NCBI GenBank assembly: GCA_963666365.2
Contig: CAXXNF010000002.1
Location: 2,406,667 to 2,470,666, forward strand
Length of the DNA stretch: 64,000 bases
From: Syntrophales bacterium
GTDB taxonomy: Bacteria; Desulfobacterota; Syntrophia; Syntrophales; UBA2210
Direction of reading: 5' to 3'
Below the pieces are notes generated by a model, which was not told the DNA's origin, ran no database searches, and saw nothing but the letters and a program-made list of their open reading frames with translations. The position numbers and the translations under genes are program-made. This document shows, piece after piece, positions 1 through 64,000 of the stretch. Each line of letters begins with the position of its first letter. Within the stretch, counting starts at the first letter, position 1.

Positions 1-266
1 TTGAATTCATCGTTCAGAAACTGCCACGGAGAGTACAGTACGCAGTCGATGCCGTGAACGGCCTTGCCGGCTGTCTGCTGTTCGCCATACTGGCATGGCA
101 GAGCGCCCTCTACGCCATGGATACGAGGGCAAACGGCGAGGTCTCCCTTACACTGCAGATGCCGGTTTACCCTTTCATATTAGGCATCGCCATCGGCTGC
201 GGCATGCTCTCGGCAGTACTGGCCGTCAGTGTGTTCACCTCATTCAAGAGGACCGTCACGCAATGA
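1..266 (+). CDS. dctQ: TRAP transporter small permease (DctQ family), 3' part; 5' end lies outside the window
   Basis: Hydrophobic helices and a 'SLTLQMPVYPF' segment typical of the DctQ C-terminus; its stop overlaps the dctM start (ATGA at 263-266). Confidence 0.8.
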   Translation, partial: EFIVQKLPRRVQYAVDAVNGLAGCLLFAILAWQSALYAMDTRANGEVSLTLQMPVYPFILGIAIGCGMLSAVLAVSVFTSFKRTVTQ

Positions 267-1564
267 GTCCTGCGATCATCGGCATAATCGGCATCGCCGC
301 TCTTTTCATCTTTATATTTTCGAGAATGCCCGTGGGTTTTGTCATGGCAATAATCGGATTTATAGGGTTCGGCTATCTTGTGTCCTTCGATGCCGCAATG
401 AATCTCATGGCAAAGGATGTCTACGCCGTGTTCGGCTCTTATAACCTGACGGTAATCCCTCTGTTCGTCCTGATGGGACAACTGGCCTTTCATTCAGGCA
501 TAAGCACCCGTCTTTTCGATGCGGCCTACACCTTTCTGGGACACCAGCCGGGGGGGCTCGCCATGGCCACCATCGGTGCCTGTGCGGGATTTTCCGCCAT
601 ATGCGGTTCCACCAACGCCACCGCCGCGACCATGGCGGCGGCAACCCTGCCGGAAATGAAACGGTTCAACTATAAGGCGGAACTTGCCACCGGCGCCGTC
701 GCCGCAGGGGGCAGTCTGGGCATCCTTATACCACCCAGTGTCATTTTTATCGTCTACGGCATCATGACGGAACAGTCGATTGGAAAGCTTTTTATGGCGG
801 GGCTGGCGCCGGGAATTTTATTGACCATTCTTTTTATCATCACCATCGCGATCTGGACGCGCATCCGGCCGGATCTCGGCCCGGCGGGCCCCAAAACGAC
901 CGTCAGGCAAAAGATCGCATCGCTGGCAGGTCTCGGTGAAACACTGATTCTTTTCGTAATGGTGATGGGAGGACTCTTTGCGGGACTCTTCACTCCCACC
1001 GAGGCCGGGGCCGTCGGCGCCTTCGGCACGCTGGTGCTTGCCCTGATCAAACGGCATCTCACTTGGACCGGCTTTGTCGCCTCCCTCAAAGAAACAACGC
1101 GAATTTCCTGCATGATTCTTGTCATTGTCGCCGGCGCCACCATTTTCGGACATTTTCTCGCCGTCACGCGAATACCCTTTGACATTGCCACCTGGATATC
1201 ACACATCAACCTTCCCCCCTTCGCCATCATGATCCTCATTATATGCGTCTACCTGGTCGGGGGGTGTTTTATCGATTCACTGGCACTCATCATGCTGACG
1301 GTGCCGATCTTTTATCCCGTTGTCATTTCTCTGAATTACGACCCCATCTGGTTTGGAGTCATCATCGTTCTGATCACCCAGATCGGGGTTATCACTCCCC
1401 CCGTGGGGGTCAACGTCTATGTGGTGAGCGGCGTCGCCCGTGACGTGCCACTGGAGGTCATTTTCAAAGGAGTGATGCCGCTTCTCCTCGCCCTGATTAT
1501 CGGGACGCTTCTTCTTATTCCCTTTCCCCAGATCGCCCTCTTCCTGCCGAATTTGATGAAATAA
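263..1564 (+). CDS. dctM: TRAP transporter large permease (DctM family)
   Basis: Motifs IPLFVLMG, GGSLGILIPPS, GLFTPTEAGA, ITPPVG. Start moved from 95 to ATG 263 (MSPAIIG), coupled to the dctQ stop. Confidence 0.93.
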   Translation: MSPAIIGIIGIAALFIFIFSRMPVGFVMAIIGFIGFGYLVSFDAAMNLMAKDVYAVFGSYNLTVIPLFVLMGQLAFHSGISTRLFDAAYTFLGHQPGGLAMATIGACAGFSAICGSTNATAATMAAATLPEMKRFNYKAELATGAVAAGGSLGILIPPSVIFIVYGIMTEQSIGKLFMAGLAPGILLTILFIITIAIWTRIRPDLGPAGPKTTVRQKIASLAGLGETLILFVMVMGGLFAGLFTPTEAGAVGAFGTLVLALIKRHLTWTGFVASLKETTRISCMILVIVAGATIFGHFLAVTRIPFDIATWISHINLPPFAIMILIICVYLVGGCFIDSLALIMLTVPIFYPVVISLNYDPIWFGVIIVLITQIGVITPPVGVNVYVVSGVARDVPLEVIFKGVMPLLLALIIGTLLLIPFPQIALFLPNLMK

Positions 1565-1578
1565 ATAGAAAGGCTTTT

Positions 1579-1711
1579 CTCTGCGAACTCTCCGCCTCAG
1601 AGGGAAAATAAAATTCAAAAAAAACGGTCTCGCGCAGAGACGCAGGGGCGCTGAGGGAAAAATAAACAAAGAATGAATGTCTTCTCTGCGAGCTCTGCGC
1701 CTCTGCGGGAG
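1579..1711. repeat. REP-like element: three ~27-nt (CTCTGCG)n-type units in alternating orientation
   Basis: CTCTGCGAACTCTCCGCCTCAGAGGG from 1579; inverted CTCGCGCAGAGACGCAGGGGCGCTGAG at 1629-1655; CTCTGCGAGCTCTGCGCCTCTGCGGGAG at 1684-1711. Lies between convergent genes. Confidence 0.8.
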
Positions 1712-1798
1712 TAAGTAATAAATAATAAGAGGAACGGTAAGAAAAGTGAACGGGGAGGGGCACTGTAAGGACAGGCCCCTTCACGTTTGGAAGATTTT

Positions 1799-2956
1799 TC
1801 AGACTCTGTTCTGGGCGTAGCCGAGGGTGGCGTTGGCGACGATCATGGTGTGCATGTTCGAGGTGCCCTCCAGGGTTTCAAACTGTTTGCAGTCTCTCAG
1901 GAACCGGCCGCAGGGATATTCCAGCGAATAGCCGTAGGAGCCGTGAAGCTTCATGCACTCGTTGGCCGCATGGACCGCCGCCTTTGCGGAAAAGAGTTTG
2001 GCCATGGAGGTCTCCATCACATTGGGAAGGTTGTGATCCTTCAGCCAGGCCGCCTTGTAGACCAGCGCGGCCAGCGCTTCGTGTTCCATCTTCATTTCGG
2101 CGATCTGCTGCTGAATCAGCTGGTACTTTCCAATGGGCTTGCCGAACTGATTCCGCTCCGTGGCATATTGAATGGAAGCTTCCAGACAGGCGGCAGACAG
2201 CCCCAGTGCACCGGCGGCACAGCCCAATCTGGTGGCGTTCAACTGGGTCATACAAATCCCGAAGCCCTTGTTGAATCCTCCGAGTACGAGTTCCTTGGGG
2301 ACCTTCACGTCCTCAAAGGTGATCTCTCCCGTGTCGGAGGCCCAGAGCCCCACCTTATCCAGCATTTTTTTGCGGGTGATGCCCGGAAGGCTGTAATCCA
2401 TAATGAAGCAGGTCACTCCCTTGGCGCCGGCATCCTTATCGGTCTTTACATAAAGCAGACCGTAGTCGCAGACAGATCCGTTGGTGATGAACATTTTTGC
2501 CCCGTTGATGACATAGTGATCGCCCTTGTCGTCGGCACGGCATTTCATCCCGGCCACGTCGGAACCGAAATCGGGCTCCGTCATGGCGAAACTTCCCACA
2601 TACTCGCCGCTTACAAACTTCGGAATATATTTTTGCTTCTGTTCTTCCGTACCGAACTTCTGAATGGTGAGCGCCGGGCCCCAGTCCTGCATATTGAAGG
2701 CCATTCTCCAGGAAACGTGCACCTTGGAAACCTGCTCGATGGCAAGGACACCCTCGAGAAAGCCCATGCCGTTTCCACCGTACTGCTCGTCGACGCTGAA
2801 GCCGAAAAATCCCAGTTCCGCCATTTTATCGAATATTTCTCTTCTCCAGTGATGGTGCTCTTCGTCCTCGTCCACATGGGGGGCGATTTCGGTCTCTGCG
2901 AAGTTTTTCGCCATGTCCTGGAGCATCCGTTGCTCTTCCGTCAATGCAAAATCCAT
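1799..2956 (-). CDS. Acyl-CoA dehydrogenase, similar to the glutaryl-CoA dehydrogenase at 21432
   Basis: FAMTEPDFGSD, KMFITNG, RNQFGKPIG, HGSYGY, LEGT; R-x3-N motif (WRMAFN). Confidence 0.9.
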   Translation of the reverse strand: MDFALTEEQRMLQDMAKNFAETEIAPHVDEDEEHHHWRREIFDKMAELGFFGFSVDEQYGGNGMGFLEGVLAIEQVSKVHVSWRMAFNMQDWGPALTIQKFGTEEQKQKYIPKFVSGEYVGSFAMTEPDFGSDVAGMKCRADDKGDHYVINGAKMFITNGSVCDYGLLYVKTDKDAGAKGVTCFIMDYSLPGITRKKMLDKVGLWASDTGEITFEDVKVPKELVLGGFNKGFGICMTQLNATRLGCAAGALGLSAACLEASIQYATERNQFGKPIGKYQLIQQQIAEMKMEHEALAALVYKAAWLKDHNLPNVMETSMAKLFSAKAAVHAANECMKLHGSYGYSLEYPCGRFLRDCKQFETLEGTSNMHTMIVANATLGYAQNRV

Positions 2957-3001
2957 CTATAGATTCCTCCTCTGTTATGTACTCATTTAATGTGCAGTTA
3001 A

Positions 3002-4192
3002 TTACTGAAAGCCTTCCATTACAACCGTAAGCGACTGACCGCCTAAGGCGCCTACATTGACTACGCCGAAGCGGGCACCCGTACGTTTCAGTGTTTCGAT
3101 CATGCCGGTCGCCATGATTCCGCCGATGGCGGCGCCGGGATGGCCGAAGGCGAGACTACCGCCTTCCACGTTGATTTTGCCTGCCGCGGCCGCACCCAGC
3201 ATGTCGCCCACCGCCAGTCCGTAGGCCGCCGAAGGGGTATGAATATTATAAAAATCAATGTCTTTTCTTGAAAGACCGCACATGGCCAGGGCCCTGTCGA
3301 TCGACTTTACCGATGTTCTCTCCAGCAATGTCGGATTTCCCGCTGTGATGCCAAAGCCGCGCATTTTCGCCAGGGGTGTGCATCCCAGCGCCTGCGCCCG
3401 TTCCGCAGACACCATGATCAGCGAGACGGCCCCGTCGGCCCAGGGCGCCACATTGGCAGCCGTCGCCGTGCCGCCCTCGTTGATCGAAGGAAGCGCCATC
3501 AATTCTTCAAGCGTCGTTTTTCGTGGAATCTGGTCGGCGTCGACGGTGGTTTCCTTCTTTCTCGTCTTGATCAGATAGGGCTCTATGCCGGCACTCACTC
3601 CCCGGCTGCCGATTGCCTCCAGCGCCTTTTCATGATCCCGAACCGTGTAGGCGTCCAGGTCTTTCCGTACAAAACCGTAGTTTCGGGCCACAAGATCGGC
3701 CAACGCCGCCGCCGTCAATACACCATATTGTTCCTGCGGCTGGGCGTTTGTCTCGACCTCGATTTTCTGGTCATGAAAGCACATACTCTGAGGACCCATC
3801 TCGTAGCGGGGATGATAGAGGTAATACTGGGTCAAGCTGTAGCTTTCCACTCCACCGACAAGCATGCCCTGATATTCTTCACCGACAATCTTATTGAATC
3901 CGCTGATCATGGTTTGAAGCGCACCGGCACAGAGCGTATTCAGCGTATAGCCGGCAGGATCTTCGCTCAATCCGGCCAGGGTCCAGGCATGCCGCCCCAC
4001 ATTTGCGGGCAGGCTGCTCTGTATCGACTGACTGTAAATGCTCATGTCAAGGGCGCCCGAATCGATTCCCGCGCGCTCGACCGCCGCTTTCATCGTGTGT
4101 GCCGCCAGATCCTGAATCCTGACGGTCTTTAAGGACCCCATATATTTACCGATCGGCGTTCTCACGGCACTGACAAATACTGTTTCTTTCAT
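3002..4192 (-). CDS. Thiolase-family protein with a degenerate active site
   Basis: Start MKETVFVSAVRTPIG at 4192 (ATGA overlap with the upstream thiolase). Keeps NTLC and GHP; NEAF is replaced by HTPS and CxGGG by GALGG. Confidence 0.85.
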   Translation of the reverse strand: MKETVFVSAVRTPIGKYMGSLKTVRIQDLAAHTMKAAVERAGIDSGALDMSIYSQSIQSSLPANVGRHAWTLAGLSEDPAGYTLNTLCAGALQTMISGFNKIVGEEYQGMLVGGVESYSLTQYYLYHPRYEMGPQSMCFHDQKIEVETNAQPQEQYGVLTAAALADLVARNYGFVRKDLDAYTVRDHEKALEAIGSRGVSAGIEPYLIKTRKKETTVDADQIPRKTTLEELMALPSINEGGTATAANVAPWADGAVSLIMVSAERAQALGCTPLAKMRGFGITAGNPTLLERTSVKSIDRALAMCGLSRKDIDFYNIHTPSAAYGLAVGDMLGAAAAGKINVEGGSLAFGHPGAAIGGIMATGMIETLKRTGARFGVVNVGALGGQSLTVVMEGFQ

Positions 4193-5439
4193 CGGGCGCC
4201 TCCTTCCTCTTCTCCAAGCCTTTCGATTATAATGGCGCCTCCGATTCCTCCGCCGCAGCAAAGCGTGGCAAGGCCGAGTCGCGCGCCAGTGCGTTCCAGT
4301 CCATGGAGCAGCTTGGTCGTGATGATACACCCGCTGGCACCCAGCGGATGACCGAGGGCAATCGCCCCGCCCCAGAGGTTTACGTGCTCGTCGAGCCATT
4401 GGTCGTCAATGCCGTACATCGCCTTCCATTCCCGCATCACGGCAAGGCTCTGACCGGCAAAGGCCTCGTTTAATTCAACAATATCCATGTCATTCAGCGT
4501 CATACCCGCTTTTTTCATGGCAATTGCGGTTGAAGGCACAGGCCCCCGCCCCATAATCCGGGGATCAACGCCGGCCACACCGCAGGCAAGAATGCGGGCC
4601 CGAGGGGTTACGCCGAGTTCGTCGGCCCTTTCCCGGGACATGATAAGGGCGATCGCTGCACCATCGTTTCGCCCCGAAGAGCTTCCCGCCGTGACGGTAC
4701 CATCCTTTTTGAAGACCGGCTTCAGCTTCGCCAGGCCTTCCAGGGTGGTATCCTTTCGTGGGAATTCATCGACATCAAAGAAGGCCGTACTTCCATCGGC
4801 CTTTGTATATATGACGGGTACGATTTCTTTTTTGAACTCGCCCTTTTCGATCGCATTTACCGCCAGCTGCTGACTGCGCAGAGAAAACCGGTCCTGCTCA
4901 TCCCGGGGGATACTGTGAAGTTCCACCAGGTTTTCGGCGGTGATTCCCATGGGAATGTTCCCGTATCGCTCCACCGGCGCCGCACCGGGGCCGCCCGCCG
5001 TAATGGAATCCTTCAACGTGATATCGCCATTTCCAAAAGCGTGATTCGCGCCGTCGGAGAGGAAAAACTCGCCGCCGCTCATCCACTCGACGCCCCCGGC
5101 GAGAATCACATCGGCAAAGCCGTTCTTTATGAATTCGTATCCCTCGATAATCGAAAGCATTCCCGAGGCGCAGGCGATCGTGTCGGCAAAGCCGGGCACT
5201 TCTTCGGGAAGACCGATCATCAGGGCAAGATTGCGGGCCGTATTGGCGCGAACCGTATTCTGTTTCACATGCCCCATAATGACGTAATCATACATCTGGG
5301 GCTTAATTTTTCCGGCGTTTCTATCAACGACGGCCTTGGCGGTCTGACCGAGGAGCTCCCAGAAGGGGAGGTCCTTTATCGTTCCACCGTGCCGGCCGAT
5401 GGCGCTTCTCGCCATATCAACAATGACCACTTCTTTCAT
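4189..5439 (-). CDS. Acetyl-CoA C-acyltransferase (thiolase), canonical
   Basis: Start MKEVVIVDMARSAIG at 5439 after a GGAGG RBS; IACASG, ELNEAFA, GHPLGASG, LCCGGG. Confidence 0.92.
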   Translation of the reverse strand: MKEVVIVDMARSAIGRHGGTIKDLPFWELLGQTAKAVVDRNAGKIKPQMYDYVIMGHVKQNTVRANTARNLALMIGLPEEVPGFADTIACASGMLSIIEGYEFIKNGFADVILAGGVEWMSGGEFFLSDGANHAFGNGDITLKDSITAGGPGAAPVERYGNIPMGITAENLVELHSIPRDEQDRFSLRSQQLAVNAIEKGEFKKEIVPVIYTKADGSTAFFDVDEFPRKDTTLEGLAKLKPVFKKDGTVTAGSSSGRNDGAAIALIMSRERADELGVTPRARILACGVAGVDPRIMGRGPVPSTAIAMKKAGMTLNDMDIVELNEAFAGQSLAVMREWKAMYGIDDQWLDEHVNLWGGAIALGHPLGASGCIITTKLLHGLERTGARLGLATLCCGGGIGGAIIIERLGEEEGGAR

Positions 5440-5522
5440 TCCCTTTACCTCCTCAACTTCCCTGCCAGGACCCTCTCGCCGGCTGCTCGGAAAAGACCTC
5501 CTTTTCAGGGAAATAGTCTCTG

Positions 5523-6410
5523 TTAGAATTTCAGATCCCTTCTCGGTTTTCTTTCTCCGGAGGTATAATCGTACCATCCCTTGCCGGTTTTTCTTCCGAG
5601 ATCCCCGCTGATGACAAGCTTTTCAAGAATCAACGATGGAGCGAATTTCGGGTCTTTATATCCCTCATAGAGGGTCTTGAATACGTTGTAGCCGATCTCA
5701 ACGCCGACAAAATCGGCCAGTTCAAAGGGACCCATAGGATGATTGAGGCCGAGCTTGATCGCCTTGTCGATGTCTTCGAGGCTGGCGACCCCTTCCAGCA
5801 GACACTTGAAGCATTCAGCCCGGAAGGCCGCGTTGCAGCGGTTGACCAGGAATCCCGGCACATCCTTCACGCGGACCGGTTCTTTCCCCATTTTCGTCGC
5901 GAGTTCTTCCGTCAGGGCAACTGTCTGGTCGGCGGTCTTCAGCGCCGGAATCACTTCCACCAGACGCATGACCGGAACGGGGCTGAAGAAATGCATGCCG
6001 ATAAACCGGTCAGGTCGTTTGGTCGCCGCAGCCAGCGTGGTGATCGGTATGGACGACGTGTTCGACGCGAAAATGACCTCTTCGCCGCAGATGTCGTCGA
6101 GCTTTTGAAAAATGGATGTTTTCACTTCCAGATTTTCGAAGGCCGCCTCGATCACGAAATCCGCCTTTTTTGCGGCCTCGAATTCGACCGCCTTTTCGAT
6201 GCGACTCAGGACTGCATCCTTTTCCGCCGCATCGAGTTTTCCCTTCGCGACCCTGCCTTCGAGAAGCTTCACGATATTGTTGTAGCCTCTGTCGATGAAT
6301 TCCATTTTTACATCGTTCATGATGACATTATAGCCTGCCTGGGCCGCAACCTGCGCAATGCCGCCTCCCATGAGACCCGAACCTATGACCATGATCGTTT
6401 TTATTTCCAT
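5523..6410 (-). CDS. hbd: 3-hydroxyacyl-CoA dehydrogenase (3-hydroxybutyryl-CoA dehydrogenase family)
   Basis: GSGLMGGGIAQ, SNTSS, GMHFFSP, PGFLVNR, HPMGP, GRKTGKGWY. Confidence 0.92.
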   Translation of the reverse strand: MEIKTIMVIGSGLMGGGIAQVAAQAGYNVIMNDVKMEFIDRGYNNIVKLLEGRVAKGKLDAAEKDAVLSRIEKAVEFEAAKKADFVIEAAFENLEVKTSIFQKLDDICGEEVIFASNTSSIPITTLAAATKRPDRFIGMHFFSPVPVMRLVEVIPALKTADQTVALTEELATKMGKEPVRVKDVPGFLVNRCNAAFRAECFKCLLEGVASLEDIDKAIKLGLNHPMGPFELADFVGVEIGYNVFKTLYEGYKDPKFAPSLILEKLVISGDLGRKTGKGWYDYTSGERKPRRDLKF

Positions 6411-6481
6411 TTCGACTTACCTCTTCATTATTATAAATTTTACGCCCCTCGTGGAACATTCCATGTCGATATCGGCCGGCC

Positions 6482-7270
6482 CTATCTTCCGACAAATTTA
6501 GGCGGGCGCTTTTCGATGAACGCACAGGCGCCTTCTTTCTGGTCTTCCGTTCCGCAGAGATAACTCCAGTGGAACGCCTCGATATCGAGTCCTTCATGGA
6601 GGGTCATGTTGAGCCCGTGATTGATGGCCTCCTTCGCCGCCCGCACGGCGAGCACCGGTTTGCTCGCGATCAGCGCGGCCATTTCTTTGGCTTCGTCCAT
6701 CAGTTTTTCCGGTTCCACCACCGCGTTCACGAGACCGATTGCATAGGCGCGCTCGGCGCTGATGAATGTACCCGTGTAAATCAGTTCCTTGGCAATGCCG
6801 GCGCCTACGAGACGGGGCAACCGCTGCGTACCGCCGCCGCCGGGGATGATCCCGAGATTGATCTCGGGCTGCCCGAACTTGGCCTTGGAGGAAGCGATTC
6901 TGATGTCGCAGCTCATGGCGAGTTCCAGTCCGCCGCCAAGGCAAAACCCGTTAATGGCGCAGATGACGGGCCGCGTGAAATCCTCCATCTGTTGATAGAG
7001 CGGCCGCGTGGTCTTCAGCCGGGCCTTCGCCTTTTCCTGATCCAGCTCCGGGAACGATTTGATGTCGGCCCCGGCAACAAAGGCCTTTGAGTCGGGCGCC
7101 CCTGTGAGGATTACCACGTTGACCTCATCCAGTTTTTCATTCAGTTCCCGCATGATCGCCCCAAGCTGATCCCTGACGGCGGTGATAAGGGGATTCATGG
7201 GAGGATTGTTAATCGTGATCAGGGCAATCTTATTTTCTATGACATAGCTTACATACTGCTGCTCGCTCAT
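6482..7270 (-). CDS. crt: Enoyl-CoA hydratase (crotonase)
   Basis: AFVAGADI, GGGLELAMSCD, FGQPEINLGIIPGGGGTQRL (both catalytic Glu present). Start MSEQQ at 7270 with an AGGAG RBS. Confidence 0.9.
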   Translation of the reverse strand: MSEQQYVSYVIENKIALITINNPPMNPLITAVRDQLGAIMRELNEKLDEVNVVILTGAPDSKAFVAGADIKSFPELDQEKAKARLKTTRPLYQQMEDFTRPVICAINGFCLGGGLELAMSCDIRIASSKAKFGQPEINLGIIPGGGGTQRLPRLVGAGIAKELIYTGTFISAERAYAIGLVNAVVEPEKLMDEAKEMAALIASKPVLAVRAAKEAINHGLNMTLHEGLDIEAFHWSYLCGTEDQKEGACAFIEKRPPKFVGR

Positions 7271-7301
7271 GGACCATTCTCCTCTCCTGTCGAACACCGC
7301 T

Positions 7302-7329
7302 GCGGGCAGGGGCACTAGCCCCTGCCCGC
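7302..7329. other. Perfect 12-bp GC-rich intergenic hairpin (possible mRNA stabiliser or processing site)
   Basis: GCGGGCAGGGGC-ACTA-GCCCCTGCCCGC between the abfD-like gene and crt; no U-tract. Confidence 0.6.
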
Positions 7330-7342
7330 CGTGAATTCTTCA

Positions 7343-8809
7343 TCAATCCTTTGTCATGCCGGCGATTTTCCGTACCATTTCTCTGCGCGCTTCAATATCG
7401 TACTGCGTGGTAATGGCAATCTCTTCCATCCGCGGTGATCCGCCGCCATGCAGGGCGCCGAAGTTGGCGATACCGCCCTTTGCGGAGCAGGCCAGGTCGC
7501 CGATGTGGCGCCAGAGCTGGGCCTGATTCTCCGGCGACATCTTGCTGCTTCTCGTTGTATATTTGCGCGCAAGATCAGCCGTCTCCGGATTCGCAAACTC
7601 TCCTTCATAGGGAAACGTTGCCGGAACGCCTCCGGATATATCCGCCAGCATCTCCATCTCATGATATACCGCTTCCCCCGTCAGGCAGCGACCCACATTC
7701 GCGTAGATGGAATGGGGAATATAATTGCCGGGACCGTAGGGAATAAAGCCGACACCGGGCATATAGACCTCCGGCTTTCCCAGTTCCGAAGCGGTAAAGC
7801 CGGCCGCATACCCCAGCTCGGTGATCTTGATGATCTCCGCGAATTTCGAAGCCACATGCTTCGCCTTGCTGATGCCGTTCGCGTCCGCCGCCAAGGCGCA
7901 GGTCCCCAGCATCAAATCCCCCAGCGCCGGCTTGCAGCCGGAATAGCTGTGGCGGTGAAACAACGCAAAAAGCAGCGCAAGAATGCCGCCGTGCTGGTGC
8001 TCGCCGCAGAGAAACACCCGCTCCCAGGGGACAAATACATTGTCGAATATCAGATAGGAGTCGTTGCTGCCGCCGTTGAATCCCTTGGGAAAATGCTTTC
8101 TATCACGGAAATTGTGAACCGTCACCAGATGCTTCAATCCGTCCCAGTCGCCCGGAATCGCAAAGGACACGGCATAGTCCGAATCCTCTTTCAGCAGCGC
8201 CCGCGTCGGCACCACAAGAATCTCATCGGCAATCGCCGCTTCGGAAATGTGCAGCTTCGCGCCGCGCACCACGATGCCGTCCTTGTTCTTCTCCACTACG
8301 TGCACATACTGATCCGGATCGGGCTGCTGGTGAGGCCGAAGCATCCGGTCTCCTTTGACATCCGTTTGGGCACAGCATCCCACCAGATCTTCCGTCTGAA
8401 ACCGCTCCAGCCATTTCTTGAAATTCTCGTGATACTGTGTGGCGCCGTTGTTCTGCTTATCCGCCTCGTAGGACACCGTATAGATCGCATTTGTGGCATC
8501 GATCCCCATGCAGCGCTGCACGCAGCCGCCCACCACCTGGCAGTAGAGACGGGTCATATCCTGCTTCTTGTGGAGATCTTCCGTGTGCTGATGGATGTGA
8601 TTGAACCGGTTGATCTTCTCGCCGGTCAGGTGCGACGTCGCCGTCAGAAAGCCTTCATATTCCGGCTTTGACGCCAGTTCGAAGGTGGTCCCCATGACAT
8701 TGTAACTCGGAATAAATTCCTCGTGGTCACGACCGATCTTCTCGCCATTGTGATAAAGATTCCTCTTCATCTTGCTCAGACCTTCAATGTACTGCTCTTT
8801 GGTTCTCAT
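7343..8809 (-). CDS. abfD: 4-hydroxybutyryl-CoA dehydratase / vinylacetyl-CoA isomerase family (FAD, 4Fe-4S)
   Basis: CVQRC and HRHSYSGCK cluster-ligand motifs, QTDVKGDR, HGGGSP. Start MRTKEQY at 8809 with an AGGAGG RBS. Confidence 0.82.
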   Translation of the reverse strand: MRTKEQYIEGLSKMKRNLYHNGEKIGRDHEEFIPSYNVMGTTFELASKPEYEGFLTATSHLTGEKINRFNHIHQHTEDLHKKQDMTRLYCQVVGGCVQRCMGIDATNAIYTVSYEADKQNNGATQYHENFKKWLERFQTEDLVGCCAQTDVKGDRMLRPHQQPDPDQYVHVVEKNKDGIVVRGAKLHISEAAIADEILVVPTRALLKEDSDYAVSFAIPGDWDGLKHLVTVHNFRDRKHFPKGFNGGSNDSYLIFDNVFVPWERVFLCGEHQHGGILALLFALFHRHSYSGCKPALGDLMLGTCALAADANGISKAKHVASKFAEIIKITELGYAAGFTASELGKPEVYMPGVGFIPYGPGNYIPHSIYANVGRCLTGEAVYHEMEMLADISGGVPATFPYEGEFANPETADLARKYTTRSSKMSPENQAQLWRHIGDLACSAKGGIANFGALHGGGSPRMEEIAITTQYDIEARREMVRKIAGMTKD

Positions 8810-8845
8810 ATCGTTTCCTCCTGTAAATAGTGTTAAAAATCGTCC

Positions 8846-9818
8846 TGCCGACGGCATAGTGCACACCGCGGGCGCTGTCTCTTATTCAGTATATTGTCCT
8901 TCCACATCTCTCTACAATCCGGGCCCCGAACAATTCATGAAACCGCTGCACTGTTTCCGCCGGCAGTGATTTCCCCTCCGACGCGCAGTATCTGAGCGAA
9001 TTTCTGATACGCCGCCTCCTGCTGGCGGCTTCAATCAGGGGACCGACCATTGCGGAACAGACAAAGAGCAGCGTCTGCCGACGGTGAGTAATCACCTCGA
9101 TCACCCGCTCAGGATCGAACCGTCTCAAAAGTTCAACCGTCAATGCGCGGTACACGGACGCATTGAGCACACTCACGACTCCGAAGACCCTACAGAGCGG
9201 GAGCACGCCTATCACCACCGCCTCGCAGTCCATCTGACCACCGGCATCGGCAACAGCTTTCATCCGCGAGAAAAGCGTGCTCTGTGTCAACTTCAATTCC
9301 CGTACCACGTCGGGGGCGTTCCAGGAATAGAACACATTCGACACATCGCCGGCATCGTTCTGATAGAGGGGATATTCGGGACGCGCCGAATAGGCCATTG
9401 TCAAATCGATGAACTCACTATCCGCCGAAACCCCCGTGGCCAACCGTATGGCCGGGCCGTCCACCGATTTGAAGACACGGCGAATTTCATCCAGGTGCAG
9501 TTCGGCGCCGATAAAGGCCTTCGGCTTCGCCTCATTGACGATATAGGCTAATTTCGGAAACCGGTCCAGCGGGTTCGCCACTATCTGAACCACTCCCATC
9601 TTTGCAAGGGCAAAATACACCACCACGCTTTCGATGCTGTTGGGCATCATGACAAGGCAGTGATTCCCCGGCGCCAACCCCAGATCGCGCAGGGCGTTGG
9701 CAAGGCGATTGCACTGGATATCCAACTCTCGATAGGTGATTTCGGCCCCTTCGAAGCGTATCGCCTTCCTGTCCGGATAGGTCCGCGCAGAATTCACCAG
9801 GTTTTGCGCCACATTCAT
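8846..9818 (-). pseudogene. Degenerate, truncated AMP-dependent acyl-CoA ligase
   Basis: N-terminal ANL domain with an eroded A3 motif (FYSWNAPDVVREL). The A5 motif is interrupted: ERCGRT, then 13 nt containing stops, then ETAPAVCT. The C-terminal half is absent. Confidence 0.8.
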
Positions 9819-9842
9819 ACTACGTCGTTAATCCTTTACGTT

Positions 9843-9949
9843 GAAAAGTAGGAAAAGTAAAAATCCTTGATACACTTCAGATCTTTTAACATTTCCACCC
9901 CTTCTTACTCTTCTTACTTTTCTTACTCTTCTTACTTTTCCTACTTTTC
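9843..9949. repeat. 9-bp tandem repeat (YTTCYTACT x5) with an exact 18-nt inverted partner
   Basis: Five 9-mers at 9901-9945; GAAAAGTAGGAAAAGTAA (9843-9860) is the exact reverse complement of 9932-9949. Confidence 0.85.
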
Positions 9950-9951
9950 CC

Positions 9952-11487
9952 CTACAACGGCATATTCCCGTGCTTCTTCGAAGGCCGCTGCGCTTCCTTT
10001 CCTTCCAGCGCCCTCATCGCCTTGATGATGACGGTCCGTGTTTTTTTCGGTTCAATAACCTGCTCGATCAGCCCACGACTCGCGGCCTGATAGGGATTGG
10101 CGAAATTTCGCTCATACTCTTCGGTTTTCTTCTGTTTCTCCTCTCCCGTCTCTTTTCGGAAAATGATATTCGCCGCGCCGGCGGCCCCCATCACGGCGAT
10201 CTCCGCCGTGGGCCAGGCAATGACCATGTCCGCGCCCGTCTGTCCCGAACACATTCCCAGATAGGCGCCGCCGTAAGCCTTGCGCGTTACCACCGTGATC
10301 TTCGGCACGGTCGCCTCGGGGTAGGCGAAGAGCAGCTTCGCGCCGTGGCGGATGATCCCGCCGAACTCCTGCTGCGTTCCCGGAAGATACCCGGGTACGT
10401 CCACAAAGGTCAGAATCGGCATATTGAAGCAGTCGCAGAATCGAATGAATCGAGCTGCCTTGTCGGACGCGTTGATGTCCAGACAGCCCGCCATAAAGCG
10501 GGGCTGATTCGCGATGATCCCCACCGGATGTCCGTCCATGCGGGCAAAGCAGGTAATCATGTTCTTGGCATAGTACTGGTGACTCTCATAGATGTCGCCG
10601 TGATCGACGATCAGAGAAAGCACCTTTTTCATGTCGTAGGGACGATTGCTCCTGTCGGGGATAATACCGTTCAGCACCTCTTCTTCCCTGTCGATCGGGT
10701 CGTCACAGTCGATTACGGGAGGCGCTTCCCTGCAGCTGGAAGGCAGGAAGCCGAGCAGGTGCTTGATCTGGCTTATGCAGTCTTCATCAGTTTCCGCTAC
10801 GAAATGGGCCACTCCGCTCTTCTCGTTGTGCGTCATGGCACCGCCCAGTTCTATGGCGCCTATCTCCTCTCCCGTCGTGGCCTTGATCACCTGGGGACCG
10901 GTAATAAACATCTGGGCGTAGTCCTGTTTTACCATATAGATGAAATCCATCAGCGCCGGCGAATAGACGGCCCCGCCCGCCGAGGGCCCCATGATCGCCG
11001 TAATCTGGGGAATCACGCCTGAGGCCATGGTGTTGCGGTAGAATATCTCTCCATAGCCGGCAAGGGCGTCCACCCCTTCCTGGATACGCGCACCCCCGGA
11101 ATCGTTCAGCCCTACCACGGGACACCCGACGGTCATTGCCTTGTCCAGGCATTTGACGATTTTCTTTGCATGCATCTCGCCCAGCGAACCGCCGATCACG
11201 CTGAAATCCTGGGCAAAGGCAAAAATTTTCCGGCCGTTGACCGCTCCGTATCCCGTCACCACCCCCTCTCCCGGGGCTTCCACCTTGTCCATTCCCAGCA
11301 CCGTACAGCGGTGGGCAACAAACCTATCGAGCTCGACGAAACTTCCCTTATCAAAGAGCAGCTTCAGTCGCTCCCGGGCGGTCAATCGCCCCGTGGCATG
11401 CAGTTTGGCTTGCGCCTTCTCACCGCCGCCGTCTTCGATTTTCTCTCCACGCTCGAATAATTCCGATAGTTTCTCTTCCGTCGTCAC
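9952..11487 (-). CDS. mmdA: Acyl-CoA carboxyltransferase (methylmalonyl-CoA decarboxylase alpha / propionyl-CoA carboxylase beta family)
   Basis: DSGGARIQEG, GGAVYSPA, DVPGYLPG, RKAYGGAY, KKHGNMPL. GTG start at 11487 with a GGAGG RBS; follows mutase and epimerase. Confidence 0.85.
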   Translation of the reverse strand: MTTEEKLSELFERGEKIEDGGGEKAQAKLHATGRLTARERLKLLFDKGSFVELDRFVAHRCTVLGMDKVEAPGEGVVTGYGAVNGRKIFAFAQDFSVIGGSLGEMHAKKIVKCLDKAMTVGCPVVGLNDSGGARIQEGVDALAGYGEIFYRNTMASGVIPQITAIMGPSAGGAVYSPALMDFIYMVKQDYAQMFITGPQVIKATTGEEIGAIELGGAMTHNEKSGVAHFVAETDEDCISQIKHLLGFLPSSCREAPPVIDCDDPIDREEEVLNGIIPDRSNRPYDMKKVLSLIVDHGDIYESHQYYAKNMITCFARMDGHPVGIIANQPRFMAGCLDINASDKAARFIRFCDCFNMPILTFVDVPGYLPGTQQEFGGIIRHGAKLLFAYPEATVPKITVVTRKAYGGAYLGMCSGQTGADMVIAWPTAEIAVMGAAGAANIIFRKETGEEKQKKTEEYERNFANPYQAASRGLIEQVIEPKKTRTVIIKAMRALEGKEAQRPSKKHGNMPL

Positions 11488-11546
11488 TTTTCTTATCCTC
11501 CCGCCTCTTTCTGCCAAGGCTTTTCTTCCACAACCACCAAAAGGGA

Positions 11547-11951
11547 TCAGCCGTCCCGCTCACACAACTCCAGAAGCACGCCCTTCGTCGCCTTGGGGTG
11601 CACAAAGGCAATTTTTGCACCTCCCGCCCCATAGCGGGGCGTTTCGTCTATCAATTTGACACCGCGGGCTTTCAGTTCGGTAAGCGCCTCTTCAATGTTC
11701 TCCACCCTCAGGGCGATGTGCTGAATGCCTTCTCGGTTCGATTCTATGAATCGTGCAATAGGCCCATCGGGAGAGGTCGACTCCAGTAGTTCAATTTCCG
11801 TTTCTCCCACCGGAATAAAGGCGGTTTTGACCTTCTGTTCGGCAACCTCCTCGACGCCCGCAAGGTTAAGCCCCAGGGACTCATATATTTTCACACTCTC
11901 CTCGATGCTTTTTACCGCCACGCCGATATGATCGACAGAAAGAATCTTCAT
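11547..11951 (-). CDS. mce: Methylmalonyl-CoA epimerase
   Basis: DHIGVAV, IELLE, EGIQHIA, IAFVHPK..GVLLEL. Confidence 0.93.
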
Positions 11952-13009
11952 ACATTATCCTCCCTCTGCAGGGGAATTTTCTCTTCTCCCCTTTTTAGTA
12001 GTATCGAAAGCAGGTCCTGCGCCGCCTGAGTCGGCGTGATAAGCCCCGCTTCTATCTTTCGTTTCATTCCTGGCAGCATTTCGGCGATCCGGGGATTTTT
12101 GTAAAACCAGTCATGAAGTCCCTCATCGATTAAAAACCAGGTCCATTCGAGCGCCTGCTCTCTGCGCCTGGCCTCGATCTCGCCGCTGGCGCCGAGTGTG
12201 CGCCTGTGATCCTGGATCGTCCCCCAGATCTCTTCAATTCCCTCGTCCGCAAGGGCGCTGCAGGTAAGCACGGGAGGGGACCAGTTCGGCGAGGCGGGAT
12301 TCACCAGGTGCAACGCCGTTTCATATTCCCGCTTAGCCAGTTGCGCTCTCGACATGTTATCGCCGTCGGCCTTGTTGATGACGATTGCATCGGCCAGCTC
12401 AAGTATGCCCCTTTTTATTCCCTGCAACTCATCTCCGGCCCCGGGGATCATGAGTACAAGGAAGAAATCGACCATGGACGCCACCGTGGTCTCCAGTTGA
12501 CCGACGCCTACCGTTTCTACAATGACCACATCAAAACCTGCGGCCTCGCAAATGAGAAGCGCCTCCCTCGTTTTCTGGGCCACCCCGCCCAGGGTGTGCC
12601 CGGTAGGAGAAGGGCGAATATATGACCGCGGCTCGGCTGAAAGCTTTTCCATCCTGGTCTTGTCCGCCATGATGCTGCCGCCGCTCTTTTTGCTGCTCGG
12701 ATCCACCGCGAGCACGGCGATTTCCAATCCCTTTTTCAGGAGCATCATGCCGAAACTCTCAATAAATGTGCTCTTGCCCGCGCCGGGAACGCCGGTAATT
12801 CCGATCCGCACCGCATTCCCCGTATAGGGCAGCAGCCGTTCCATAATTTCGCGGGCCCTTTCCTGGTGAGCCGCGAGCGAACTCTCTACGATGGTGATCG
12901 TCTTGGACAGGATCAGCCGGTTGCGGGCCAGTACCCCGTTCACGTAATAGTCAACATCTTTCAGCGCCATCGCTTTCACATCGCCGGAAAGAGCGATGAT
13001 CGAACTCAC
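11948..13009 (-). CDS. meaB: Methylmalonyl-CoA mutase-associated GTPase
   Basis: [33 protein letters not shown]. Confidence 0.94.
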
Positions 13010-13055
13010 TTGCCGCCCCTTCCGCTCATCCTTTCCTGCCTGTTCAGAGGCCGGT

Positions 13056-15194
13056 CTACTGCTCCATGTACCTTTTTTCGAGCAGGTTCAATACCTTGTT
13101 GGCGGAATTGATTATCGACGTCCCGGGACCGAAGATGCCGGACACCCCTGCGTCGTAGAGAAACTCATAATCCTTGGGCGGAATCACGCCGCCGGCAATC
13201 ACCATAATCTCATCTCCGCCGATATCCCTCAGTTCTTTCAGGAGCGCCGGCACAAGCGTTTTATGCCCGGCGGCGAGACTCGAGACGCCCACCAGATGCA
13301 CATCGTTTTCCACCGCCATCTTGGCCGCCTCGCCCGGCGTCTGAAACATGGGGCTGATATCCACATCGAAGCCCATGTCGGCGAAGGCCGTGGCCACCAC
13401 CTTTACACCACGGTCATGTCCGTCCTGTCCCATTTTGGTCAGCAGGATGCGAGGCCTTCGTCCTTCGTGTTCCAGAAACTGTTCCGAACGTTTCCTGAGT
13501 GATTCTATCACCTCTTTGTCCTGATATTCCGAGGCATAGACACCGGAGATGCAGAGCGTCGTCGCCACATACCTGCCGAAGACCTTTTCCAGTGCATCGG
13601 AGATCTCCCCCACGGTCGCCCGCGCCCTTACGGCGGGCAGCGTCGCCTCCAGAAGGTTTCCCCCCGATTCAGCGGTACTGGTAAGCGTTTCCAGTGCCCT
13701 GGCTACCGCTTTATTGTCGCGGCTTTTTCTGATATTCTGAAGCCCTGCAACCTGCTGGCTTCTCACCTCGTCGGATACTTCGCGGACTTCGAAATCGGTG
13801 GCGTCCTCTGTCTGGTACTTGTTGACCCCGACAATCACCTCAATGCCCTGGTCGATCCGGGCCTGCTTCCGCGCTGCCGCCTCTTCGATCCGCATTTTGG
13901 GCATGCCCGACTCGATGGCCTTTGCCATCCCGCCGAGTTCTTCGATTTCATCAATAATCTTCTGGGCTTCTTCCACAATTGAGTGGGTAAGCCTTTCCAC
14001 ATAATAGGAACCGCCCAGGGGATCGATGGCACGGCAGACCTCGGACTCATCCTGCACAATAATCTGCGTGTTGCGGGCGATCCGGGCGGAAAAATCAGTC
14101 GGAAGCCCTACCGCTTCGTCAAATGAATTGGTGTGGAGCGATTGTGTGCCCCCAAGCACCGCCGCCATGCACTCCAGCGTGGTGCGGATGATATTGTTGT
14201 AGGGATCCTGCTCGGTAAGACTCCAGCCCGATGTCTGGCAATGCGTTCTCAGCATGGTCGATTTCGGGTTCTTCGGATTGAACCGGCTGATGAGGCGGTG
14301 CCATAAAAAACGTGCTGCCCGCAGCATCGCGACATTCATAAAGAAATCCATGCCGATTCCGAAGAAAAAGGACAGGCGGGGCGCGAAGGCATCGATGTCC
14401 ATACCCGCCTTGAGCGCCGTTCTGACGTACTCCAGACCGTCGGCAAGGGTGAAGGCCGTCTGAAGCACCGTGTCGGCGCCCGCCTCCATCATATGATAGC
14501 CGCTGATGCTTACCGTATTGAACTTGGGCATTTCCTTCGAACAGAAGGCCATGATGTCCGACACAATCCTCATGGAAGGAAGCGGCGGATAAATGTAGGT
14601 GTTCCTCGTGAGATACTCCTTGAGAATGTCATTCTGAATCGTGCCGATGAGCTCTTTGTGCGCGACCCCCTGTTCCTCGGCAGCAACGATGTACCCCCCG
14701 AGGATCGGCAATACCGCCCCATTCATGGTCATCGAAACGGACATCGTGCCCAGGGGAATCTGATCGAAGAGCACCTTCATGTCCTCCACGGAATCGACGG
14801 CAACGCCCGCCTTCCCCACGTCGCCGGCCACACGGGGGTGATCGGAATCGTACCCGCGATGGGTGGGAAGATCAAAGGCCACCGACAGCCCTTTTTGCCC
14901 CGCCGCAAGATTTCTTCTATAAAACTCGTTGGATTCTCTCGCCGTGGAAAACCCCGCATATTGCCGAATCGTCCAGGACCTTCCGGCGTACATGGTCGCC
15001 ATGGGTCCTCTGACAAAGGGCGCAAGCCCCGGCAGGGTGTTGGCGGTTTCCATGCCTTCAATATCTTCAGCCGTATACAACGGTTTCGCCTCAATGCCGC
15101 CGGGTGTTTTCCAGTTCAGCGATTCCAGAGGTTCTCCGCGGAGTTCCTTCTCCGCCAGTTCCTCCCATCGCTTCTTTTCAGGATGTTCCGCCAT
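13056..15194 (-). CDS. scpA: Methylmalonyl-CoA mutase (AdoCbl-dependent, single-subunit type)
   Basis: [16 protein letters not shown]12-binding [15 protein letters not shown]. Confidence 0.95.
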
Positions 15195-15235
15195 TACATA
15201 CTCCTTTTCACACAGGCATCACATGCGCCTTCTTT

Positions 15236-16420
15236 TTATCCTACCCACTCCCATATGGCCGCGGCGCCCTGGCCGTGTCCGATACACATGCTCTCCACGG
15301 CGTACTTTGCTCCGTAGAAGGCCATTTCATGCATCAGCGTCACCGCAATACGCGTTCCCGTACATCCCAGGGGGTGCCCCAGAGAAATTCCGCTGCCGCG
15401 CGGATTGAGCAGCTCATGATCGCGGATGCCGAGTTTTTCGGTGCAATAGACGGCCTGAGAGGCGAAGGCCTCATTGATTTCCCACAGATCGATCTGATCC
15501 ATGGTCATACCCGCATGGGCCAGCACTTTGGGAACGGCTACGGACGGTCCGATTCCCATATATTTGGGATCGACGCCCACCACGGCATAGTCAACAAGTC
15601 TCAACCTGGGTTTGAGCCCCAGTTCCTCGCATTTTTCCCTGCTCGCTACAAGAACGCAGGCGGCGGCATCGTTCACCTGGCTCGAATTTCCCGCCGTCAC
15701 CGTGGCCTTCTCGTCATCCATGAATACTGTGGGGAGTTTTGCCAGTGATTCCATGGTCGACTCGGGCCTGATTCCCTGGTCGCGATCGACCACCATACGC
15801 TTCGTCCCACCCTCTTTCACCGGAACATCCGCCTCGACGGGAAGAATTTCATTCTTAAAGAGTCCGTCCACGGTGGCCTTGTGCGCTTTGGCGTGACTTT
15901 CCACTGCCATTTTATCCTGCTTTTCTCTGCTGATGTTAAAATCGCGGGCCACCATTTCCGCCGTATAGCCCATGGACACCATACGAGGATCGCAAAATTC
16001 AGCAAGCCGGGGATTCGGATCAGAACCGGTTCCCATGGGAATATGGGTCATATGCTGCACCCCGCCGGCAATGACCAGATCCATCCATCCCATATTGACG
16101 GCCGCCACGGCACTCGCTATCGACTGAAGTCCGGAAGAGCAGAACCGGTCGATGGTGCACCCCGGCACGCTGTAGGGAAACCCCGCCATGATGGTGGCAT
16201 ATCGCCCTATATTCGACCCCATATCCTTCATCAGAGCCGTACCGCCGAGAATCACGTCGTCAATCTGATCTTTCTTGTCCTGAAGGCCGGTCCTTCGCAC
16301 CAGTTCGTTCAAGACCATCGCCGCCAGATCGTCGGCCCGCACATTCGTGAACCACGAGCTCTTTCCCGCACGGGCAACAGCCGTTCTGACACCATCAACA
16401 AGAAATACCTCTCTCATCAT
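15236..16420 (-). CDS. Thiolase (acetyl-CoA C-acyltransferase)
   Basis: DRFCSSG, EINEAFA, GHPLGCTG, MCIGHGQG. Confidence 0.92.
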   Translation of the reverse strand: MMREVFLVDGVRTAVARAGKSSWFTNVRADDLAAMVLNELVRRTGLQDKKDQIDDVILGGTALMKDMGSNIGRYATIMAGFPYSVPGCTIDRFCSSGLQSIASAVAAVNMGWMDLVIAGGVQHMTHIPMGTGSDPNPRLAEFCDPRMVSMGYTAEMVARDFNISREKQDKMAVESHAKAHKATVDGLFKNEILPVEADVPVKEGGTKRMVVDRDQGIRPESTMESLAKLPTVFMDDEKATVTAGNSSQVNDAAACVLVASREKCEELGLKPRLRLVDYAVVGVDPKYMGIGPSVAVPKVLAHAGMTMDQIDLWEINEAFASQAVYCTEKLGIRDHELLNPRGSGISLGHPLGCTGTRIAVTLMHEMAFYGAKYAVESMCIGHGQGAAAIWEWVG

Positions 16421-16477
16421 GCTCTCCTTTACGTAATATTCATAAAATGTGGTGCAAACGTTCTTATATGCTCCCGG

Positions 16478-18319
16478 TTATTTCACCACAAGGGCCTCTT
16501 CGGGACAGTCAAGACATACCCTGTCTTCACTTTTGATCATCTCCGCCAGCAGAAACGAAGAGGGCAGCACCTGATTCACATAGTACCTGGCGCTCGCCAC
16601 TTTGCCTTCGTAAAAGGGCCGGTCGTAATGATCCTCCGGCAGGTCGTTCAACTTATTCCGGGCGATTACGGCCTGCTCGAGCAGACACTCAGCCACCTGC
16701 AACTGGCCGCAGACCGCCATGGCGCGCACGGCATTCAGGGGAATGAACTGTTTTTTTTCATCCATATCGGCGTACCAGGCATCATAACAGCTCTTTACCT
16801 CTTCGGCGCACCCGTAGGCCTTTGCCAGCCGCTCCATTTCAACGGCGAAGTCCCCGTTGGCCTTATGGGCATCGATAAAGTTCTTTATGGCAGCCATCCA
16901 GTTGGCAAAATCGGCGCCTTTGCGCATGCGCATTTTGCGCCCCACCAGATCGTTGCCGTGTATAAAGGTAGTGCCCTCCCAGATGGTGAGTATCTTCGAA
17001 TCCCGCAGATACTGCTCAATCGGATATTCCTGGGTATAGCCCACGCCTCCCAGCACCTGCATTGCCTCGGCGATCACCCCGAGGCTTGCTTCGCTGCCGT
17101 AGCCTTTCACCAGCGGCGTGAGTATCGCCGCCAGACCGCTGCAGACGGCCGCCTTCTCCTTATCGCCGGAGTTGTTCTGGATATCCAGATAGTAGAATCC
17201 CTTGAAGATCATCGCCCTGACCCCTTCCGTCACGGCCTTCATATCGAGGAGCATGCGCCGAATATCCTCGTGTTTGATAATCGGCACCCGCTCGGCATTC
17301 GCGTCACCGAAGGGACGTCCCTGAATGCGTTCCGTGGCGTATCGTGAGGCGAAGCTGTAGGCCGCCGCCGCCTGGGTGTTGGAATTGTGTCCCGTACCGA
17401 TACGGGATTCGTTCATCATGTTGAACATCATGGCAAGGCCCCTGGATCGCCCTTTTTCATCCGGCATGGCGCCCATTCGAATGCCGTAACATGCGTCGTT
17501 TTCGCCGAAATTGAGCAGCGCCGTCGCCTGCGCCCTCAATCCCATTTTGTGCTCTATGCTCAGGGTGATCACATCGTTCGCCTTTCCCAGCGTCTGATCT
17601 TCGTTCACCCAGAACTTCGGCACGATATACAGCCCCAGACCGGCCGAACCGGGAGCGCCCCCTTCGGGCCGCGCCAGTACCATGTGAATCGTATTTTCGC
17701 AGGTGCCGGCATCCCCTCCGGTGATAAACATTTTTGCTCCCTTGATTTTCCACAGGTACGGATCGTCGGTGGGAAAGGCCCTCGTGGTGGAATCACCCAC
17801 ATCGGAACCGGCGTTCGGTTCGGTGATGCACATGGTTCCCTGCCAGTCGCCGCTCAGGAGTTTGGGAAGGAACAGGGACTTCTGCGCGTCGGTGCCGAAT
17901 TCTATCAACAGATTCGCCACCCCGCTGGTCAATTTGATATAGGACATAATAGCGGGACAGGCAGCCGAATTCATCTCAAAAATCGCCTTGTAAAGCGTAA
18001 GCGGCATACCGCCTTCCAGCTCGACACACTCGCTTGTCGATCCCCATCCGTTTTCCTGAAGAAATTTGTACACCCTGGAGTATCCCGGCGGCGGGGTCAC
18101 TTCCCCATCCTTGAGTTGGGCGCCGATCTTGTCGCCTTCCGCATTGATCGGACTGACAACCTCGCGCGCCACTTTGTACCCCTCATTCAGGTACATGTCG
18201 ACGTCGTCGAGACCGAAGTTATCCTTGAACCGGTCACAGGCCAGCACCTCCTCCATGGGAAGCCATTCTTTCAGTATAAACTGCAAATCCCTCAGGTCAT
18301 ATTTGAAATCCATCGCCAA
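16478..18319 (-). CDS. Long (~610 aa) acyl-CoA dehydrogenase
   Basis: TMCITEPNAGSD, EHKMG, LGGVGY, IWEGT plus the C-terminal extension domain. TTG start behind AAGGAGG. Confidence 0.9.
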   Translation of the reverse strand: MAMDFKYDLRDLQFILKEWLPMEEVLACDRFKDNFGLDDVDMYLNEGYKVAREVVSPINAEGDKIGAQLKDGEVTPPPGYSRVYKFLQENGWGSTSECVELEGGMPLTLYKAIFEMNSAACPAIMSYIKLTSGVANLLIEFGTDAQKSLFLPKLLSGDWQGTMCITEPNAGSDVGDSTTRAFPTDDPYLWKIKGAKMFITGGDAGTCENTIHMVLARPEGGAPGSAGLGLYIVPKFWVNEDQTLGKANDVITLSIEHKMGLRAQATALLNFGENDACYGIRMGAMPDEKGRSRGLAMMFNMMNESRIGTGHNSNTQAAAAYSFASRYATERIQGRPFGDANAERVPIIKHEDIRRMLLDMKAVTEGVRAMIFKGFYYLDIQNNSGDKEKAAVCSGLAAILTPLVKGYGSEASLGVIAEAMQVLGGVGYTQEYPIEQYLRDSKILTIWEGTTFIHGNDLVGRKMRMRKGADFANWMAAIKNFIDAHKANGDFAVEMERLAKAYGCAEEVKSCYDAWYADMDEKKQFIPLNAVRAMAVCGQLQVAECLLEQAVIARNKLNDLPEDHYDRPFYEGKVASARYYVNQVLPSSFLLAEMIKSEDRVCLDCPEEALVVK

Positions 18320-18350
18320 TTCCTCCTTGCTGTCTCCCTTTGATTTACTT

Positions 18351-18410
18351 CGATATGTCAGAACGCAGGTAAAGACAATAGGGATTAATTACCAGCACAA
18401 TATGGGTAAA
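18351..18410 (-). promoter_or_regulatory. Putative operator/promoter of the ACAD-thiolase-mutase operon (copy A)
   Basis: 40 of 60 positions identical, ungapped, to 19661-19720 in inverted orientation; core AATTAWTCCCTATTGYC. Confidence 0.65.
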
Positions 18411-18419
18411 AATCAGATA

Positions 18420-19655
18420 TTACGAGAGGGAGAGAAGGTAGGATCGAAGATTTGCCTTTTTGTTGTTGAATCCCATTTTCGCCCTGATATTGTTGCGGTG
18501 GAAATCGATGGTGCTGGTGGCCAGATTCAGTAATGCGGCGATCTCCTTGGTGGTCTTCCCCTCCTTGATCAGGTTGGCGATCTGGATCTCCTTTGGCGTG
18601 AGGTTGAAGTCGTTCAGGGTCATGTTTCTCAGAAAGGGGGATACGATATTGTTGAGATTCGCTTCGATAATGCTGAGATAGGTTTCCTGCGCCTCAGAAA
18701 GATGGGTCATTTTCAATTTTTCAATAAAGGGCAGCACCAGTTCCTTGACGTTGGACAGGACATTGCGCTCCAGTTCCACCTTGTCTTCCTCCCGATGCTT
18801 GAGGAGCACCTTGAGGGCCGTGTTTGCTTCGGCAAGATAGCGGGAACTCACGTTCAGCTCCTGCTCCCGTTTCTTGAGCACGTCCTCAGTCTCCTTCCGC
18901 TTGGAGATATCCCTTACCACAGCGCGAAAGCCGACAGGCACGCCGGAGGGGTCGCGAATCAACGATGCAGAGAGTTCGCGGATACTCCTTTTGCCGTCCT
19001 TGCCGATCGTTTCGTATTCGAAAAGCTCTGCCGGGGTTCCTGTCCGATAGATGCCGTTGAAAATATGGAAAAGGGTGCGCGCCGTTTCAGGTGAGGTATA
19101 CTGCCGAAAATTTGTACCCAGTATATCCTCTCGGGAATAGCCCGACATAGTGCACATGGAGTTGTTCACGAAGCTATAGGCGCCGGAAAGATCCACTTCA
19201 AAATAGCCCTCTTCAATATTTTCAAGTATGGAACGGTACTTCTCCTCACTTTCGCGCAAGGCCGCCTCCGCCTTCTTTCGCTTCGTCACATCACGCGCCA
19301 CGGCCCTGAAGCCGCTGGGGTTTCCCTGAGGATCACGGATCAATGAAGCCGACAGCTCTCGGATACTGTAATCGCCGTCTTTTCTGACAATCTCATCATC
19401 AAAAAGCTCGGCTGATTCCCCGGTCCGGTAAATCCCGTTAAAAATCCTGAACAATTTTTCAGCCGTTTCGGGAGCATAATAAACCCTGTAATTACTGTTC
19501 AACACTTCTTCCCGCGGCCGTCCCAGCATGCGGCACATGGCATTGTTCACAAAGGTATAGGTACCGGCGAGATCCACCTCGAAATACCCTTCCTCGATAT
19601 TCTCCAGAATCGATCGGTACTTTGCTTCACTTGCGCTATCTTTGCCCTCAACCAC
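18420..19655 (-). CDS. PAS-PAS-LuxR family transcriptional regulator
   Basis: Two tandem PAS units ([18 protein letters not shown] twice), a coiled coil, and the Lux[26 protein letters not shown]...HRNNIRAK. Confidence 0.92.
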
Positions 19656-19660
19656 GGTAT

Positions 19661-19720
19661 TTACCCCCTATAATGCCGCCAATTATTCCCTATTGCCCTT
19701 ATCACAACTCTGTCATATTT
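19661..19720 (+). promoter_or_regulatory. Putative operator/promoter of the oadG-oadB-acd-gcdA operon (copy B)
   Basis: Inverted homologue of 18351-18410; overlaps the RBS of the regulator gene on the other strand. Confidence 0.65.
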
Positions 19721-19794
19721 ATCAACCCTCTGATCGCCCGGGATGGTCGCACAATCAAGGGCATCAAACTAAGGGAAGGAGGTCTCCGATTCAA

Positions 19795-19932
19795 ATGGTG
19801 GATATGGGATTGGCGCTCAAGATAGCCGTCGGCGGTTTCGGCCTGGTATTTATTCTCCTCATCCTCTTGTCATTTACGGTATGGGTGACAAAGGTCGTCA
19901 CTGAAAAGATATCAAAATCGAGAAGCGAGTAA
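19795..19932 (+). CDS. Na+-translocating decarboxylase small membrane subunit (OadG/GcdD family), 45 aa
   Basis: MVDMGLALKIAVGGFGLVFILLILL single TM with the GxxxVF motif; AAGGAGG upstream; directly precedes the beta subunit. Confidence 0.8.
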   Translation: MVDMGLALKIAVGGFGLVFILLILLSFTVWVTKVVTEKISKSRSE

Positions 19933-19955
19933 CGCGGATTCCGGGAGGTACACAC

Positions 19956-21299
19956 GTGTTCGGTTTATTAGAAAGCGGTTTTCAGTATATTACCTGGGGC
20001 AACGTCCTGATGATCATCATCGGCTGCGTCCTCATATATCTTGCCATCGGCAAAAAGATGGAGCCCCTTCTGCTGCTGCCCATCGGCTTCGGCATCATGC
20101 TGGTCAATCTTCCCATGGGGGGGCTCATGGACTACGAATACACGCTCAGGGCCCCGAGTCCGGGAATGGTCAGCCGGCTCTCCGTGGAGCGGGGGGACAG
20201 CTTCGAGTGCGGCGCGGCCATTGTCGCGACCGATGCCGGGGAGATCACTTCCCCCGTCTACGGGCGGGTCGCGAAGTTCAGGGTGACGGAGAACCAGAGA
20301 GTCGATGCGGGCGATGTGGTGGCGGTCATCGTGACGACACAGCAGACGGATCAGGAGAAGATTCCCACCCGGCCCGTGGGGCTTCTTTCTCGCTTTTTCG
20401 CCTTCGGCATCATGTGGCAGATTCTTCCCCCGCTGATATTTCTCTGTCTGGGGGCGCTGACCGATTTCGGCCCCATGCTGGCCAATCCCAAGACGCTGCT
20501 CCTGGGTGCGGCGGCGCAGTTCGGCGTGTATTTCGCCTTTTTTCTGGCAATTTTCTGTGGGTTCACCCTTCCTGAGGCAAGTTCCATCGGCATAATCGGC
20601 GGGGCCGAGGGCCCCACCACGATCTATGTGACGGCCCGGCTCGCGCCCCATATTATCGGCGCCACCGCCGTGGCCTGCTATTCCTACATGGCCCTGGTGC
20701 CGCTGATCCTTCCCCCGGTTATCAAACTTTTGACGACCAAGAAGGAGCGGTCCATTTACATGAAACCCCAGCTTCGCAAGGTGTCGAAGCTGGAAAAGAT
20801 CCTCTTCCCCATCGTGACCGCCATCGTGGTGATCCTCTTCGTGCCCGACTCGGCGCCCCTGATCGGCTGTTTCATGGTGGGCAATCTCTTTCGCGAGAGC
20901 GGGGTGGTTGAACGGCTCAGCAAGACGGCGCAGACGGTGTTCATCGACATGCTGACCATCTTTCTGACCCTTGCCATCGGCGGCACCATGTCGGCGGAAA
21001 ACTTCCTTCGGGTGGACACGCTCCTCATACTGGTTCTCGGCGTGGTTTCCTTTGCCAGCGCCGCCGCCGCCGGCGTGATTCTGGCAAAGATCATGAATCT
21101 CTTCCTGAAAGAGAAAATCAATCCCATGATCGGCGGGGCGGGCGTCTCTGCCGTCCCCATGTCGGCACGGGTCGTTCAGGTGATGGGACAGAAGGAAAAC
21201 AAGCAGAACTTCCTCCTGATGCACGCCATGGGACCCAACGTGGCCGGCGCCATCGGCGCCGCCATCGCAGGCGGCGTCTTTATCGGAATCCTGGGATAG
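19956..21299 (+). CDS. gcdB: Na+-translocating decarboxylase beta subunit (OadB/GcdB family) with an inserted biotinyl-like domain
   Basis: EPLLLLPIGFG, GALTDFGP, YSYMALVP, NPMIGGAGVSAVPMSARV, MHAMGPNVAG. Confidence 0.9.
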   Translation: MFGLLESGFQYITWGNVLMIIIGCVLIYLAIGKKMEPLLLLPIGFGIMLVNLPMGGLMDYEYTLRAPSPGMVSRLSVERGDSFECGAAIVATDAGEITSPVYGRVAKFRVTENQRVDAGDVVAVIVTTQQTDQEKIPTRPVGLLSRFFAFGIMWQILPPLIFLCLGALTDFGPMLANPKTLLLGAAAQFGVYFAFFLAIFCGFTLPEASSIGIIGGAEGPTTIYVTARLAPHIIGATAVACYSYMALVPLILPPVIKLLTTKKERSIYMKPQLRKVSKLEKILFPIVTAIVVILFVPDSAPLIGCFMVGNLFRESGVVERLSKTAQTVFIDMLTIFLTLAIGGTMSAENFLRVDTLLILVLGVVSFASAAAAGVILAKIMNLFLKEKINPMIGGAGVSAVPMSARVVQVMGQKENKQNFLLMHAMGPNVAGAIGAAIAGGVFIGILG

Positions 21300-21431
21300 A
21301 ACACCTACAATTTCAAAGATTTCCTTGAAGGGTTTACAGGCAATCATGACACCAGGCAACCCACCGATTCTTTTGGGTTGCCTCTTGCGCCTAATTGAAC
21401 TATAAATTTTCATTACACAAGGAGGGAAATC

Positions 21432-22595
21432 ATGAATTTTGAATTGTCCGAAGAATTAGTGATGTTGAGAGATACGGTCCGCTCTTTCGCAGCGGAAAAA
21501 ATCGCGCCCTTTGCCGATGAGTGGGACGAAACACACTATTTCCCCTATGAGGAAGTGATAAAACCCATGGGAGAATTAGGGTTTTTCGGCACAGTGATTC
21601 CCGAGGAATACGGCGGCAATGAAATGGGATGGCTGGCGGCCATGATCATTACCGAAGAGATCGCCCGGGCCTCGAGTTCGCTTCGCGTGCAGGTGAACAT
21701 GCAGGAAATCGGTTCTGCCTTCACAATTCTCAGGTACGGATCGGAAGCACTCAAGAAAAAATACATTGCCCGACTGGTCAGTGCAGAACTGCTGGGCGCC
21801 TTCGCCATTACGGAACCGGAGGCGGGCTCCGACGTCATGGCAATCAAGTCGACGGCTCAGGATAAGGGGGATCACTGGCTTATCAACGGCCAGAAAACCT
21901 GGATATCGAACGCCTCCATCGGCGGCATCAACATTTTTTACGCTTACACCGATCGGTCGCTGGGAGGAAGAGGGCTTTCAGCCTTTGTGGTGGAGCTTGA
22001 AAACTTCAACGACATTACTGTGACCGATCTGGATAAAATGGGTTCCCGGTCATCGCCAACCGGTGAAATCATCCTGGAAAACACACGGGTCCCCAAGGAA
22101 AACATTCTCGGCAAGCCGGGAGACGGCGCCAAAATTGTGTTCGGATCGCTTGCGCAATCGCGCCTTTCGGCAGCAGCGGGCGGCGTGGGACTGGCACAGG
22201 CCTGCCTGGATGAGGTCACCAAATATGCCATGGAGCGGGTCCAGTTCGGACAGCCCATCGGCGCATTCCAGATGAACCAGGCCCTTGTCGCCGAGATGGT
22301 GGCGGAAATAGAGGCGGCGCGACTGATGGTGTACAAAGCGGCATGGCAGAAAGATCAAGGCAATCTGAACAACAATCTTGAAGTGGCCCAGGCCAAGTAC
22401 CTGGCCGGCGAATTGGCCTATAAGTGCTCACAATATGCTATGCGTATACTGGGCGCCTATGGGTACTCCACGGAGTATCCGGTGGCCCGTTACTTCAGGG
22501 ATGCACCGACCTATGCCATGGTGGAGGGCTCCGCCAATATCTGTAAATTTATTATTGCCCAGGACCAGCTGGGGATACGAAAAGCGAACCGGTAA
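21432..22595 (+). CDS. acd: Glutaryl-CoA dehydrogenase, non-decarboxylating type
   Basis: Closely resembles the Desulfococcus-type enzyme as recalled (GWLAAMIITEEIAR, LRVQVN, ILGAYGYSTEYPVAR, MVEGSANICK); adjacent to gcdA. Confidence 0.88.
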   Translation: MNFELSEELVMLRDTVRSFAAEKIAPFADEWDETHYFPYEEVIKPMGELGFFGTVIPEEYGGNEMGWLAAMIITEEIARASSSLRVQVNMQEIGSAFTILRYGSEALKKKYIARLVSAELLGAFAITEPEAGSDVMAIKSTAQDKGDHWLINGQKTWISNASIGGINIFYAYTDRSLGGRGLSAFVVELENFNDITVTDLDKMGSRSSPTGEIILENTRVPKENILGKPGDGAKIVFGSLAQSRLSAAAGGVGLAQACLDEVTKYAMERVQFGQPIGAFQMNQALVAEMVAEIEAARLMVYKAAWQKDQGNLNNNLEVAQAKYLAGELAYKCSQYAMRILGAYGYSTEYPVARYFRDAPTYAMVEGSANICKFIIAQDQLGIRKANR

Positions 22596-22711
22596 AAAGC
22601 GACGAAATCGCACAACGCGTTGCGAAGAGATGACACACACCCCGGAAAGCGCTTCTGCACGTTTCGCACGCGGGAGGCGCATGAATTCGAAGGCACAAGG
22701 AGAAAATTAAA

Positions 22712-24481
22712 ATGAGACGCTACTTTGAAAAGATGGATGATCTGGGCAAACCGATACGGCCGGCGCAGATCGAACGGATGAAGGCAAACATCGCCCAGAT
22801 CGAAGAAGTGATGCGAGAGATCGACGGAGAGGCCGAACGGATTAAAAACGTAGGAATCTCGGACGAAGTGATGCACAAACGGGGAACAATGACCGTCTGG
22901 GAGAGAATCGAATATCTCGTTGACCCGGGAACGTTTTGTCCTCTTCACACGATTTTCGACCCGGGACGGGAGGAGTCGGGAAGCACGGGGGTGGTGGACG
23001 GCCTCGCCAGAATCGGCGGCAAATGGTGCGTGCTGATCGGATTCAACAATAAGTGGATCGCCGGCGCCTGGATCGCCGGACAGGCCGAAAACAATCTGAG
23101 GGTCACCGATATCGCCAAGATCATGCATCTCCCCCTGGTGTGGCTGGTCAACTGCTCCGGCGTCAAGCTGCCGGAACAGGAAAAGGTCTATGCCAACAGA
23201 AGAGGCCAGGGCACCTGTTTCTTCCGGCATGCCGAATTGGAGCAGATGGGCATCCCGGTCATCGCGGGCATCTATGGAACCAATCCTGCGGGCGGCGGCT
23301 ACCAGGGCATCAGCCCCACTATTCTTCTGGCCCACAAGGATGCAAATATCGCCGTGGGCGGGGGAGGTATCGTCAGCGGCATGAGCCCCAAGGGATTTTT
23401 CGATGAAGAGGGCGCCGAGCAGCTCATCGAAGCAACCCGGCATTTCAAGGCCGAGCCGCCGGGAAGCACGAAGATTCATTATGACGAAACGGGCTTCTTC
23501 ACCGCCGTATTCGAAAAGGAAACGGAGGTGCTTGACGCCATTAAAGGCTACATGGCCGACATGCCGGCTTATAATTCCCGCTTCTTCAGAGTGGCCGCGC
23601 CGGCGGAACCGAAGTATGCACCCTCGGAAATTGCCTCCCTTATCCCCATGAATCAGAAAGCCGTCTATGATTTCGAAAACGTCCTGGCGCGGCTGGTCGA
23701 CAATTCGGAGCACCTTGAATTCAGGCCCGATTTCGGTCCCGAAATGTATACGGGCCTCGTGAAAATCGACGGCTATTTAGTGGGCGTGATCGGCAACCGC
23801 CAGGGACTCCTGCCCGACTATCCCGAATACACCAACGAATATATCGGCGTCGGAGGAAAGCTGTATCGCCAGGGGCTGATCAAGATGAGCGAATTCGTCA
23901 CCCACTGCGGACGTGATCGTGTACCCATCGTCTGGTTCCAAGACACCTCGGGCATCGATGTGGGCGATACCGCTGAAAAGGCCGAACTGCTGGGGCTTGG
24001 GCAATCCCTCATTTACTCGATCGAACAGACGGAACTGCCCATGATGCTGGTGGTACTGCGGAAGGGAACGGCGGCGGCCCATTACGTGCTGGGAGGTCCC
24101 ACGGCCAATAACAACAATGCCTTCACTCTGGGAACGCCGGCGACGGAAATTTACGTCATGCATGGTGAAACGGCGGCGGCGGCCAGTTACTCGCGGAGAC
24201 TCGTCAAGGAGAAGGACGCGGGCCGCCCTCTGGGACCGATCATCGAAAAGATGAACGAAATGGTCGCCCATTACCGCGATACCTCTGGTCCGCTTTTCTG
24301 CGCCAAAGAGGGATTTGTTGACGAGATCATACGCTTTGAAGCGATGAGAAAGTACATGGTGGCCTTTGCGAACGGCGTATACCAGAACCCGCGATCGATA
24401 TGCCCCCGCCATCACATGCTGCTGCCGCGACTGATACGTTCGCAGATCGTGAAAGGGCTTAATCGCCCTGCAGCGGAATAA
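22712..24481 (+). CDS. gcdA: Glutaconyl-CoA decarboxylase alpha (carboxyltransferase) subunit
   Basis: NCSGVK, GTNPAGGGY, QDTSGIDVG, LRKGTAAAHY, YVMHGETAA, YQNPRSICP.HHM. Confidence 0.93.
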   Translation: MRRYFEKMDDLGKPIRPAQIERMKANIAQIEEVMREIDGEAERIKNVGISDEVMHKRGTMTVWERIEYLVDPGTFCPLHTIFDPGREESGSTGVVDGLARIGGKWCVLIGFNNKWIAGAWIAGQAENNLRVTDIAKIMHLPLVWLVNCSGVKLPEQEKVYANRRGQGTCFFRHAELEQMGIPVIAGIYGTNPAGGGYQGISPTILLAHKDANIAVGGGGIVSGMSPKGFFDEEGAEQLIEATRHFKAEPPGSTKIHYDETGFFTAVFEKETEVLDAIKGYMADMPAYNSRFFRVAAPAEPKYAPSEIASLIPMNQKAVYDFENVLARLVDNSEHLEFRPDFGPEMYTGLVKIDGYLVGVIGNRQGLLPDYPEYTNEYIGVGGKLYRQGLIKMSEFVTHCGRDRVPIVWFQDTSGIDVGDTAEKAELLGLGQSLIYSIEQTELPMMLVVLRKGTAAAHYVLGGPTANNNNAFTLGTPATEIYVMHGETAAAASYSRRLVKEKDAGRPLGPIIEKMNEMVAHYRDTSGPLFCAKEGFVDEIIRFEAMRKYMVAFANGVYQNPRSICPRHHMLLPRLIRSQIVKGLNRPAAE

Positions 24482-24510
24482 CAGAAAAAACAGAGGCAAG
24501 AGACGGAAAT

Positions 24511-24595
24511 CACCCTCTCACCTCGAGGGGAGAGGGTGGGGAAGAGGGGTGAGAAATTCCCCTCCCCTTCATCCCCTCCCACCGGGGGAGGGGAA
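24511..24595. repeat. Pair of REP-like CCCCTC/GAGGGG palindromes in inverted arrangement
   Basis: CACCCTCTCACCTCGAGGGGAGAGGGTGGGGAAGAGGGGTGA followed by TTCCCCTCCCCTTCATCCCCTCCCACCGGGGGAGGGGAA, between convergent genes. Confidence 0.75.
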
Positions 24596-24632
24596 CAAGA
24601 CTTTGTAGGGGATCATCACATTTGGAAAGCCA

Positions 24633-24848
24633 TTATTCCAGAATCATCAGCACCTGGTCCGCTTCCACGGAGTCTTTTACCTTTACTTTAATTTCCTTCA
24701 CCGTTCCATCGGCGGGCGCATAAATGGGGTTTTCCATTTTCATGGCTTCAAGGATCAAAAGCTCATCGTCTTCCTTCACCGCATCGCCCACATTTACCAT
24801 AATTTCCAATATGTTCCCCGGCATGGGGGCACAGACATCTACGCTCAT
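24633..24848 (-). CDS. gcdC: Stand-alone biotin carboxyl carrier protein (71 aa)
   Basis: APMPG...EAMKMEN biotinylation motif; AGGAGG RBS. Confidence 0.85.
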   Translation of the reverse strand: MSVDVCAPMPGNILEIMVNVGDAVKEDDELLILEAMKMENPIYAPADGTVKEIKVKVKDSVEADQVLMILE

Positions 24849-24967
24849 CTCACAACCTCCTGATTTTTTAAATGCATTATTTCTTCTTATCGGACAGACC
24901 GACCTTCAATTCCCCAAAAACTCACAGGCACATTTGAGCGCTTGCCGCTTCACTTCACGTGTGGCGC

Positions 24968-24996
24968 ATACTACCTCGCCACTGTGCTTCCGTCAA
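24968..24996 (-). promoter_or_regulatory. Sigma70-type promoter for the biotin carrier gene
   Basis: TTGACG-17-TAGTAT on the minus strand. Confidence 0.55.
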
Positions 24997-25024
24997 GAAG
25001 ATAGTGAATGATCTTTTTTCAGGT

Positions 25025-26623
25025 TTATTGCAGCCTGTCAACACTGCTGTTATGCGTCCAATACCATTGGAAGCCCTCTTCGAGGGCGCCTTTTTTTATC
25101 TGCCCCCTTTCGATAAAGCTTCCTATCGTTTTCGTGACCAGATTCGGATCGCAGCCGGTCCTCTCGGCAATTTTCCTGGACAGGACATCGGCGGGATCAT
25201 CGGCCGCCTTCCCTGTCTCATCGGAGATAATGCGCCCGCATTCTTCGATCAGGTCTTCCGATAATATACGAAACACGATCTCGGTTCGAAGCTGACCTTC
25301 CGTGCTCATATTTTCCAGCGGTGTATTGGTTCCCGCATAATAGCCCTGGACCGATTTTTCCCAGGCCTCTCTTCCGGCTTTTTCATAAAAGGCCACAAAC
25401 TCGTTGATCTCGTCTGCCGAGAGCGCCGCAGTTCTCACAATGGCGCTGTTCGCATCGTAGCGATCCCACTGGTCGGTCAAAATTTCAAGGTCGAAGCTGT
25501 CGATGTGTTCACGCACCGTGGTTCCCGGAAAGGGTGCAAGGAAGTGGAATCCATATTCTATATCGAGGCTTTCGGCAAAGTCTCTCGTTTCCTGCAGTGT
25601 CTGAGCCGTTTCACCCGGAAGCCCTACCATAAAGGATGCGTGGGCAAGCACGCCAACCTTCTTGCATAGTGCAACGGCCTTTCGCGCCTGATCGAGGGTA
25701 ATGCCCTTGCGGATCCGTTTCAGCATATCGGGGTTTCCCGATTCGATACCGAAACTGACGGCATCGCAGCCGGCATCGCGCATCAGTTCCAGCGTTTCTG
25801 CATCCACCGTGTTGACCCGCGAAAATGCGCTCCAGGTAAAGGAAAGTCCCCGCCGTCGTATCTCCCGGCATACGGCGCGCACCTTCTCCTTGTTGGCGGT
25901 GAAGAGATCATCGGCAATATTTATTCGTGAAAAACCGCAGGACAGAAGATGGGCGATCTCGTCGACCACGAGCGAGGGGGCGCGGTGACGCACCTTCTTT
26001 CCCACCATACGGCGCCCCAGGCAGAAGATACAGGAATTGGGGCAGCCGCGGCTTGTGATGATGCTGACGGGAAATCCCAGTGCCTGATAGCGCGAAAGCG
26101 GCAGCAGGTGACGCGCCGGAAGCGGCAGGCTGTCGAGATCTTCTATCAGTCCCCTCGATTCGGTCATGACGACGCGATCGCCGTCCCGGTAGGCGATACC
26201 CTTGACGGAGGACCAGGACCCATTCGATTCAATCGCATGAACAATATCCCCTATTGTCTCCTCGCCTTCGCCTATGACGATCATGTCGATCCCGGGATGC
26301 CGGTTGAGGGTGCGTACGGCATCGAAGGACACATGGGGACCTCCCATGACGGTAATGACCGACGGCGCCAGTTTCTTCGCGGTTTCAAGAATCGAGGCGG
26401 CAATGGGAAAATTCATCGTCACCGATGTCGCGCCCACAATGCGGGGCGACAGACGCTCCAGTTCCTGTTTCAGCTTCTCTTCGGTGTAACGTGAGACGAT
26501 ATAATCGATGATGCTCACCCTGGCGCCGGCCGATTCGAAGGCCGCCGCCACATAGGTGACACCGAGGGGGGGCGACGGCGCCTCTTCCAGGGGGTAGGGG
26601 GGAGCAATAACGGCGACATTCAC
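25025..26623 (-). CDS. Cobalamin-binding radical SAM protein (class B methyltransferase-like)
   Basis: N-terminal B12-binding domain (PPLG, GGPHVS, GEGE) and SRGCPNSCIFC. Confidence 0.9.
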   Translation of the reverse strand: MNVAVIAPPYPLEEAPSPPLGVTYVAAAFESAGARVSIIDYIVSRYTEEKLKQELERLSPRIVGATSVTMNFPIAASILETAKKLAPSVITVMGGPHVSFDAVRTLNRHPGIDMIVIGEGEETIGDIVHAIESNGSWSSVKGIAYRDGDRVVMTESRGLIEDLDSLPLPARHLLPLSRYQALGFPVSIITSRGCPNSCIFCLGRRMVGKKVRHRAPSLVVDEIAHLLSCGFSRINIADDLFTANKEKVRAVCREIRRRGLSFTWSAFSRVNTVDAETLELMRDAGCDAVSFGIESGNPDMLKRIRKGITLDQARKAVALCKKVGVLAHASFMVGLPGETAQTLQETRDFAESLDIEYGFHFLAPFPGTTVREHIDSFDLEILTDQWDRYDANSAIVRTAALSADEINEFVAFYEKAGREAWEKSVQGYYAGTNTPLENMSTEGQLRTEIVFRILSEDLIEECGRIISDETGKAADDPADVLSRKIAERTGCDPNLVTKTIGSFIERGQIKKGALEEGFQWYWTHNSSVDRLQ

Positions 26624-26634
26624 GGCATCACCCC

Positions 26635-27366
26635 TCAGTCGCCCTTTCGAGGGAACAAAAGAGCTCGAAGCCAGCCGGTCATACTGTTGCCCTTTAAATT
26701 GCGTCGATCGAGACGGTCAATCTCCGCCTCACGCTCCGCCGGATCTGAAAACCAGTGAGCCCGGGTAATCATTTCACGGTTCGGATCGAGGCGTCTCACC
26801 ACCTGGGCAGGATTTCCCGCCGCAACGGCATTTGCGGGCACATCCTTCACGACCACGGAACCGGCGCCTATGATACTGTTGTCGCCGATCGTCACCCCCT
26901 TACATACAATGGCACTGTCGCCGACCCACACATTATTCCCGATCACCACCGGCGCCGACTGTGTGAAGGCCGCCACACGATCGTAGGCGGAATGCCAGTC
27001 GGAATCAGTAATATAGCAATCCTGGGCCATCATACAATTATCACCTATTTCTATTCTTCGCGCCGCGCTGATTCTCACACCGGGACAGACAAGGCAATAG
27101 TTTCCAATGCGGATCAGGCCCTCCGTCTTCTTCTCGGACCAGAGGGTAAAGCGGGGACGATGATCTGGCGTCGCGATGACATTGACATAGTCGCCAAGCA
27201 CAACAGGTCCTCCGAATACCTCCACATACCAGGGCTTCATAAAGGTAAACCCCTTTCCGAGATATTCGAACTGGGGACGCAAGTATTTGTGTACGTACCA
27301 TTTCTGGAAGGCAAGATCGAGATGCTTGACAAAATAGGGGCGATGGTCATGCTTCACCGGCATCAA
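26635..27366 (-). CDS. Hexapeptide-repeat (left-handed beta-helix) O-acyltransferase
   Basis: IGDNCM..DSDWH, VIGNNVWVG, GVTIGDNSIIGAGSVV, AGNPA. Confidence 0.88.
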   Translation of the reverse strand: MMPVKHDHRPYFVKHLDLAFQKWYVHKYLRPQFEYLGKGFTFMKPWYVEVFGGPVVLGDYVNVIATPDHRPRFTLWSEKKTEGLIRIGNYCLVCPGVRISAARRIEIGDNCMMAQDCYITDSDWHSAYDRVAAFTQSAPVVIGNNVWVGDSAIVCKGVTIGDNSIIGAGSVVVKDVPANAVAAGNPAQVVRRLDPNREMITRAHWFSDPAEREAEIDRLDRRNLKGNSMTGWLRALLFPRKGD

Positions 27367-28496
27367 CCCCGTGCGTTGTCCAGGGGAAGTGCGACACTTT
27401 GGCGCTCGTATTCCCGGGGGACGCTTCCCGGCGCATAGATCCCTTCTTTCACTCTCAGGGGCTCTTCCGTATCGATCCCCCAGAACGAATGGCTGAACAG
27501 CCTGCTTGCGGGGGTCATGTCAGTAACGGCGTCATAGGCGAGAAGTATGGCCGCAGTGGTCCATGACGTTCTCTCTTCCGGCCAGATCACGGCATCGGGA
27601 AAGGTAACTCCCATCCAGTAGGATCCGTCATCGTACTTTTTGTCTTCTATCCAGCTTAACACCATGGCGGCCTTTTCGAAATGCCCGATTGATGTAAGCG
27701 TCAGTACAAATTCCGCCGACTCCGCCATGGTCGCCCAGGGGCGATCGGAGACACAGCGCACTCCCCACTCGGGAACCACGAATTTGTTCCAGTATTTATC
27801 GATCCTTTTTGTTGCATCGACACCGGTGACGGCGCCGCAGAGAATCGGATAGTACCAGTCCATTGAGTAACGCGACTTGATCATGTTGAAGAGACTGGGA
27901 CGATTTTTGATGGCATTGCCCAATTTTTTCAGCGCACATTCCCAGCGAGGTCTGGAGTAATCGAGAATCCCGGCGATTGCGAGGGCGCACTTCAGACTCA
28001 TGAATATCGAACTTGATCCCGTAAGCAGCGCCATGCGGTCGGTGACGCCTTCGCCGCTCTTCGCCCAGTAGATCTGGCCTGTTGACGCCTGAAGACTGAG
28101 CGCATAGTCGATACCTCCTGCGATCGCGGGCCACAGGCACCGCAGAAAAGATGCATCCCTCGTGATCAGATAGTGATGATAGGCCCCCACGGCAATATAG
28201 GTGGACATGTTGGTGTCTTTGGTCCTGTCCTCGGCCATCCCGTTCCGGTATGAGGCCCACCAGCTTCCGTCTTCAAGCTGTGTCGAAACCATCCATTCGT
28301 ATGCGCGCTCCGCTTCTTCCACACACCCGGCGACAGCGAGCCCCATTGCGCTTTCCACATGGTCCCAGGGATCGGTTTTCCCCCCCTGCGACCAAGGAAT
28401 CTCTCCGTTTTCCTTCTGAATACCCGCGATAAATGATGCCATCACATCAATGTCGATCGCCGGCTCTACAGCCTTTTTCGGTATCGTCAGCTCCAT
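27363..28496 (-). CDS. Prenyltransferase/squalene-oxidase-repeat-like (alpha/alpha barrel) protein of unknown function
   Basis: QW-like repeats (QKENGEIPW, QLEDGSW, QASTGQIYW, DDGSYW); DPWDHVESAM and SMDWYYP. Confidence 0.7.
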   Translation of the reverse strand: MELTIPKKAVEPAIDIDVMASFIAGIQKENGEIPWSQGGKTDPWDHVESAMGLAVAGCVEEAERAYEWMVSTQLEDGSWWASYRNGMAEDRTKDTNMSTYIAVGAYHHYLITRDASFLRCLWPAIAGGIDYALSLQASTGQIYWAKSGEGVTDRMALLTGSSSIFMSLKCALAIAGILDYSRPRWECALKKLGNAIKNRPSLFNMIKSRYSMDWYYPILCGAVTGVDATKRIDKYWNKFVVPEWGVRCVSDRPWATMAESAEFVLTLTSIGHFEKAAMVLSWIEDKKYDDGSYWMGVTFPDAVIWPEERTSWTTAAILLAYDAVTDMTPASRLFSHSFWGIDTEEPLRVKEGIYAPGSVPREYERQSVALPLDNARG

Positions 28497-28497
28497 T

Positions 28498-29211
28498 TCA
28501 GAATCCTTTTTTCAGATACAACACGACGCTTTTCGCTATCAGGGGATTCAACATTTTCTCCAGCCCTCTGGTGAGCGGCGGATGCTCCATGATATCCCAT
28601 TCAAGAAATTTCCGGTACGCATTCACAAGCCGGGAATCCTGCCGGGCATGACCGACAAGACACTTCAGCCACCAGTAGGGCGCGTGCAATCCATGGGTAT
28701 AGCGGATGTCCCAGCATTTCGCGCCGGCACTCTCCAGTAAATGCAGCAGCTCTCTTTTTGTATAGATCCGGATATGACCTCCAGGCTCATTGTGATATTC
28801 CTCCGAAAGGGCCCAGCAGATACGTTCAGGCAGATATCGGGGTACGCTCACCACCAGGTCTTTGCCCGGTTTCAGGACTCTCACCAGTTCTTTTGCGGCC
28901 TTTTTATTGTCGGGAACATGCTCCAGCACCTCTGAACAGATCACGATGTCAAAAGAATCATCCTTAAAGGGAAGCCTCGTGACATCGCCCATCGAGGTCA
29001 TCCAGGACCGGCCGTTTTCAGCGCCGTCGCCGTCCGCGAAATAGAGCGAGGCCGCGGTACGTGTAAGATCCTCCCAGTTGGTATCGATGCCGATTACCTT
29101 CACGCCGTATTCGCTGTAGGCGACGGAGGCGTGACGACCGGTGCCGCAGCCGGCATCGAGCAGCAGCGTTTCCGGATGCATCGGCAATTTCGAAAAATCA
29201 GCAGTGCGCAT
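28498..29211 (-). CDS. Class I SAM-dependent methyltransferase
   Basis: LLDAGCGTGRH, LPFKDDSFD, SEVLEH, RVLKPG. Start MRTADF at 29211 overlaps the glycosyltransferase end. Confidence 0.9.
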   Translation of the reverse strand: MRTADFSKLPMHPETLLLDAGCGTGRHASVAYSEYGVKVIGIDTNWEDLTRTAASLYFADGDGAENGRSWMTSMGDVTRLPFKDDSFDIVICSEVLEHVPDNKKAAKELVRVLKPGKDLVVSVPRYLPERICWALSEEYHNEPGGHIRIYTKRELLHLLESAGAKCWDIRYTHGLHAPYWWLKCLVGHARQDSRLVNAYRKFLEWDIMEHPPLTRGLEKMLNPLIAKSVVLYLKKGF

Positions 29212-30478
29212 CGATTGCTTCCCTGTAGACATCGACGGTCTTCCGGGCGGCATGGCGCCAGGTAAAGGATCCCTGCACCCGCTCGAGGCCTGCTTTCCCC
29301 AAACGGTCGCGCTTTTTCGGGTTATCCAAAAGATCGACGATCGCGCGTTCAAGGGCGCCCGCATCACCGGGAGGCACCAGTACCCCCGCATCGCCGACCA
29401 CTTCAGGCAGTGCACCGCCGGTGGTGCTGATTACGGGCACGCCACAGGCCATGGCCTCGCCGGCGGGCATACCGAACCCTTCGTAGATCGAGGGAATCAC
29501 TGCCATGGTTGCCCGTGCGTAATAGCCGGCAAATTCTTCATATTCGATACGACCGGTAAAGGTCACGATGTCGCCCAGCCGCAATGTGTGCACAAGCTTC
29601 TCAATGACGCCGTGTTTTTTCGGGCTTCCGACCACCGTGAGGTTAATATCCCGGTAGCGTCTGATCGAGTGCACCGCTTCAAGAAGGTATCGCAATCCCT
29701 TGAGGGGAGTATCGGCGCTGTTGGTCACCAGGAGGCTGTGAGGCTCGCGCTTGATTTCGGGAAGGGGATAAAAAAAGTCCGTATTGATCCCGTTGGGCAC
29801 CACCCGAAACCGACGGCGCGATGTTTTGAAATCGTCACTTATATCCCTTTTCGAACATTCCGATACGGTGATAATGGGCGCTATCCTCCTCGACACCCTC
29901 TTCTGCATGCCCAGGAAGGAGTACCATCGCATCGTTTTGAGTTTTTTAAAAAGCGAACCGGCGGCATTAATTTCCACATCACGGTCCACGGTAATGGGAT
30001 GGTGGATGGTCGCCATCGTTGGATATCCGATATGCGGAAGACCGAGAAGCCCATAGGAAAGACACTGATTATCATGAATGATGTCATAGTCGGGGCGCTT
30101 GATTCTGAAATAATGAAACACGCGCCAACCGAAGGTAAAGGGCTCGGGAAATCCGCCAAGGGACATGCTGAGAAGCTCAAGCTGATTCAGAGGCGATGCA
30201 AGCGCTTCTATACGGTCCGGCTTAAACAGGTGATCGGGATTGTAGAGATCGAGTCCGGGAAGTTTGTGAAGGGTTACGTGGTCGACCGGCTCGGGATAGG
30301 GGGGGCCCGATATCACGTCCACCCGGTGCCCAAGGTCCCTGAGCGCGGTACTGAGGTATTTGATATAGACGCCCTGACCTCCGCAGGTAGGATTCCCCCG
30401 ATAGGTCAGGAGACATATCCTGAGAGAATCGTCATTGCCGTTCCCGCCCCTTGATTCCACAGGTCTTCTCCGCCCCAT
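29198..30478 (-). CDS. Family 4 (GT-B) glycosyltransferase
   Basis: CGGQGVY, KG, and the EGFGMPAGE E-x7-E motif, AMACGVP. Confidence 0.92.
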   Translation of the reverse strand: MGRRRPVESRGGNGNDDSLRICLLTYRGNPTCGGQGVYIKYLSTALRDLGHRVDVISGPPYPEPVDHVTLHKLPGLDLYNPDHLFKPDRIEALASPLNQLELLSMSLGGFPEPFTFGWRVFHYFRIKRPDYDIIHDNQCLSYGLLGLPHIGYPTMATIHHPITVDRDVEINAAGSLFKKLKTMRWYSFLGMQKRVSRRIAPIITVSECSKRDISDDFKTSRRRFRVVPNGINTDFFYPLPEIKREPHSLLVTNSADTPLKGLRYLLEAVHSIRRYRDINLTVVGSPKKHGVIEKLVHTLRLGDIVTFTGRIEYEEFAGYYARATMAVIPSIYEGFGMPAGEAMACGVPVISTTGGALPEVVGDAGVLVPPGDAGALERAIVDLLDNPKKRDRLGKAGLERVQGSFTWRHAARKTVDVYREAIDAHC

Positions 30479-30529
30479 AGCCGCCGGTGTGCTCCTCTTA
30501 TTGATCTGTAAGAGAGTTCCCTTTAGCAG

Positions 30530-30553
30530 AATTATGACCGAAGGTCAATAATT
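30530..30553. promoter_or_regulatory. Palindromic operator overlapping a minus-strand -35 element upstream of the glycosyltransferase operon
   Basis: AATTA-TGACC-GAA-GGTCA-A-TAATT; the minus strand reads TTGACC-17-TAAAGG. Confidence 0.55.
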
Positions 30554-30684
30554 ATGAAGCGACTGCCTGAGAGGTGTAAAGGATTGAAAAATGCTCGAAT
30601 ATTGTGGATCAGCCGCCCTTGCCGCGGGGCAGACGCTGATCGTTGCCCTCAAATATAAATTTTGTTTTCCCGTCTTCAAGGAAT

Positions 30685-30714
30685 GAGAGCCTCCCCCTTG
30701 AAAGGGAGACTCTC
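30685..30714 (-). terminator. Hairpin downstream of folD
   Basis: GAGAGCCTCCC...GGGAGACTCTC imperfect stem; weak U-tract. Confidence 0.4.
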
Positions 30715-30721
30715 TTCGCCT

Positions 30722-31579
30722 CTACAGGGTACGGCTCGCCCCGTTCAAGGTGTTCAAAAGAAGCATGGCGATCGTCATAGGCCCCACGCCACCGGGAACG
30801 GGTGTAATATGCGATGCCTTGGGCGCCACTTCGGAAAAAGCGACATCGCCTAAAAGTTTTCCTGTCTCCGATCTGTTTATGCCCACGTCAATGACCACGG
30901 CGCCCTCCTTGACCATGTCGCCGTGGATCATTTCAGGGCTTCCCGCCGCCGCCACCAGGATATCAGCCCGTCGCGTCACCTCGGCAAGCGCCCTTGTCCT
31001 CGTGTGACAGAGAGTAACCGTTGCGTGACGCGCGAGAAGCATCAGGGCAAGGGGTTTGCCCACGATATTGCTTCTTCCCACAATAACCGCCTCTTTCCCC
31101 TCGATGCCTATACGGTATCGATCCAGCAATTCAATGATGCCCAGCGGCGTACAGGACATATGGTGGGATGTGCCCGAAAAAAGCTTCCCCACGTTGTAAG
31201 GATGAAACCCGTCCACATCCTTTCGGGGGTTAATGGCCTCGACAAGAAACTCCGCATTCAGATGTTTCGGAAGCGGCAGTTGCACCAGAATTCCATGAAT
31301 TGACTCATCTTGGTTCAAATTCTCTATCAGGGCATGCACCTCTCCTTCCCCTGTTTCAGCGGGAAGCCTGAACTCACGTGAAAGAAAACCCGCCTCCAGA
31401 CAGGCGTTCTTTTTGCCCCGCACATAGATTTGCGATGCCGGATCGTCACCGACAAGAATCACGGCCAGTCCCGGCGTGATACCCCTCTCGTTTTTGAGAA
31501 GAAGGACCCTGTCCTTTATCTCGCTTCTTACCTTCTGAGCTACATCCTTGCCATCGATAATCACTGCCATGTACGTCAC
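30722..31579 (-). CDS. folD: Bifunctional methylenetetrahydrofolate dehydrogenase/cyclohydrolase
   Basis: GILVQLPLP, KDVDGFHP, GRSNIVGKP, PVPGGVGPMT. Start could be ATG 31570. Confidence 0.96.
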   Translation of the reverse strand: MTYMAVIIDGKDVAQKVRSEIKDRVLLLKNERGITPGLAVILVGDDPASQIYVRGKKNACLEAGFLSREFRLPAETGEGEVHALIENLNQDESIHGILVQLPLPKHLNAEFLVEAINPRKDVDGFHPYNVGKLFSGTSHHMSCTPLGIIELLDRYRIGIEGKEAVIVGRSNIVGKPLALMLLARHATVTLCHTRTRALAEVTRRADILVAAAGSPEMIHGDMVKEGAVVIDVGINRSETGKLLGDVAFSEVAPKASHITPVPGGVGPMTIAMLLLNTLNGASRTL

Positions 31580-31600
31580 ACTGCCCCTGTAAAATGATGC

Positions 31601-32182
31601 CTAGTCTTCAATGCCCATATAACCCTTTTTCAGTTTCTCGTCGGCCTTCTCCCCAAAGGTGTACCGGAAGTACATCTGTGCAAATTCACTCCCGGGGATA
31701 GTGCCCTTCACCTCCCCCTGCCATTCGAGCGTAAGGCCCTTTCCCGGCACATAGGTGGTCACCGACGTCTTTCCCGGTGCCATGCCCTTGTCGAACCAGG
31801 ATACATACTTCTCGATATCGGCCTTGTGCTTTTCAATCAGCTCGGGGGGATTGTTTGCCTCCATCATCTCCAGAAAGCCTTCCTGAAGTTTTTTCTGGGT
31901 TGCCTTGTCGGTAAGATAGTGCAAATAAAACTGTTTGACCTGTTCCGATTCAATGACTTCTTTCGGATCATGAGTCGGATTCTCAAGATACAGCCCTCCG
32001 GCGTACACCTTGACCCACAGTTTCTTCAGGAAAGAAACACCGTTGAGTGTGAGCGTCTTCCCGGCAACAACTTTTTCTCCGGGAAACTTCACGCCCAGAA
32101 TTTCTTTATCTTCCCCCCATACCGCGCCCGTACCCAGAAGCAGAAACAATGCCACCACTACAATTGCCGTCCATTTCTTCAT
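31601..32182 (-). CDS. Exported chalcone-isomerase-fold protein (possible fatty-acid-binding protein)
   Basis: Signal peptide MKKWTAIVVVALFLLL; LTLNGV...VKVYAGGLYL; KGTIPG.EF. Start at 32182 with a GGAGG RBS. Confidence 0.8.
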   Translation of the reverse strand: MKKWTAIVVVALFLLLGTGAVWGEDKEILGVKFPGEKVVAGKTLTLNGVSFLKKLWVKVYAGGLYLENPTHDPKEVIESEQVKQFYLHYLTDKATQKKLQEGFLEMMEANNPPELIEKHKADIEKYVSWFDKGMAPGKTSVTTYVPGKGLTLEWQGEVKGTIPGSEFAQMYFRYTFGEKADEKLKKGYMGIED

Positions 32183-32268
32183 ACTCCACCCCTCCTTCGT
32201 TGTCTGTTTGCGTTTCAATCTCACTTTGTGTTATGTGGAGATATTTCGTAGCTGGGAGAGACGTTTTC

Positions 32269-33732
32269 ATGAAAGAAGAAAATCTCGCATCCGCGTTGAC
32301 CAATGTCAGCGCCACATTTCCACATAACACGGCGATCATATACAAAGACCGATCGATACCATATCAGGAACTGAATCGGCAAGTCAACTCTTTCGCATGC
32401 ATTTTGAGAGATCTGGGCATCAAAAAGGGGGACAAGATCGCCATCATGCTTCCCAATATTCCGGAATTCGTCATCGCCTATTTTGCGGCGATGAAACTGG
32501 GTGCCGTGGCGGTTACCCTCAATACGGCATCGACCTCCTACGAACTCGGCTATCTTCTGGACAACAGCGATGCCGGAGCATTTATAACCATCCCCTCGTC
32601 TGCGAAGCGCCTTACCGACATTCGCCATGATCTTCCCTTGTGCAGGCATCTGATTGTCACCGAAGGAGACGAGGGGGATCTTTCCATGGAAAAGGCCGTT
32701 ACGGACGGACCCTTCGATTTTCAGTCACCGGAAATCAGCGGGGATGATCCGGCGGTGATCGTCTACACGGCCGGGCTGACGGGGCAACCTCTCGGCGCCG
32801 TTCTTACTCACAGAAACCTCTATACCCAATCGTTTCTGGTAAAAGAAGTGTGCGCCGGCACCGATCAGGACAGAGGGCTGTGCCTCATTCCCCTTTTTCA
32901 CACCTTCGGCGCCACAGTCAACATGCTCTGCGCCCTGAATATGGGCGCCGCAATGGTGATGATCGACAAGTTCAACCTGGAATCAGTGTTCAAAGCCATA
33001 GAGAAGGCCCGCGTCACCTACATCGCCGCGGTTCCGAGGGTATACCTCGGCATGCTGTTATACGAGGGAGCGGGGAAATTCGACATCGGCTCTCTACGAT
33101 TATGCATCACCGGCGGCTCTACCATGCCCGTCGATTATATTCACCTTTTCGAAGAAAAATTCAAAACCAAGCTTATGGAGGGGTATGGGCTTACGGAGGC
33201 ATCGCCGGTCTGTTCCTTCAGCCGTCCCGAGAGAACGCACAAACCCGGTTCGATAGGCGTTCCGGTTACCGATATAGAAGCGAAGATAGTAGATGACGAC
33301 GAGAGAACGCTCAAAACGGGCATGGTGGGAGAACTGGCAATCAGAGGCCCGAACGTAATGAAGGGTTATTACAAGGCCGAGAGGGAAACGGCACAGGTGA
33401 TAAGAAATGGCTGGCTCCACACAGGTGATCTCGCAATGATCGATGAGGAGGGGGATATCTTCCTGAGGGGTCGCAAGAAGCGCATGATCATTACCAGCGG
33501 GTTCAATGTGTACCCGAAAGAGGTCGAGGGCATCGTGCGCATGCATGAGGCCGTCAAGGAGTGTCTGGTAGAGGCGAAGGAGGATCTTTTACGGGGCGAG
33601 GTGGTCAAGGCCTTCGTGGTGCTCAACAACAATGCAGAGGCGGACGAAAAGGAAATTATGCGGCATTGCAGACAATACCTCTCTTCGTACAAGGTCCCCC
33701 GGGAGGTTGAATTTGTCACGGAATTGCCGTAG
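32269..33732 (+). CDS. Long-chain acyl-CoA ligase homologue with variant A3 and missing A10 motif
   Basis: PLFHTFG, EGYGLTE, WLHTGD retained; YTAGLTGQPLG at A3; ends at TELP*. Start MKEENL at 32269. Confidence 0.85.
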   Translation: MKEENLASALTNVSATFPHNTAIIYKDRSIPYQELNRQVNSFACILRDLGIKKGDKIAIMLPNIPEFVIAYFAAMKLGAVAVTLNTASTSYELGYLLDNSDAGAFITIPSSAKRLTDIRHDLPLCRHLIVTEGDEGDLSMEKAVTDGPFDFQSPEISGDDPAVIVYTAGLTGQPLGAVLTHRNLYTQSFLVKEVCAGTDQDRGLCLIPLFHTFGATVNMLCALNMGAAMVMIDKFNLESVFKAIEKARVTYIAAVPRVYLGMLLYEGAGKFDIGSLRLCITGGSTMPVDYIHLFEEKFKTKLMEGYGLTEASPVCSFSRPERTHKPGSIGVPVTDIEAKIVDDDERTLKTGMVGELAIRGPNVMKGYYKAERETAQVIRNGWLHTGDLAMIDEEGDIFLRGRKKRMIITSGFNVYPKEVEGIVRMHEAVKECLVEAKEDLLRGEVVKAFVVLNNNAEADEKEIMRHCRQYLSSYKVPREVEFVTELP

Positions 33733-33829
33733 CGCATTTTCCATACCGTCAATCGGAATTTCAAGAGAAGCCTATACTTTGGGCAAAAGCTCGATATGCT
33801 GTAATTACATAACAATAAGGAGATAATAT

Positions 33830-35119
33830 ATGAAAGAGGTAGTTATCGTCAGTGGAGCGAGAACCGCGGTAGGCAGCTTCGGCGGTTCGTTGAAGGATGT
33901 CAAGTGCGTTGATCTGGGCGCCCTGGTGATCAAAGAGGCGATCAAACGGGCCGGTCTTCGCCCCGCAGTGAGCGATTTTATCAAGTTCTGCCGACCCGAT
34001 GCGTTCGGTGAGTTTGACATGACCGAACTCAACAGGAAATATTATGACTATGACGATGCTTTGAACCCGGTCTATTTTGATGAATGTATCATGGGAAATG
34101 TAATTCTCGCCGGTCAGGGTCAGAATCCGGGACGGCAGGCATCGATTTACGCGGGACTGCCGGAGGAAACGAATACCATAACCATCAACAAGGTGTGCGC
34201 TTCCGGAATGAAGGCCATTACGCTGGCCGCGCAGATAATCAAGGCCGGCGATGCGGACATCATGATCGCCGGTGGAATGGAAAATATGAGTATGGTTCCC
34301 TTCGGCCTTCCCAAGGCGCGCTGGGGTTATCGCATGAATATGCCCTTCGGAGAAATCACCGATTTGATGGTTCATGACGGTCTTTACGAAATATTCAACA
34401 AATACCACATGGGCTTCACCGCCGAAAATATCGCTGAAAAATACGGCATCACCAAAGAAGAACAGGATCAACTGGGGGTGCTGAGCCATCAGCGGGCGCG
34501 GGCGGCAATCGCCTCGGGCGCCGTGGCCGATGAAATAGTTCCGGTGGTGATGCCTCAGCGCAAGGGTGATCCCGTCATATTTGACGTAGACGAACGGCCC
34601 ATGGATACGAATATGGAAAAAATGTCCAAGCTTGCCCCGGTCTTCAAGAAGGGTGGCACGGTCACGGCGGGAAATGCCTCGGGGATTAATGACGCCGCCT
34701 GTGCCGTGGTGGTGATGAGCGCTGAGAAGGCTCGGGAGTTGGGGCTGAAACCGCTGGCAAAAATAAAGGGCTATGCCTCGGGCGGCGTCGATCCCGCCTA
34801 TATGGGTCTTGGACCGATACCGGCAACGCGAAAAGTCCTCGGCACACTGGGACTCACCATGAAAGACATCGATTATGTTGAACTGAACGAAGCCTTTGCC
34901 TGCCAGGCGATCGCCTGCATGCGGGAGCTCGATATCGACATCGACAAATGCAATCTCAATGGAAGCGGTATTTCCATCGGCCATCCCGTCGGTACCACGG
35001 GCGCGCGCATTACCTATAGCCTGGCTGCCCAGATGCAAAAGAGGGACCTGAATCTCGGCCTGGCGACGCTGTGCATCGGAGGCGGTCAGGGCATGTCGAT
35101 AGTCCTGGAACGGGTTTAG
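33830..35119 (+). CDS. Thiolase (acetyl-CoA C-acetyltransferase) with an N-terminal ~35-aa insertion
   Basis: [27 protein letters not shown]. Confidence 0.93.
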
Positions 35120-35156
35120 AAAATTAACGTCCCTACACTATATCAAGGAGCACACT

Positions 35157-36305
35157 ATGAATTTTGCACCGACGGAAGAACAACAGATGGTTAAGGATAT
35201 GGTGGCACGGTTTGTGGATGAAGAGATCAAACCGAAGGCCGAGGAGTTTGACCGCACCCATGAGCATCCCCAGGCAGTGATCAGGAAGCTTGGTGAGATG
35301 GGGTTGATGGGGGTGGCCGTTCCCACGGAATACGACGGCGCCGGGATGGACAATGTGACCTACGTTATGGCCCTCATCGAGATTTCGCGGGGCTGCGCCA
35401 GCTGCGGCGTGATCACTTCGGTCAACAATTCGCTCTACGGCTATCCCGTGAAGACCTTCGGCACCGATGAGCAGAAGAAGAAATTTCTTGCCCCCGTGGC
35501 GGGAGGGCTTGTCGAGGGGTGTTACGCCCTGACCGAATCGGGCGCGGGGTCGGACGCCGCCGCGCTCCGGTGCCGGGCGGAGCTGAAGGGCGACAGGTAC
35601 ATTGTCAACGGCGTCAAGAAATTCATTACCAGCGGCAATGTGGCCCAGTACTGCGTGCTCGCGGCAACGGAAGATCCGGCAAAGGGCTACAAGGGTATTT
35701 TGAACCTTATCGTCGATCTGAAAAATACTCCCGGCTTTTCGGTGGGCACGATCGAAGACAAGATGGGAATACTCGCCTCGGGGACGGCGGAGCTCGTCTT
35801 TGAGGACGCCGAGGTGCCGGCGGCGAACCTGCTGGGCAAACCGGGAGAAGGGTTCAAGCAGATGATGATGGGACTGGACGCGGGACGTATCGGCATCGGG
35901 GCGCAGGCCTGCGGCATCGGCAAGGCCGTGCTGGAAGATTGTCTCGCCTACGCCCAGGATCGGGAACAGTTCGGCAAACCGATCACCTCCTTCCAGGCGA
36001 TCCAATGGAAGCTGGCCGACATGGCAACGGAGATCGACGCCGCGGAGATGCTGCTGCTCAAGGCCGCCTGGCTGGAAGACAACGGCCTGGATTTCGAGAA
36101 GGAAGCGGCCATGGCCAAGATGTACGCCTCCGACGTCACCATGCGGGCCGCCGTCGAGGGCGTGCAGATATTCGGCGGCTACGGATACTGCAAGGATTAT
36201 CCGGCGGAGCGGCACATGCGCGATGCCAAGATCTGCCAGATCTACGAAGGCACCAACGAGGTGCAGCGGATGGTCATTGCACGAAAACTGCTGAAGATGA
36301 GATAA
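35157..36305 (+). CDS. Short-chain-type acyl-CoA dehydrogenase
   Basis: ALTESGAGSD, REQFGKPI, FGGYGY, IYEGT. Confidence 0.92.
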   Translation: MNFAPTEEQQMVKDMVARFVDEEIKPKAEEFDRTHEHPQAVIRKLGEMGLMGVAVPTEYDGAGMDNVTYVMALIEISRGCASCGVITSVNNSLYGYPVKTFGTDEQKKKFLAPVAGGLVEGCYALTESGAGSDAAALRCRAELKGDRYIVNGVKKFITSGNVAQYCVLAATEDPAKGYKGILNLIVDLKNTPGFSVGTIEDKMGILASGTAELVFEDAEVPAANLLGKPGEGFKQMMMGLDAGRIGIGAQACGIGKAVLEDCLAYAQDREQFGKPITSFQAIQWKLADMATEIDAAEMLLLKAAWLEDNGLDFEKEAAMAKMYASDVTMRAAVEGVQIFGGYGYCKDYPAERHMRDAKICQIYEGTNEVQRMVIARKLLKMR

Positions 36306-36311
36306 GAAACC

Positions 36312-36351
36312 CAGCGGAAAGAGCGGGAACGCCGACCCGCTCTTTCCGCTG
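36312..36351. terminator. Perfect 16-bp hairpin after the ACAD gene (terminator or stabiliser)
   Basis: CAGCGGAAAGAGCGGG-8nt-CCCGCTCTTTCCGCTG; no U-tract on the plus strand. Confidence 0.5.
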
Positions 36352-36384
36352 AACACCACATTCATTAAAGAAAAGGACACAGTC

Positions 36385-37593
36385 ATGAACCCGGAGATTA
36401 TCGATTCCCTGGCGACTAAAAACAAGGCGAAGATTGTCTTTCTCATCATGGACGGTCTGGGGGGCCTGCCCTGGGAACACAACCATCTCACCGAGCTTGA
36501 AACCGCCCATACCCCGCACCTGGACGCACTGGCGCAGCAATCGGTCTGCGGTCTTCTCGATCCCGTGGGGTACGGTGTGACACCGGGCAGCGGACCTGCC
36601 CATTTCGCCCTCTTCGGCTATGATCCCGTCAAAACCTCAGTGGGAAGAGGCTTGCTGTCCGCCGCCGGCATCGACTTTTCCATGACGGAACGAGATCTTT
36701 TCATGCGGGTAAATCTCGCCACCATCAATGCTGACGGCATCGTGACGGACCGAAGAGCGGGCCGCATCGACACAGATTCAAACCGGCGGATCTGCGAAAA
36801 GATGCAGGCCCGCATCGACCTGGGGAACGACGTTCAATTCTTCATGGCACCGGAAAAAGAACATCGCGCCCTGATTGCCCTTCGCGGTGACGACCTTTCC
36901 GACGAACTCACTGACAGCGATCCGGAAGCGGCGGGGAAAGCGCCGCTGATCCCCCGGGCCCTGAACCCGGCGGCGGAAAGGACCGCACACATTGTACAAC
37001 GCCTTTTGCAACAGGCTCATGCTATCCTCTCCGACGAGGAACGGGCCAACATGATCCTCCTGAGAGGATTCGCGCGGTACCGTAAATTTAATACCCTTTC
37101 TGAACGGTTCGGCCTCACGCCGCTTGCCATCGCGGAATATCCCATGTACCGTGGAATCTCACGTCTGCTCGGCATGGACATCCACCCCATTACGGGTTCC
37201 ATTGAAGGAGAAATCGCCGCGCTGGAAGCGTCTTTTGAACACTACGACTTTTTCTTCGTCCATATCAAGCCCACCGATTCACGGGGAGAAGACGGCGATT
37301 TCGATGCAAAGGTCAAGGTCATTGAAGAGGTCGATTCTTACCTTCCCGCCGTCACAGGGCTCAAACCCGACGTCCTGGTGGTGACGGGGGATCATTCCAC
37401 CCCAGCCGCCATGGGCGGCCACAGCTGGCATCCCGTGCCGGTCATTCTGGCGTCGCGGACCTGCCGGCCCGACCGGGTAGAGCGTTTCGGAGAACGGGAT
37501 TGCATCGGCGGGGGACTTGCGCGCATGCCCATGATGTACCTCATGGGACTCGCCCTGGCTCATGGGGGAAAGCTTTCCAAATACGGCGCCTGA
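36385..37593 (+). CDS. apgM: 2,3-bisphosphoglycerate-independent phosphoglycerate mutase (archaeal type)
   Basis: MDGLGG, TPGSGPAH, DRRAGRI, TGDHSTP, HSWHPVP. Confidence 0.9.
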   Translation: MNPEIIDSLATKNKAKIVFLIMDGLGGLPWEHNHLTELETAHTPHLDALAQQSVCGLLDPVGYGVTPGSGPAHFALFGYDPVKTSVGRGLLSAAGIDFSMTERDLFMRVNLATINADGIVTDRRAGRIDTDSNRRICEKMQARIDLGNDVQFFMAPEKEHRALIALRGDDLSDELTDSDPEAAGKAPLIPRALNPAAERTAHIVQRLLQQAHAILSDEERANMILLRGFARYRKFNTLSERFGLTPLAIAEYPMYRGISRLLGMDIHPITGSIEGEIAALEASFEHYDFFFVHIKPTDSRGEDGDFDAKVKVIEEVDSYLPAVTGLKPDVLVVTGDHSTPAAMGGHSWHPVPVILASRTCRPDRVERFGERDCIGGGLARMPMMYLMGLALAHGGKLSKYGA

Positions 37594-37605
37594 GATGCGG
37601 TTTTA

Positions 37606-37733
37606 TCGCGCTGAGACGCAGAGAAAAACCTTCTTTATTAGGGTGCAAGGTATAAGGTGCGAGGTTTAGGGTAAAAAATCCCCTCGCACCCCACACCTTA
37701 TACCTCGAATCCTGTACCCCGTGCCCTGCACCT
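37606..37733. repeat. Composite repeat: one CTCTGCG-family half unit plus a 7-bp-period inverted tandem array
   Basis: TCGCGCTGAGACGCAGAG at 37606-37623; GGGTGCA AGGTATA AGGTGCG AGGTTTA GGGTAAA at 37641-37675; complementary CCTCGCA CCCCACA CCTTATA CCTCGAA... at 37682-37733. Confidence 0.8.
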
Positions 37734-37820
37734 ACAGACCAAACAGATCTGGACAAAGCTCTCCCAAATATGCAAAAGTTAAAAACGAATGGTGTAATTG
37801 TAAGGGGGCACAGTAACGAG

Positions 37821-38606
37821 ATGACCAGCGATGCAACGTCAACCAAAATTGAAGAGATCGCCGATCTTATCGTCAACGCAGACACTGTCGTCGTGTTCAC
37901 GGGGGCCGGCATCAGCACCGAATCGGGGATTCCCGACTTTCGTTCGCCGGGAGGGGTATGGACGAAATTCGATCCCAGGGAATTCACGTACCAGCGGTTC
38001 GTGAGCAACATCGAAGTGCGGCGCAAGGCCTGGCAGTTCTTTCGTGCCATACCCTGGACAAAGGTCGAACCCAACAGGGCCCACTTTGCCGTTGCCGAAC
38101 TTGAAAAAATGGGCAAGCTGGATTGCGTCATTACGCAGAATATCGACGGTCTGCACCAATTGGCGGGCAACAGGCCGGAAAAGGTGATCGAGCTTCACGG
38201 CACTACCCGCTATGTGCTCTGCCTGGAATGCGGCAAGCGCTGGCCCCGTGAGGAAATCGAAGGGTGGCTCGATGAAGGAATCGAAATCCCCCTGTGCGAT
38301 GCCTGCGGCGGCATCATGAAATCGGCCACCATATCCTTCGGTCAGGCCATGCCCGTGGAAGAAACGCAGGAGGCGGAAGTCCGCTCCCGCCAGTGCGATC
38401 TCTGTATCGTGATCGGCTCGTCTCTGGTGGTCTACCCCGCCGCCCATATGCCCGCATATGCTGTGCAGAGCGGCGCCAGACTGGTCATCATCAATCGAGA
38501 TCCAACCCCCCTCGACTATATGGCATCGGTGGTGGTAAATGCAGGTGCAGGGGACATCATGGTCGGAGTGCTGGACGCGGTAAAGAAGAAACTTCGAAGC
38601 CCTTAG
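37821..38606 (+). CDS. cobB: NAD-dependent protein deacylase (sirtuin)
   Basis: TGAGISTESGIPDFR, TQNIDGLH, ELHG, two CxxC, GSSLVVYPA. Start uncertain (37770 or 37821). Confidence 0.92.
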   Translation: MTSDATSTKIEEIADLIVNADTVVVFTGAGISTESGIPDFRSPGGVWTKFDPREFTYQRFVSNIEVRRKAWQFFRAIPWTKVEPNRAHFAVAELEKMGKLDCVITQNIDGLHQLAGNRPEKVIELHGTTRYVLCLECGKRWPREEIEGWLDEGIEIPLCDACGGIMKSATISFGQAMPVEETQEAEVRSRQCDLCIVIGSSLVVYPAAHMPAYAVQSGARLVIINRDPTPLDYMASVVVNAGAGDIMVGVLDAVKKKLRSP

Positions 38607-38613
38607 CCTTCAC

Positions 38614-38649
38614 AAAAAAAAAGCTGGAGAAACTCCTCCAGCCTTTTTT
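38614..38649. terminator. Bidirectional intrinsic terminator
   Basis: A9-GCTGGAG-loop-CTCCAGC-C-T6 between the convergent sirtuin and iorB genes. Confidence 0.85.
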
Positions 38650-38665
38650 GTACTTCATAGAGTGG

Positions 38666-39286
38666 TTACTGCTTCATCATCTCCGCCCCGAGATCGAAGG
38701 CCTTGAGGTTATCGGGTAATTTATCCCCGGGCAGGCTTCGTGATATGACGGCGCTGAAATCGTCTCGATTGATGGGGAGATCCCCCACAGCGGAAACGGC
38801 GCCGATCATAATGATGTTCCCCAGGATTGAATTCCCCAGCTTGACCGCCTCGTCAGTCGCATCGAGAAGCCAGACCTTCGATGCCAGCTTCTTCAGCGTC
38901 GCTTCTATTTCTGTAATATCAGGGTAGGCCGACTCGCCGGCGATAACCCCTGCGGGATAAATCGGCCGCGTATTGGTAAGCACCTTCACATCGGGATTAC
39001 CGTAATTTGCAAGTACCCTGATTGCCTCGATCGGTTCCAGTGTCACTACCATATGCGCACGGCCTTTCGGCACCTGGGGACTCCAGGTGGACTGAGAGGA
39101 TACGCGAATGTGACTCATTACGGACCCTCCCCGCTGTGACGCGCCGAAGGTCTCTCCGATGGTGACATAATATCCTTTCTGCACCAGCATGTTCGACAAC
39201 ACCCGCGAGGCCATGACGTTTCCCTGGCCGCCCACGCCCGTGATTATCACATTGTAGGGGTCACTCGATAATTGTGTTGCTGTCAT
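38666..39286 (-). CDS. iorB: Indolepyruvate:ferredoxin oxidoreductase beta subunit family
   Basis: GVGGQG, ETFGASQRGGSVMSHIR. Start MTATQ at 39286 with a GGAGG RBS. Confidence 0.88.
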   Translation of the reverse strand: MTATQLSSDPYNVIITGVGGQGNVMASRVLSNMLVQKGYYVTIGETFGASQRGGSVMSHIRVSSQSTWSPQVPKGRAHMVVTLEPIEAIRVLANYGNPDVKVLTNTRPIYPAGVIAGESAYPDITEIEATLKKLASKVWLLDATDEAVKLGNSILGNIIMIGAVSAVGDLPINRDDFSAVISRSLPGDKLPDNLKAFDLGAEMMKQ

Positions 39287-39288
39287 CG

Positions 39289-41226
39289 TTACGCCACCTC
39301 CTCCCGCGTAATGGCATGCTGGGGACAGACATCGGCACAGACACCGCATCCCACGCATATCACCTGATCTATTTCCGCCTTCTTCTTTGTTTCATTCCAG
39401 ACGAGACCGGGACAACGGAACACACGGGTACAGAAGCGGCCGCATCCGCATTCCTCGCCCAGACAGATCGTCTCGTCCACCTTCATTTCATAGTCTTTTT
39501 TGTTTTTACGTTGCGGACTCAGCGCACAGGCCTTGCGCATGATCAGCACCTTTACCCCGCCCTTGTCCTCGATGAGCTCGTTCAACATCTCCTGAGTCCC
39601 TTCGAGATCGAAAGGATCGGTGATCTCGACGCGGGCGCCGATGGCCTCGCATATTTTGGCCACATCAATGGCAGGCACCTCATCGCCGAGCACATTGTGA
39701 TCAAGACCGGGATGGGGTTGGAAGCCCGTCATGGCCGTGCCGCTGTTGTCGAGCACCACCAGGGTGATATCGGCCTTATTATGCACCGCATTTACCAGGG
39801 CCGGAATCACGGCATGATAGAAGGTGGAATCGCCGCATACTGTCAGGACCGGCTGATCCATGCCGAACTGCCCGAGTTTTCCGAACCCGCTGGCGACCCC
39901 CATACCGGACCCCATGGCATGGAGCGTCTTGAGCGTCTCAAACCCCGTGGGTCTGATGGCCATCGAGTAACAGCCTATATCGCCGCAGACGAACCCTTTG
40001 CGACCGTCCAGTTCGAGGGCGTTATGTATACTGAAAAAGGAGGCGCGATGGGGGCAGCCGGGACAGAACACCTGATCCCGCACGGGCGCCCCCACAAAGG
40101 CGGACAGTTTCGCCGACTGATCATATTCGGCCGACACCGGCACATAGTCGATCCCCAGGACCTTCGAAAGACCTGCAATGACGATGTCCGGATTCAGTTC
40201 ATTCGTCATGGGAATCGTGCCGTCGTTCTTCCCGTAAAAGGTTTTCACACCTATCTCGGCCGCCTGCTCGGCAGCGAGAATTTTTACGTTTTCCTCGAGG
40301 AAGGGAAGCACCTCCTCTACGATCATCACCCTGTCGGTTCTCGAAAGGTTTTTCGCCAGCAATTTCGGAGGCAGCGGCCAGGTGGTACCCAGTTTTAAAA
40401 GTCCCACCCGATCTTCCACACCAAGCACGTTTATCGCCTCCTTGCTGTAGAGATAACAGGCGCTGCCGGTAATGAGCAGCAGTTCCGGCGCTTCCGGTCC
40501 TTCGTAGGTATTGAAAGGACAGTCTTCAAAGATCTCCCTGGCCCTTTTCACCTTTTCCTGCTGCTGCTGATGCTTCCAGTCCACCGGGGCGCTGATGACC
40601 ACCCCTTCATCCGGATCGAGGATAAATCCGTTGTATTTGAATTCGGCCTTCCTCTCTCCTTCGGCAAGCGCTCCGTAGGTTATGTTGCCGCTGGCATGGG
40701 ACATGCGGGTCACGCTCCGCACCACCACGATCTGCTTCAACTCTTCCGAAAGCTCAAAGGCCCACTTGGTCATGTCTTTTGCTTCCTGAAAATTCCCCGG
40801 CTCCAGAAGCGGTATCTCCATGAGCCGGGAAAAATACCGCGATTCGCCCTCATTGACGCTGGAAAGCGCCCCCGGATCGTCGCAGGTAACCAACACAAGG
40901 CCGCCCCTCGTCCCCGAACCAACCAGATGGAGAAGAAAATCGGATGCCACATTTACCCCGTTCTGCTTCATGGCGCAGAGGGCCCGCAGCTGGGCAAAGG
41001 AGGCCGCAGCGGCCACTTCAAGGGCAACCTTTTCGTTTACGGACCATTCCACATAGAGATTGCGTTCCGTCGCAACCTTGGAGAGACTTTCGATGATTTC
41101 CGATGAGGGCGTTCCCGGATACCCGCTGGCGACATTCACACCGGCCTCCAGGGCGCCCCTCACAATTGCTTCGTTTCCCATCACCAGATAGGAAGCGCCT
41201 TCTTTTGTATCTGTCAAATAGGACAT
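39289..41226 (-). CDS. iorA: Indolepyruvate:ferredoxin oxidoreductase alpha subunit family
   Basis: GYPGTPSSEI, NEKVALE, CPGCPHR, GDIGCY, TPP motif GDSTF...DN, C-terminal ferredoxin. Confidence 0.92.
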   Translation of the reverse strand: MSYLTDTKEGASYLVMGNEAIVRGALEAGVNVASGYPGTPSSEIIESLSKVATERNLYVEWSVNEKVALEVAAAASFAQLRALCAMKQNGVNVASDFLLHLVGSGTRGGLVLVTCDDPGALSSVNEGESRYFSRLMEIPLLEPGNFQEAKDMTKWAFELSEELKQIVVVRSVTRMSHASGNITYGALAEGERKAEFKYNGFILDPDEGVVISAPVDWKHQQQQEKVKRAREIFEDCPFNTYEGPEAPELLLITGSACYLYSKEAINVLGVEDRVGLLKLGTTWPLPPKLLAKNLSRTDRVMIVEEVLPFLEENVKILAAEQAAEIGVKTFYGKNDGTIPMTNELNPDIVIAGLSKVLGIDYVPVSAEYDQSAKLSAFVGAPVRDQVFCPGCPHRASFFSIHNALELDGRKGFVCGDIGCYSMAIRPTGFETLKTLHAMGSGMGVASGFGKLGQFGMDQPVLTVCGDSTFYHAVIPALVNAVHNKADITLVVLDNSGTAMTGFQPHPGLDHNVLGDEVPAIDVAKICEAIGARVEITDPFDLEGTQEMLNELIEDKGGVKVLIMRKACALSPQRKNKKDYEMKVDETICLGEECGCGRFCTRVFRCPGLVWNETKKKAEIDQVICVGCGVCADVCPQHAITREEVA

Positions 41227-41243
41227 GGTGACCTCCCCGTTTC

Positions 41244-42374
41244 TTATGCAATCAGCCGATCGACAACACTGACGCTCATCCGTAAATAGGCTTTCGACCC
41301 TTCGTCCGCCGTATTAACCATGCCGTGCGCGTGCGCCTTGGCAAGACCGCGCTTCTTTTTGTTCCCGGCCGCCCAGGCAAGATGTTCAAGGTTTTCCTTC
41401 GGCATATCGGAAATGGTCAGATACCCTTGCTTTTGAGCCTCCTCGACAATCCTGCGTCCTCGGTCGGTCCTGACAATCAGCGTATTCATATCGGGACGCC
41501 CTTCCATTACGCCGACGGACACATCGGAAAATTCGGAGGTCATGTCGATGCAGTAGGAACACCCTTCCGGCACAAGCTCCCGTATTTCGGCAAGGGGAAT
41601 TTCCAACGTGGTTCCGTCGTCACCGAAAATCTGCAGTATCTCCGAAGGGGGAGGTGGAATGTCTATTTTTTTGATTCGGCTGATCTCGATTCTCTCGGAA
41701 ACAAAGGGTTCAAAGAGCCTGAAGTCGATGGCCCAGGTGCAGAAAAGCCCCACCACAAGACCAAAGGGATCGACAAAGTCCTCTTTTTGGAGAGGATTGG
41801 TGCGCATCTGCGCCGCAGCAAGCACCTGACAGGGGGTTCCCACTACGCCGATGTTGGCAGCTCCCTCTTTAACGGCCCGATTCAATGCCGAGAGCGTCGG
41901 CGCCGCCGTATATTTCGACTGCGTACAGGAAAGCACGTCCTCGGGATCGGTGACGAAGCGAGGCTCGGGCAGCAGCCCTTTTCGGTCCGTCAATACCGCG
42001 CCGTCGATGTAACCCTTTTTGAGGGCAAAGTACATGAGGGTTGACACTGTTCCACCGGCCTGCGGTGCGATATCTTTCATCGCGGCGCCGGCCCGCGCCA
42101 TCATTATCGACTGGTATGACCCCAGGGGATTGTCGCTGTAAGGTGCGTTGAAAAACTTCTGCGAAAGCTCGTCGAGATTTACCTCGATCTTGGGACAGTA
42201 GGCAAAGCAGCGCCCCTCATCAATGATACAGGGAAACAGCACCGCAGTTTTCCCCCTGTACGACCGGTAATAGGGGCAGAGATCAATGCAGGCCCCGCAA
42301 CCCGTACAGAGTCCGGCCTCAAGAACCTTTGCGCGGAGTTCCTGCTGCCCTCTGTTAAGAACTTTATCTTCCAT
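41244..42374 (-). CDS. FrhB/FdhB (F420 hydrogenase/dehydrogenase beta subunit) family Fe-S flavoprotein
   Basis: CTGCGACIDLCP, GGTVSTL, SKYT, VGTPCQ, GLFC, CSYCID, DVSVG. Likely start MEDKV at 42374 (alternative 42410). Confidence 0.85.
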   Translation of the reverse strand: MEDKVLNRGQQELRAKVLEAGLCTGCGACIDLCPYYRSYRGKTAVLFPCIIDEGRCFAYCPKIEVNLDELSQKFFNAPYSDNPLGSYQSIMMARAGAAMKDIAPQAGGTVSTLMYFALKKGYIDGAVLTDRKGLLPEPRFVTDPEDVLSCTQSKYTAAPTLSALNRAVKEGAANIGVVGTPCQVLAAAQMRTNPLQKEDFVDPFGLVVGLFCTWAIDFRLFEPFVSERIEISRIKKIDIPPPPSEILQIFGDDGTTLEIPLAEIRELVPEGCSYCIDMTSEFSDVSVGVMEGRPDMNTLIVRTDRGRRIVEEAQKQGYLTISDMPKENLEHLAWAAGNKKKRGLAKAHAHGMVNTADEGSKAYLRMSVSVVDRLIA

Positions 42375-42576
42375 CCGATCCAACCTCCCTCCGTTTTTGT
42401 TGATACTCATGGGTGAAACGTCACAATCGGGAAACGGAAAAATCCGGGCGCCTTCAGGCGGCCCATTCTTTCCCTAATAAAAAATACCAGGCCTTCACAT
42501 TGGAAGGATGAAGTGTTACGTACCTGTTTCTGTGCGTACTGTCAACGATTTCTTAATCGAATGAACCGGATGGGTC

Positions 42577-43656
42577 TCATGGGCAGACCTCGCGCAACGC
42601 ATCGACAAGGATCATGTTTTCTTCCCTCCTTTTGACGGCCACCCGAAAAAACCGCCCACCCAGTCCCCGGTAGTGCGAACAGTCGCGGATGGCAATGTTG
42701 GATGCGAGCATGCGCTCTCTCAGTTCCGGCGCATCAAAGGGAATAGCATCATCCATGTACACAAGAAGATAGTTGGCCACACCGGGCATCACGCTGAATC
42801 CCTCGATACTCGACAGTTCGTTCTCGAGATGCGTCCGTTCCCGTTTCATGTATTCACGGCTCTTTCGAATGTATGACGAATCACTCAGCGCCGCGGCGGC
42901 GGCCAGCTGCGCCGGCGCATTGACCGTCCAGGGAGGCATATCGTCTAGAATTCGTGTGATTATCCCGGCGTCTGCAATACAATACCCGACACGGAGACCG
43001 GGAATGCCGAAAAATTTTGTCATTGATCGGAGAATCACCACACTCTTCGATTGGACAGCCCGTTTTTTGATCGATTCCTCTTCAACAAAATCGATGAAGG
43101 CCTCGTCGATCACCATCATTGTTCCCGCTTGTTCGGCGGCGCCTATCAGCCTATGCAGACGTTCTTTCTCCGTGAGGACTCCCGATGGACTGGCGGGATT
43201 GCCGAGGCACACCATATCGATGCCGCCCGCGATCTGTGCTGCCAGCATCTTTGTGTCAACGTGGAATCCCTCTTCCCTGCGGGTCTGAAAAAAAGTGATA
43301 TCGGCGCCTGCCAGCAGCAGTCCCTTCTCATATTCGCTGAAGGCGGGCGTGACGATCAACGCCTTTTGCGGCCTGAAGAGGAGCGGAAGCCAGTAGATAA
43401 ATTCCGTGGCGCCGTTTCCGACAAGAATGTTTTCGAAGGCGATCCCGTGGTACTCGGCCAGCGCCCTCGTGAGGTCATGGGAATCGGGATCAGGATAGGT
43501 GAGGATGCACTCCATGCTATCCATTACCTTCCTGCGGACCTCGTCAGGATATCCGAGAGGGTTGATATTCGCGCTGAAATCGATAATCGAATTCTTTGAG
43601 ATCCCCCTTTCACGGGCAAGGGCATGCACATTGCCGCCATGGTCTCGTTTATCCAT
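42577..43656 (-). CDS. cobD: L-threonine-O-3-phosphate decarboxylase
   Basis: HGGN, DFSANINPLG, GNGATE, DEAFIDF, RSMTKFFGIPGLRVGY; adjacent to cbiB. Confidence 0.9.
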   Translation of the reverse strand: MDKRDHGGNVHALARERGISKNSIIDFSANINPLGYPDEVRRKVMDSMECILTYPDPDSHDLTRALAEYHGIAFENILVGNGATEFIYWLPLLFRPQKALIVTPAFSEYEKGLLLAGADITFFQTRREEGFHVDTKMLAAQIAGGIDMVCLGNPASPSGVLTEKERLHRLIGAAEQAGTMMVIDEAFIDFVEEESIKKRAVQSKSVVILRSMTKFFGIPGLRVGYCIADAGIITRILDDMPPWTVNAPAQLAAAAALSDSSYIRKSREYMKRERTHLENELSSIEGFSVMPGVANYLLVYMDDAIPFDAPELRERMLASNIAIRDCSHYRGLGGRFFRVAVKRREENMILVDALREVCP

Positions 43657-44599
43657 GATACACCACCACAAGAACAATCAGCACCAGAATGGCCATTGCA
43701 GAGGATGAAAAAACCATGATGCGCCAGGCCACCCGAATATCCCCAGTGTCTATCGTCTTGTGCCTGTCACCGATTGTAGGTTTTTCTAGAGGCTTCCCAA
43801 AGTACATATGGGCGCCGCCCACCCTGAGACCGAGGGCGCCCGCCATCGCCGCTTCCGGAATCCCACTGTTCGGACTGAGGTGATTCCTGCCGTCACGGCG
43901 CATGATGCGCCAGGCATTGCGGCCGTTGAGGCCCAGGACAAAGGCGCCCGCCACAACGAGCCACCCCGTCAGCCGTGCCGGTATCCAGTTGGCAATATCA
44001 TCCGCGCGCGCGGAACACCACCCCATATCCCGGTATCGCTCGTCGCGGTACCCCACCATGGAATCGAGCGTATTGACCGCCTTATAGGCAAGCGCCAGAG
44101 GAAAGCCTCCCAGCAGGAGATAGCACATCGGGGCGATAATTCCGTCGGAGATATTCTCCGCCACCGTTTCAACCACGGCCTGAAGAATTTCTTCTTCCCC
44201 AAGGTCCTCCGTATCCCGACCCACGATCATGGATAGTTTCATGCGCGCCGCGGGTAGATCTCCTTTTTCAACCTCAACGACAACTGCCTTGCTTTGATCG
44301 AAGAGAGACCGCGTGGCCAGTGTCGTCCACGCACCGGCGATCACCACCACTGCCCCAAAAGCACTATGAATCCAGTATGCCACCGCCTGGAGCAGATATG
44401 CGCCCCCGTACGTCCCTGCCACAACGACCAGCCAGAGGAGCGCCCCGCCCCGCCTCAAATCGGAAAAGTGACGCCGAACCAGCCCCTCACACCGGCGCAC
44501 TCCCCACCCGATTATCTGAACGGGGTGGGGGATGCAGCGTGGATCTCCGAGCAGCATATCCAGGACATAGGCCATGGCAAAATGGAACGGGGCAATCAT
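43649..44599 (-). CDS. cbiB: Adenosylcobinamide-phosphate synthase
   Basis: GDP..IPHPV, IVGRDT, ETVAEN, YKAVNTLDSMVGY, SPNSG.PEAAMAG. Confidence 0.94.
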   Translation of the reverse strand: MIAPFHFAMAYVLDMLLGDPRCIPHPVQIIGWGVRRCEGLVRRHFSDLRRGGALLWLVVVAGTYGGAYLLQAVAYWIHSAFGAVVVIAGAWTTLATRSLFDQSKAVVVEVEKGDLPAARMKLSMIVGRDTEDLGEEEILQAVVETVAENISDGIIAPMCYLLLGGFPLALAYKAVNTLDSMVGYRDERYRDMGWCSARADDIANWIPARLTGWLVVAGAFVLGLNGRNAWRIMRRDGRNHLSPNSGIPEAAMAGALGLRVGGAHMYFGKPLEKPTIGDRHKTIDTGDIRVAWRIMVFSSSAMAILVLIVLVVVYHG

Positions 44600-44686
44600 T
44601 ACAGCGCCTTTGCACAATCAATAGCAATAATTTGAGGGCATATTATCATCGAACAGTCCATATGTTGAGTCGATAAAATAGTTCGT

Positions 44687-46036
44687 TCATTTCTTCACCT
44701 CATATTTTGACCAGAAGCTTTGTTTTCGGCCATGGTCCTGAATAATCTTTTCTTTGAAAGCTTCATGATGAGTAAATTCTTTCCAGTCGGAAATGCGTAC
44801 CGCCAGCGTATCCAACTTCTTCAAATAGCGGACACCATGGGAATAGGCCTTGGTGTAGCCCCGTTCCAGAATCGAAATCAGCAGGCTGCGGAACATCAGA
44901 CTGGCAGCAAGATATCGGCCTTCCGATTCCATCGCTTCGGCTAAAGAAAGCAGGCTGCTGTAATGCCTGCCATCGAGCTGGTCGGCCCGTTTAAGAAGGT
45001 AAGCTTCGGCTTCATTTATCTTCCCGATTGCAACCAGGAACTCTGCATCCGACGCCTTGAGAGTGCTGCTTTCCAGAATCTGCACCACCTCACCGGCTAT
45101 GACGTCATCCCGCTTGCCATGGCCAATCACATCGAGAAGTGCCTGCAGGGTGTCAATGGAATGACAGGATCTGAATTTCCGGCACAAAAGCTCCGTCAGT
45201 TTTGCGGAATCACCCTTTTTTTGATAGATTTCCAGCAGCAACTGATCACGTTCATAGGCTTGAAACGTTTCTCCCTCGGGAATTTTCTTCAGCCACGAAT
45301 GGGCTGTTTCAACATCTCCACTTTCCAGATACGCCCGGGCAATATCGACAAGCGCCGCAGTGGACAGCGTTCCCCATGAAGCGATGCGGGTCTTTTCAAA
45401 GAGCTTTGCATCCTTGATCTGGCGGGCCAGCAATTCAATCAGCAGCAGGGGATGATTTATGCCATATTTAACTTTTTCTTTATCTGCCCATTTCTGAAGG
45501 GTGGCAATCATTGTTCGGATAACCGCTTCAGGCAGACATTCCCCGGCACAGTCAATCAATGTATCACGGATGCCGTAGTCATCATTTTGATTCACCTTCA
45601 GAATGATGTCTGCAATTTTTTCTTTATCGGTACAGCGCAAGGCATAGTCCACAAACAGCTCTTTGGCAGCATAGCGGAACACATCGCCAATATTTCCGCT
45701 GGAGTCATCGCACATCTCAAAAATAATACTGTCGGCCTCATAAAACGCTGCGACGAGCTCAACGCCGGTGAGAGGATCGTTAACGCCGGCTTTTAAATCC
45801 TGCAATAGCATTTCAAGCTCCCGGGCAAAACCGGCGGCGCCCCGCCAGTCAATAAACCGTTTTGAACGTTTCAGGCCCGAAAGTTTCCTTTTGAAACGCT
45901 GAATATTTTCTTTCGGCGTGGCAAGCAGCCGTTCAATCAGGTCATCGGCTAAATCTGAATGAACGGCAAGCTCCAGCAGGGCATCTGCAAGCGCATCCGC
46001 ACCGAGGTCGATCAGTTTTTGTTTTCGGTCATTCAT
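44687..46036 (-). CDS. Helical hypothetical protein (resembles DUF6880-type proteins)
   Basis: 449-aa ORF with CDDSSGNIGDVF, DDYG and KAYSHGVRYL...HGRKQSFW; ATGA-coupled to the upstream gene. Family name is from recall only. Confidence 0.65.
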   Translation of the reverse strand: MNDRKQKLIDLGADALADALLELAVHSDLADDLIERLLATPKENIQRFKRKLSGLKRSKRFIDWRGAAGFARELEMLLQDLKAGVNDPLTGVELVAAFYEADSIIFEMCDDSSGNIGDVFRYAAKELFVDYALRCTDKEKIADIILKVNQNDDYGIRDTLIDCAGECLPEAVIRTMIATLQKWADKEKVKYGINHPLLLIELLARQIKDAKLFEKTRIASWGTLSTAALVDIARAYLESGDVETAHSWLKKIPEGETFQAYERDQLLLEIYQKKGDSAKLTELLCRKFRSCHSIDTLQALLDVIGHGKRDDVIAGEVVQILESSTLKASDAEFLVAIGKINEAEAYLLKRADQLDGRHYSSLLSLAEAMESEGRYLAASLMFRSLLISILERGYTKAYSHGVRYLKKLDTLAVRISDWKEFTHHEAFKEKIIQDHGRKQSFWSKYEVKK

Positions 46037-46590
46037 CTGTTGTTCCTTCGTTTTGCGCTGCGCACACGATAAAGGCGCTCCGTAAAACCGCCTTCGTTTT
46101 CAAAATCCTTTGCCAGCCCCTCGACCTGACGGTCGAGGAGTGAACAGGCTACTGTTAAAAGCACCAATGCAGCATTTGCTGAGATGTCGGGATAGATTCT
46201 GGTGGACAACATGGACGTAGTGGACTCTGTGGACGATATCCCTTGTTTGCTGTTCTGTCCACACGGTTCACCGCGTTCACTCTGTCTATAAAATCGACTC
46301 ACTTCCTTGACCCACGCCGCCACCTCATCAGCGGTTTGACACCGCCGATCAATCAGCGCTTGCCGGAGCGGATTATCTTTTCTCCACTACGGCAGTCCCC
46401 GCTGCCGCAGAAAATCTTCATAATCCAGCGTCAGCTCTTCCAGACTGGCACGAGCCACCTGCGTGAGTTTCAGTTCGGTCTTCTTCGAGGTTGCCGAGGC
46501 CTGTGAGCCCTCGGCAATATTCTGAACACCGGATCGCGCTGCCTGTACCATCTGATCCTTTGTCCGGCTGAATTTATCAATGTACCGGTT
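46033..46590 (-). pseudogene. Four-helix-bundle (23S rRNA IVP-like) protein with suffix domain; 5'-truncated, with an in-frame TAG
   Basis: RTKDQMVQAARSGVQNIAEGS...ARASLEEL.LDYEDFLRQRGLP*WRKD...F.NEGGFTERLYRVR; TAG at 46387-46389 with the same frame on both sides. Confidence 0.85.
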
Positions 46591-46887
46591 TATTGAAATA
46601 TTATTGAGTTTCTTAGTCATTCAGGCGTCCCAGTTCTTTCTGTGTTGCGCAAAATGATTTATTTGATGAAATAGTCGAAGCGTTTCGGCGGTATCAGCAG
46701 AAAATAGCGGAGCAGGAGGGCACTTTGCACAACCCGGTCCCACCGGGCTTGAGCCCGAAAGGGAACCTGAAAAACAGAGAATAAAGGGCCAAGAAAGAAG
46801 GGGGTGTAACAAAATTTCTTGAAAATCGAGTGTTTTTACACTGTCCGGGCAGAAACTATTACTTGTAGCCCCTTATTTTATAAAAAC

Positions 46888-46937
46888 AAACAAACCGATT
46901 CTGGTTTGCCGGACTCGGCAACAGGATCGGTTTGTTT
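46888..46937 (-). terminator. Terminator hairpin downstream of tRNA-Ala
   Basis: AAACAAACCGATTCTG...CAGGATCGGTTTGTTT, followed by T-rich sequence on the minus strand. Confidence 0.7.
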
Positions 46938-46946
46938 AAAAGTTAA

Positions 46947-47022
<76 letters not shown>

Positions 47023-47086
47023 GCAGTACGTTCACAAACAGACGGTTTAGCTAGCACAGGGTTTTTCTCTTGTCAATATAATTTTC

Positions 47087-47114
47087 TTGACAATTGACCC
47101 TCCCCCGTTATAAT
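47087..47114 (+). promoter_or_regulatory. Consensus sigma70 promoter of tRNA-Leu
   Basis: TTGACA-16-TATAAT followed by a GC-rich discriminator. Confidence 0.8.
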
Positions 47115-47124
47115 CGGGCCCATC

Positions 47125-47211
47125 GCCGGAGTGGTGAAACTGGTAGACGCAGGGGACTCAAAATCCCCCGACCGCAAGGTCATCTCGGTTCGATTCCGAG
47201 CTCCGGCACCA
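47125..47211 (+). tRNA. tRNA-Leu (CAA)
   Basis: GCCGGAGTGGTGAAACTGGTAGACGCAGGGGACTCAAAATCCCC...GGTTCGATTCCGAGCTCCGGCACCA; 87 nt with long variable arm. Confidence 0.97.
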
Positions 47212-47220
47212 TTTAAAATC

Positions 47221-47255
47221 AAGGGGTTGCAGCCTTCAAGGTTGTAACCCTTTTT
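47221..47255 (+). terminator. Intrinsic terminator after tRNA-Leu
   Basis: AAGGGGTTGCAGCC-TTCAA-GGTTGTAACCC-TTTTT. Confidence 0.75.
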
Positions 47256-47418
47256 ATTGGATTGGCCTATTGTAACCATTTCGTAACTGTCCAGATTGTC
47301 TTTCTCTGAATTCTTGCCTCTTTCTAGCGGTTTCCTTCAGGTCGTCCTGTGAAACGATGTTGTATCGATCAAATACACTTCGAGTCTTATGACCAGCAAT
47401 TTCCATCACGACACGATT
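47254..47418 (-). pseudogene. C-terminal remnant of a tyrosine recombinase/integrase
   Basis: Manual translation [29 protein letters not shown]...*, containing the box II GH...Y motif; points toward the tRNA-Leu 3' end. Confidence 0.88.
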
Positions 47419-47449
47419 TCATTCAAGGAACATCCCCACCGGACAGTTG

Positions 47450-47478
47450 TTGACATTCATTTTTTTGCCTGTTATAGA
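47450..47478 (+). promoter_or_regulatory. Sigma70-type promoter candidate
   Basis: TTGACA-17-TATAGA. Confidence 0.45.
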
Positions 47479-48087
47479 TGAAGCGTCTGGACATAAAGGG
47501 AACCGCACCGGGTGAATGGCAGGCACGATATGGTACAGTCTGCTCTGCCTCTCTTCTGGTGTATGCGCATATTCACATATCTAGCGCAACGCAGGGTTCA
47601 GAACATTACAGCTAATTACTTTACTTTTTCGCCTTGATTGCACTGTTTGATCTTTGACAGCTTGAACGTAAGCAAAAGCTGCCCCATATCTTACCAATGC
47701 ATGATTGTGCAGTTTTCCGGCGAAAAGCCCTCTTTAATTGAGATTTAAACAGGTCGAAAAGAATGCGTTACAATGCCTCGACTAAAAAGACGCCGGCAAA
47801 GTCATCGCAACCAATCCAGAGTAGATCGACGAAAACTCGATCATCTTTGTCCTGATGACATACATAGCCAAATCATACAGTCAAAGCTATTTATGCCCGA
47901 TTCTGCCCTGAAAGCCAGGAAAAACTGGGCATATCGGTTTATGACAGGCGTCCTGCCAAAGGCTTCAAACTGCAGAAAGGAGGTAATGAGACAGAGACTG
48001 ACGTTATTGCAACATAGGATTTAATCCCGACAAAGAATAATAAGAACGACAAAAAAATCGTTCTAATACTAACGTAAGGAGAAAATC

Positions 48088-49281
48088 ATGAGAAAGACAG
48101 GTTTGTGTGCAGGTTTTATGGTCAGTTTCCTGGTATCCTTCTGCCTGGTCTGCGGATCTTCTGCATGGGCCGATGACTTCAAATGGCCCAGGACGCTTAC
48201 TATCGGCACGCCAGGCACGTCAAGCGGCGTCTTTGCCGCCACCAACGGCTGGGCGCCCATAATGCACCAGGACACCGATATGAGAATACGAGTTGTGCCG
48301 GAGGACAGTGAGACGGGGCGCTACCAGCGACTCACTGAATTCAAGGATTTCGACCTGGCCGCAATCTCTATTGCGGACACCCGTTTTTCTCAGGAGGGAA
48401 TACATGGATACTCCACCACGCCGCCCCATCCCACCAGGCTTGTATGGCATGCAAACGATACCCCCTGGCTTTTCGTGGTCCGTGGGGATTCGGACATTAA
48501 AACCATTTACGACATCAAGAAAAAAGGCGTCAGAGTTTCCTTGTCATCGCAATCACCGCCAATGATGGTGGCTGTCCAGAAGGCGTTACCAAAATTTGTG
48601 GGATGGTCGCCGGAAGATGCGAAGGAAAACTGGATCTTCGTACCCGCGGGCAGCTATGCGGAGAACTGCCGCTCAATAACCGACGGAAAGGCTGACATAA
48701 CCTGGGTAGCGCCGATAAGCTCAGTTATTTATGAAATGGAAGGGCACCCCAAGGGAATACGCTTCCTGGATCAGCCTCTCTCTGATAAAAAAGGCTGGGA
48801 GGGATGGCTTAGCATAAGGCCCACACATATACCTGCAAAGATCGAGTTGGGCGTCCCCTCTGCAAAAGGGCACGAGGGTTTGTCTTCAAGCTTTAATTAC
48901 TGGGGACGGGCTGACCTTGATGAGGAATTGGTGTACCGCTTAGCCAAGTGGTTTCATGAGAATTTCGACCGTTACAAAGGAGTCCATGCACTTGCGCCAC
49001 GCATGTCGATTGAAATGACACGCTGGTTCCTCGACCACAGCCCCCTTCCGGTTCACAATGGCACTATCAGATATCTCAGAGAAATAGGAAAATGGACCGC
49101 AGAAGACGACAAATGGAATAAGAATGCCATAGACTTGCAGAACCGCTGGCTTGCCGCCAGGAAAGCTGCTCAGGAAGAAGCAAAATCCAAAGGCATAAAA
49201 ATGCACTGGGAAAATGAGGAGTTCTTGAAAATATTCAGAAAGCACACAGAAGGGCTGCCTGTTTTCAAAGTGCGTTTGTAG
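48088..49281 (+). CDS. TAXI-family TRAP transporter solute receptor
   Basis: Signal peptide; IGT..SSG, SDIKTIYDI, DLDEELVYRLAK, PVHNGTIRYLRE; upstream of a fused permease. Confidence 0.85.
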   Translation: MRKTGLCAGFMVSFLVSFCLVCGSSAWADDFKWPRTLTIGTPGTSSGVFAATNGWAPIMHQDTDMRIRVVPEDSETGRYQRLTEFKDFDLAAISIADTRFSQEGIHGYSTTPPHPTRLVWHANDTPWLFVVRGDSDIKTIYDIKKKGVRVSLSSQSPPMMVAVQKALPKFVGWSPEDAKENWIFVPAGSYAENCRSITDGKADITWVAPISSVIYEMEGHPKGIRFLDQPLSDKKGWEGWLSIRPTHIPAKIELGVPSAKGHEGLSSSFNYWGRADLDEELVYRLAKWFHENFDRYKGVHALAPRMSIEMTRWFLDHSPLPVHNGTIRYLREIGKWTAEDDKWNKNAIDLQNRWLAARKAAQEEAKSKGIKMHWENEEFLKIFRKHTEGLPVFKVRL

Positions 49282-49482
49282 TGAAGCAATATCGTGCGGG
49301 GGAGGCGGTTACAGGGAACCGCACCCCTGCACGCAATTCAATGCCCTTTCTGCATGACATCCTGCGACACTGTCTAAGGGTTAGAAACGACAGGGCTGAA
49401 CAGGGGTGCTGTCTTCCGTAAGGATCAGCAAAGAACGTTCCATAAGACAATACATACCGGGAGAGCATGGAGGCTTGGTTGT

Positions 49483-51417
49483 ATGGATCAGCAAAAAACG
49501 ACTGACAAGACACCACATACTGAATCCCAATCATCTCGTCTGGGTGACCTGTACAGCTGGCAGGGAATTCTTTTTTTGGCACTGTCTGCCGCAGGAATTT
49601 ATCTTGCCATTGTGTATATTTTCGGTTTTTCATTTTTCGGAATACGGCTCCTCGATGCACAATATTATTGGCTTTTCATAGCTATTTTTTCGGCAGCCTC
49701 CTTCATAGTCCTGCCCGGTTCCAAAAAAACAGTGGGGCTTCCCTGGTACGATCTAGTTCTTGCCGTTCTTTCCTTTGCCATCTGTTTATATTTCTTCTTG
49801 CATTCCAGGGACATGGTAATCAGCAACTGGAGCAATATCCCTCTCGGTATTGTCATGTGGGTGCTGATGATGGAAGCGGCTCGGCGCAGCGGAGGAATCC
49901 CCTTTCTTGCGGTCGTCCTGCTGCTGGGTCTCTACCCCATTGTCGCGTCATACTTTCCGGGTCTTCTTGAAGGATTCCAGTACAGTTTTTCCCGAACTAT
50001 CGAGGCGCACGTCTTCAGATCCGAAGGCATGCTGGGGATCACGACAAAAATTGTGGCTGAAATTATATTGGGCTTTCTTGTCTTTGCAGGGGTGCTGCTT
50101 GCCACCGGCGCAGGAGATTTCTTTATCGATTTGGCAAACGCCTTATTCGGACGCTTTCGCGGCGGACCAGCCAAAGTTTCCATTGTGGCGAGCGCGTTTT
50201 TCGGCAGCCTCAGCGGAAGTATTTTTTCGAATATCGCCGGTACCGGCGCCATTACGATTCCAACGATGAAAAGAGCAGGATACCCGCCGCACTATGCCGG
50301 CGCAATAGAAGCCTGTGCATCAACGGGCGGTGTGCTCATGCCCCCGGTCATGGGCGCCATCGCCTTCGTTATGGCTATGACCGTCGGATCGGAATATCGC
50401 ACAATCATGATTGCCGCCATTATTCCTTCTTTTCTTTATTACCTGGGATTGATGCTGCAAGTCGACGGTTATGCCGCCAGAACCAACATGAAGGGAATGC
50501 CCCCTGAGACAATCCCTTCGCTCAAGAAGGTCATGTCCCGAGGATGGCCTTTTCTTTTCGTTCTCATCTTTTTGGTGTGGGGTCTCCTTTACATGCGATG
50601 GGAATACTACGCGCCGTGGTATGCCTCTTTGCTCATGATCGCGCTTTCCTTTTTCCGCAGAGACACCTGGATGACACCAACCAGAATTCTTCAGACTCTG
50701 CGACAGATCGGAACGCTCATCTGTCAGACTTCAGCCATCATTTTACCCATCGCCTTCGTGGTGAGCGGTCTCACCATAACCGGCGTCACCGGTTCTGTTA
50801 CCTCGGGCCTTGTCCACATGGGTGGAGGGAACCTCTATCTCGTGATTCTCTTCGGTATGGCGGCGTGCTTTATCATGGGCATGGCGGGGCTCGCCATCGT
50901 TGCCTACATATTTCTTGCCGTAACCCTGGCGCCCGCCATTATCACACTGGGCAATCTGAATGTGATCGCGGTTCATCTTTTCATTGTGTACTACGCCATG
51001 CTTTCCGTCATCACACCCCCCATCGGCACCGCAGCGTTTCTGGCGGGAACCATCGCCGGCTCGCCACCTTTACAGACATGTTTTACGGCCATGCGCCTGG
51101 GAGTGGTGATTTACTTCGTGCCCCTGTTCTTCATTTTCCAGCCGGCACTGGTGCTGCAGGGAGATTTGGGAAAGCTCATACATGTGTTGCCATCCTGCAT
51201 CCTTGGCATCGCGCTTATCAGCGCCGGTCTTGAGGGATATTTGCAGGGATTGGGAAGAGTGAATAATTGGCTCCGGCTGCCCTTAGTGCTTTCGGGCTTT
51301 GTCCTAAGCTTCCCCAAGCTAAGTGTAACATTGATTGGTCTTGCCACGTCCTTCCTGCTTTGTCTCATAATCTGGGTTCAGAACAGAAAGGAGATCAAAG
51401 TTCAGCAAGAGGTTTGA
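49483..51417 (+). CDS. TRAP transporter 4TM/12TM fused permease
   Basis: GGPAKVSIVAS, TGAITIPTMK, IEACASTGG.LMPPVMG, ITPP. Confidence 0.92.
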   Translation: MDQQKTTDKTPHTESQSSRLGDLYSWQGILFLALSAAGIYLAIVYIFGFSFFGIRLLDAQYYWLFIAIFSAASFIVLPGSKKTVGLPWYDLVLAVLSFAICLYFFLHSRDMVISNWSNIPLGIVMWVLMMEAARRSGGIPFLAVVLLLGLYPIVASYFPGLLEGFQYSFSRTIEAHVFRSEGMLGITTKIVAEIILGFLVFAGVLLATGAGDFFIDLANALFGRFRGGPAKVSIVASAFFGSLSGSIFSNIAGTGAITIPTMKRAGYPPHYAGAIEACASTGGVLMPPVMGAIAFVMAMTVGSEYRTIMIAAIIPSFLYYLGLMLQVDGYAARTNMKGMPPETIPSLKKVMSRGWPFLFVLIFLVWGLLYMRWEYYAPWYASLLMIALSFFRRDTWMTPTRILQTLRQIGTLICQTSAIILPIAFVVSGLTITGVTGSVTSGLVHMGGGNLYLVILFGMAACFIMGMAGLAIVAYIFLAVTLAPAIITLGNLNVIAVHLFIVYYAMLSVITPPIGTAAFLAGTIAGSPPLQTCFTAMRLGVVIYFVPLFFIFQPALVLQGDLGKLIHVLPSCILGIALISAGLEGYLQGLGRVNNWLRLPLVLSGFVLSFPKLSVTLIGLATSFLLCLIIWVQNRKEIKVQQEV

Positions 51418-51473
51418 TAAAATTGTATACACCGTGCCATGCCACCGATGGGAAGCGCGCCAATACGCAGAAG

Positions 51474-51518
51474 CAGTAATCCCTCCTTCGGCATAAAGGA
51501 GGGATTACTGTCGTTTTT
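51474..51518 (+). terminator. Intrinsic terminator after the TRAP operon
   Basis: CAGTAATCCCTCCTT-7nt-AAGGAGGGATTACTG followed by TCGTTTTT. Confidence 0.8.
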
Positions 51519-52184
51519 CTTCATGTGCCGTAGAAAGGATCTCGCTCTGTCCCCGTCGCACCCAGACTTCCCACGTATAGATGACCCACGCAGAGGAATA
51601 CCCCTTTTTCTTTTACTAGCGCGACCTTACTGCGTTCAAGGTCATAATAGTGTTCACCATATGAAACGATGTGAAAATCGTTTCCATTCAGATGTATACA
51701 CTGAAAGGAACGGATGTTTTCAACTTGCGTTTGGAGCTGTAGGCCGATCCCATTGCCGGAGACAATGACAGTTCTTGAGATTTTACCGGATTCCCCCATG
51801 GGGCGCCACCATACTTTCAGTTTACCTTTCGATCGCGTAAACCCATAACGCTTGCTTCAGGAGTGGTCGCAGTGGATTTTTATATTTGATAAATCATGTT
51901 GTCAAAAATACGTGCAGTCGATCACCAGACAGAACGGGATATGTTCGTGACAGAGTTTGTATATCCCAGCCAGTGGTATGAGTTCGCTAGTTATGGCAAG
52001 GTATTTGTGGTTCCTGCACGTATGTGTGCACCCTCAATTCCCGAAGGACTGAAGAACTGCAAATAATAGTTCGAAATAAATCCTGTATGGTACCCGGGTG
52101 CCTTGATACCACCCGGGTAGCCTTTGGGCATGTAAGTCGAACAAGAAAGATAGTGGGCTATAATGCTCGGCAAGGAGTACATCT

Positions 52185-52385
52185 ATGGATGCAAAGGAAT
52201 TTATAAAAAATGTGTTCTATATCGCAGGGATGCAAATATCCGACGAGCGTGTCCAATCTCTTGGTGCACCCGATGGGTTGTATCCGTTATTAACACAGTT
52301 GGCGGCTGGTTTACATCAAGTCGATACGGAGCAATATGAACCCTTGGAAAAACCGGACTTCTTTAAAGAAAGGTCTGAAAAATGA
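52185..52385 (+). CDS. Small amidase-associated protein (GatC/AtzG-like, 66 aa)
   Basis: AAGGAG RBS; ATGA-coupled to the amidase; GMQISDER...EP...F pattern. Confidence 0.6.
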   Translation: MDAKEFIKNVFYIAGMQISDERVQSLGAPDGLYPLLTQLAAGLHQVDTEQYEPLEKPDFFKERSEK

Positions 52386-53761
52386 GCCCAATACGCGATT
52401 TTGATCTGGTTGACATGGTGAGGCTTCTCCAAAAGGGAGAAGTGTCATCGGAAGAAATCGTTAAAAGCTGTCTAGACGCGGTTGAACTATACAACGATAA
52501 ATTGAATGCATTCATTTCTATAGATCCCTTAAAACTATTAAAGAGGGCGCAAGAGATTGATAAATTACCTCAAACCGAGAGAGGTCTTCTATCGGGGATT
52601 CCTGTGGCAATTAAAGATTTGATAGACGTTTCGGGGGAAGTTACCACAGCGGGATCATCATTTTTCAAGAATAAACCTTCAGCACGTACTGATGCGTTAA
52701 TAGTAAAAAAATTGAAAGAGGCGGGTGCGATTCCCTTCGGAAAAACAAACCTCCACGAATTTGCCTGGGGAGGGACTTCGGCGAATCCTCATTACGGCAT
52801 CTGTTACAATCCATGGAATAGAAATTATGTAGCAGGAGGGTCCTCAGGAGGAAGCGCAATTTCCGTTTTGATGAGGATGGCGCCAGCTGCATTGGGAACC
52901 GATACGTTGGGCTCTATTCGACACCCCAGTAGTTTCTGTGGAACTGTGGGCTTGAAACCAACCTATGGTCTCTTGCCTACTGAAGGGATTTTCCCGTTAG
53001 CCTATACACTCGATCATGTAGGACCCATGGCAAGAACTGTCGAAGACGTTGAATACGTACTTAAAGCTATGTTGGACGACAATGCCCGAGTATTAGTCGA
53101 GAATAATTATGAAATAGGGAAGAAGGTTTTGAAAGAAAGAAGCAGACGTCTTGAAGGCATATGTGTCGGTGTGTTAGCGCCGCATGTTCCTAAAGACATC
53201 TGTCATGAGGCGGTCTGGAACGGTTACGAAAATGTTTTGAAAATCATTGAAGATGAGGGAGCGGAAGTAGTTGAAATACAATTCCCTGAGTTCGAATCAG
53301 CATACGCGGCCGGATTATTTCTTACATTAGCTCAGGCGAGTCAGATTCACCGTAATCGCATGGTTGAACGGCCTGAAGGGTTCGGTGATGATGTTCGTGT
53401 ATTGTTGGAAGCAGGATATCTCGTTTCGGCAGTTGATTATGTTCAGGCTCAGAAAGTGCGTGCCAAACTCATTGATACCGCAAAGCGCATTATGAAGAAA
53501 ACCGACTGCTGGGTAATTCCGACAACACCTAATCCCGCGATAGCTGTTGGTGAAACAGATCTCACCGTTGCACTTTTCACGGCGCCTTTTTGTACATTGG
53601 GTTTCCCAAGTATCGCCCTTCCAAGCGGTTTTACCAATGAACGATTACCCGTTTCAGTGCAAATTATCGGCGCTCCTCTGGACGAATACCGCATTCTCGA
53701 TATCGCGACTATTGTATCTCAGAGCATTGCATTCCCCAAAACGGTCCCGGAAAATTTATAA
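52382..53761 (+). CDS. Amidase-signature family enzyme (GatA/AtzE-like)
   Basis: AIKD (Lys), GKTNLHEFA, GGSSGGS, GTDTLGSIR (Ser-cisSer-Lys triad). Confidence 0.92.
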   Translation: MSPIRDFDLVDMVRLLQKGEVSSEEIVKSCLDAVELYNDKLNAFISIDPLKLLKRAQEIDKLPQTERGLLSGIPVAIKDLIDVSGEVTTAGSSFFKNKPSARTDALIVKKLKEAGAIPFGKTNLHEFAWGGTSANPHYGICYNPWNRNYVAGGSSGGSAISVLMRMAPAALGTDTLGSIRHPSSFCGTVGLKPTYGLLPTEGIFPLAYTLDHVGPMARTVEDVEYVLKAMLDDNARVLVENNYEIGKKVLKERSRRLEGICVGVLAPHVPKDICHEAVWNGYENVLKIIEDEGAEVVEIQFPEFESAYAAGLFLTLAQASQIHRNRMVERPEGFGDDVRVLLEAGYLVSAVDYVQAQKVRAKLIDTAKRIMKKTDCWVIPTTPNPAIAVGETDLTVALFTAPFCTLGFPSIALPSGFTNERLPVSVQIIGAPLDEYRILDIATIVSQSIAFPKTVPENL

Positions 53762-53983
53762 AGGTAAGCCTCCATGTTCTGCCACATTTTCCATGTTCTT
53801 CTGTTGTGTGAAGGGAGTATTCATGGGATCAAACTTGCGTCTGTCGGGTTAAGGGACGACAGGAATAATTTTCAAGTAAAAAATGGCGCTTCTCCGAATA
53901 CAAAGTTTTCGCCAAAATACGATTGTTACAGAGAAGCGCCCTTATCATCTTGTACACTTTTTACATAAGATATTTCCTTACAC

Positions 53984-55279
53984 CTATTTCTTTTTCATCA
54001 TCTTTCTAAGATCTCGAATGCGGATAATCTTATCATCAGGATTTGCCGTTTTTACTAATTCCGGAGGGTACACTAAAGGGTATTTTCCGGGACCTTGATG
54101 CTGAGCGAAAGTCCAAGGATAATAAGGATACCCCATAACAGGATCATGTCGCTCATCGAATGCCCATTTCCAAAATCCATGCTGTACTTCCCCTTGTTCA
54201 ACGGCCTTAATCATAGCTAAAACATCTTTTGTGTTGCCCACTTTTTCAATTGCAGCCTTTGCTATCCAGGGGCCATCATAGGCGGCATAGGTTGATCCCA
54301 TCAATCCACCTCCCGCTTCTCGCAATTTTTTTAGAAATGGTAACGTCTTATCGGTGTAAGGAATTTCAACTTCAGGGAACTGAGAGATCCAACCCAGACC
54401 GCTACCACGCGTCATATCCCAGAATTTAGCATATGCACTCACCCCAGACCATGAAATAACGTCTATATTCTTTGCAGATGAGTCAGCCCACTGATTTGCA
54501 AACGTTGCATGGTTTGTATACGCACCCAGCAAGAACATAGTATCCGCACCTGATCTTGCAATAAGCTCTAATAATGGTAAAAACATTGTCTCAGTGCCCG
54601 AATTCTGATGAATCGCGACAACTTTTACTCCAGGTGCTCTCTTTTCTATCCAATCCTTTATCGGAGGAAATCTGCCAGGAACACCTGAGATAAGTTTGCT
54701 CGTAAATGCGGTATCCTCAACTACCAGTGCTAATTTTTTCGTTCCAATGTCATTAAGAACGCTCCACACATTGAAATTTGGATCGTATGCATTGCCGGCT
54801 CTCGGAAAAGGCCTAAAGAAAAACTTATATTTTTCATACTCATCCTTCACAACATCTGTAACTTTATCTGCTGCCGTGTAGTTCCCAATTTGGATGTGTG
54901 GGTATTCTGAAAATAATCTCACCGCCTCTTGCTGTAAAGCCATCACACCCTCGCTCCCCTCAGTAAATACGAATAAGCATTTCTCGGATATAACGAGTTT
55001 ACGGTATGCGGCAACAGCCAATGGAACTTGGCGCTTCCAATCCTCAATTAATAATTTAACCGGTCTTCCTAAAATACCGCCGGCCTCGTTGATTTCATTA
55101 ACAGCTATCTCCATGGAAATCTTATTTGTCTTGCCCCATGGTGCATCGATGGCTGTAATCAACCCAAAATTAATTGGGTCCCCTTTAGGTGGTGCTGCTG
55201 TTACCGGTGTACAGATGAATGATACTCCCAGTAAAGCTATGCCTAAACACAAGAGGCATAAAATCAATTTCTTTCTCAT
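53984..55279 (-). CDS. ABC transporter substrate-binding protein (Liv/HAAT type)
   Basis: Signal peptide; AVNEINEAGGILGRPVKL; same strand as livHMGF. Confidence 0.85.
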   Translation of the reverse strand: MRKKLILCLLCLGIALLGVSFICTPVTAAPPKGDPINFGLITAIDAPWGKTNKISMEIAVNEINEAGGILGRPVKLLIEDWKRQVPLAVAAYRKLVISEKCLFVFTEGSEGVMALQQEAVRLFSEYPHIQIGNYTAADKVTDVVKDEYEKYKFFFRPFPRAGNAYDPNFNVWSVLNDIGTKKLALVVEDTAFTSKLISGVPGRFPPIKDWIEKRAPGVKVVAIHQNSGTETMFLPLLELIARSGADTMFLLGAYTNHATFANQWADSSAKNIDVISWSGVSAYAKFWDMTRGSGLGWISQFPEVEIPYTDKTLPFLKKLREAGGGLMGSTYAAYDGPWIAKAAIEKVGNTKDVLAMIKAVEQGEVQHGFWKWAFDERHDPVMGYPYYPWTFAQHQGPGKYPLVYPPELVKTANPDDKIIRIRDLRKMMKKK

Positions 55280-55383
55280 TCTTCGTTCCCCCTTTCACGT
55301 TTGTTAATTATTGTTGATAAATAACCGCCACCTTTGTTATTTCCTGGCTTTCAAAAATGACACATTTCAATACAGCGCCCCAC

Positions 55384-56730
55384 TTATTTATCTAAATTAT
55401 ATTTTTCGTATATTTCTTCATTATGTACACCAAGACCATGTTCAATACGATCAATCCTAGGTGGTGTTACCGACATCTTAGGGACAGAATCCGGCATTAA
55501 AATATCTCTTTGATCAGGTAGACTTATTTTCTTTAAAGAATTTCTGACTTGCCAATGTTCTTCTTTTAATACCTCACGGGGTGAAAGAGTCTCAACAATA
55601 ATGGGGAATCCATTGCCTCGCAGCTTATCTCGTGCCGCCTTCCTGCTGAAGGAAAGCGTTTTTTGCACAATTTCTTTCCGCGTGTATTTGATAATTTCTT
55701 TTTTAAACTCATCTTCCAGACCTTTCAATTTATCAATATCGTCCGTAATGCGATCAAAGACAAACCGCCAATCGTTTTCAAGATCCCACCTCCCCAAAAC
55801 CTTAAGCATTCCCCTAAAATCCTGATCACTTCCAGCCGCGATGGTAACATATCCATCTTTGGCTTTATAATAACCGTAAGGAAAAAGATTCCAATCAAAG
55901 TTTTTGACTCGAACTCTCGGTTTTCTAAAGAATACTCCCCACAAAATTGAAAATGACTGCCATGCCGAAATACAATCATATGTGGCGACATCAATAAATT
56001 GACCTTCTCCTGTCCTTCTTTTATGTAAAAGAGCAGTGAGGGTTCCCGCAACCGCCAGCGCAGCACTCATGTACGAAGCCGCCCATACCCCAGCCTTAAC
56101 AGGAAAGTTCAGCGGCTCAGGCGCAGTTGGATCACCCGTCAATGACGGGTATCCAGCTTCTGCTTGGGCTGTTAAATCAGTATCGGGAATGTTGTAAAAT
56201 TTTCTGGCCTTCTCGGTAAAGTGACCGTAAGGTGATATTGCTAGATACATCAGACCTGGCTGTATTTGTTTTAACTGACGATACCCAATCCCTAATGAAT
56301 CCAAGTATCCCGGTTTCATTGCATCAATTATGACATCTGCTTGACTAGCCAGTTTCTTAAAATTACTCAAACCTTTTTCTAGAGTGAAATCCAAAGTAAT
56401 ATTATTCTTATTTCTACTCTCCATTAAAAAAGGGATGCCAACATTTTCTACATTGACACCAAAGGGGCTCACTTTCCTCGCAGGATCACCTTCAGGAGGT
56501 TCTATTTTAATGACGTTTGCACCAAATTCACCCAAAATAGATGCACTTATAATTGCGGGAAAATTCGCGTGGCTCACCTCAAGTACCGTAATATCCTCAA
56601 GCATTTTTGGCTTTTCCTGCGAAGACGTCATCATTTCAACTAAAAGGTTATTGAACTTTAAAAGATGCTCTGAAGCAGCCTTGCTTGTGAGATGCTTTGA
56701 AAATACTTGAGGATTATCCTTTTTTTCCAT
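55384..56730 (-). CDS. Class III (CaiB/BaiF) CoA-transferase, second of a pair
   Basis: GANVIKIEPPEGD, RNK..ITLD, TDLTAQA, GEGQFIDVA. Confidence 0.88.
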   Translation of the reverse strand: MEKKDNPQVFSKHLTSKAASEHLLKFNNLLVEMMTSSQEKPKMLEDITVLEVSHANFPAIISASILGEFGANVIKIEPPEGDPARKVSPFGVNVENVGIPFLMESRNKNNITLDFTLEKGLSNFKKLASQADVIIDAMKPGYLDSLGIGYRQLKQIQPGLMYLAISPYGHFTEKARKFYNIPDTDLTAQAEAGYPSLTGDPTAPEPLNFPVKAGVWAASYMSAALAVAGTLTALLHKRRTGEGQFIDVATYDCISAWQSFSILWGVFFRKPRVRVKNFDWNLFPYGYYKAKDGYVTIAAGSDQDFRGMLKVLGRWDLENDWRFVFDRITDDIDKLKGLEDEFKKEIIKYTRKEIVQKTLSFSRKAARDKLRGNGFPIIVETLSPREVLKEEHWQVRNSLKKISLPDQRDILMPDSVPKMSVTPPRIDRIEHGLGVHNEEIYEKYNLDK

Positions 56731-56732
56731 TG

Positions 56733-58088
56733 TTATTCGCTTTCATTATAGTTAAATAATGGATCATTTTTAATATCATAACTATAGGGCGGTCTTTGGC
56801 CTAAACTATTTCCCCAATACCCAATAACGTTTTCAGCTTCCAGTCGTTTAATCTCAGACTTAGATAACCCGAGAATTTTTTTCAAAATATAATGATTATG
56901 ATATCCTATGGGTCTTTGAAGGCTTTTCAATCTTCCGGGAGTTTTTTCAAGCACTACTGGAATACCAGGCCACTTATTTTTCCCATACATTGTATCGTTA
57001 AATTCAATGACGGTTTTTCTTTCCTTTCGCCATTCATCATTCACAATCATCCAGTCATCCATGACCGGAGCAGCAGGGAAGCCCTTTTTCTGTGCAAGAT
57101 CTATGATTTCAGAAACACTTTCTCCTTTTACCCACGCTTCTAATATTTTATGGATAGCATCTGCATTGGAGGGTTTTAATCGCTCGAATGTTTCCTTAAA
57201 TCGGATATCGTCAATAAGGTCCTCCCTATTCATAGCTTCCATCAAAGCAATAAACTGCTCGTCAGTCGCAATAGCAATCGAAATGAATTTTTCATCACAG
57301 GTTTTAAATATGCCGGAAGGTGCCATGGCTGCATCAATATTTCCATTGCTTTGCAAATCCTCTCCCGTCAAGTCCATGTAAGACCACTGGTGCATCATTC
57401 GCATTAGTGATTCTACTTGTGTGATATCAATATACTGCCCCTTACCCGTTCTTTCCTTGTAATTCAGTGCACCTAAGATTGCGTTCAGGCCGAATAAGGA
57501 TGGTAAAAAATCCCCATAATAGTCTTGAAGCTTATAGGTATCTTCATCACTTAATCCCGTAAGCCTGGCCACCCCTGCCCTGGATTGTGCAATTAGATCC
57601 CAGCTGGGGAAAAAGCGCATTGGACCCCATTGTCCATATCCAGAACAGCTTGCATAAATAATTTTAGGATTAACTTGGCTCACTGCGGTGTATCCAATAC
57701 CCCACGCTTCAGCCAGTCCTGAACGAAAGTTTTCTACAACAACATCACACTCTTTAGCGAGCTTCAATACTAGCTCTTTCCCTCTTGTTTTTTTTAAGTC
57801 GATACCCACAAAATATTTATTTGTATTCAGGATTTGAAAAAAAGGCGATGAGTCTTTCCAATACTTCGCCCAATAGCTTGCCACTCTCCAAAGATCACCT
57901 TCATAAGGCTCCTCTACTTTAATGACCTCCGCTCCGAATGATGACAACCATTTTGTCATCGAAGGACCGAATATCACATGAGTGAGATCGAGGACTCTTA
58001 TTCCTGCTAAGGCTTCTTGTTTTTCTTCAATAGCTGAGCTGTCAAAAATTTGATCTGTATAATTAAAGTAGTCTTCCAGCATCTGCAC
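56733..58088 (-). CDS. Class III (CaiB/BaiF) CoA-transferase, first of a pair
   Basis: LAGIRVLDLT, GAEVIKVE, DVVVENFR, SGYGQWGP, WDLIAQ, GKGQYID. Start GTG 58088 or ATG 58082. Confidence 0.9.
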   Translation of the reverse strand: MQMLEDYFNYTDQIFDSSAIEEKQEALAGIRVLDLTHVIFGPSMTKWLSSFGAEVIKVEEPYEGDLWRVASYWAKYWKDSSPFFQILNTNKYFVGIDLKKTRGKELVLKLAKECDVVVENFRSGLAEAWGIGYTAVSQVNPKIIYASCSGYGQWGPMRFFPSWDLIAQSRAGVARLTGLSDEDTYKLQDYYGDFLPSLFGLNAILGALNYKERTGKGQYIDITQVESLMRMMHQWSYMDLTGEDLQSNGNIDAAMAPSGIFKTCDEKFISIAIATDEQFIALMEAMNREDLIDDIRFKETFERLKPSNADAIHKILEAWVKGESVSEIIDLAQKKGFPAAPVMDDWMIVNDEWRKERKTVIEFNDTMYGKNKWPGIPVVLEKTPGRLKSLQRPIGYHNHYILKKILGLSKSEIKRLEAENVIGYWGNSLGQRPPYSYDIKNDPLFNYNESE

Positions 58089-58168
58089 TCCTTAATATTA
58101 AGAGTCTACTAGGTCTTTTCCTGTCATTCCTGGAGTAAAATTAAAATATTTGAATATTAGCTTCCAAA

Positions 58169-58876
58169 TCACATTCCCAAGTACACTTTTTTAATATGAT
58201 CGCTCTTTAAAATCATCTCACTCGAATCTTCCATTACGATTTTTCCATTCTCCAAAACATATGCACGCTCAGCAATCTTTAAAGCCTGCTGAACATTTTG
58301 TTCTGAAAGCAGAATGGTAACTCCCTCCTCGCGAAGAGTCTTTAGAATATCAAATATTTCCAGTAGAATTTTGGGAGCCAACCCAATTGAGGGTTCATCC
58401 ACCATGAGAAGCTTTGGAAGCGACATCAACCCCCTGCCTATGACCAGCATTTGCCTTTCTCCGCCACTTAGCGAACTCGCTTGTTGATTTCTACGATCCT
58501 TCAAAATAGGAAATATACTGTGCACTCGATCAGCCGTGCTGTAACGTTGTTTCCAAGCTTCTTGCTGTCCAGAAGCGCCCATCATGAGATTATCCCAAAC
58601 TGACAAATAGGGAAATATCTTCCCCCCTTCGGGAACTTGGATAAGCCCAGCTTTTATGCGCGTAACAGGTTTTGAATTTATCATCTCAGAACCTTGAAAC
58701 ATGATACTTCCAGAAGAGGCTTTCAATAAACCCGAAATAGTTTTTAGCAACGTCGTTTTTCCAGCCCCATTTGATCCAAGTAACGCGACAAATTCTCCTT
58801 CCACTATATTAAATCCCACATCATGGAGAACCTGGACCAGTCCATAAGAAAAATTTATATTTTCTACTCTAAGCAA
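58169..58876 (-). CDS. livF: ABC transporter ATP-binding protein (LivF type)
   Basis: GSNGAGKT, LSGGERQM, DEPS.GLAP. Confidence 0.9.
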   Translation of the reverse strand: MLRVENINFSYGLVQVLHDVGFNIVEGEFVALLGSNGAGKTTLLKTISGLLKASSGSIMFQGSEMINSKPVTRIKAGLIQVPEGGKIFPYLSVWDNLMMGASGQQEAWKQRYSTADRVHSIFPILKDRRNQQASSLSGGERQMLVIGRGLMSLPKLLMVDEPSIGLAPKILLEIFDILKTLREEGVTILLSEQNVQQALKIAERAYVLENGKIVMEDSSEMILKSDHIKKVYLGM

Positions 58877-59600
58877 TTTTCTCTCCTAGATACGCTTCGA
58901 TTATTTTTGGATCGTTCACAACTTCAAAGGGCGGACCGGAGGCAATTTTTTCTCCGTAATGCAATACTACAACTCTGCTTGTTGCTGCCATAATCACCTT
59001 CATTACATGTTCAACCCAAATGACGGTTACATCATATTCCTCAATCATTCTTTGTATAAGATCTACTGCACTTGATGCCTCTCCAGGATTCAGTCCAGCC
59101 ATCACTTCGTCAATCAATACAAGTTGAGGATTAGTTGCCAGAGCCCTTGCCAATTCTAAGGCTCTCATTTCGTAAAGACTGAGGTCACGGGCCAAAATAT
59201 TTCTTTTTCCAAAAAGTCCTACAAATTCCAAATAATGTGACGCATCAAGCATACTGTCATGATAGCTCATATGGGGTCTTGGCTTGCCACATAAAACTCC
59301 AACACATACATTTGCTATAGCTGTTAAGTCTGGAAATGGACGGGGGATTTGAAAAGTACGGGCTATACCTTGCTTGCATATTTCATGCTGTTTGAATGAT
59401 GTTATATCAACACCATTGAATGTGAGTTTGCCGGAATTGGCTTGATAAAAACCACTAATCAAATTCATTAGCGTTGTTTTTCCAGCACCATTAGGTCCTA
59501 TTAACCCAATAATTTCTCCTTTTTCTACAGTCATGCTGACATTATTGACTGCTATCAAACCGCCAAATCTTTTAACTGCATTCTCTATAGTCAGAAGCAT
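58869..59600 (-). CDS. livG: ABC transporter ATP-binding protein (LivG type)
   Basis: FGGLIAV, GPNGAGKT, IARTFQ, DEVMAGLN, EAYLG. Confidence 0.9.
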   Translation of the reverse strand: MLLTIENAVKRFGGLIAVNNVSMTVEKGEIIGLIGPNGAGKTTLMNLISGFYQANSGKLTFNGVDITSFKQHEICKQGIARTFQIPRPFPDLTAIANVCVGVLCGKPRPHMSYHDSMLDASHYLEFVGLFGKRNILARDLSLYEMRALELARALATNPQLVLIDEVMAGLNPGEASSAVDLIQRMIEEYDVTVIWVEHVMKVIMAATSRVVVLHYGEKIASGPPFEVVNDPKIIEAYLGEKIA

Positions 59601-59641
59601 ATCCCTCTATCCCATTATCATGATTATTATGTTTCCTATAA

Positions 59642-60676
59642 TCAGCGCTTACGTACTCTCATGGCAGGAAAGTATTCTTTATATTTATGTTTTCGATAAA
59701 TGCCATACAAGCCCTCGCGTAAAGCAAAGAGCAGAATTAACATTATTAAAGGAAAAAGAATGTAATTGATTGCTCCAAAATTCATTAAAACCTTTTCGAG
59801 TACCGCCACAAAATATGATCCGACAATAGCCCCATATATTTCACCCCGTCCGCCAATAATTACAATCAATAGAATCTTGATCATGAAGGGAAGCGGCAAG
59901 TATGTAATCCCAGCAAATGTTCCATCTTGATGTGCAAAAAACCAACCGCCCAAAGCGATCATCACTGAAGTAACGATGAAACAGATCATCTTATATTTGT
60001 TAATATTCAGGCCGCATGTTTGGGCCACATCTTCATCATCATTAATTGCTGCAGCCAGAAGACCAAATCTGGATCGGAATATTTTGTCTATAACCAACAG
60101 ATAAAACAACATAATACCAAGGGATATGTAGGCAGCAGCAAGAAAGTTAATCTTCATCCTGGCAAAATTGACTAGCGGTGCGATACCCGCAAGGCCAGAT
60201 TCACCTTTAAATATTTCTGTGTATACAAAGGTCAATTCCAAAAAAATAAGAGGTAATGTAAGGGTAATAAGAGAAAAATATAGGCCCTTGGCAACTGTAG
60301 TGAGAGGGCTCAATATCGCTGCGAATCCCAGACTCACAAGGATTACTGCTCCGAGTGTCTGCCAAGGACCCCATCCCCAATGAATACTGAGTAAAGCTGC
60401 AGTATAACCGCCAATTCCAATAAAGAACTGTGGCCCAAAATTCATGCGGCCAGTCCCTGTCATTTGCCAAGCCAGAGGAATAGCTATGCAGGCATATATG
60501 TTCGCAGTAATAAATAAAGTTAAATAATCTGGCCTGTTATAAAGAATGAATGGAAGTAAAAGTAATCCGGTAATGGCAATTAAGGGATTCCTCCAATATC
60601 TTGGTTCAATCGTCCATTCAAGTTTCAAACTCATTACATGTAATTTAAGATTTCCCCTGCGATGCTCAAGTCTCAT
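59642..60676 (-). CDS. livM: ABC transporter permease (LivM type)
   Basis: TGRMNFG..FFIGIGGY, GLYFSLITL, GGRG.IYG. Start placed at MRLEH (60676), just after the livH stop. Confidence 0.85.
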   Translation of the reverse strand: MRLEHRRGNLKLHVMSLKLEWTIEPRYWRNPLIAITGLLLLPFILYNRPDYLTLFITANIYACIAIPLAWQMTGTGRMNFGPQFFIGIGGYTAALLSIHWGWGPWQTLGAVILVSLGFAAILSPLTTVAKGLYFSLITLTLPLIFLELTFVYTEIFKGESGLAGIAPLVNFARMKINFLAAAYISLGIMLFYLLVIDKIFRSRFGLLAAAINDDEDVAQTCGLNINKYKMICFIVTSVMIALGGWFFAHQDGTFAGITYLPLPFMIKILLIVIIGGRGEIYGAIVGSYFVAVLEKVLMNFGAINYILFPLIMLILLFALREGLYGIYRKHKYKEYFPAMRVRKR

Positions 60677-60680
60677 ACTT

Positions 60681-61556
60681 TCACCATATGGTTTCACTCT
60701 TGGCAATGCCTTGCGGTCTGACAATGAGGACAATGAGGACAATTATCAATGTTGATAAGCTCATCAACTTTGTATTTATAAAAAATGCTGTAAATGAAGC
60801 AATGAATCCAAGAATATAACTAGCAATAATGCTCCCCCTAATATTGCCAAGTCCCCCTAATATTGCGACAAGGATAGCTGTGATCATTAATGGCAAGCCC
60901 AATGAAGGCTCAATGGCCCAAACAGGAGCGATAACAAGCATACACAGCGTAGGAGGAAGCACTGAAATAACCATAGCAAGAGCGTATATCTTCCAGACGT
61001 CTGCTCCCATGAGCTCTGCCGATTCAATATCCTGACTCACCGATCGTATTATTAAGCCGATTTTTGTTTTCATAAGAAACAGCACAAGTATGAGGGTTGT
61101 GATAATTGCCACTACAGCCGCAAAAATCAACTGGTAAGGAATCGCTGCCATGCCAATTATCAAGGCGCCCCCCATTATTTTAGTAGGGATGGAAACTCCG
61201 GCAGTTACTGGATAAAAGAAATTGGCGGTTTGCTCCACAATCAGAAATACCAAAACCAGGGCAGTCAAAAGAAGTTCTTCCTGTTCAATGTATCGTTTCA
61301 CAATAGGATAGTACACTACCACTAGCGTAAATACGATTTGGATGATGAGCATCCCGATGATAGCAAGCACAATATGGAGATGAAAGGTCTCCATAAGCAT
61401 GTACGTGACATATACTGTGATTATAAAGATTACCCCATATCCTAAATGAAACACTCGCAAGACCCCACATACAATAGTAAAACCCAGGGATATGAGCAGG
61501 TATAACGAACCCAATACCAGTCCATAAACGAAAGCGACTTTGATTAACTCAATCAT
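60681..61556 (-). CDS. livH: ABC transporter permease (LivH type)
   Basis: GSLYLLISLG, TKIG.IIRSVSQD..SAELMG, ILGGLG, RPQGI; GGAGG RBS. Confidence 0.9.
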   Translation of the reverse strand: MIELIKVAFVYGLVLGSLYLLISLGFTIVCGVLRVFHLGYGVIFIITVYVTYMLMETFHLHIVLAIIGMLIIQIVFTLVVVYYPIVKRYIEQEELLLTALVLVFLIVEQTANFFYPVTAGVSIPTKIMGGALIIGMAAIPYQLIFAAVVAIITTLILVLFLMKTKIGLIIRSVSQDIESAELMGADVWKIYALAMVISVLPPTLCMLVIAPVWAIEPSLGLPLMITAILVAILGGLGNIRGSIIASYILGFIASFTAFFINTKLMSLSTLIIVLIVLIVRPQGIAKSETIW

Positions 61557-62002
61557 CCATTAACCTCCACAACGAGCCTTTCCATGAAGTTTAAAACTTG
61601 ACTAGGGATAATTTCCTTTTTCTTATACCAAACCTTCGTAATACACGGGTGAAATACAAGATTTGTCTTTGATATCATTACAGGCTTTTTAAACTTATCA
61701 ATGAACCCGCCATCACATATACTTAGTTTTGTGTGCTAAGTACATGGATGATGTAGCATAAGGGAAATACTGATGCAATGGATAATTATATGGCATATAA
61801 TGGCTAAGTTATTGAGCCATCAAAAAAGAGGGGGGGCCAGATCATTACAACCATTTTTTACTTGTGCCGCTGGAAAAATAAGGAGCAACAACCGAGCCAT
61901 GCGTACCATTAACTATTATCTTCCTCATATTCTACTCTCCACATGCCAGTAATTAAGTATACTGTCCCCGGAACTGTCCATGTGGTTTCAAAAGATTTTT
62001 AT

Positions 62003-62031
62003 TTGCATTCACTCCTGTGACATCTTATAAT
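62003..62031 (+). promoter_or_regulatory. Sigma70-type promoter candidate for the final gene
   Basis: TTGCAT-17-TATAAT. Confidence 0.55.
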
Positions 62032-62202
62032 CTGCACACTGCATTCATCAGACGACTCGCATCTGTCATGCCGGTTCAGACCCGGCGCCTCACGTTCACG
62101 AAGAAGACCACAGCGAGTGGCGCGGCAAGGGCCATCGCAGATTCACAACCAACCTTCAACAGGGCTGCAGTCCACCTGCAAAAGCCGACGAGGGGAATTA
62201 CT

Positions 62203-64000
62203 ATGAATATTCATCGCCCAATGAGACACACCCCGCCGATAGCGGAGCACTGCTGCACGTACTCTTTGAACGTGACAGGAAAAGGCGGCGTATGTACGTC
62301 GCCACAGTCTTCTTACTTGCTCTGCTCTTCCAGCTGACTCGCGCATGCAGACAGGCGGACATTGCGAGCGTCGAGGCTGAGATTGCAGCCCTCACCACGC
62401 AGATCACGACCCTCACGAATGAGCAGATCACCCCTCTGGAGACCGACGATCGACGAACTGAGAGAGGGCATGGAGGAAGCGCGGACATTCATGAATGCCT
62501 TCGCTGCGCGCAATGCCTGGCTCCTGGAGGAATACGCCGCCCACAGAAGCCGCCTGCGGCAGTATGAAGGACGGGCGCTTCAGCTCAGCATGTCCTACAG
62601 CGATTTCTTCGATGCCAGAAATACCTGGGAGGCCAGCACCGATCCTGCAGTACAGCGGGAACAGGTCATCATTATGTTCCGCTACCTTTATGGATACAGC
62701 CGCGAACCCGGCCAGTGGGAACTGAACCCGAACACCCAGAAGGACTTTGTAGATATGGCCAACCTTATCGTCACCCAGAGGACCGTGGCCCGCGTGGGAG
62801 AGGCACTGGTGCTTCTGGGCGACCTGACAACGGAACTCATCAGTGCCATCACGGGCGTTCCGTCAAATCTCAAGGAAGCCGCCTTCTCCACCATCGAATT
62901 CGCATGCAAGGCCACGGCAAAACTTCTGCCCGACAATGTGGTCGATGGCTTGAATGACACCTGTCTTCAATACATCCCCTATCTGGAGCTTCAGAAAGAA
63001 CGGGCCGAACAGTTGGCCGATGAGCTGGACACAATTCGAAACCAGGATGAATTCGGCGGTGAGAACGGCCGCCTGGAGGCCAGGCCAAAACACAGACACT
63101 GATCTCCTTTGAAGAAGAAGTCCTTGCCGAGGCTTGAACCGGAGGTAACCAACTACCGGAACAGGAAGGCGGAAGTGGAGGCCAACTTCGCCACCGTCCA
63201 GGCTGAACTGAACACCAAGATAACCGAGCGGGACGCCCTCCGCCAGAGCCCTGCAACTCAGTTGGTCCAGAGCAGGATCGACAAGCAGTTCGAATTACGC
63301 CAGCTCCAGGAGCAGGAAGCACTCGACGCGAACGGAGGACCAACGAACTACGTGGCGACACCTGTCAGCCGGGACCGGCACAGGCACGATCGCTCCCGAC
63401 GCCCTCAGTTCGGCCCTGCTGGAAATTCCCCGCTATGCCGTCATCTCCGCCAACGCGGCCTATGTGACCACAGTATCGAACCAATGCGACTATAGCGAAG
63501 GAGGTTACACACAGCACGAAATATACCATACGAAGAAGACCTTTTCCGCACCGGCGCACAACCCACATGGCGCACCGTTGACACCACCGGAGAGGTGAGC
63601 ATTACCGGGAATCAGGCCTATGGGGTCACGGCCGGCCTGGTGCCCCTTCAGGCGGTTCTTTCACCTGCCTTTTGTCAGCGAAAGTTATGTACCTTCCGAA
63701 CACTCCTGTCCGTCCGATTACCAGCCCACGGGCAGCGGCGAAAAAACATCCGGCACGGTGACGCTCGAAGTCCGGCAGGTTGCGGAGCCCTGTTCATCCC
63801 TCCCATGTACTACTCCAAGGAATATCAGTCGGAACTGACGGAAGAGGAGATCTTTACGGCCATGAAAAATGCGGCCGAAGCGTACGGCAGGGGCATCGAC
63901 CTTTTTGTGGGCGGCACAGTGCAGAAAACAGGAGAAACGCCCCTCTACTACAAAGTGCTGCACGGTAACGGCGCCGTTGACATGGATATACGGTATACCA
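62203..64000 (+). pseudogene. Large unknown, probably exported protein split by multiple frameshifts (pseudogene or sequencing errors); runs off the window
   Basis: Protein-like segments continue across frames: hydrophobic leader, coiled coil (DIASVEAEIAALTTQI...), helical region, second coiled coil, then a beta-rich region. Confidence 0.6.

Follow-up and report, generated by a model that had tools for sequence, protein, structure and literature searches.

Among primary ion pumps, the biotin-dependent decarboxylases belong to the simplest, and how they achieve coupling is still under debate. In the window analysed here, a stretch of 64,000 nucleotides from a Syntrophales bacterium, the gene for the membrane subunit of such a pump encodes a domain that resembles a biotin carrier and has no biotinyl lysine. 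The locus raises the question of what this domain is, on which side of the membrane it lies and what it may do there.

The open reading frame at 19956..21299 of the forward strand encodes a 447-residue decarboxylase pump beta subunit of the GcdB/OadB family. It matches the OAD_beta profile (PF03977) with an E-value of 2.1e-150 and 501 bits against a cut-off of 31.6, covering profile positions 2–348 of 349, and scores 487 bits with TIGR01109 (cut-off 190.6). The OadB proteins of Salmonella and Klebsiella (6IVA, 6IWW; Xu et al., 2020, PMC7274780), which share its family and fold and carry an extra solvent-exposed domain at the same T2-T3' place, are matched with an E-value of 3.9e-111, and 6iww_A superposes with Z 49.7 and an rmsd of 2.5 Å over 382 residues. 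An alignment of 109 rows underlies the AF2 model (mean pLDDT 93.3, pTM 0.88), which was used instead of a prediction of the whole subunit from its single sequence (pLDDT 43.3) and which has the 10 transmembrane helices and two helical hairpins of 6IWW. The T1-T2 helical hairpin (residues 14–50; 19995..20105, forward strand) consists of model helices 14–32 and 37–50 around the cytoplasmic loop KKME. In the 6iva alignment, residues 7–57 correspond to chain residues 11–61 and residues 141–443 to 120–427, while residues 58–140 stand opposite 62–119. Salmonella E40, T148/D149, Y227, R304, S382, R389 and N412 are E36, T169/D170, Y242, R320, S398, R405 and N428 here, and E36 is kept in 52 of 52 main-clade rows. 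Judged from its sequence, the product is the membrane (beta) subunit of a predicted glutaconyl-CoA-type biotin-dependent decarboxylase ion pump.

The other components expected of such a pump, namely carboxyltransferase, biotin carrier and small gamma/delta-type subunit, are encoded in the window as well. Directly upstream, at 19795..19932 of the forward strand, lies a gamma-like subunit of 45 residues with one transmembrane helix and about 14 residues after it; its match to OAD_gamma (PF04277) is weak (E 1.7e-4) and was obtained on the longer reading frame 19642–19932. The 45-residue form precedes the beta gene directly in eight of nine related loci, and the start of a duplicated segment at 19794 also supports it. 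Salmonella gamma, by contrast, has a C-terminal tail that binds alpha, according to PMC7274780. Downstream on the same strand follow an acyl-CoA dehydrogenase of 387 residues (21432..22595; domains Acyl-CoA_dh_N, _M and _1) and a carboxyltransferase, the GcdA-like alpha subunit, of 589 residues (22712..24481; PF01039, E 2.3e-93), which is 81% identical to one that heads an alpha-BCCP-gamma-beta operon in another genome (G645). A free biotin carrier of 71 residues with an intact AMKM motif (PF00364, E 1e-21) is encoded on the reverse strand at 24633..24848. The gamma and beta genes form a cassette of 1511 nt (19794..21304, forward strand) with two copies in the genome at 99.93% identity; the second copy (G000:C2, near 743.9–745.4 kb) adjoins another carboxyltransferase and an acyl-CoA ligase. 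A specific link of the insert to gamma subunits of 44–46 residues or to the bare 71-residue carrier was considered and rejected, because both also stand beside insert-less beta genes (L022, L024, L027).

The earlier note had marked a biotinyl-like insert at 20139..20336, that is, residues 62–127, and the domain is indeed there. In the model it spans residues 60–127 (20133..20336, forward strand), with strands at 60–65, 70–75, 88–92, 95–98, 103–108 and 121–127 and pLDDT values of 94–98. Within the whole protein, residues 64–125 match positions 3–73 of Biotin_lipoyl (PF00364) with 24.1 bits against a cut-off of 22.1, so that this profile and OAD_beta both exceed their cut-offs in one chain. The isolated insert scores 30.1 bits with Biotin_lipoyl, 33.8 bits with Biotin_lipoyl_2 (cut-off 29.8) and 28.6 bits with HlyD_3. 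Residues 60–126 superpose on the BCCP of Pyrococcus horikoshii (5gua) with Z 11.3 and an rmsd of 0.8 Å over 67 aligned residues at 34% identity, and Foldseek gives a TM of 0.88 on the target for the comparison with BCCP. The insert thus models as a biotinyl fold, and the contiguous fold is that of 5GUA and 2D5D, shared over 67 of 71 residues.

The biotinylation site of the carriers is missing from this fold. BLASTP aligns the insert with the window's own 71-residue carrier at 25% identity over 64 columns (E 3e-7) with one gap of four residues, in agreement with the earlier observation that only the AMKM turn is lacking, and the biotinyl lysine of that carrier falls on Gly95 of the insert. In four alignments to alpha-subunit BCCP domains, the 4-residue gap likewise coincides with the MKM turn, where the insert has a shortened hairpin tip, D93-A94-G95 (20232..20240, forward strand). 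Lysine is absent from hairpin positions 93–95 in all 121 aligned sequences; a loose MKM-like pattern occurs in 11 of the 121, at positions 63–66 of the first strand and never in the hairpin. Compared with BCCP domains, the insert is therefore four residues shorter exactly at the (A/V)MKM turn and, while keeping the PF00364 profile and the barrel-sandwich hybrid fold, cannot be biotinylated. It also differs from them in being embedded in a loop of a membrane protein, where it would lie outside the cytoplasm, so that neither the ligase nor the carboxyltransferase, both cytoplasmic, could reach it. Pfam, BLASTP, AF2 and structural superposition agree that a loop of the beta subunit has received a barrel-sandwich domain that cannot be biotinylated.

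By sequence, the insert is closest to the BCCP domains at the C-terminus of OadA/PycB-type alpha subunits (37–42% identity), which belong to proteins with HMGL-like, PYC_OADA and Biotin_lipoyl domains, and it was most likely copied from such a domain. The adaptors MacA (3FPP), AcrA (2F1M), HlyD (5C21) and MexA (1VF7) have a cofactor-free periplasmic barrel-sandwich hybrid, as is proposed for the insert, and are matched with Z 9.7–10.1, within about 1.5 of the BCCP matches. Sequence identity is 21–25% to these four adaptors, compared with 33–35% to the P. horikoshii BCCP. Furthermore, the adaptor lipoyl domains are split by a long helical hairpin (their aligned ranges span 130–270 residues), whereas the insert is continuous over residues 60–127; it sits in a transporter loop, and not as two half-motifs around an alpha-helical hairpin within an adaptor protein.

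The whole T2-T3' segment, residues 58–140 (20127..20375, forward strand), stands in place of domain E of Salmonella OadB. PMC7274780 describes domain E as four helices (alphaE1-4) between T2 and T3', poorly conserved and missing in some organisms. The modelled insert is instead an all-beta BCCP fold, with no four-helix arrangement, and the 6iva alignment reported no sequence similarity between the two segments. The earlier remark that characterised beta subunits have no such domain here needs correcting in that Salmonella OadB does carry a domain at this place. Among 93 family representatives with both anchors, the T2-T3' gap is at most 30 residues in 76, 31–60 residues in 10 and more than 60 residues in seven, and its contents differ across the family, including helical Salmonella-like versions. 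As judged from these alignments, the site is an insertion hot spot of the OAD_beta family.

Within the sub-family, the segment is 83 residues long in 119 of 121 aligned sequences, and P100, G103, G119 and Q130 are each found in 121 of 121, D93 and R104 each in 118. We count this constant length and these conserved residues as evidence for selection on the inserted domain, as far as the sequences can indicate it. D93, R104, T127 and Q130 go beyond the glycines that determine the fold, a hint of a specific contact or function. Median identity of the insert to the query is only 46%, against about 75–80% for the whole proteins. When a word-indexed search was scored only on the insert, 4 proteins emerged from 51 candidates; this count is uninformative on distribution, because at the insert's rate of divergence 5-residue words do not stay shared.

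Of 339 genomes of the host class, 202 have some OAD_beta protein and 39 have the insert-bearing beta subunit. The same insert was found in two Dehalococcoidia MAGs, and the sub-family thus spans two phyla. In P0126, a distant representative, the insert is split and has about 50 extra residues. This protein falls in a distant clade of the core-region tree, which was made by a quick method on 73 of 109 alignment rows, excluding 35 close homologs and the fragment P0211, and of which only the topology was used. A precomputed PF00364 annotation stands on 96 of 120 listed relatives; in annotation, such a Biotin_lipoyl match on these beta subunits should not count as a biotin carrier. The GcdB of the glutamate fermenters Acidaminococcus and Clostridium symbiosum has the same role as this beta subunit in a glutaconyl-CoA decarboxylase, where its partners are GcdA, a biotin carrier and a small anchor protein. 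A paper on these enzymes gives GcdB as 35–39 kDa, the size of the insert-less form; its passages with "GcdB" or "extra" say nothing of an inserted domain, and neither "insert" nor "lipoyl" appears in it as a word (Vitt et al., 2020, PMC7145394). The literature searched held no description of a BCCP-type insert in an OAD_beta beta subunit. The architecture is common in one class, and the insert marks an undescribed sub-family of biotin-dependent decarboxylase pumps.

The insert is accompanied by changes at the ion site. The aspartate at the tip of helical hairpin 1 (D203 in Klebsiella and Salmonella OadB) is needed for Na+ binding and decarboxylation. The corresponding residue here, by the 6iva alignment, is Glu218 (20607..20609, forward strand), a conservative change; glutamate stands at this tip in 52 of 52 main-clade rows, and aspartate in 48 of 54 other representatives. 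For the Klebsiella enzyme, the D203N and D203E variants are listed with 0% activity (supplementary file 8 of PMC7274780). Threonine (T327 here) replaces Salmonella N311 in 51 of 52 main-clade rows and alanine (A435) replaces S419 in all 52, while S398 (S382, at the hairpin-2 tip) and N428 (N412, in T10) are retained in 52 of 52. The two Dehalococcoidia loci show the same package of insert and pocket changes. The remodelling of the ion site (E218, T327, A435) that goes with the insert, together with the insert's conserved residues, could mean a functional link and not a passive cap.

The side of the membrane on which the insert lies bears on every reading of its role. Glu40 and Thr148/Asp149 of Salmonella OadB are listed on the cytoplasmic face in PMC7274780; their equivalents are E36 in the T1-T2 loop and T169/D170 after T3, and with these in the cytoplasm the segment after T2 would lie on the opposite face. 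OAD_beta is also tabulated as 10H-2RH-Nout (PMC8396727). Under this topology, lysine plus arginine averages 9.2 in cytoplasmic loops against 0.5 in short outer loops, and is larger in cytoplasmic than in outer loops in 109 of 109 aligned sequences. Among family representatives with an extension before T1, 20 of 22 start with a signal-peptide-like hydrophobic segment, and one such extension has a CarboxypepD_reg domain. An older, fusion-based topology of Klebsiella OadB by Jockel et al. in 1999 reportedly placed the N-terminus in the cytoplasm, which would put the insert loop inside and counts against a periplasmic reading. Taken from homologous structure, charge bias and family architecture, the insert loop is most likely periplasmic.

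What the gene encodes, which fold the insert has, that the lysine turn is lost and where the insert occurs are established; the structural role of the insert is what we infer. A fossil carrier domain would occupy the variable T2-T3' loop of the predicted pump, replacing a domain E of the Salmonella type, and would be joined to two scaffold helices of the static, trimer-forming part of an elevator-type transporter, acting as a rigid periplasmic cap or buttress. With the insert in the periplasm and carboxybiotin decarboxylated on the cytoplasmic face, the domain would be no part of the carboxyl shuttle; without biotin, outside and on the static scaffold, it is best given a structural role, and such a cap is probably the right reading. 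A complex prediction with three copies of residues 56–142 scored 0.03 against a mark of 0.42, run without controls, and speaks neither for nor against a trimeric cap. The earlier suggestion of docking or regulation becomes unlikely, because the loop would lie away from the cytoplasmic carboxyltransferase and carrier, and assembly would be possible only as a structural role in the periplasm. A "proton antenna" in the periplasm was dropped as unsupported; in a 2026 preprint (10.64898/2026.06.08.730933), the source of the chemical proton is disputed and argued to be cytoplasmic.

The domain could instead be a working part of the pump that gates or tunes ion release, specificity or reversibility at the outer face and has co-evolved with the remodelled pocket. 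Insert and pocket changes do occur together in the 52 main-clade rows and in both Dehalococcoidia loci, the Glu-bearing pocket must work differently if D203E abolishes Klebsiella activity, D93, R104 and Q130 are conserved, and the high pLDDT of both linkers suggests a fixed pose of the modelled insert. However, P0121 and P0126 have BCCP-like inserts and yet aspartate at the hairpin-1 tip, so insert and glutamate are separable; the attachment is to scaffold helices and not to the moving core, according to PMC7274780, and the co-occurrence may only mirror shared descent in one clade. We regard this reading as unlikely, though it deserves weight. Quite unlikely is an evolutionary relic without a role of its own, tolerated because the loop accepts almost anything: the site is hypervariable, domain E is poorly conserved and lacking in some organisms (PMC7274780) and the insert evolves faster than the core, but its constant length, several invariant non-glycine residues, very confident predicted fold and retention across two phyla speak against mere tolerance.

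A cytoplasmic pseudo-carrier, serving either as a dock on the pump for the carboxyltransferase or carrier or as a competitor of the true carrier for the carboxybiotin site, would suit a domain derived from an alpha-subunit BCCP, a locus whose 45-residue gamma and bare 71-residue carrier provide no obvious tether for the soluble subunits, and the older Klebsiella model, which reportedly has the N-terminus inside. Against it, four independent lines put the loop outside, the conserved E36 corresponds to a cytoplasmic-face residue listed as essential in PMC7274780, and short gamma and bare carrier also accompany insert-less beta subunits of the same class; we consider it highly improbable. Hardly more credible, and very unlikely, is a dead carrier that docks on an outer pseudo-symmetric pocket and latches the elevator, having co-evolved with the Asp-to-Glu change and tuning direction or ion specificity in energy-limited syntrophs. 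Because the beta subunit consists of two inverted repeats, the periplasmic face may hold a counterpart of the cytoplasmic pocket for the carboxybiotin carrier.

Under the preferred reading of a periplasmic structural cap, the sub-family offers two natural experiments, one with a native glutamate where the Klebsiella D203E mutant is dead, and one with a cofactor-carrier domain that would have been moved across the membrane and kept under selection. Energy-limited syntrophs have been proposed to run the decarboxylase reaction both ways. Syntrophs that degrade benzoate and fatty acids use this sub-family in their glutaconyl-CoA-type operons, so that its ion specificity and its reversibility matter for how they live near the thermodynamic limit.

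The open reading frame at 19956–21299 (+) starts with GTG, 7 bases 3' of a GGGAGG box, and encodes a 447 aa protein. In profile searches it matches Pfam OAD_beta over residues 16–445 (E 2.1e-150) and TIGR01109 with 487 bits (cut-off 190.6). Its profile matches, fold and gene context all assign the protein to the OAD_beta family; the position of a key Asp holds a non-canonical Glu. Following two N-terminal helices, residues 58–140 (about 83 aa) are passed over by the OAD_beta profile, and this segment contains the stretch 20139–20336 (residues 62–127) in which the earlier note had seen an inserted biotinyl-like domain. The HMM scan proposed there finds both families in the same ORF: Pfam Biotin_lipoyl scores 24.1 bits on the whole protein (cut-off 22.1) and 30.1 bits on the isolated insert, which also matches Biotin_lipoyl_2 (33.8 bits) and HlyD_3 (28.6 bits). 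AF2 with a single sequence gave a pLDDT of 43.3 only; the 109-row alignment A1 as input yielded a mean pLDDT of 93.3 and a pTM of 0.88, with the insert block at pLDDT 94–98. The body of the model superposes on Salmonella OadB 6iww_A (E 1.3e-27; Z 49.7, rmsd 2.5 Å, 382 residues; Foldseek, VIA-align), and the insert is all-beta, with strands at 60–65, 70–75, 88–92, 95–98, 103–108 and 121–127. Residues 60–126 match the BCCP of Pyrococcus horikoshii, 5gua, with a TM of 0.88 on the target (Z 11.3, rmsd 0.8 Å, 67 residues aligned, 34% identity; Foldseek/VIA-align). The next structural matches are transcarboxylase 1.3S and carboxylase BCCP domains, and the split lipoyl domains of the periplasmic adaptors MacA, AcrA, HlyD and MexA reach about Z 10. 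The profile score above cut-off, the modelled fold and the 5gua match thus bear out the inserted domain.

The absence of the AMKM turn relative to the window's own biotin carrier, likewise claimed from the sequence, also holds. The BLASTP alignment of the insert with this 71 aa carrier (24633–24848, −; AMKM intact) covers 64 columns at 25% identity (E 3e-7); it has one gap, of 4 residues, and places the carrier lysine opposite Gly95. At the tip positions 93–95, none of the 121 sequences in the alignment has Lys; 11 of them fit a loose MKM-like pattern, but at positions 63–66 in the first strand. In 401 sampled genomes of the phylum, the insert's best matches other than itself are BCCP-like stretches. 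The four examined share 37–42% identity with it, and each alignment has one gap, 4 residues long, by which the insert lacks the MKM turn; three lie in long ORFs with HMGL-like, PYC_OADA and Biotin_lipoyl domains, the architecture of an OadA/PycB-type alpha subunit. On the fold matches and these alignments, the insert is a contiguous BCCP-type domain that lost its cofactor turn and whose probable source is an alpha subunit.

The 120 best database relatives, 74–98% identical, carry source names of Smithellaceae, Smithella, Syntrophales, Deltaproteobacteria and Desulfosalsimonas; they measure 447 aa (85), 448 aa (23), 429 aa (8) or other lengths (4), and 96 have a precomputed PF00364 match. The survey across genomes that the earlier note called for located OAD_beta in 202 of the 339 genomes of the class and the insert form in 39 of those 202, as called with a 116-aa probe at full coverage and E 1e-10 or better. 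By family of the class, it is present in 23 of 37 genomes of f1 plus the window's genome, 2 of 2 of f117, 8 of 116 of f3, 4 of 7 of f123 and 1 of 18 of f4, and this probe found it in none of the other 19 families. Among the 401 genomes of the phylum sample it occurs only in the window's genome and one other (G363). A pattern scan of species genomes returned eight loci, six with the insert in context, from four Syntrophales, Smithella or 'Deltaproteobacteria' MAGs and two Dehalococcoidia MAGs. The Dehalococcoidia beta subunits (loci L038 and L039) are of the Glu type and 69% identical overall, and reflect either transfer between phyla or mis-binned contigs.

In the wider family, 5887 of the 50%-identity representatives match at E 0.001 or better, and the best 150 of these were used. 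The contents of the T2–T3' segment vary between them; in the 93 of the 150 where the two anchors could be located and do not overlap, the gap is at most 30 aa in 76, 31–60 aa in 10 and more than 60 aa in 7. The segment of representative P0121 is BCCP-like (21.8 bits, sub-threshold), that of P0126 is a 132-aa split barrel-sandwich, those of P0199 and P0131 appear by eye helical and Salmonella-like, and others have no Pfam match. A quickly computed core-region tree (73 of the 109 rows of A1, insert columns excluded) places all its close homologs in one clade (SH-aLRT 100), P0121 next to it and P0126 far off, a topology that suggests one main origin of the insert and at least one other. One further representative, P0185 (512 aa), joins ABC_tran (residues 21–169) to the C-terminal two thirds of OAD_beta and is either a genuine fusion or an artefact of assembly or gene calling.

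The window's system is of the glutaconyl-CoA-decarboxylase type. A gamma-like gene (19795–19932, +; 45 aa, a single helix with about 14 residues after it, a weak OAD_gamma match on a longer ORF) precedes the beta gene, which is followed by an acyl-CoA dehydrogenase (21432–22595), a 589-aa carboxyltransferase (22712–24481; PF01039, E 2.3e-93) and, on the opposite strand, the carrier, a bare domain with neither linker nor anchor. These genes encode no evident tether that would hold the soluble carboxyltransferase and carrier at the membrane; short gammas and bare carriers also lie beside insert-less beta subunits (L022, L024, L027), so neither is specific to the insert form. Further upstream the minus strand encodes a 613-aa acyl-CoA dehydrogenase, a thiolase and a divergent PAS-PAS-LuxR(GerE) protein (18420–19655, −), a candidate dedicated regulator. 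Its homologs (37–40% identity) lie at four loci of the class (L017, 3532–4608; L021, 3506–4579; L028, 3379–4512; L029, 6476–7489), whose beta genes are both with and without the insert. Two insert-bearing genomes hold a second, divergent OAD_beta-like gene 1.5–2.7 kb off (401–406 aa, 32–33% identity; L017, 9026–10231, −; L021, 7794–9014, −). The gamma-beta cassette (19794–21304) is present twice in the window's genome, over 1511 nt at 99.93% identity. The second copy (L003, 7898–9432; contig C2, near 743.9–745.4 kb) is flanked differently: on one side lies an AMP-binding acyl-CoA ligase, on the other a carboxyltransferase of 551 aa unlike the window's. One membrane module seems to serve two carboxyltransferases. 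A genome of the same genus (G620) shows the order of the second copy, ligase-gamma-beta-carboxyltransferase. A related genome (G645) has two operons ordered carboxyltransferase, 71–73-aa carrier, 44-aa gamma and insert-bearing beta, one carboxyltransferase being 81% identical to the window's and the other of a different type.

Residues 7–57 and 141–443 align with chain positions 11–61 and 120–427 of Salmonella OadB, so that the insert occupies exactly the position of that protein's own extra segment. In the portions of Xu et al. (PMC7274780) drawn on here, this T2–T3' segment is named domain E, comprises four solvent-exposed helices, is poorly conserved and missing in some organisms, and contributes slightly to the trimer interface through helix alphaE4. 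The same portions orient the complex by the gamma tail, which binds the cytoplasmic alpha subunit, and count Glu40 and Thr148/Asp149 among the cytoplasmic-face residues (PMC7274780). Their counterparts here are E36, in the T1–T2 loop, and T169/D170, after T3, which puts the segment following T2 on the opposite face. The part of an independent survey that tabulates OAD_beta lists it as '10H-2RH-Nout' (PMC8396727). Many family members have 90–260 additional residues ahead of T1; by a hydropathy threshold, 20 of the 22 such representatives examined open with a hydrophobic stretch resembling a signal peptide. These extensions (P0122–P0264) have no Pfam name except for one CarboxypepD_reg domain, and the outer face of the family is decorated in several ways. 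With the insert outside, the K+R mean is 9.2 for cytoplasmic loops versus 0.5 for short outer loops, and cytoplasmic loops are the richer in all 109 aligned sequences. A fusion-based Klebsiella OadB model by Jockel et al. in 1999 reportedly has a cytoplasmic N-terminus, which counts against a periplasmic insert. We nevertheless consider a periplasmic location highly probable. The docking role floated in the earlier note is not upheld, since the residue faces, the charge bias, the survey and the pre-T1 extensions all place the loop outside; a cytoplasmic docking or decoy domain is most improbable.

The insert may instead act on the outer face as a functional gate that co-evolved with an altered ion pocket, a doubtful possibility. 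At the tip of helical hairpin 1 (GGAEGPT in this sub-family), Glu218 (20607–20609, +) stands at the position of Asp203 of Klebsiella/Salmonella OadB; it is Glu in 52/52 main-clade rows and Asp in 48/54 other representatives. P0121 and P0126, with their BCCP-like and split segments, keep Asp. Salmonella N311 is replaced by Thr in 51/52 main-clade rows (residue 327) and S419 by Ala in 52/52 (residue 435); counterparts of S382, N412, E40, R304 and R389 are retained. Both Dehalococcoidia loci combine insert, Glu and Thr, with Ala at the third position seen in one. As far as the consulted text and supplementary file 8 of Xu et al. report, D203A and S382A abolish Na+ binding, and Klebsiella D203N/E has 0% activity and no pumping (PMC7274780). 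With D203E inactive in the Klebsiella enzyme and Glu native here, the ion pocket of the sub-family must presumably function in another way. That the insert is a tolerated relic is unlikely. It does diverge faster than the rest of the protein (median identity to the query 46%), but it is kept in all of the best 120 relatives, has a length of 83 aa in all but two of 121 aligned rows, and has nearly or fully invariant D93, P100, G103, R104, G119, T127 and Q130.

The insert shares the biotinyl fold of carriers but has neither the lysine turn nor, in all probability, the access to cytoplasmic enzymes that define them; it has the place of Salmonella domain E with a different fold; and it is cofactor-less and probably periplasmic like the adaptor lipoyl domains, which are split. 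In the sections used of Vitt et al. (2020; PMC7145394), GcdB of glutamate fermenters is 35–39 kDa and an insert is not mentioned. Searches of the literature turned up no account of an OAD_beta protein with a biotinyl-type domain in its T2–T3' loop. Taken whole, a reasonably probable account is that the insert would replace domain E on the periplasmic side without a cofactor, anchored to T2 and T3' in the static, trimer-forming scaffold of an elevator-type transporter. It would act there as a structural cap or buttress, with no share in the carboxyl shuttle, which runs on the cytoplasmic face. In the boldest reading, a very improbable one, the dead carrier would dock on the outer face, at a pseudo-symmetric equivalent of the site used by the true carrier, and so latch the elevator.
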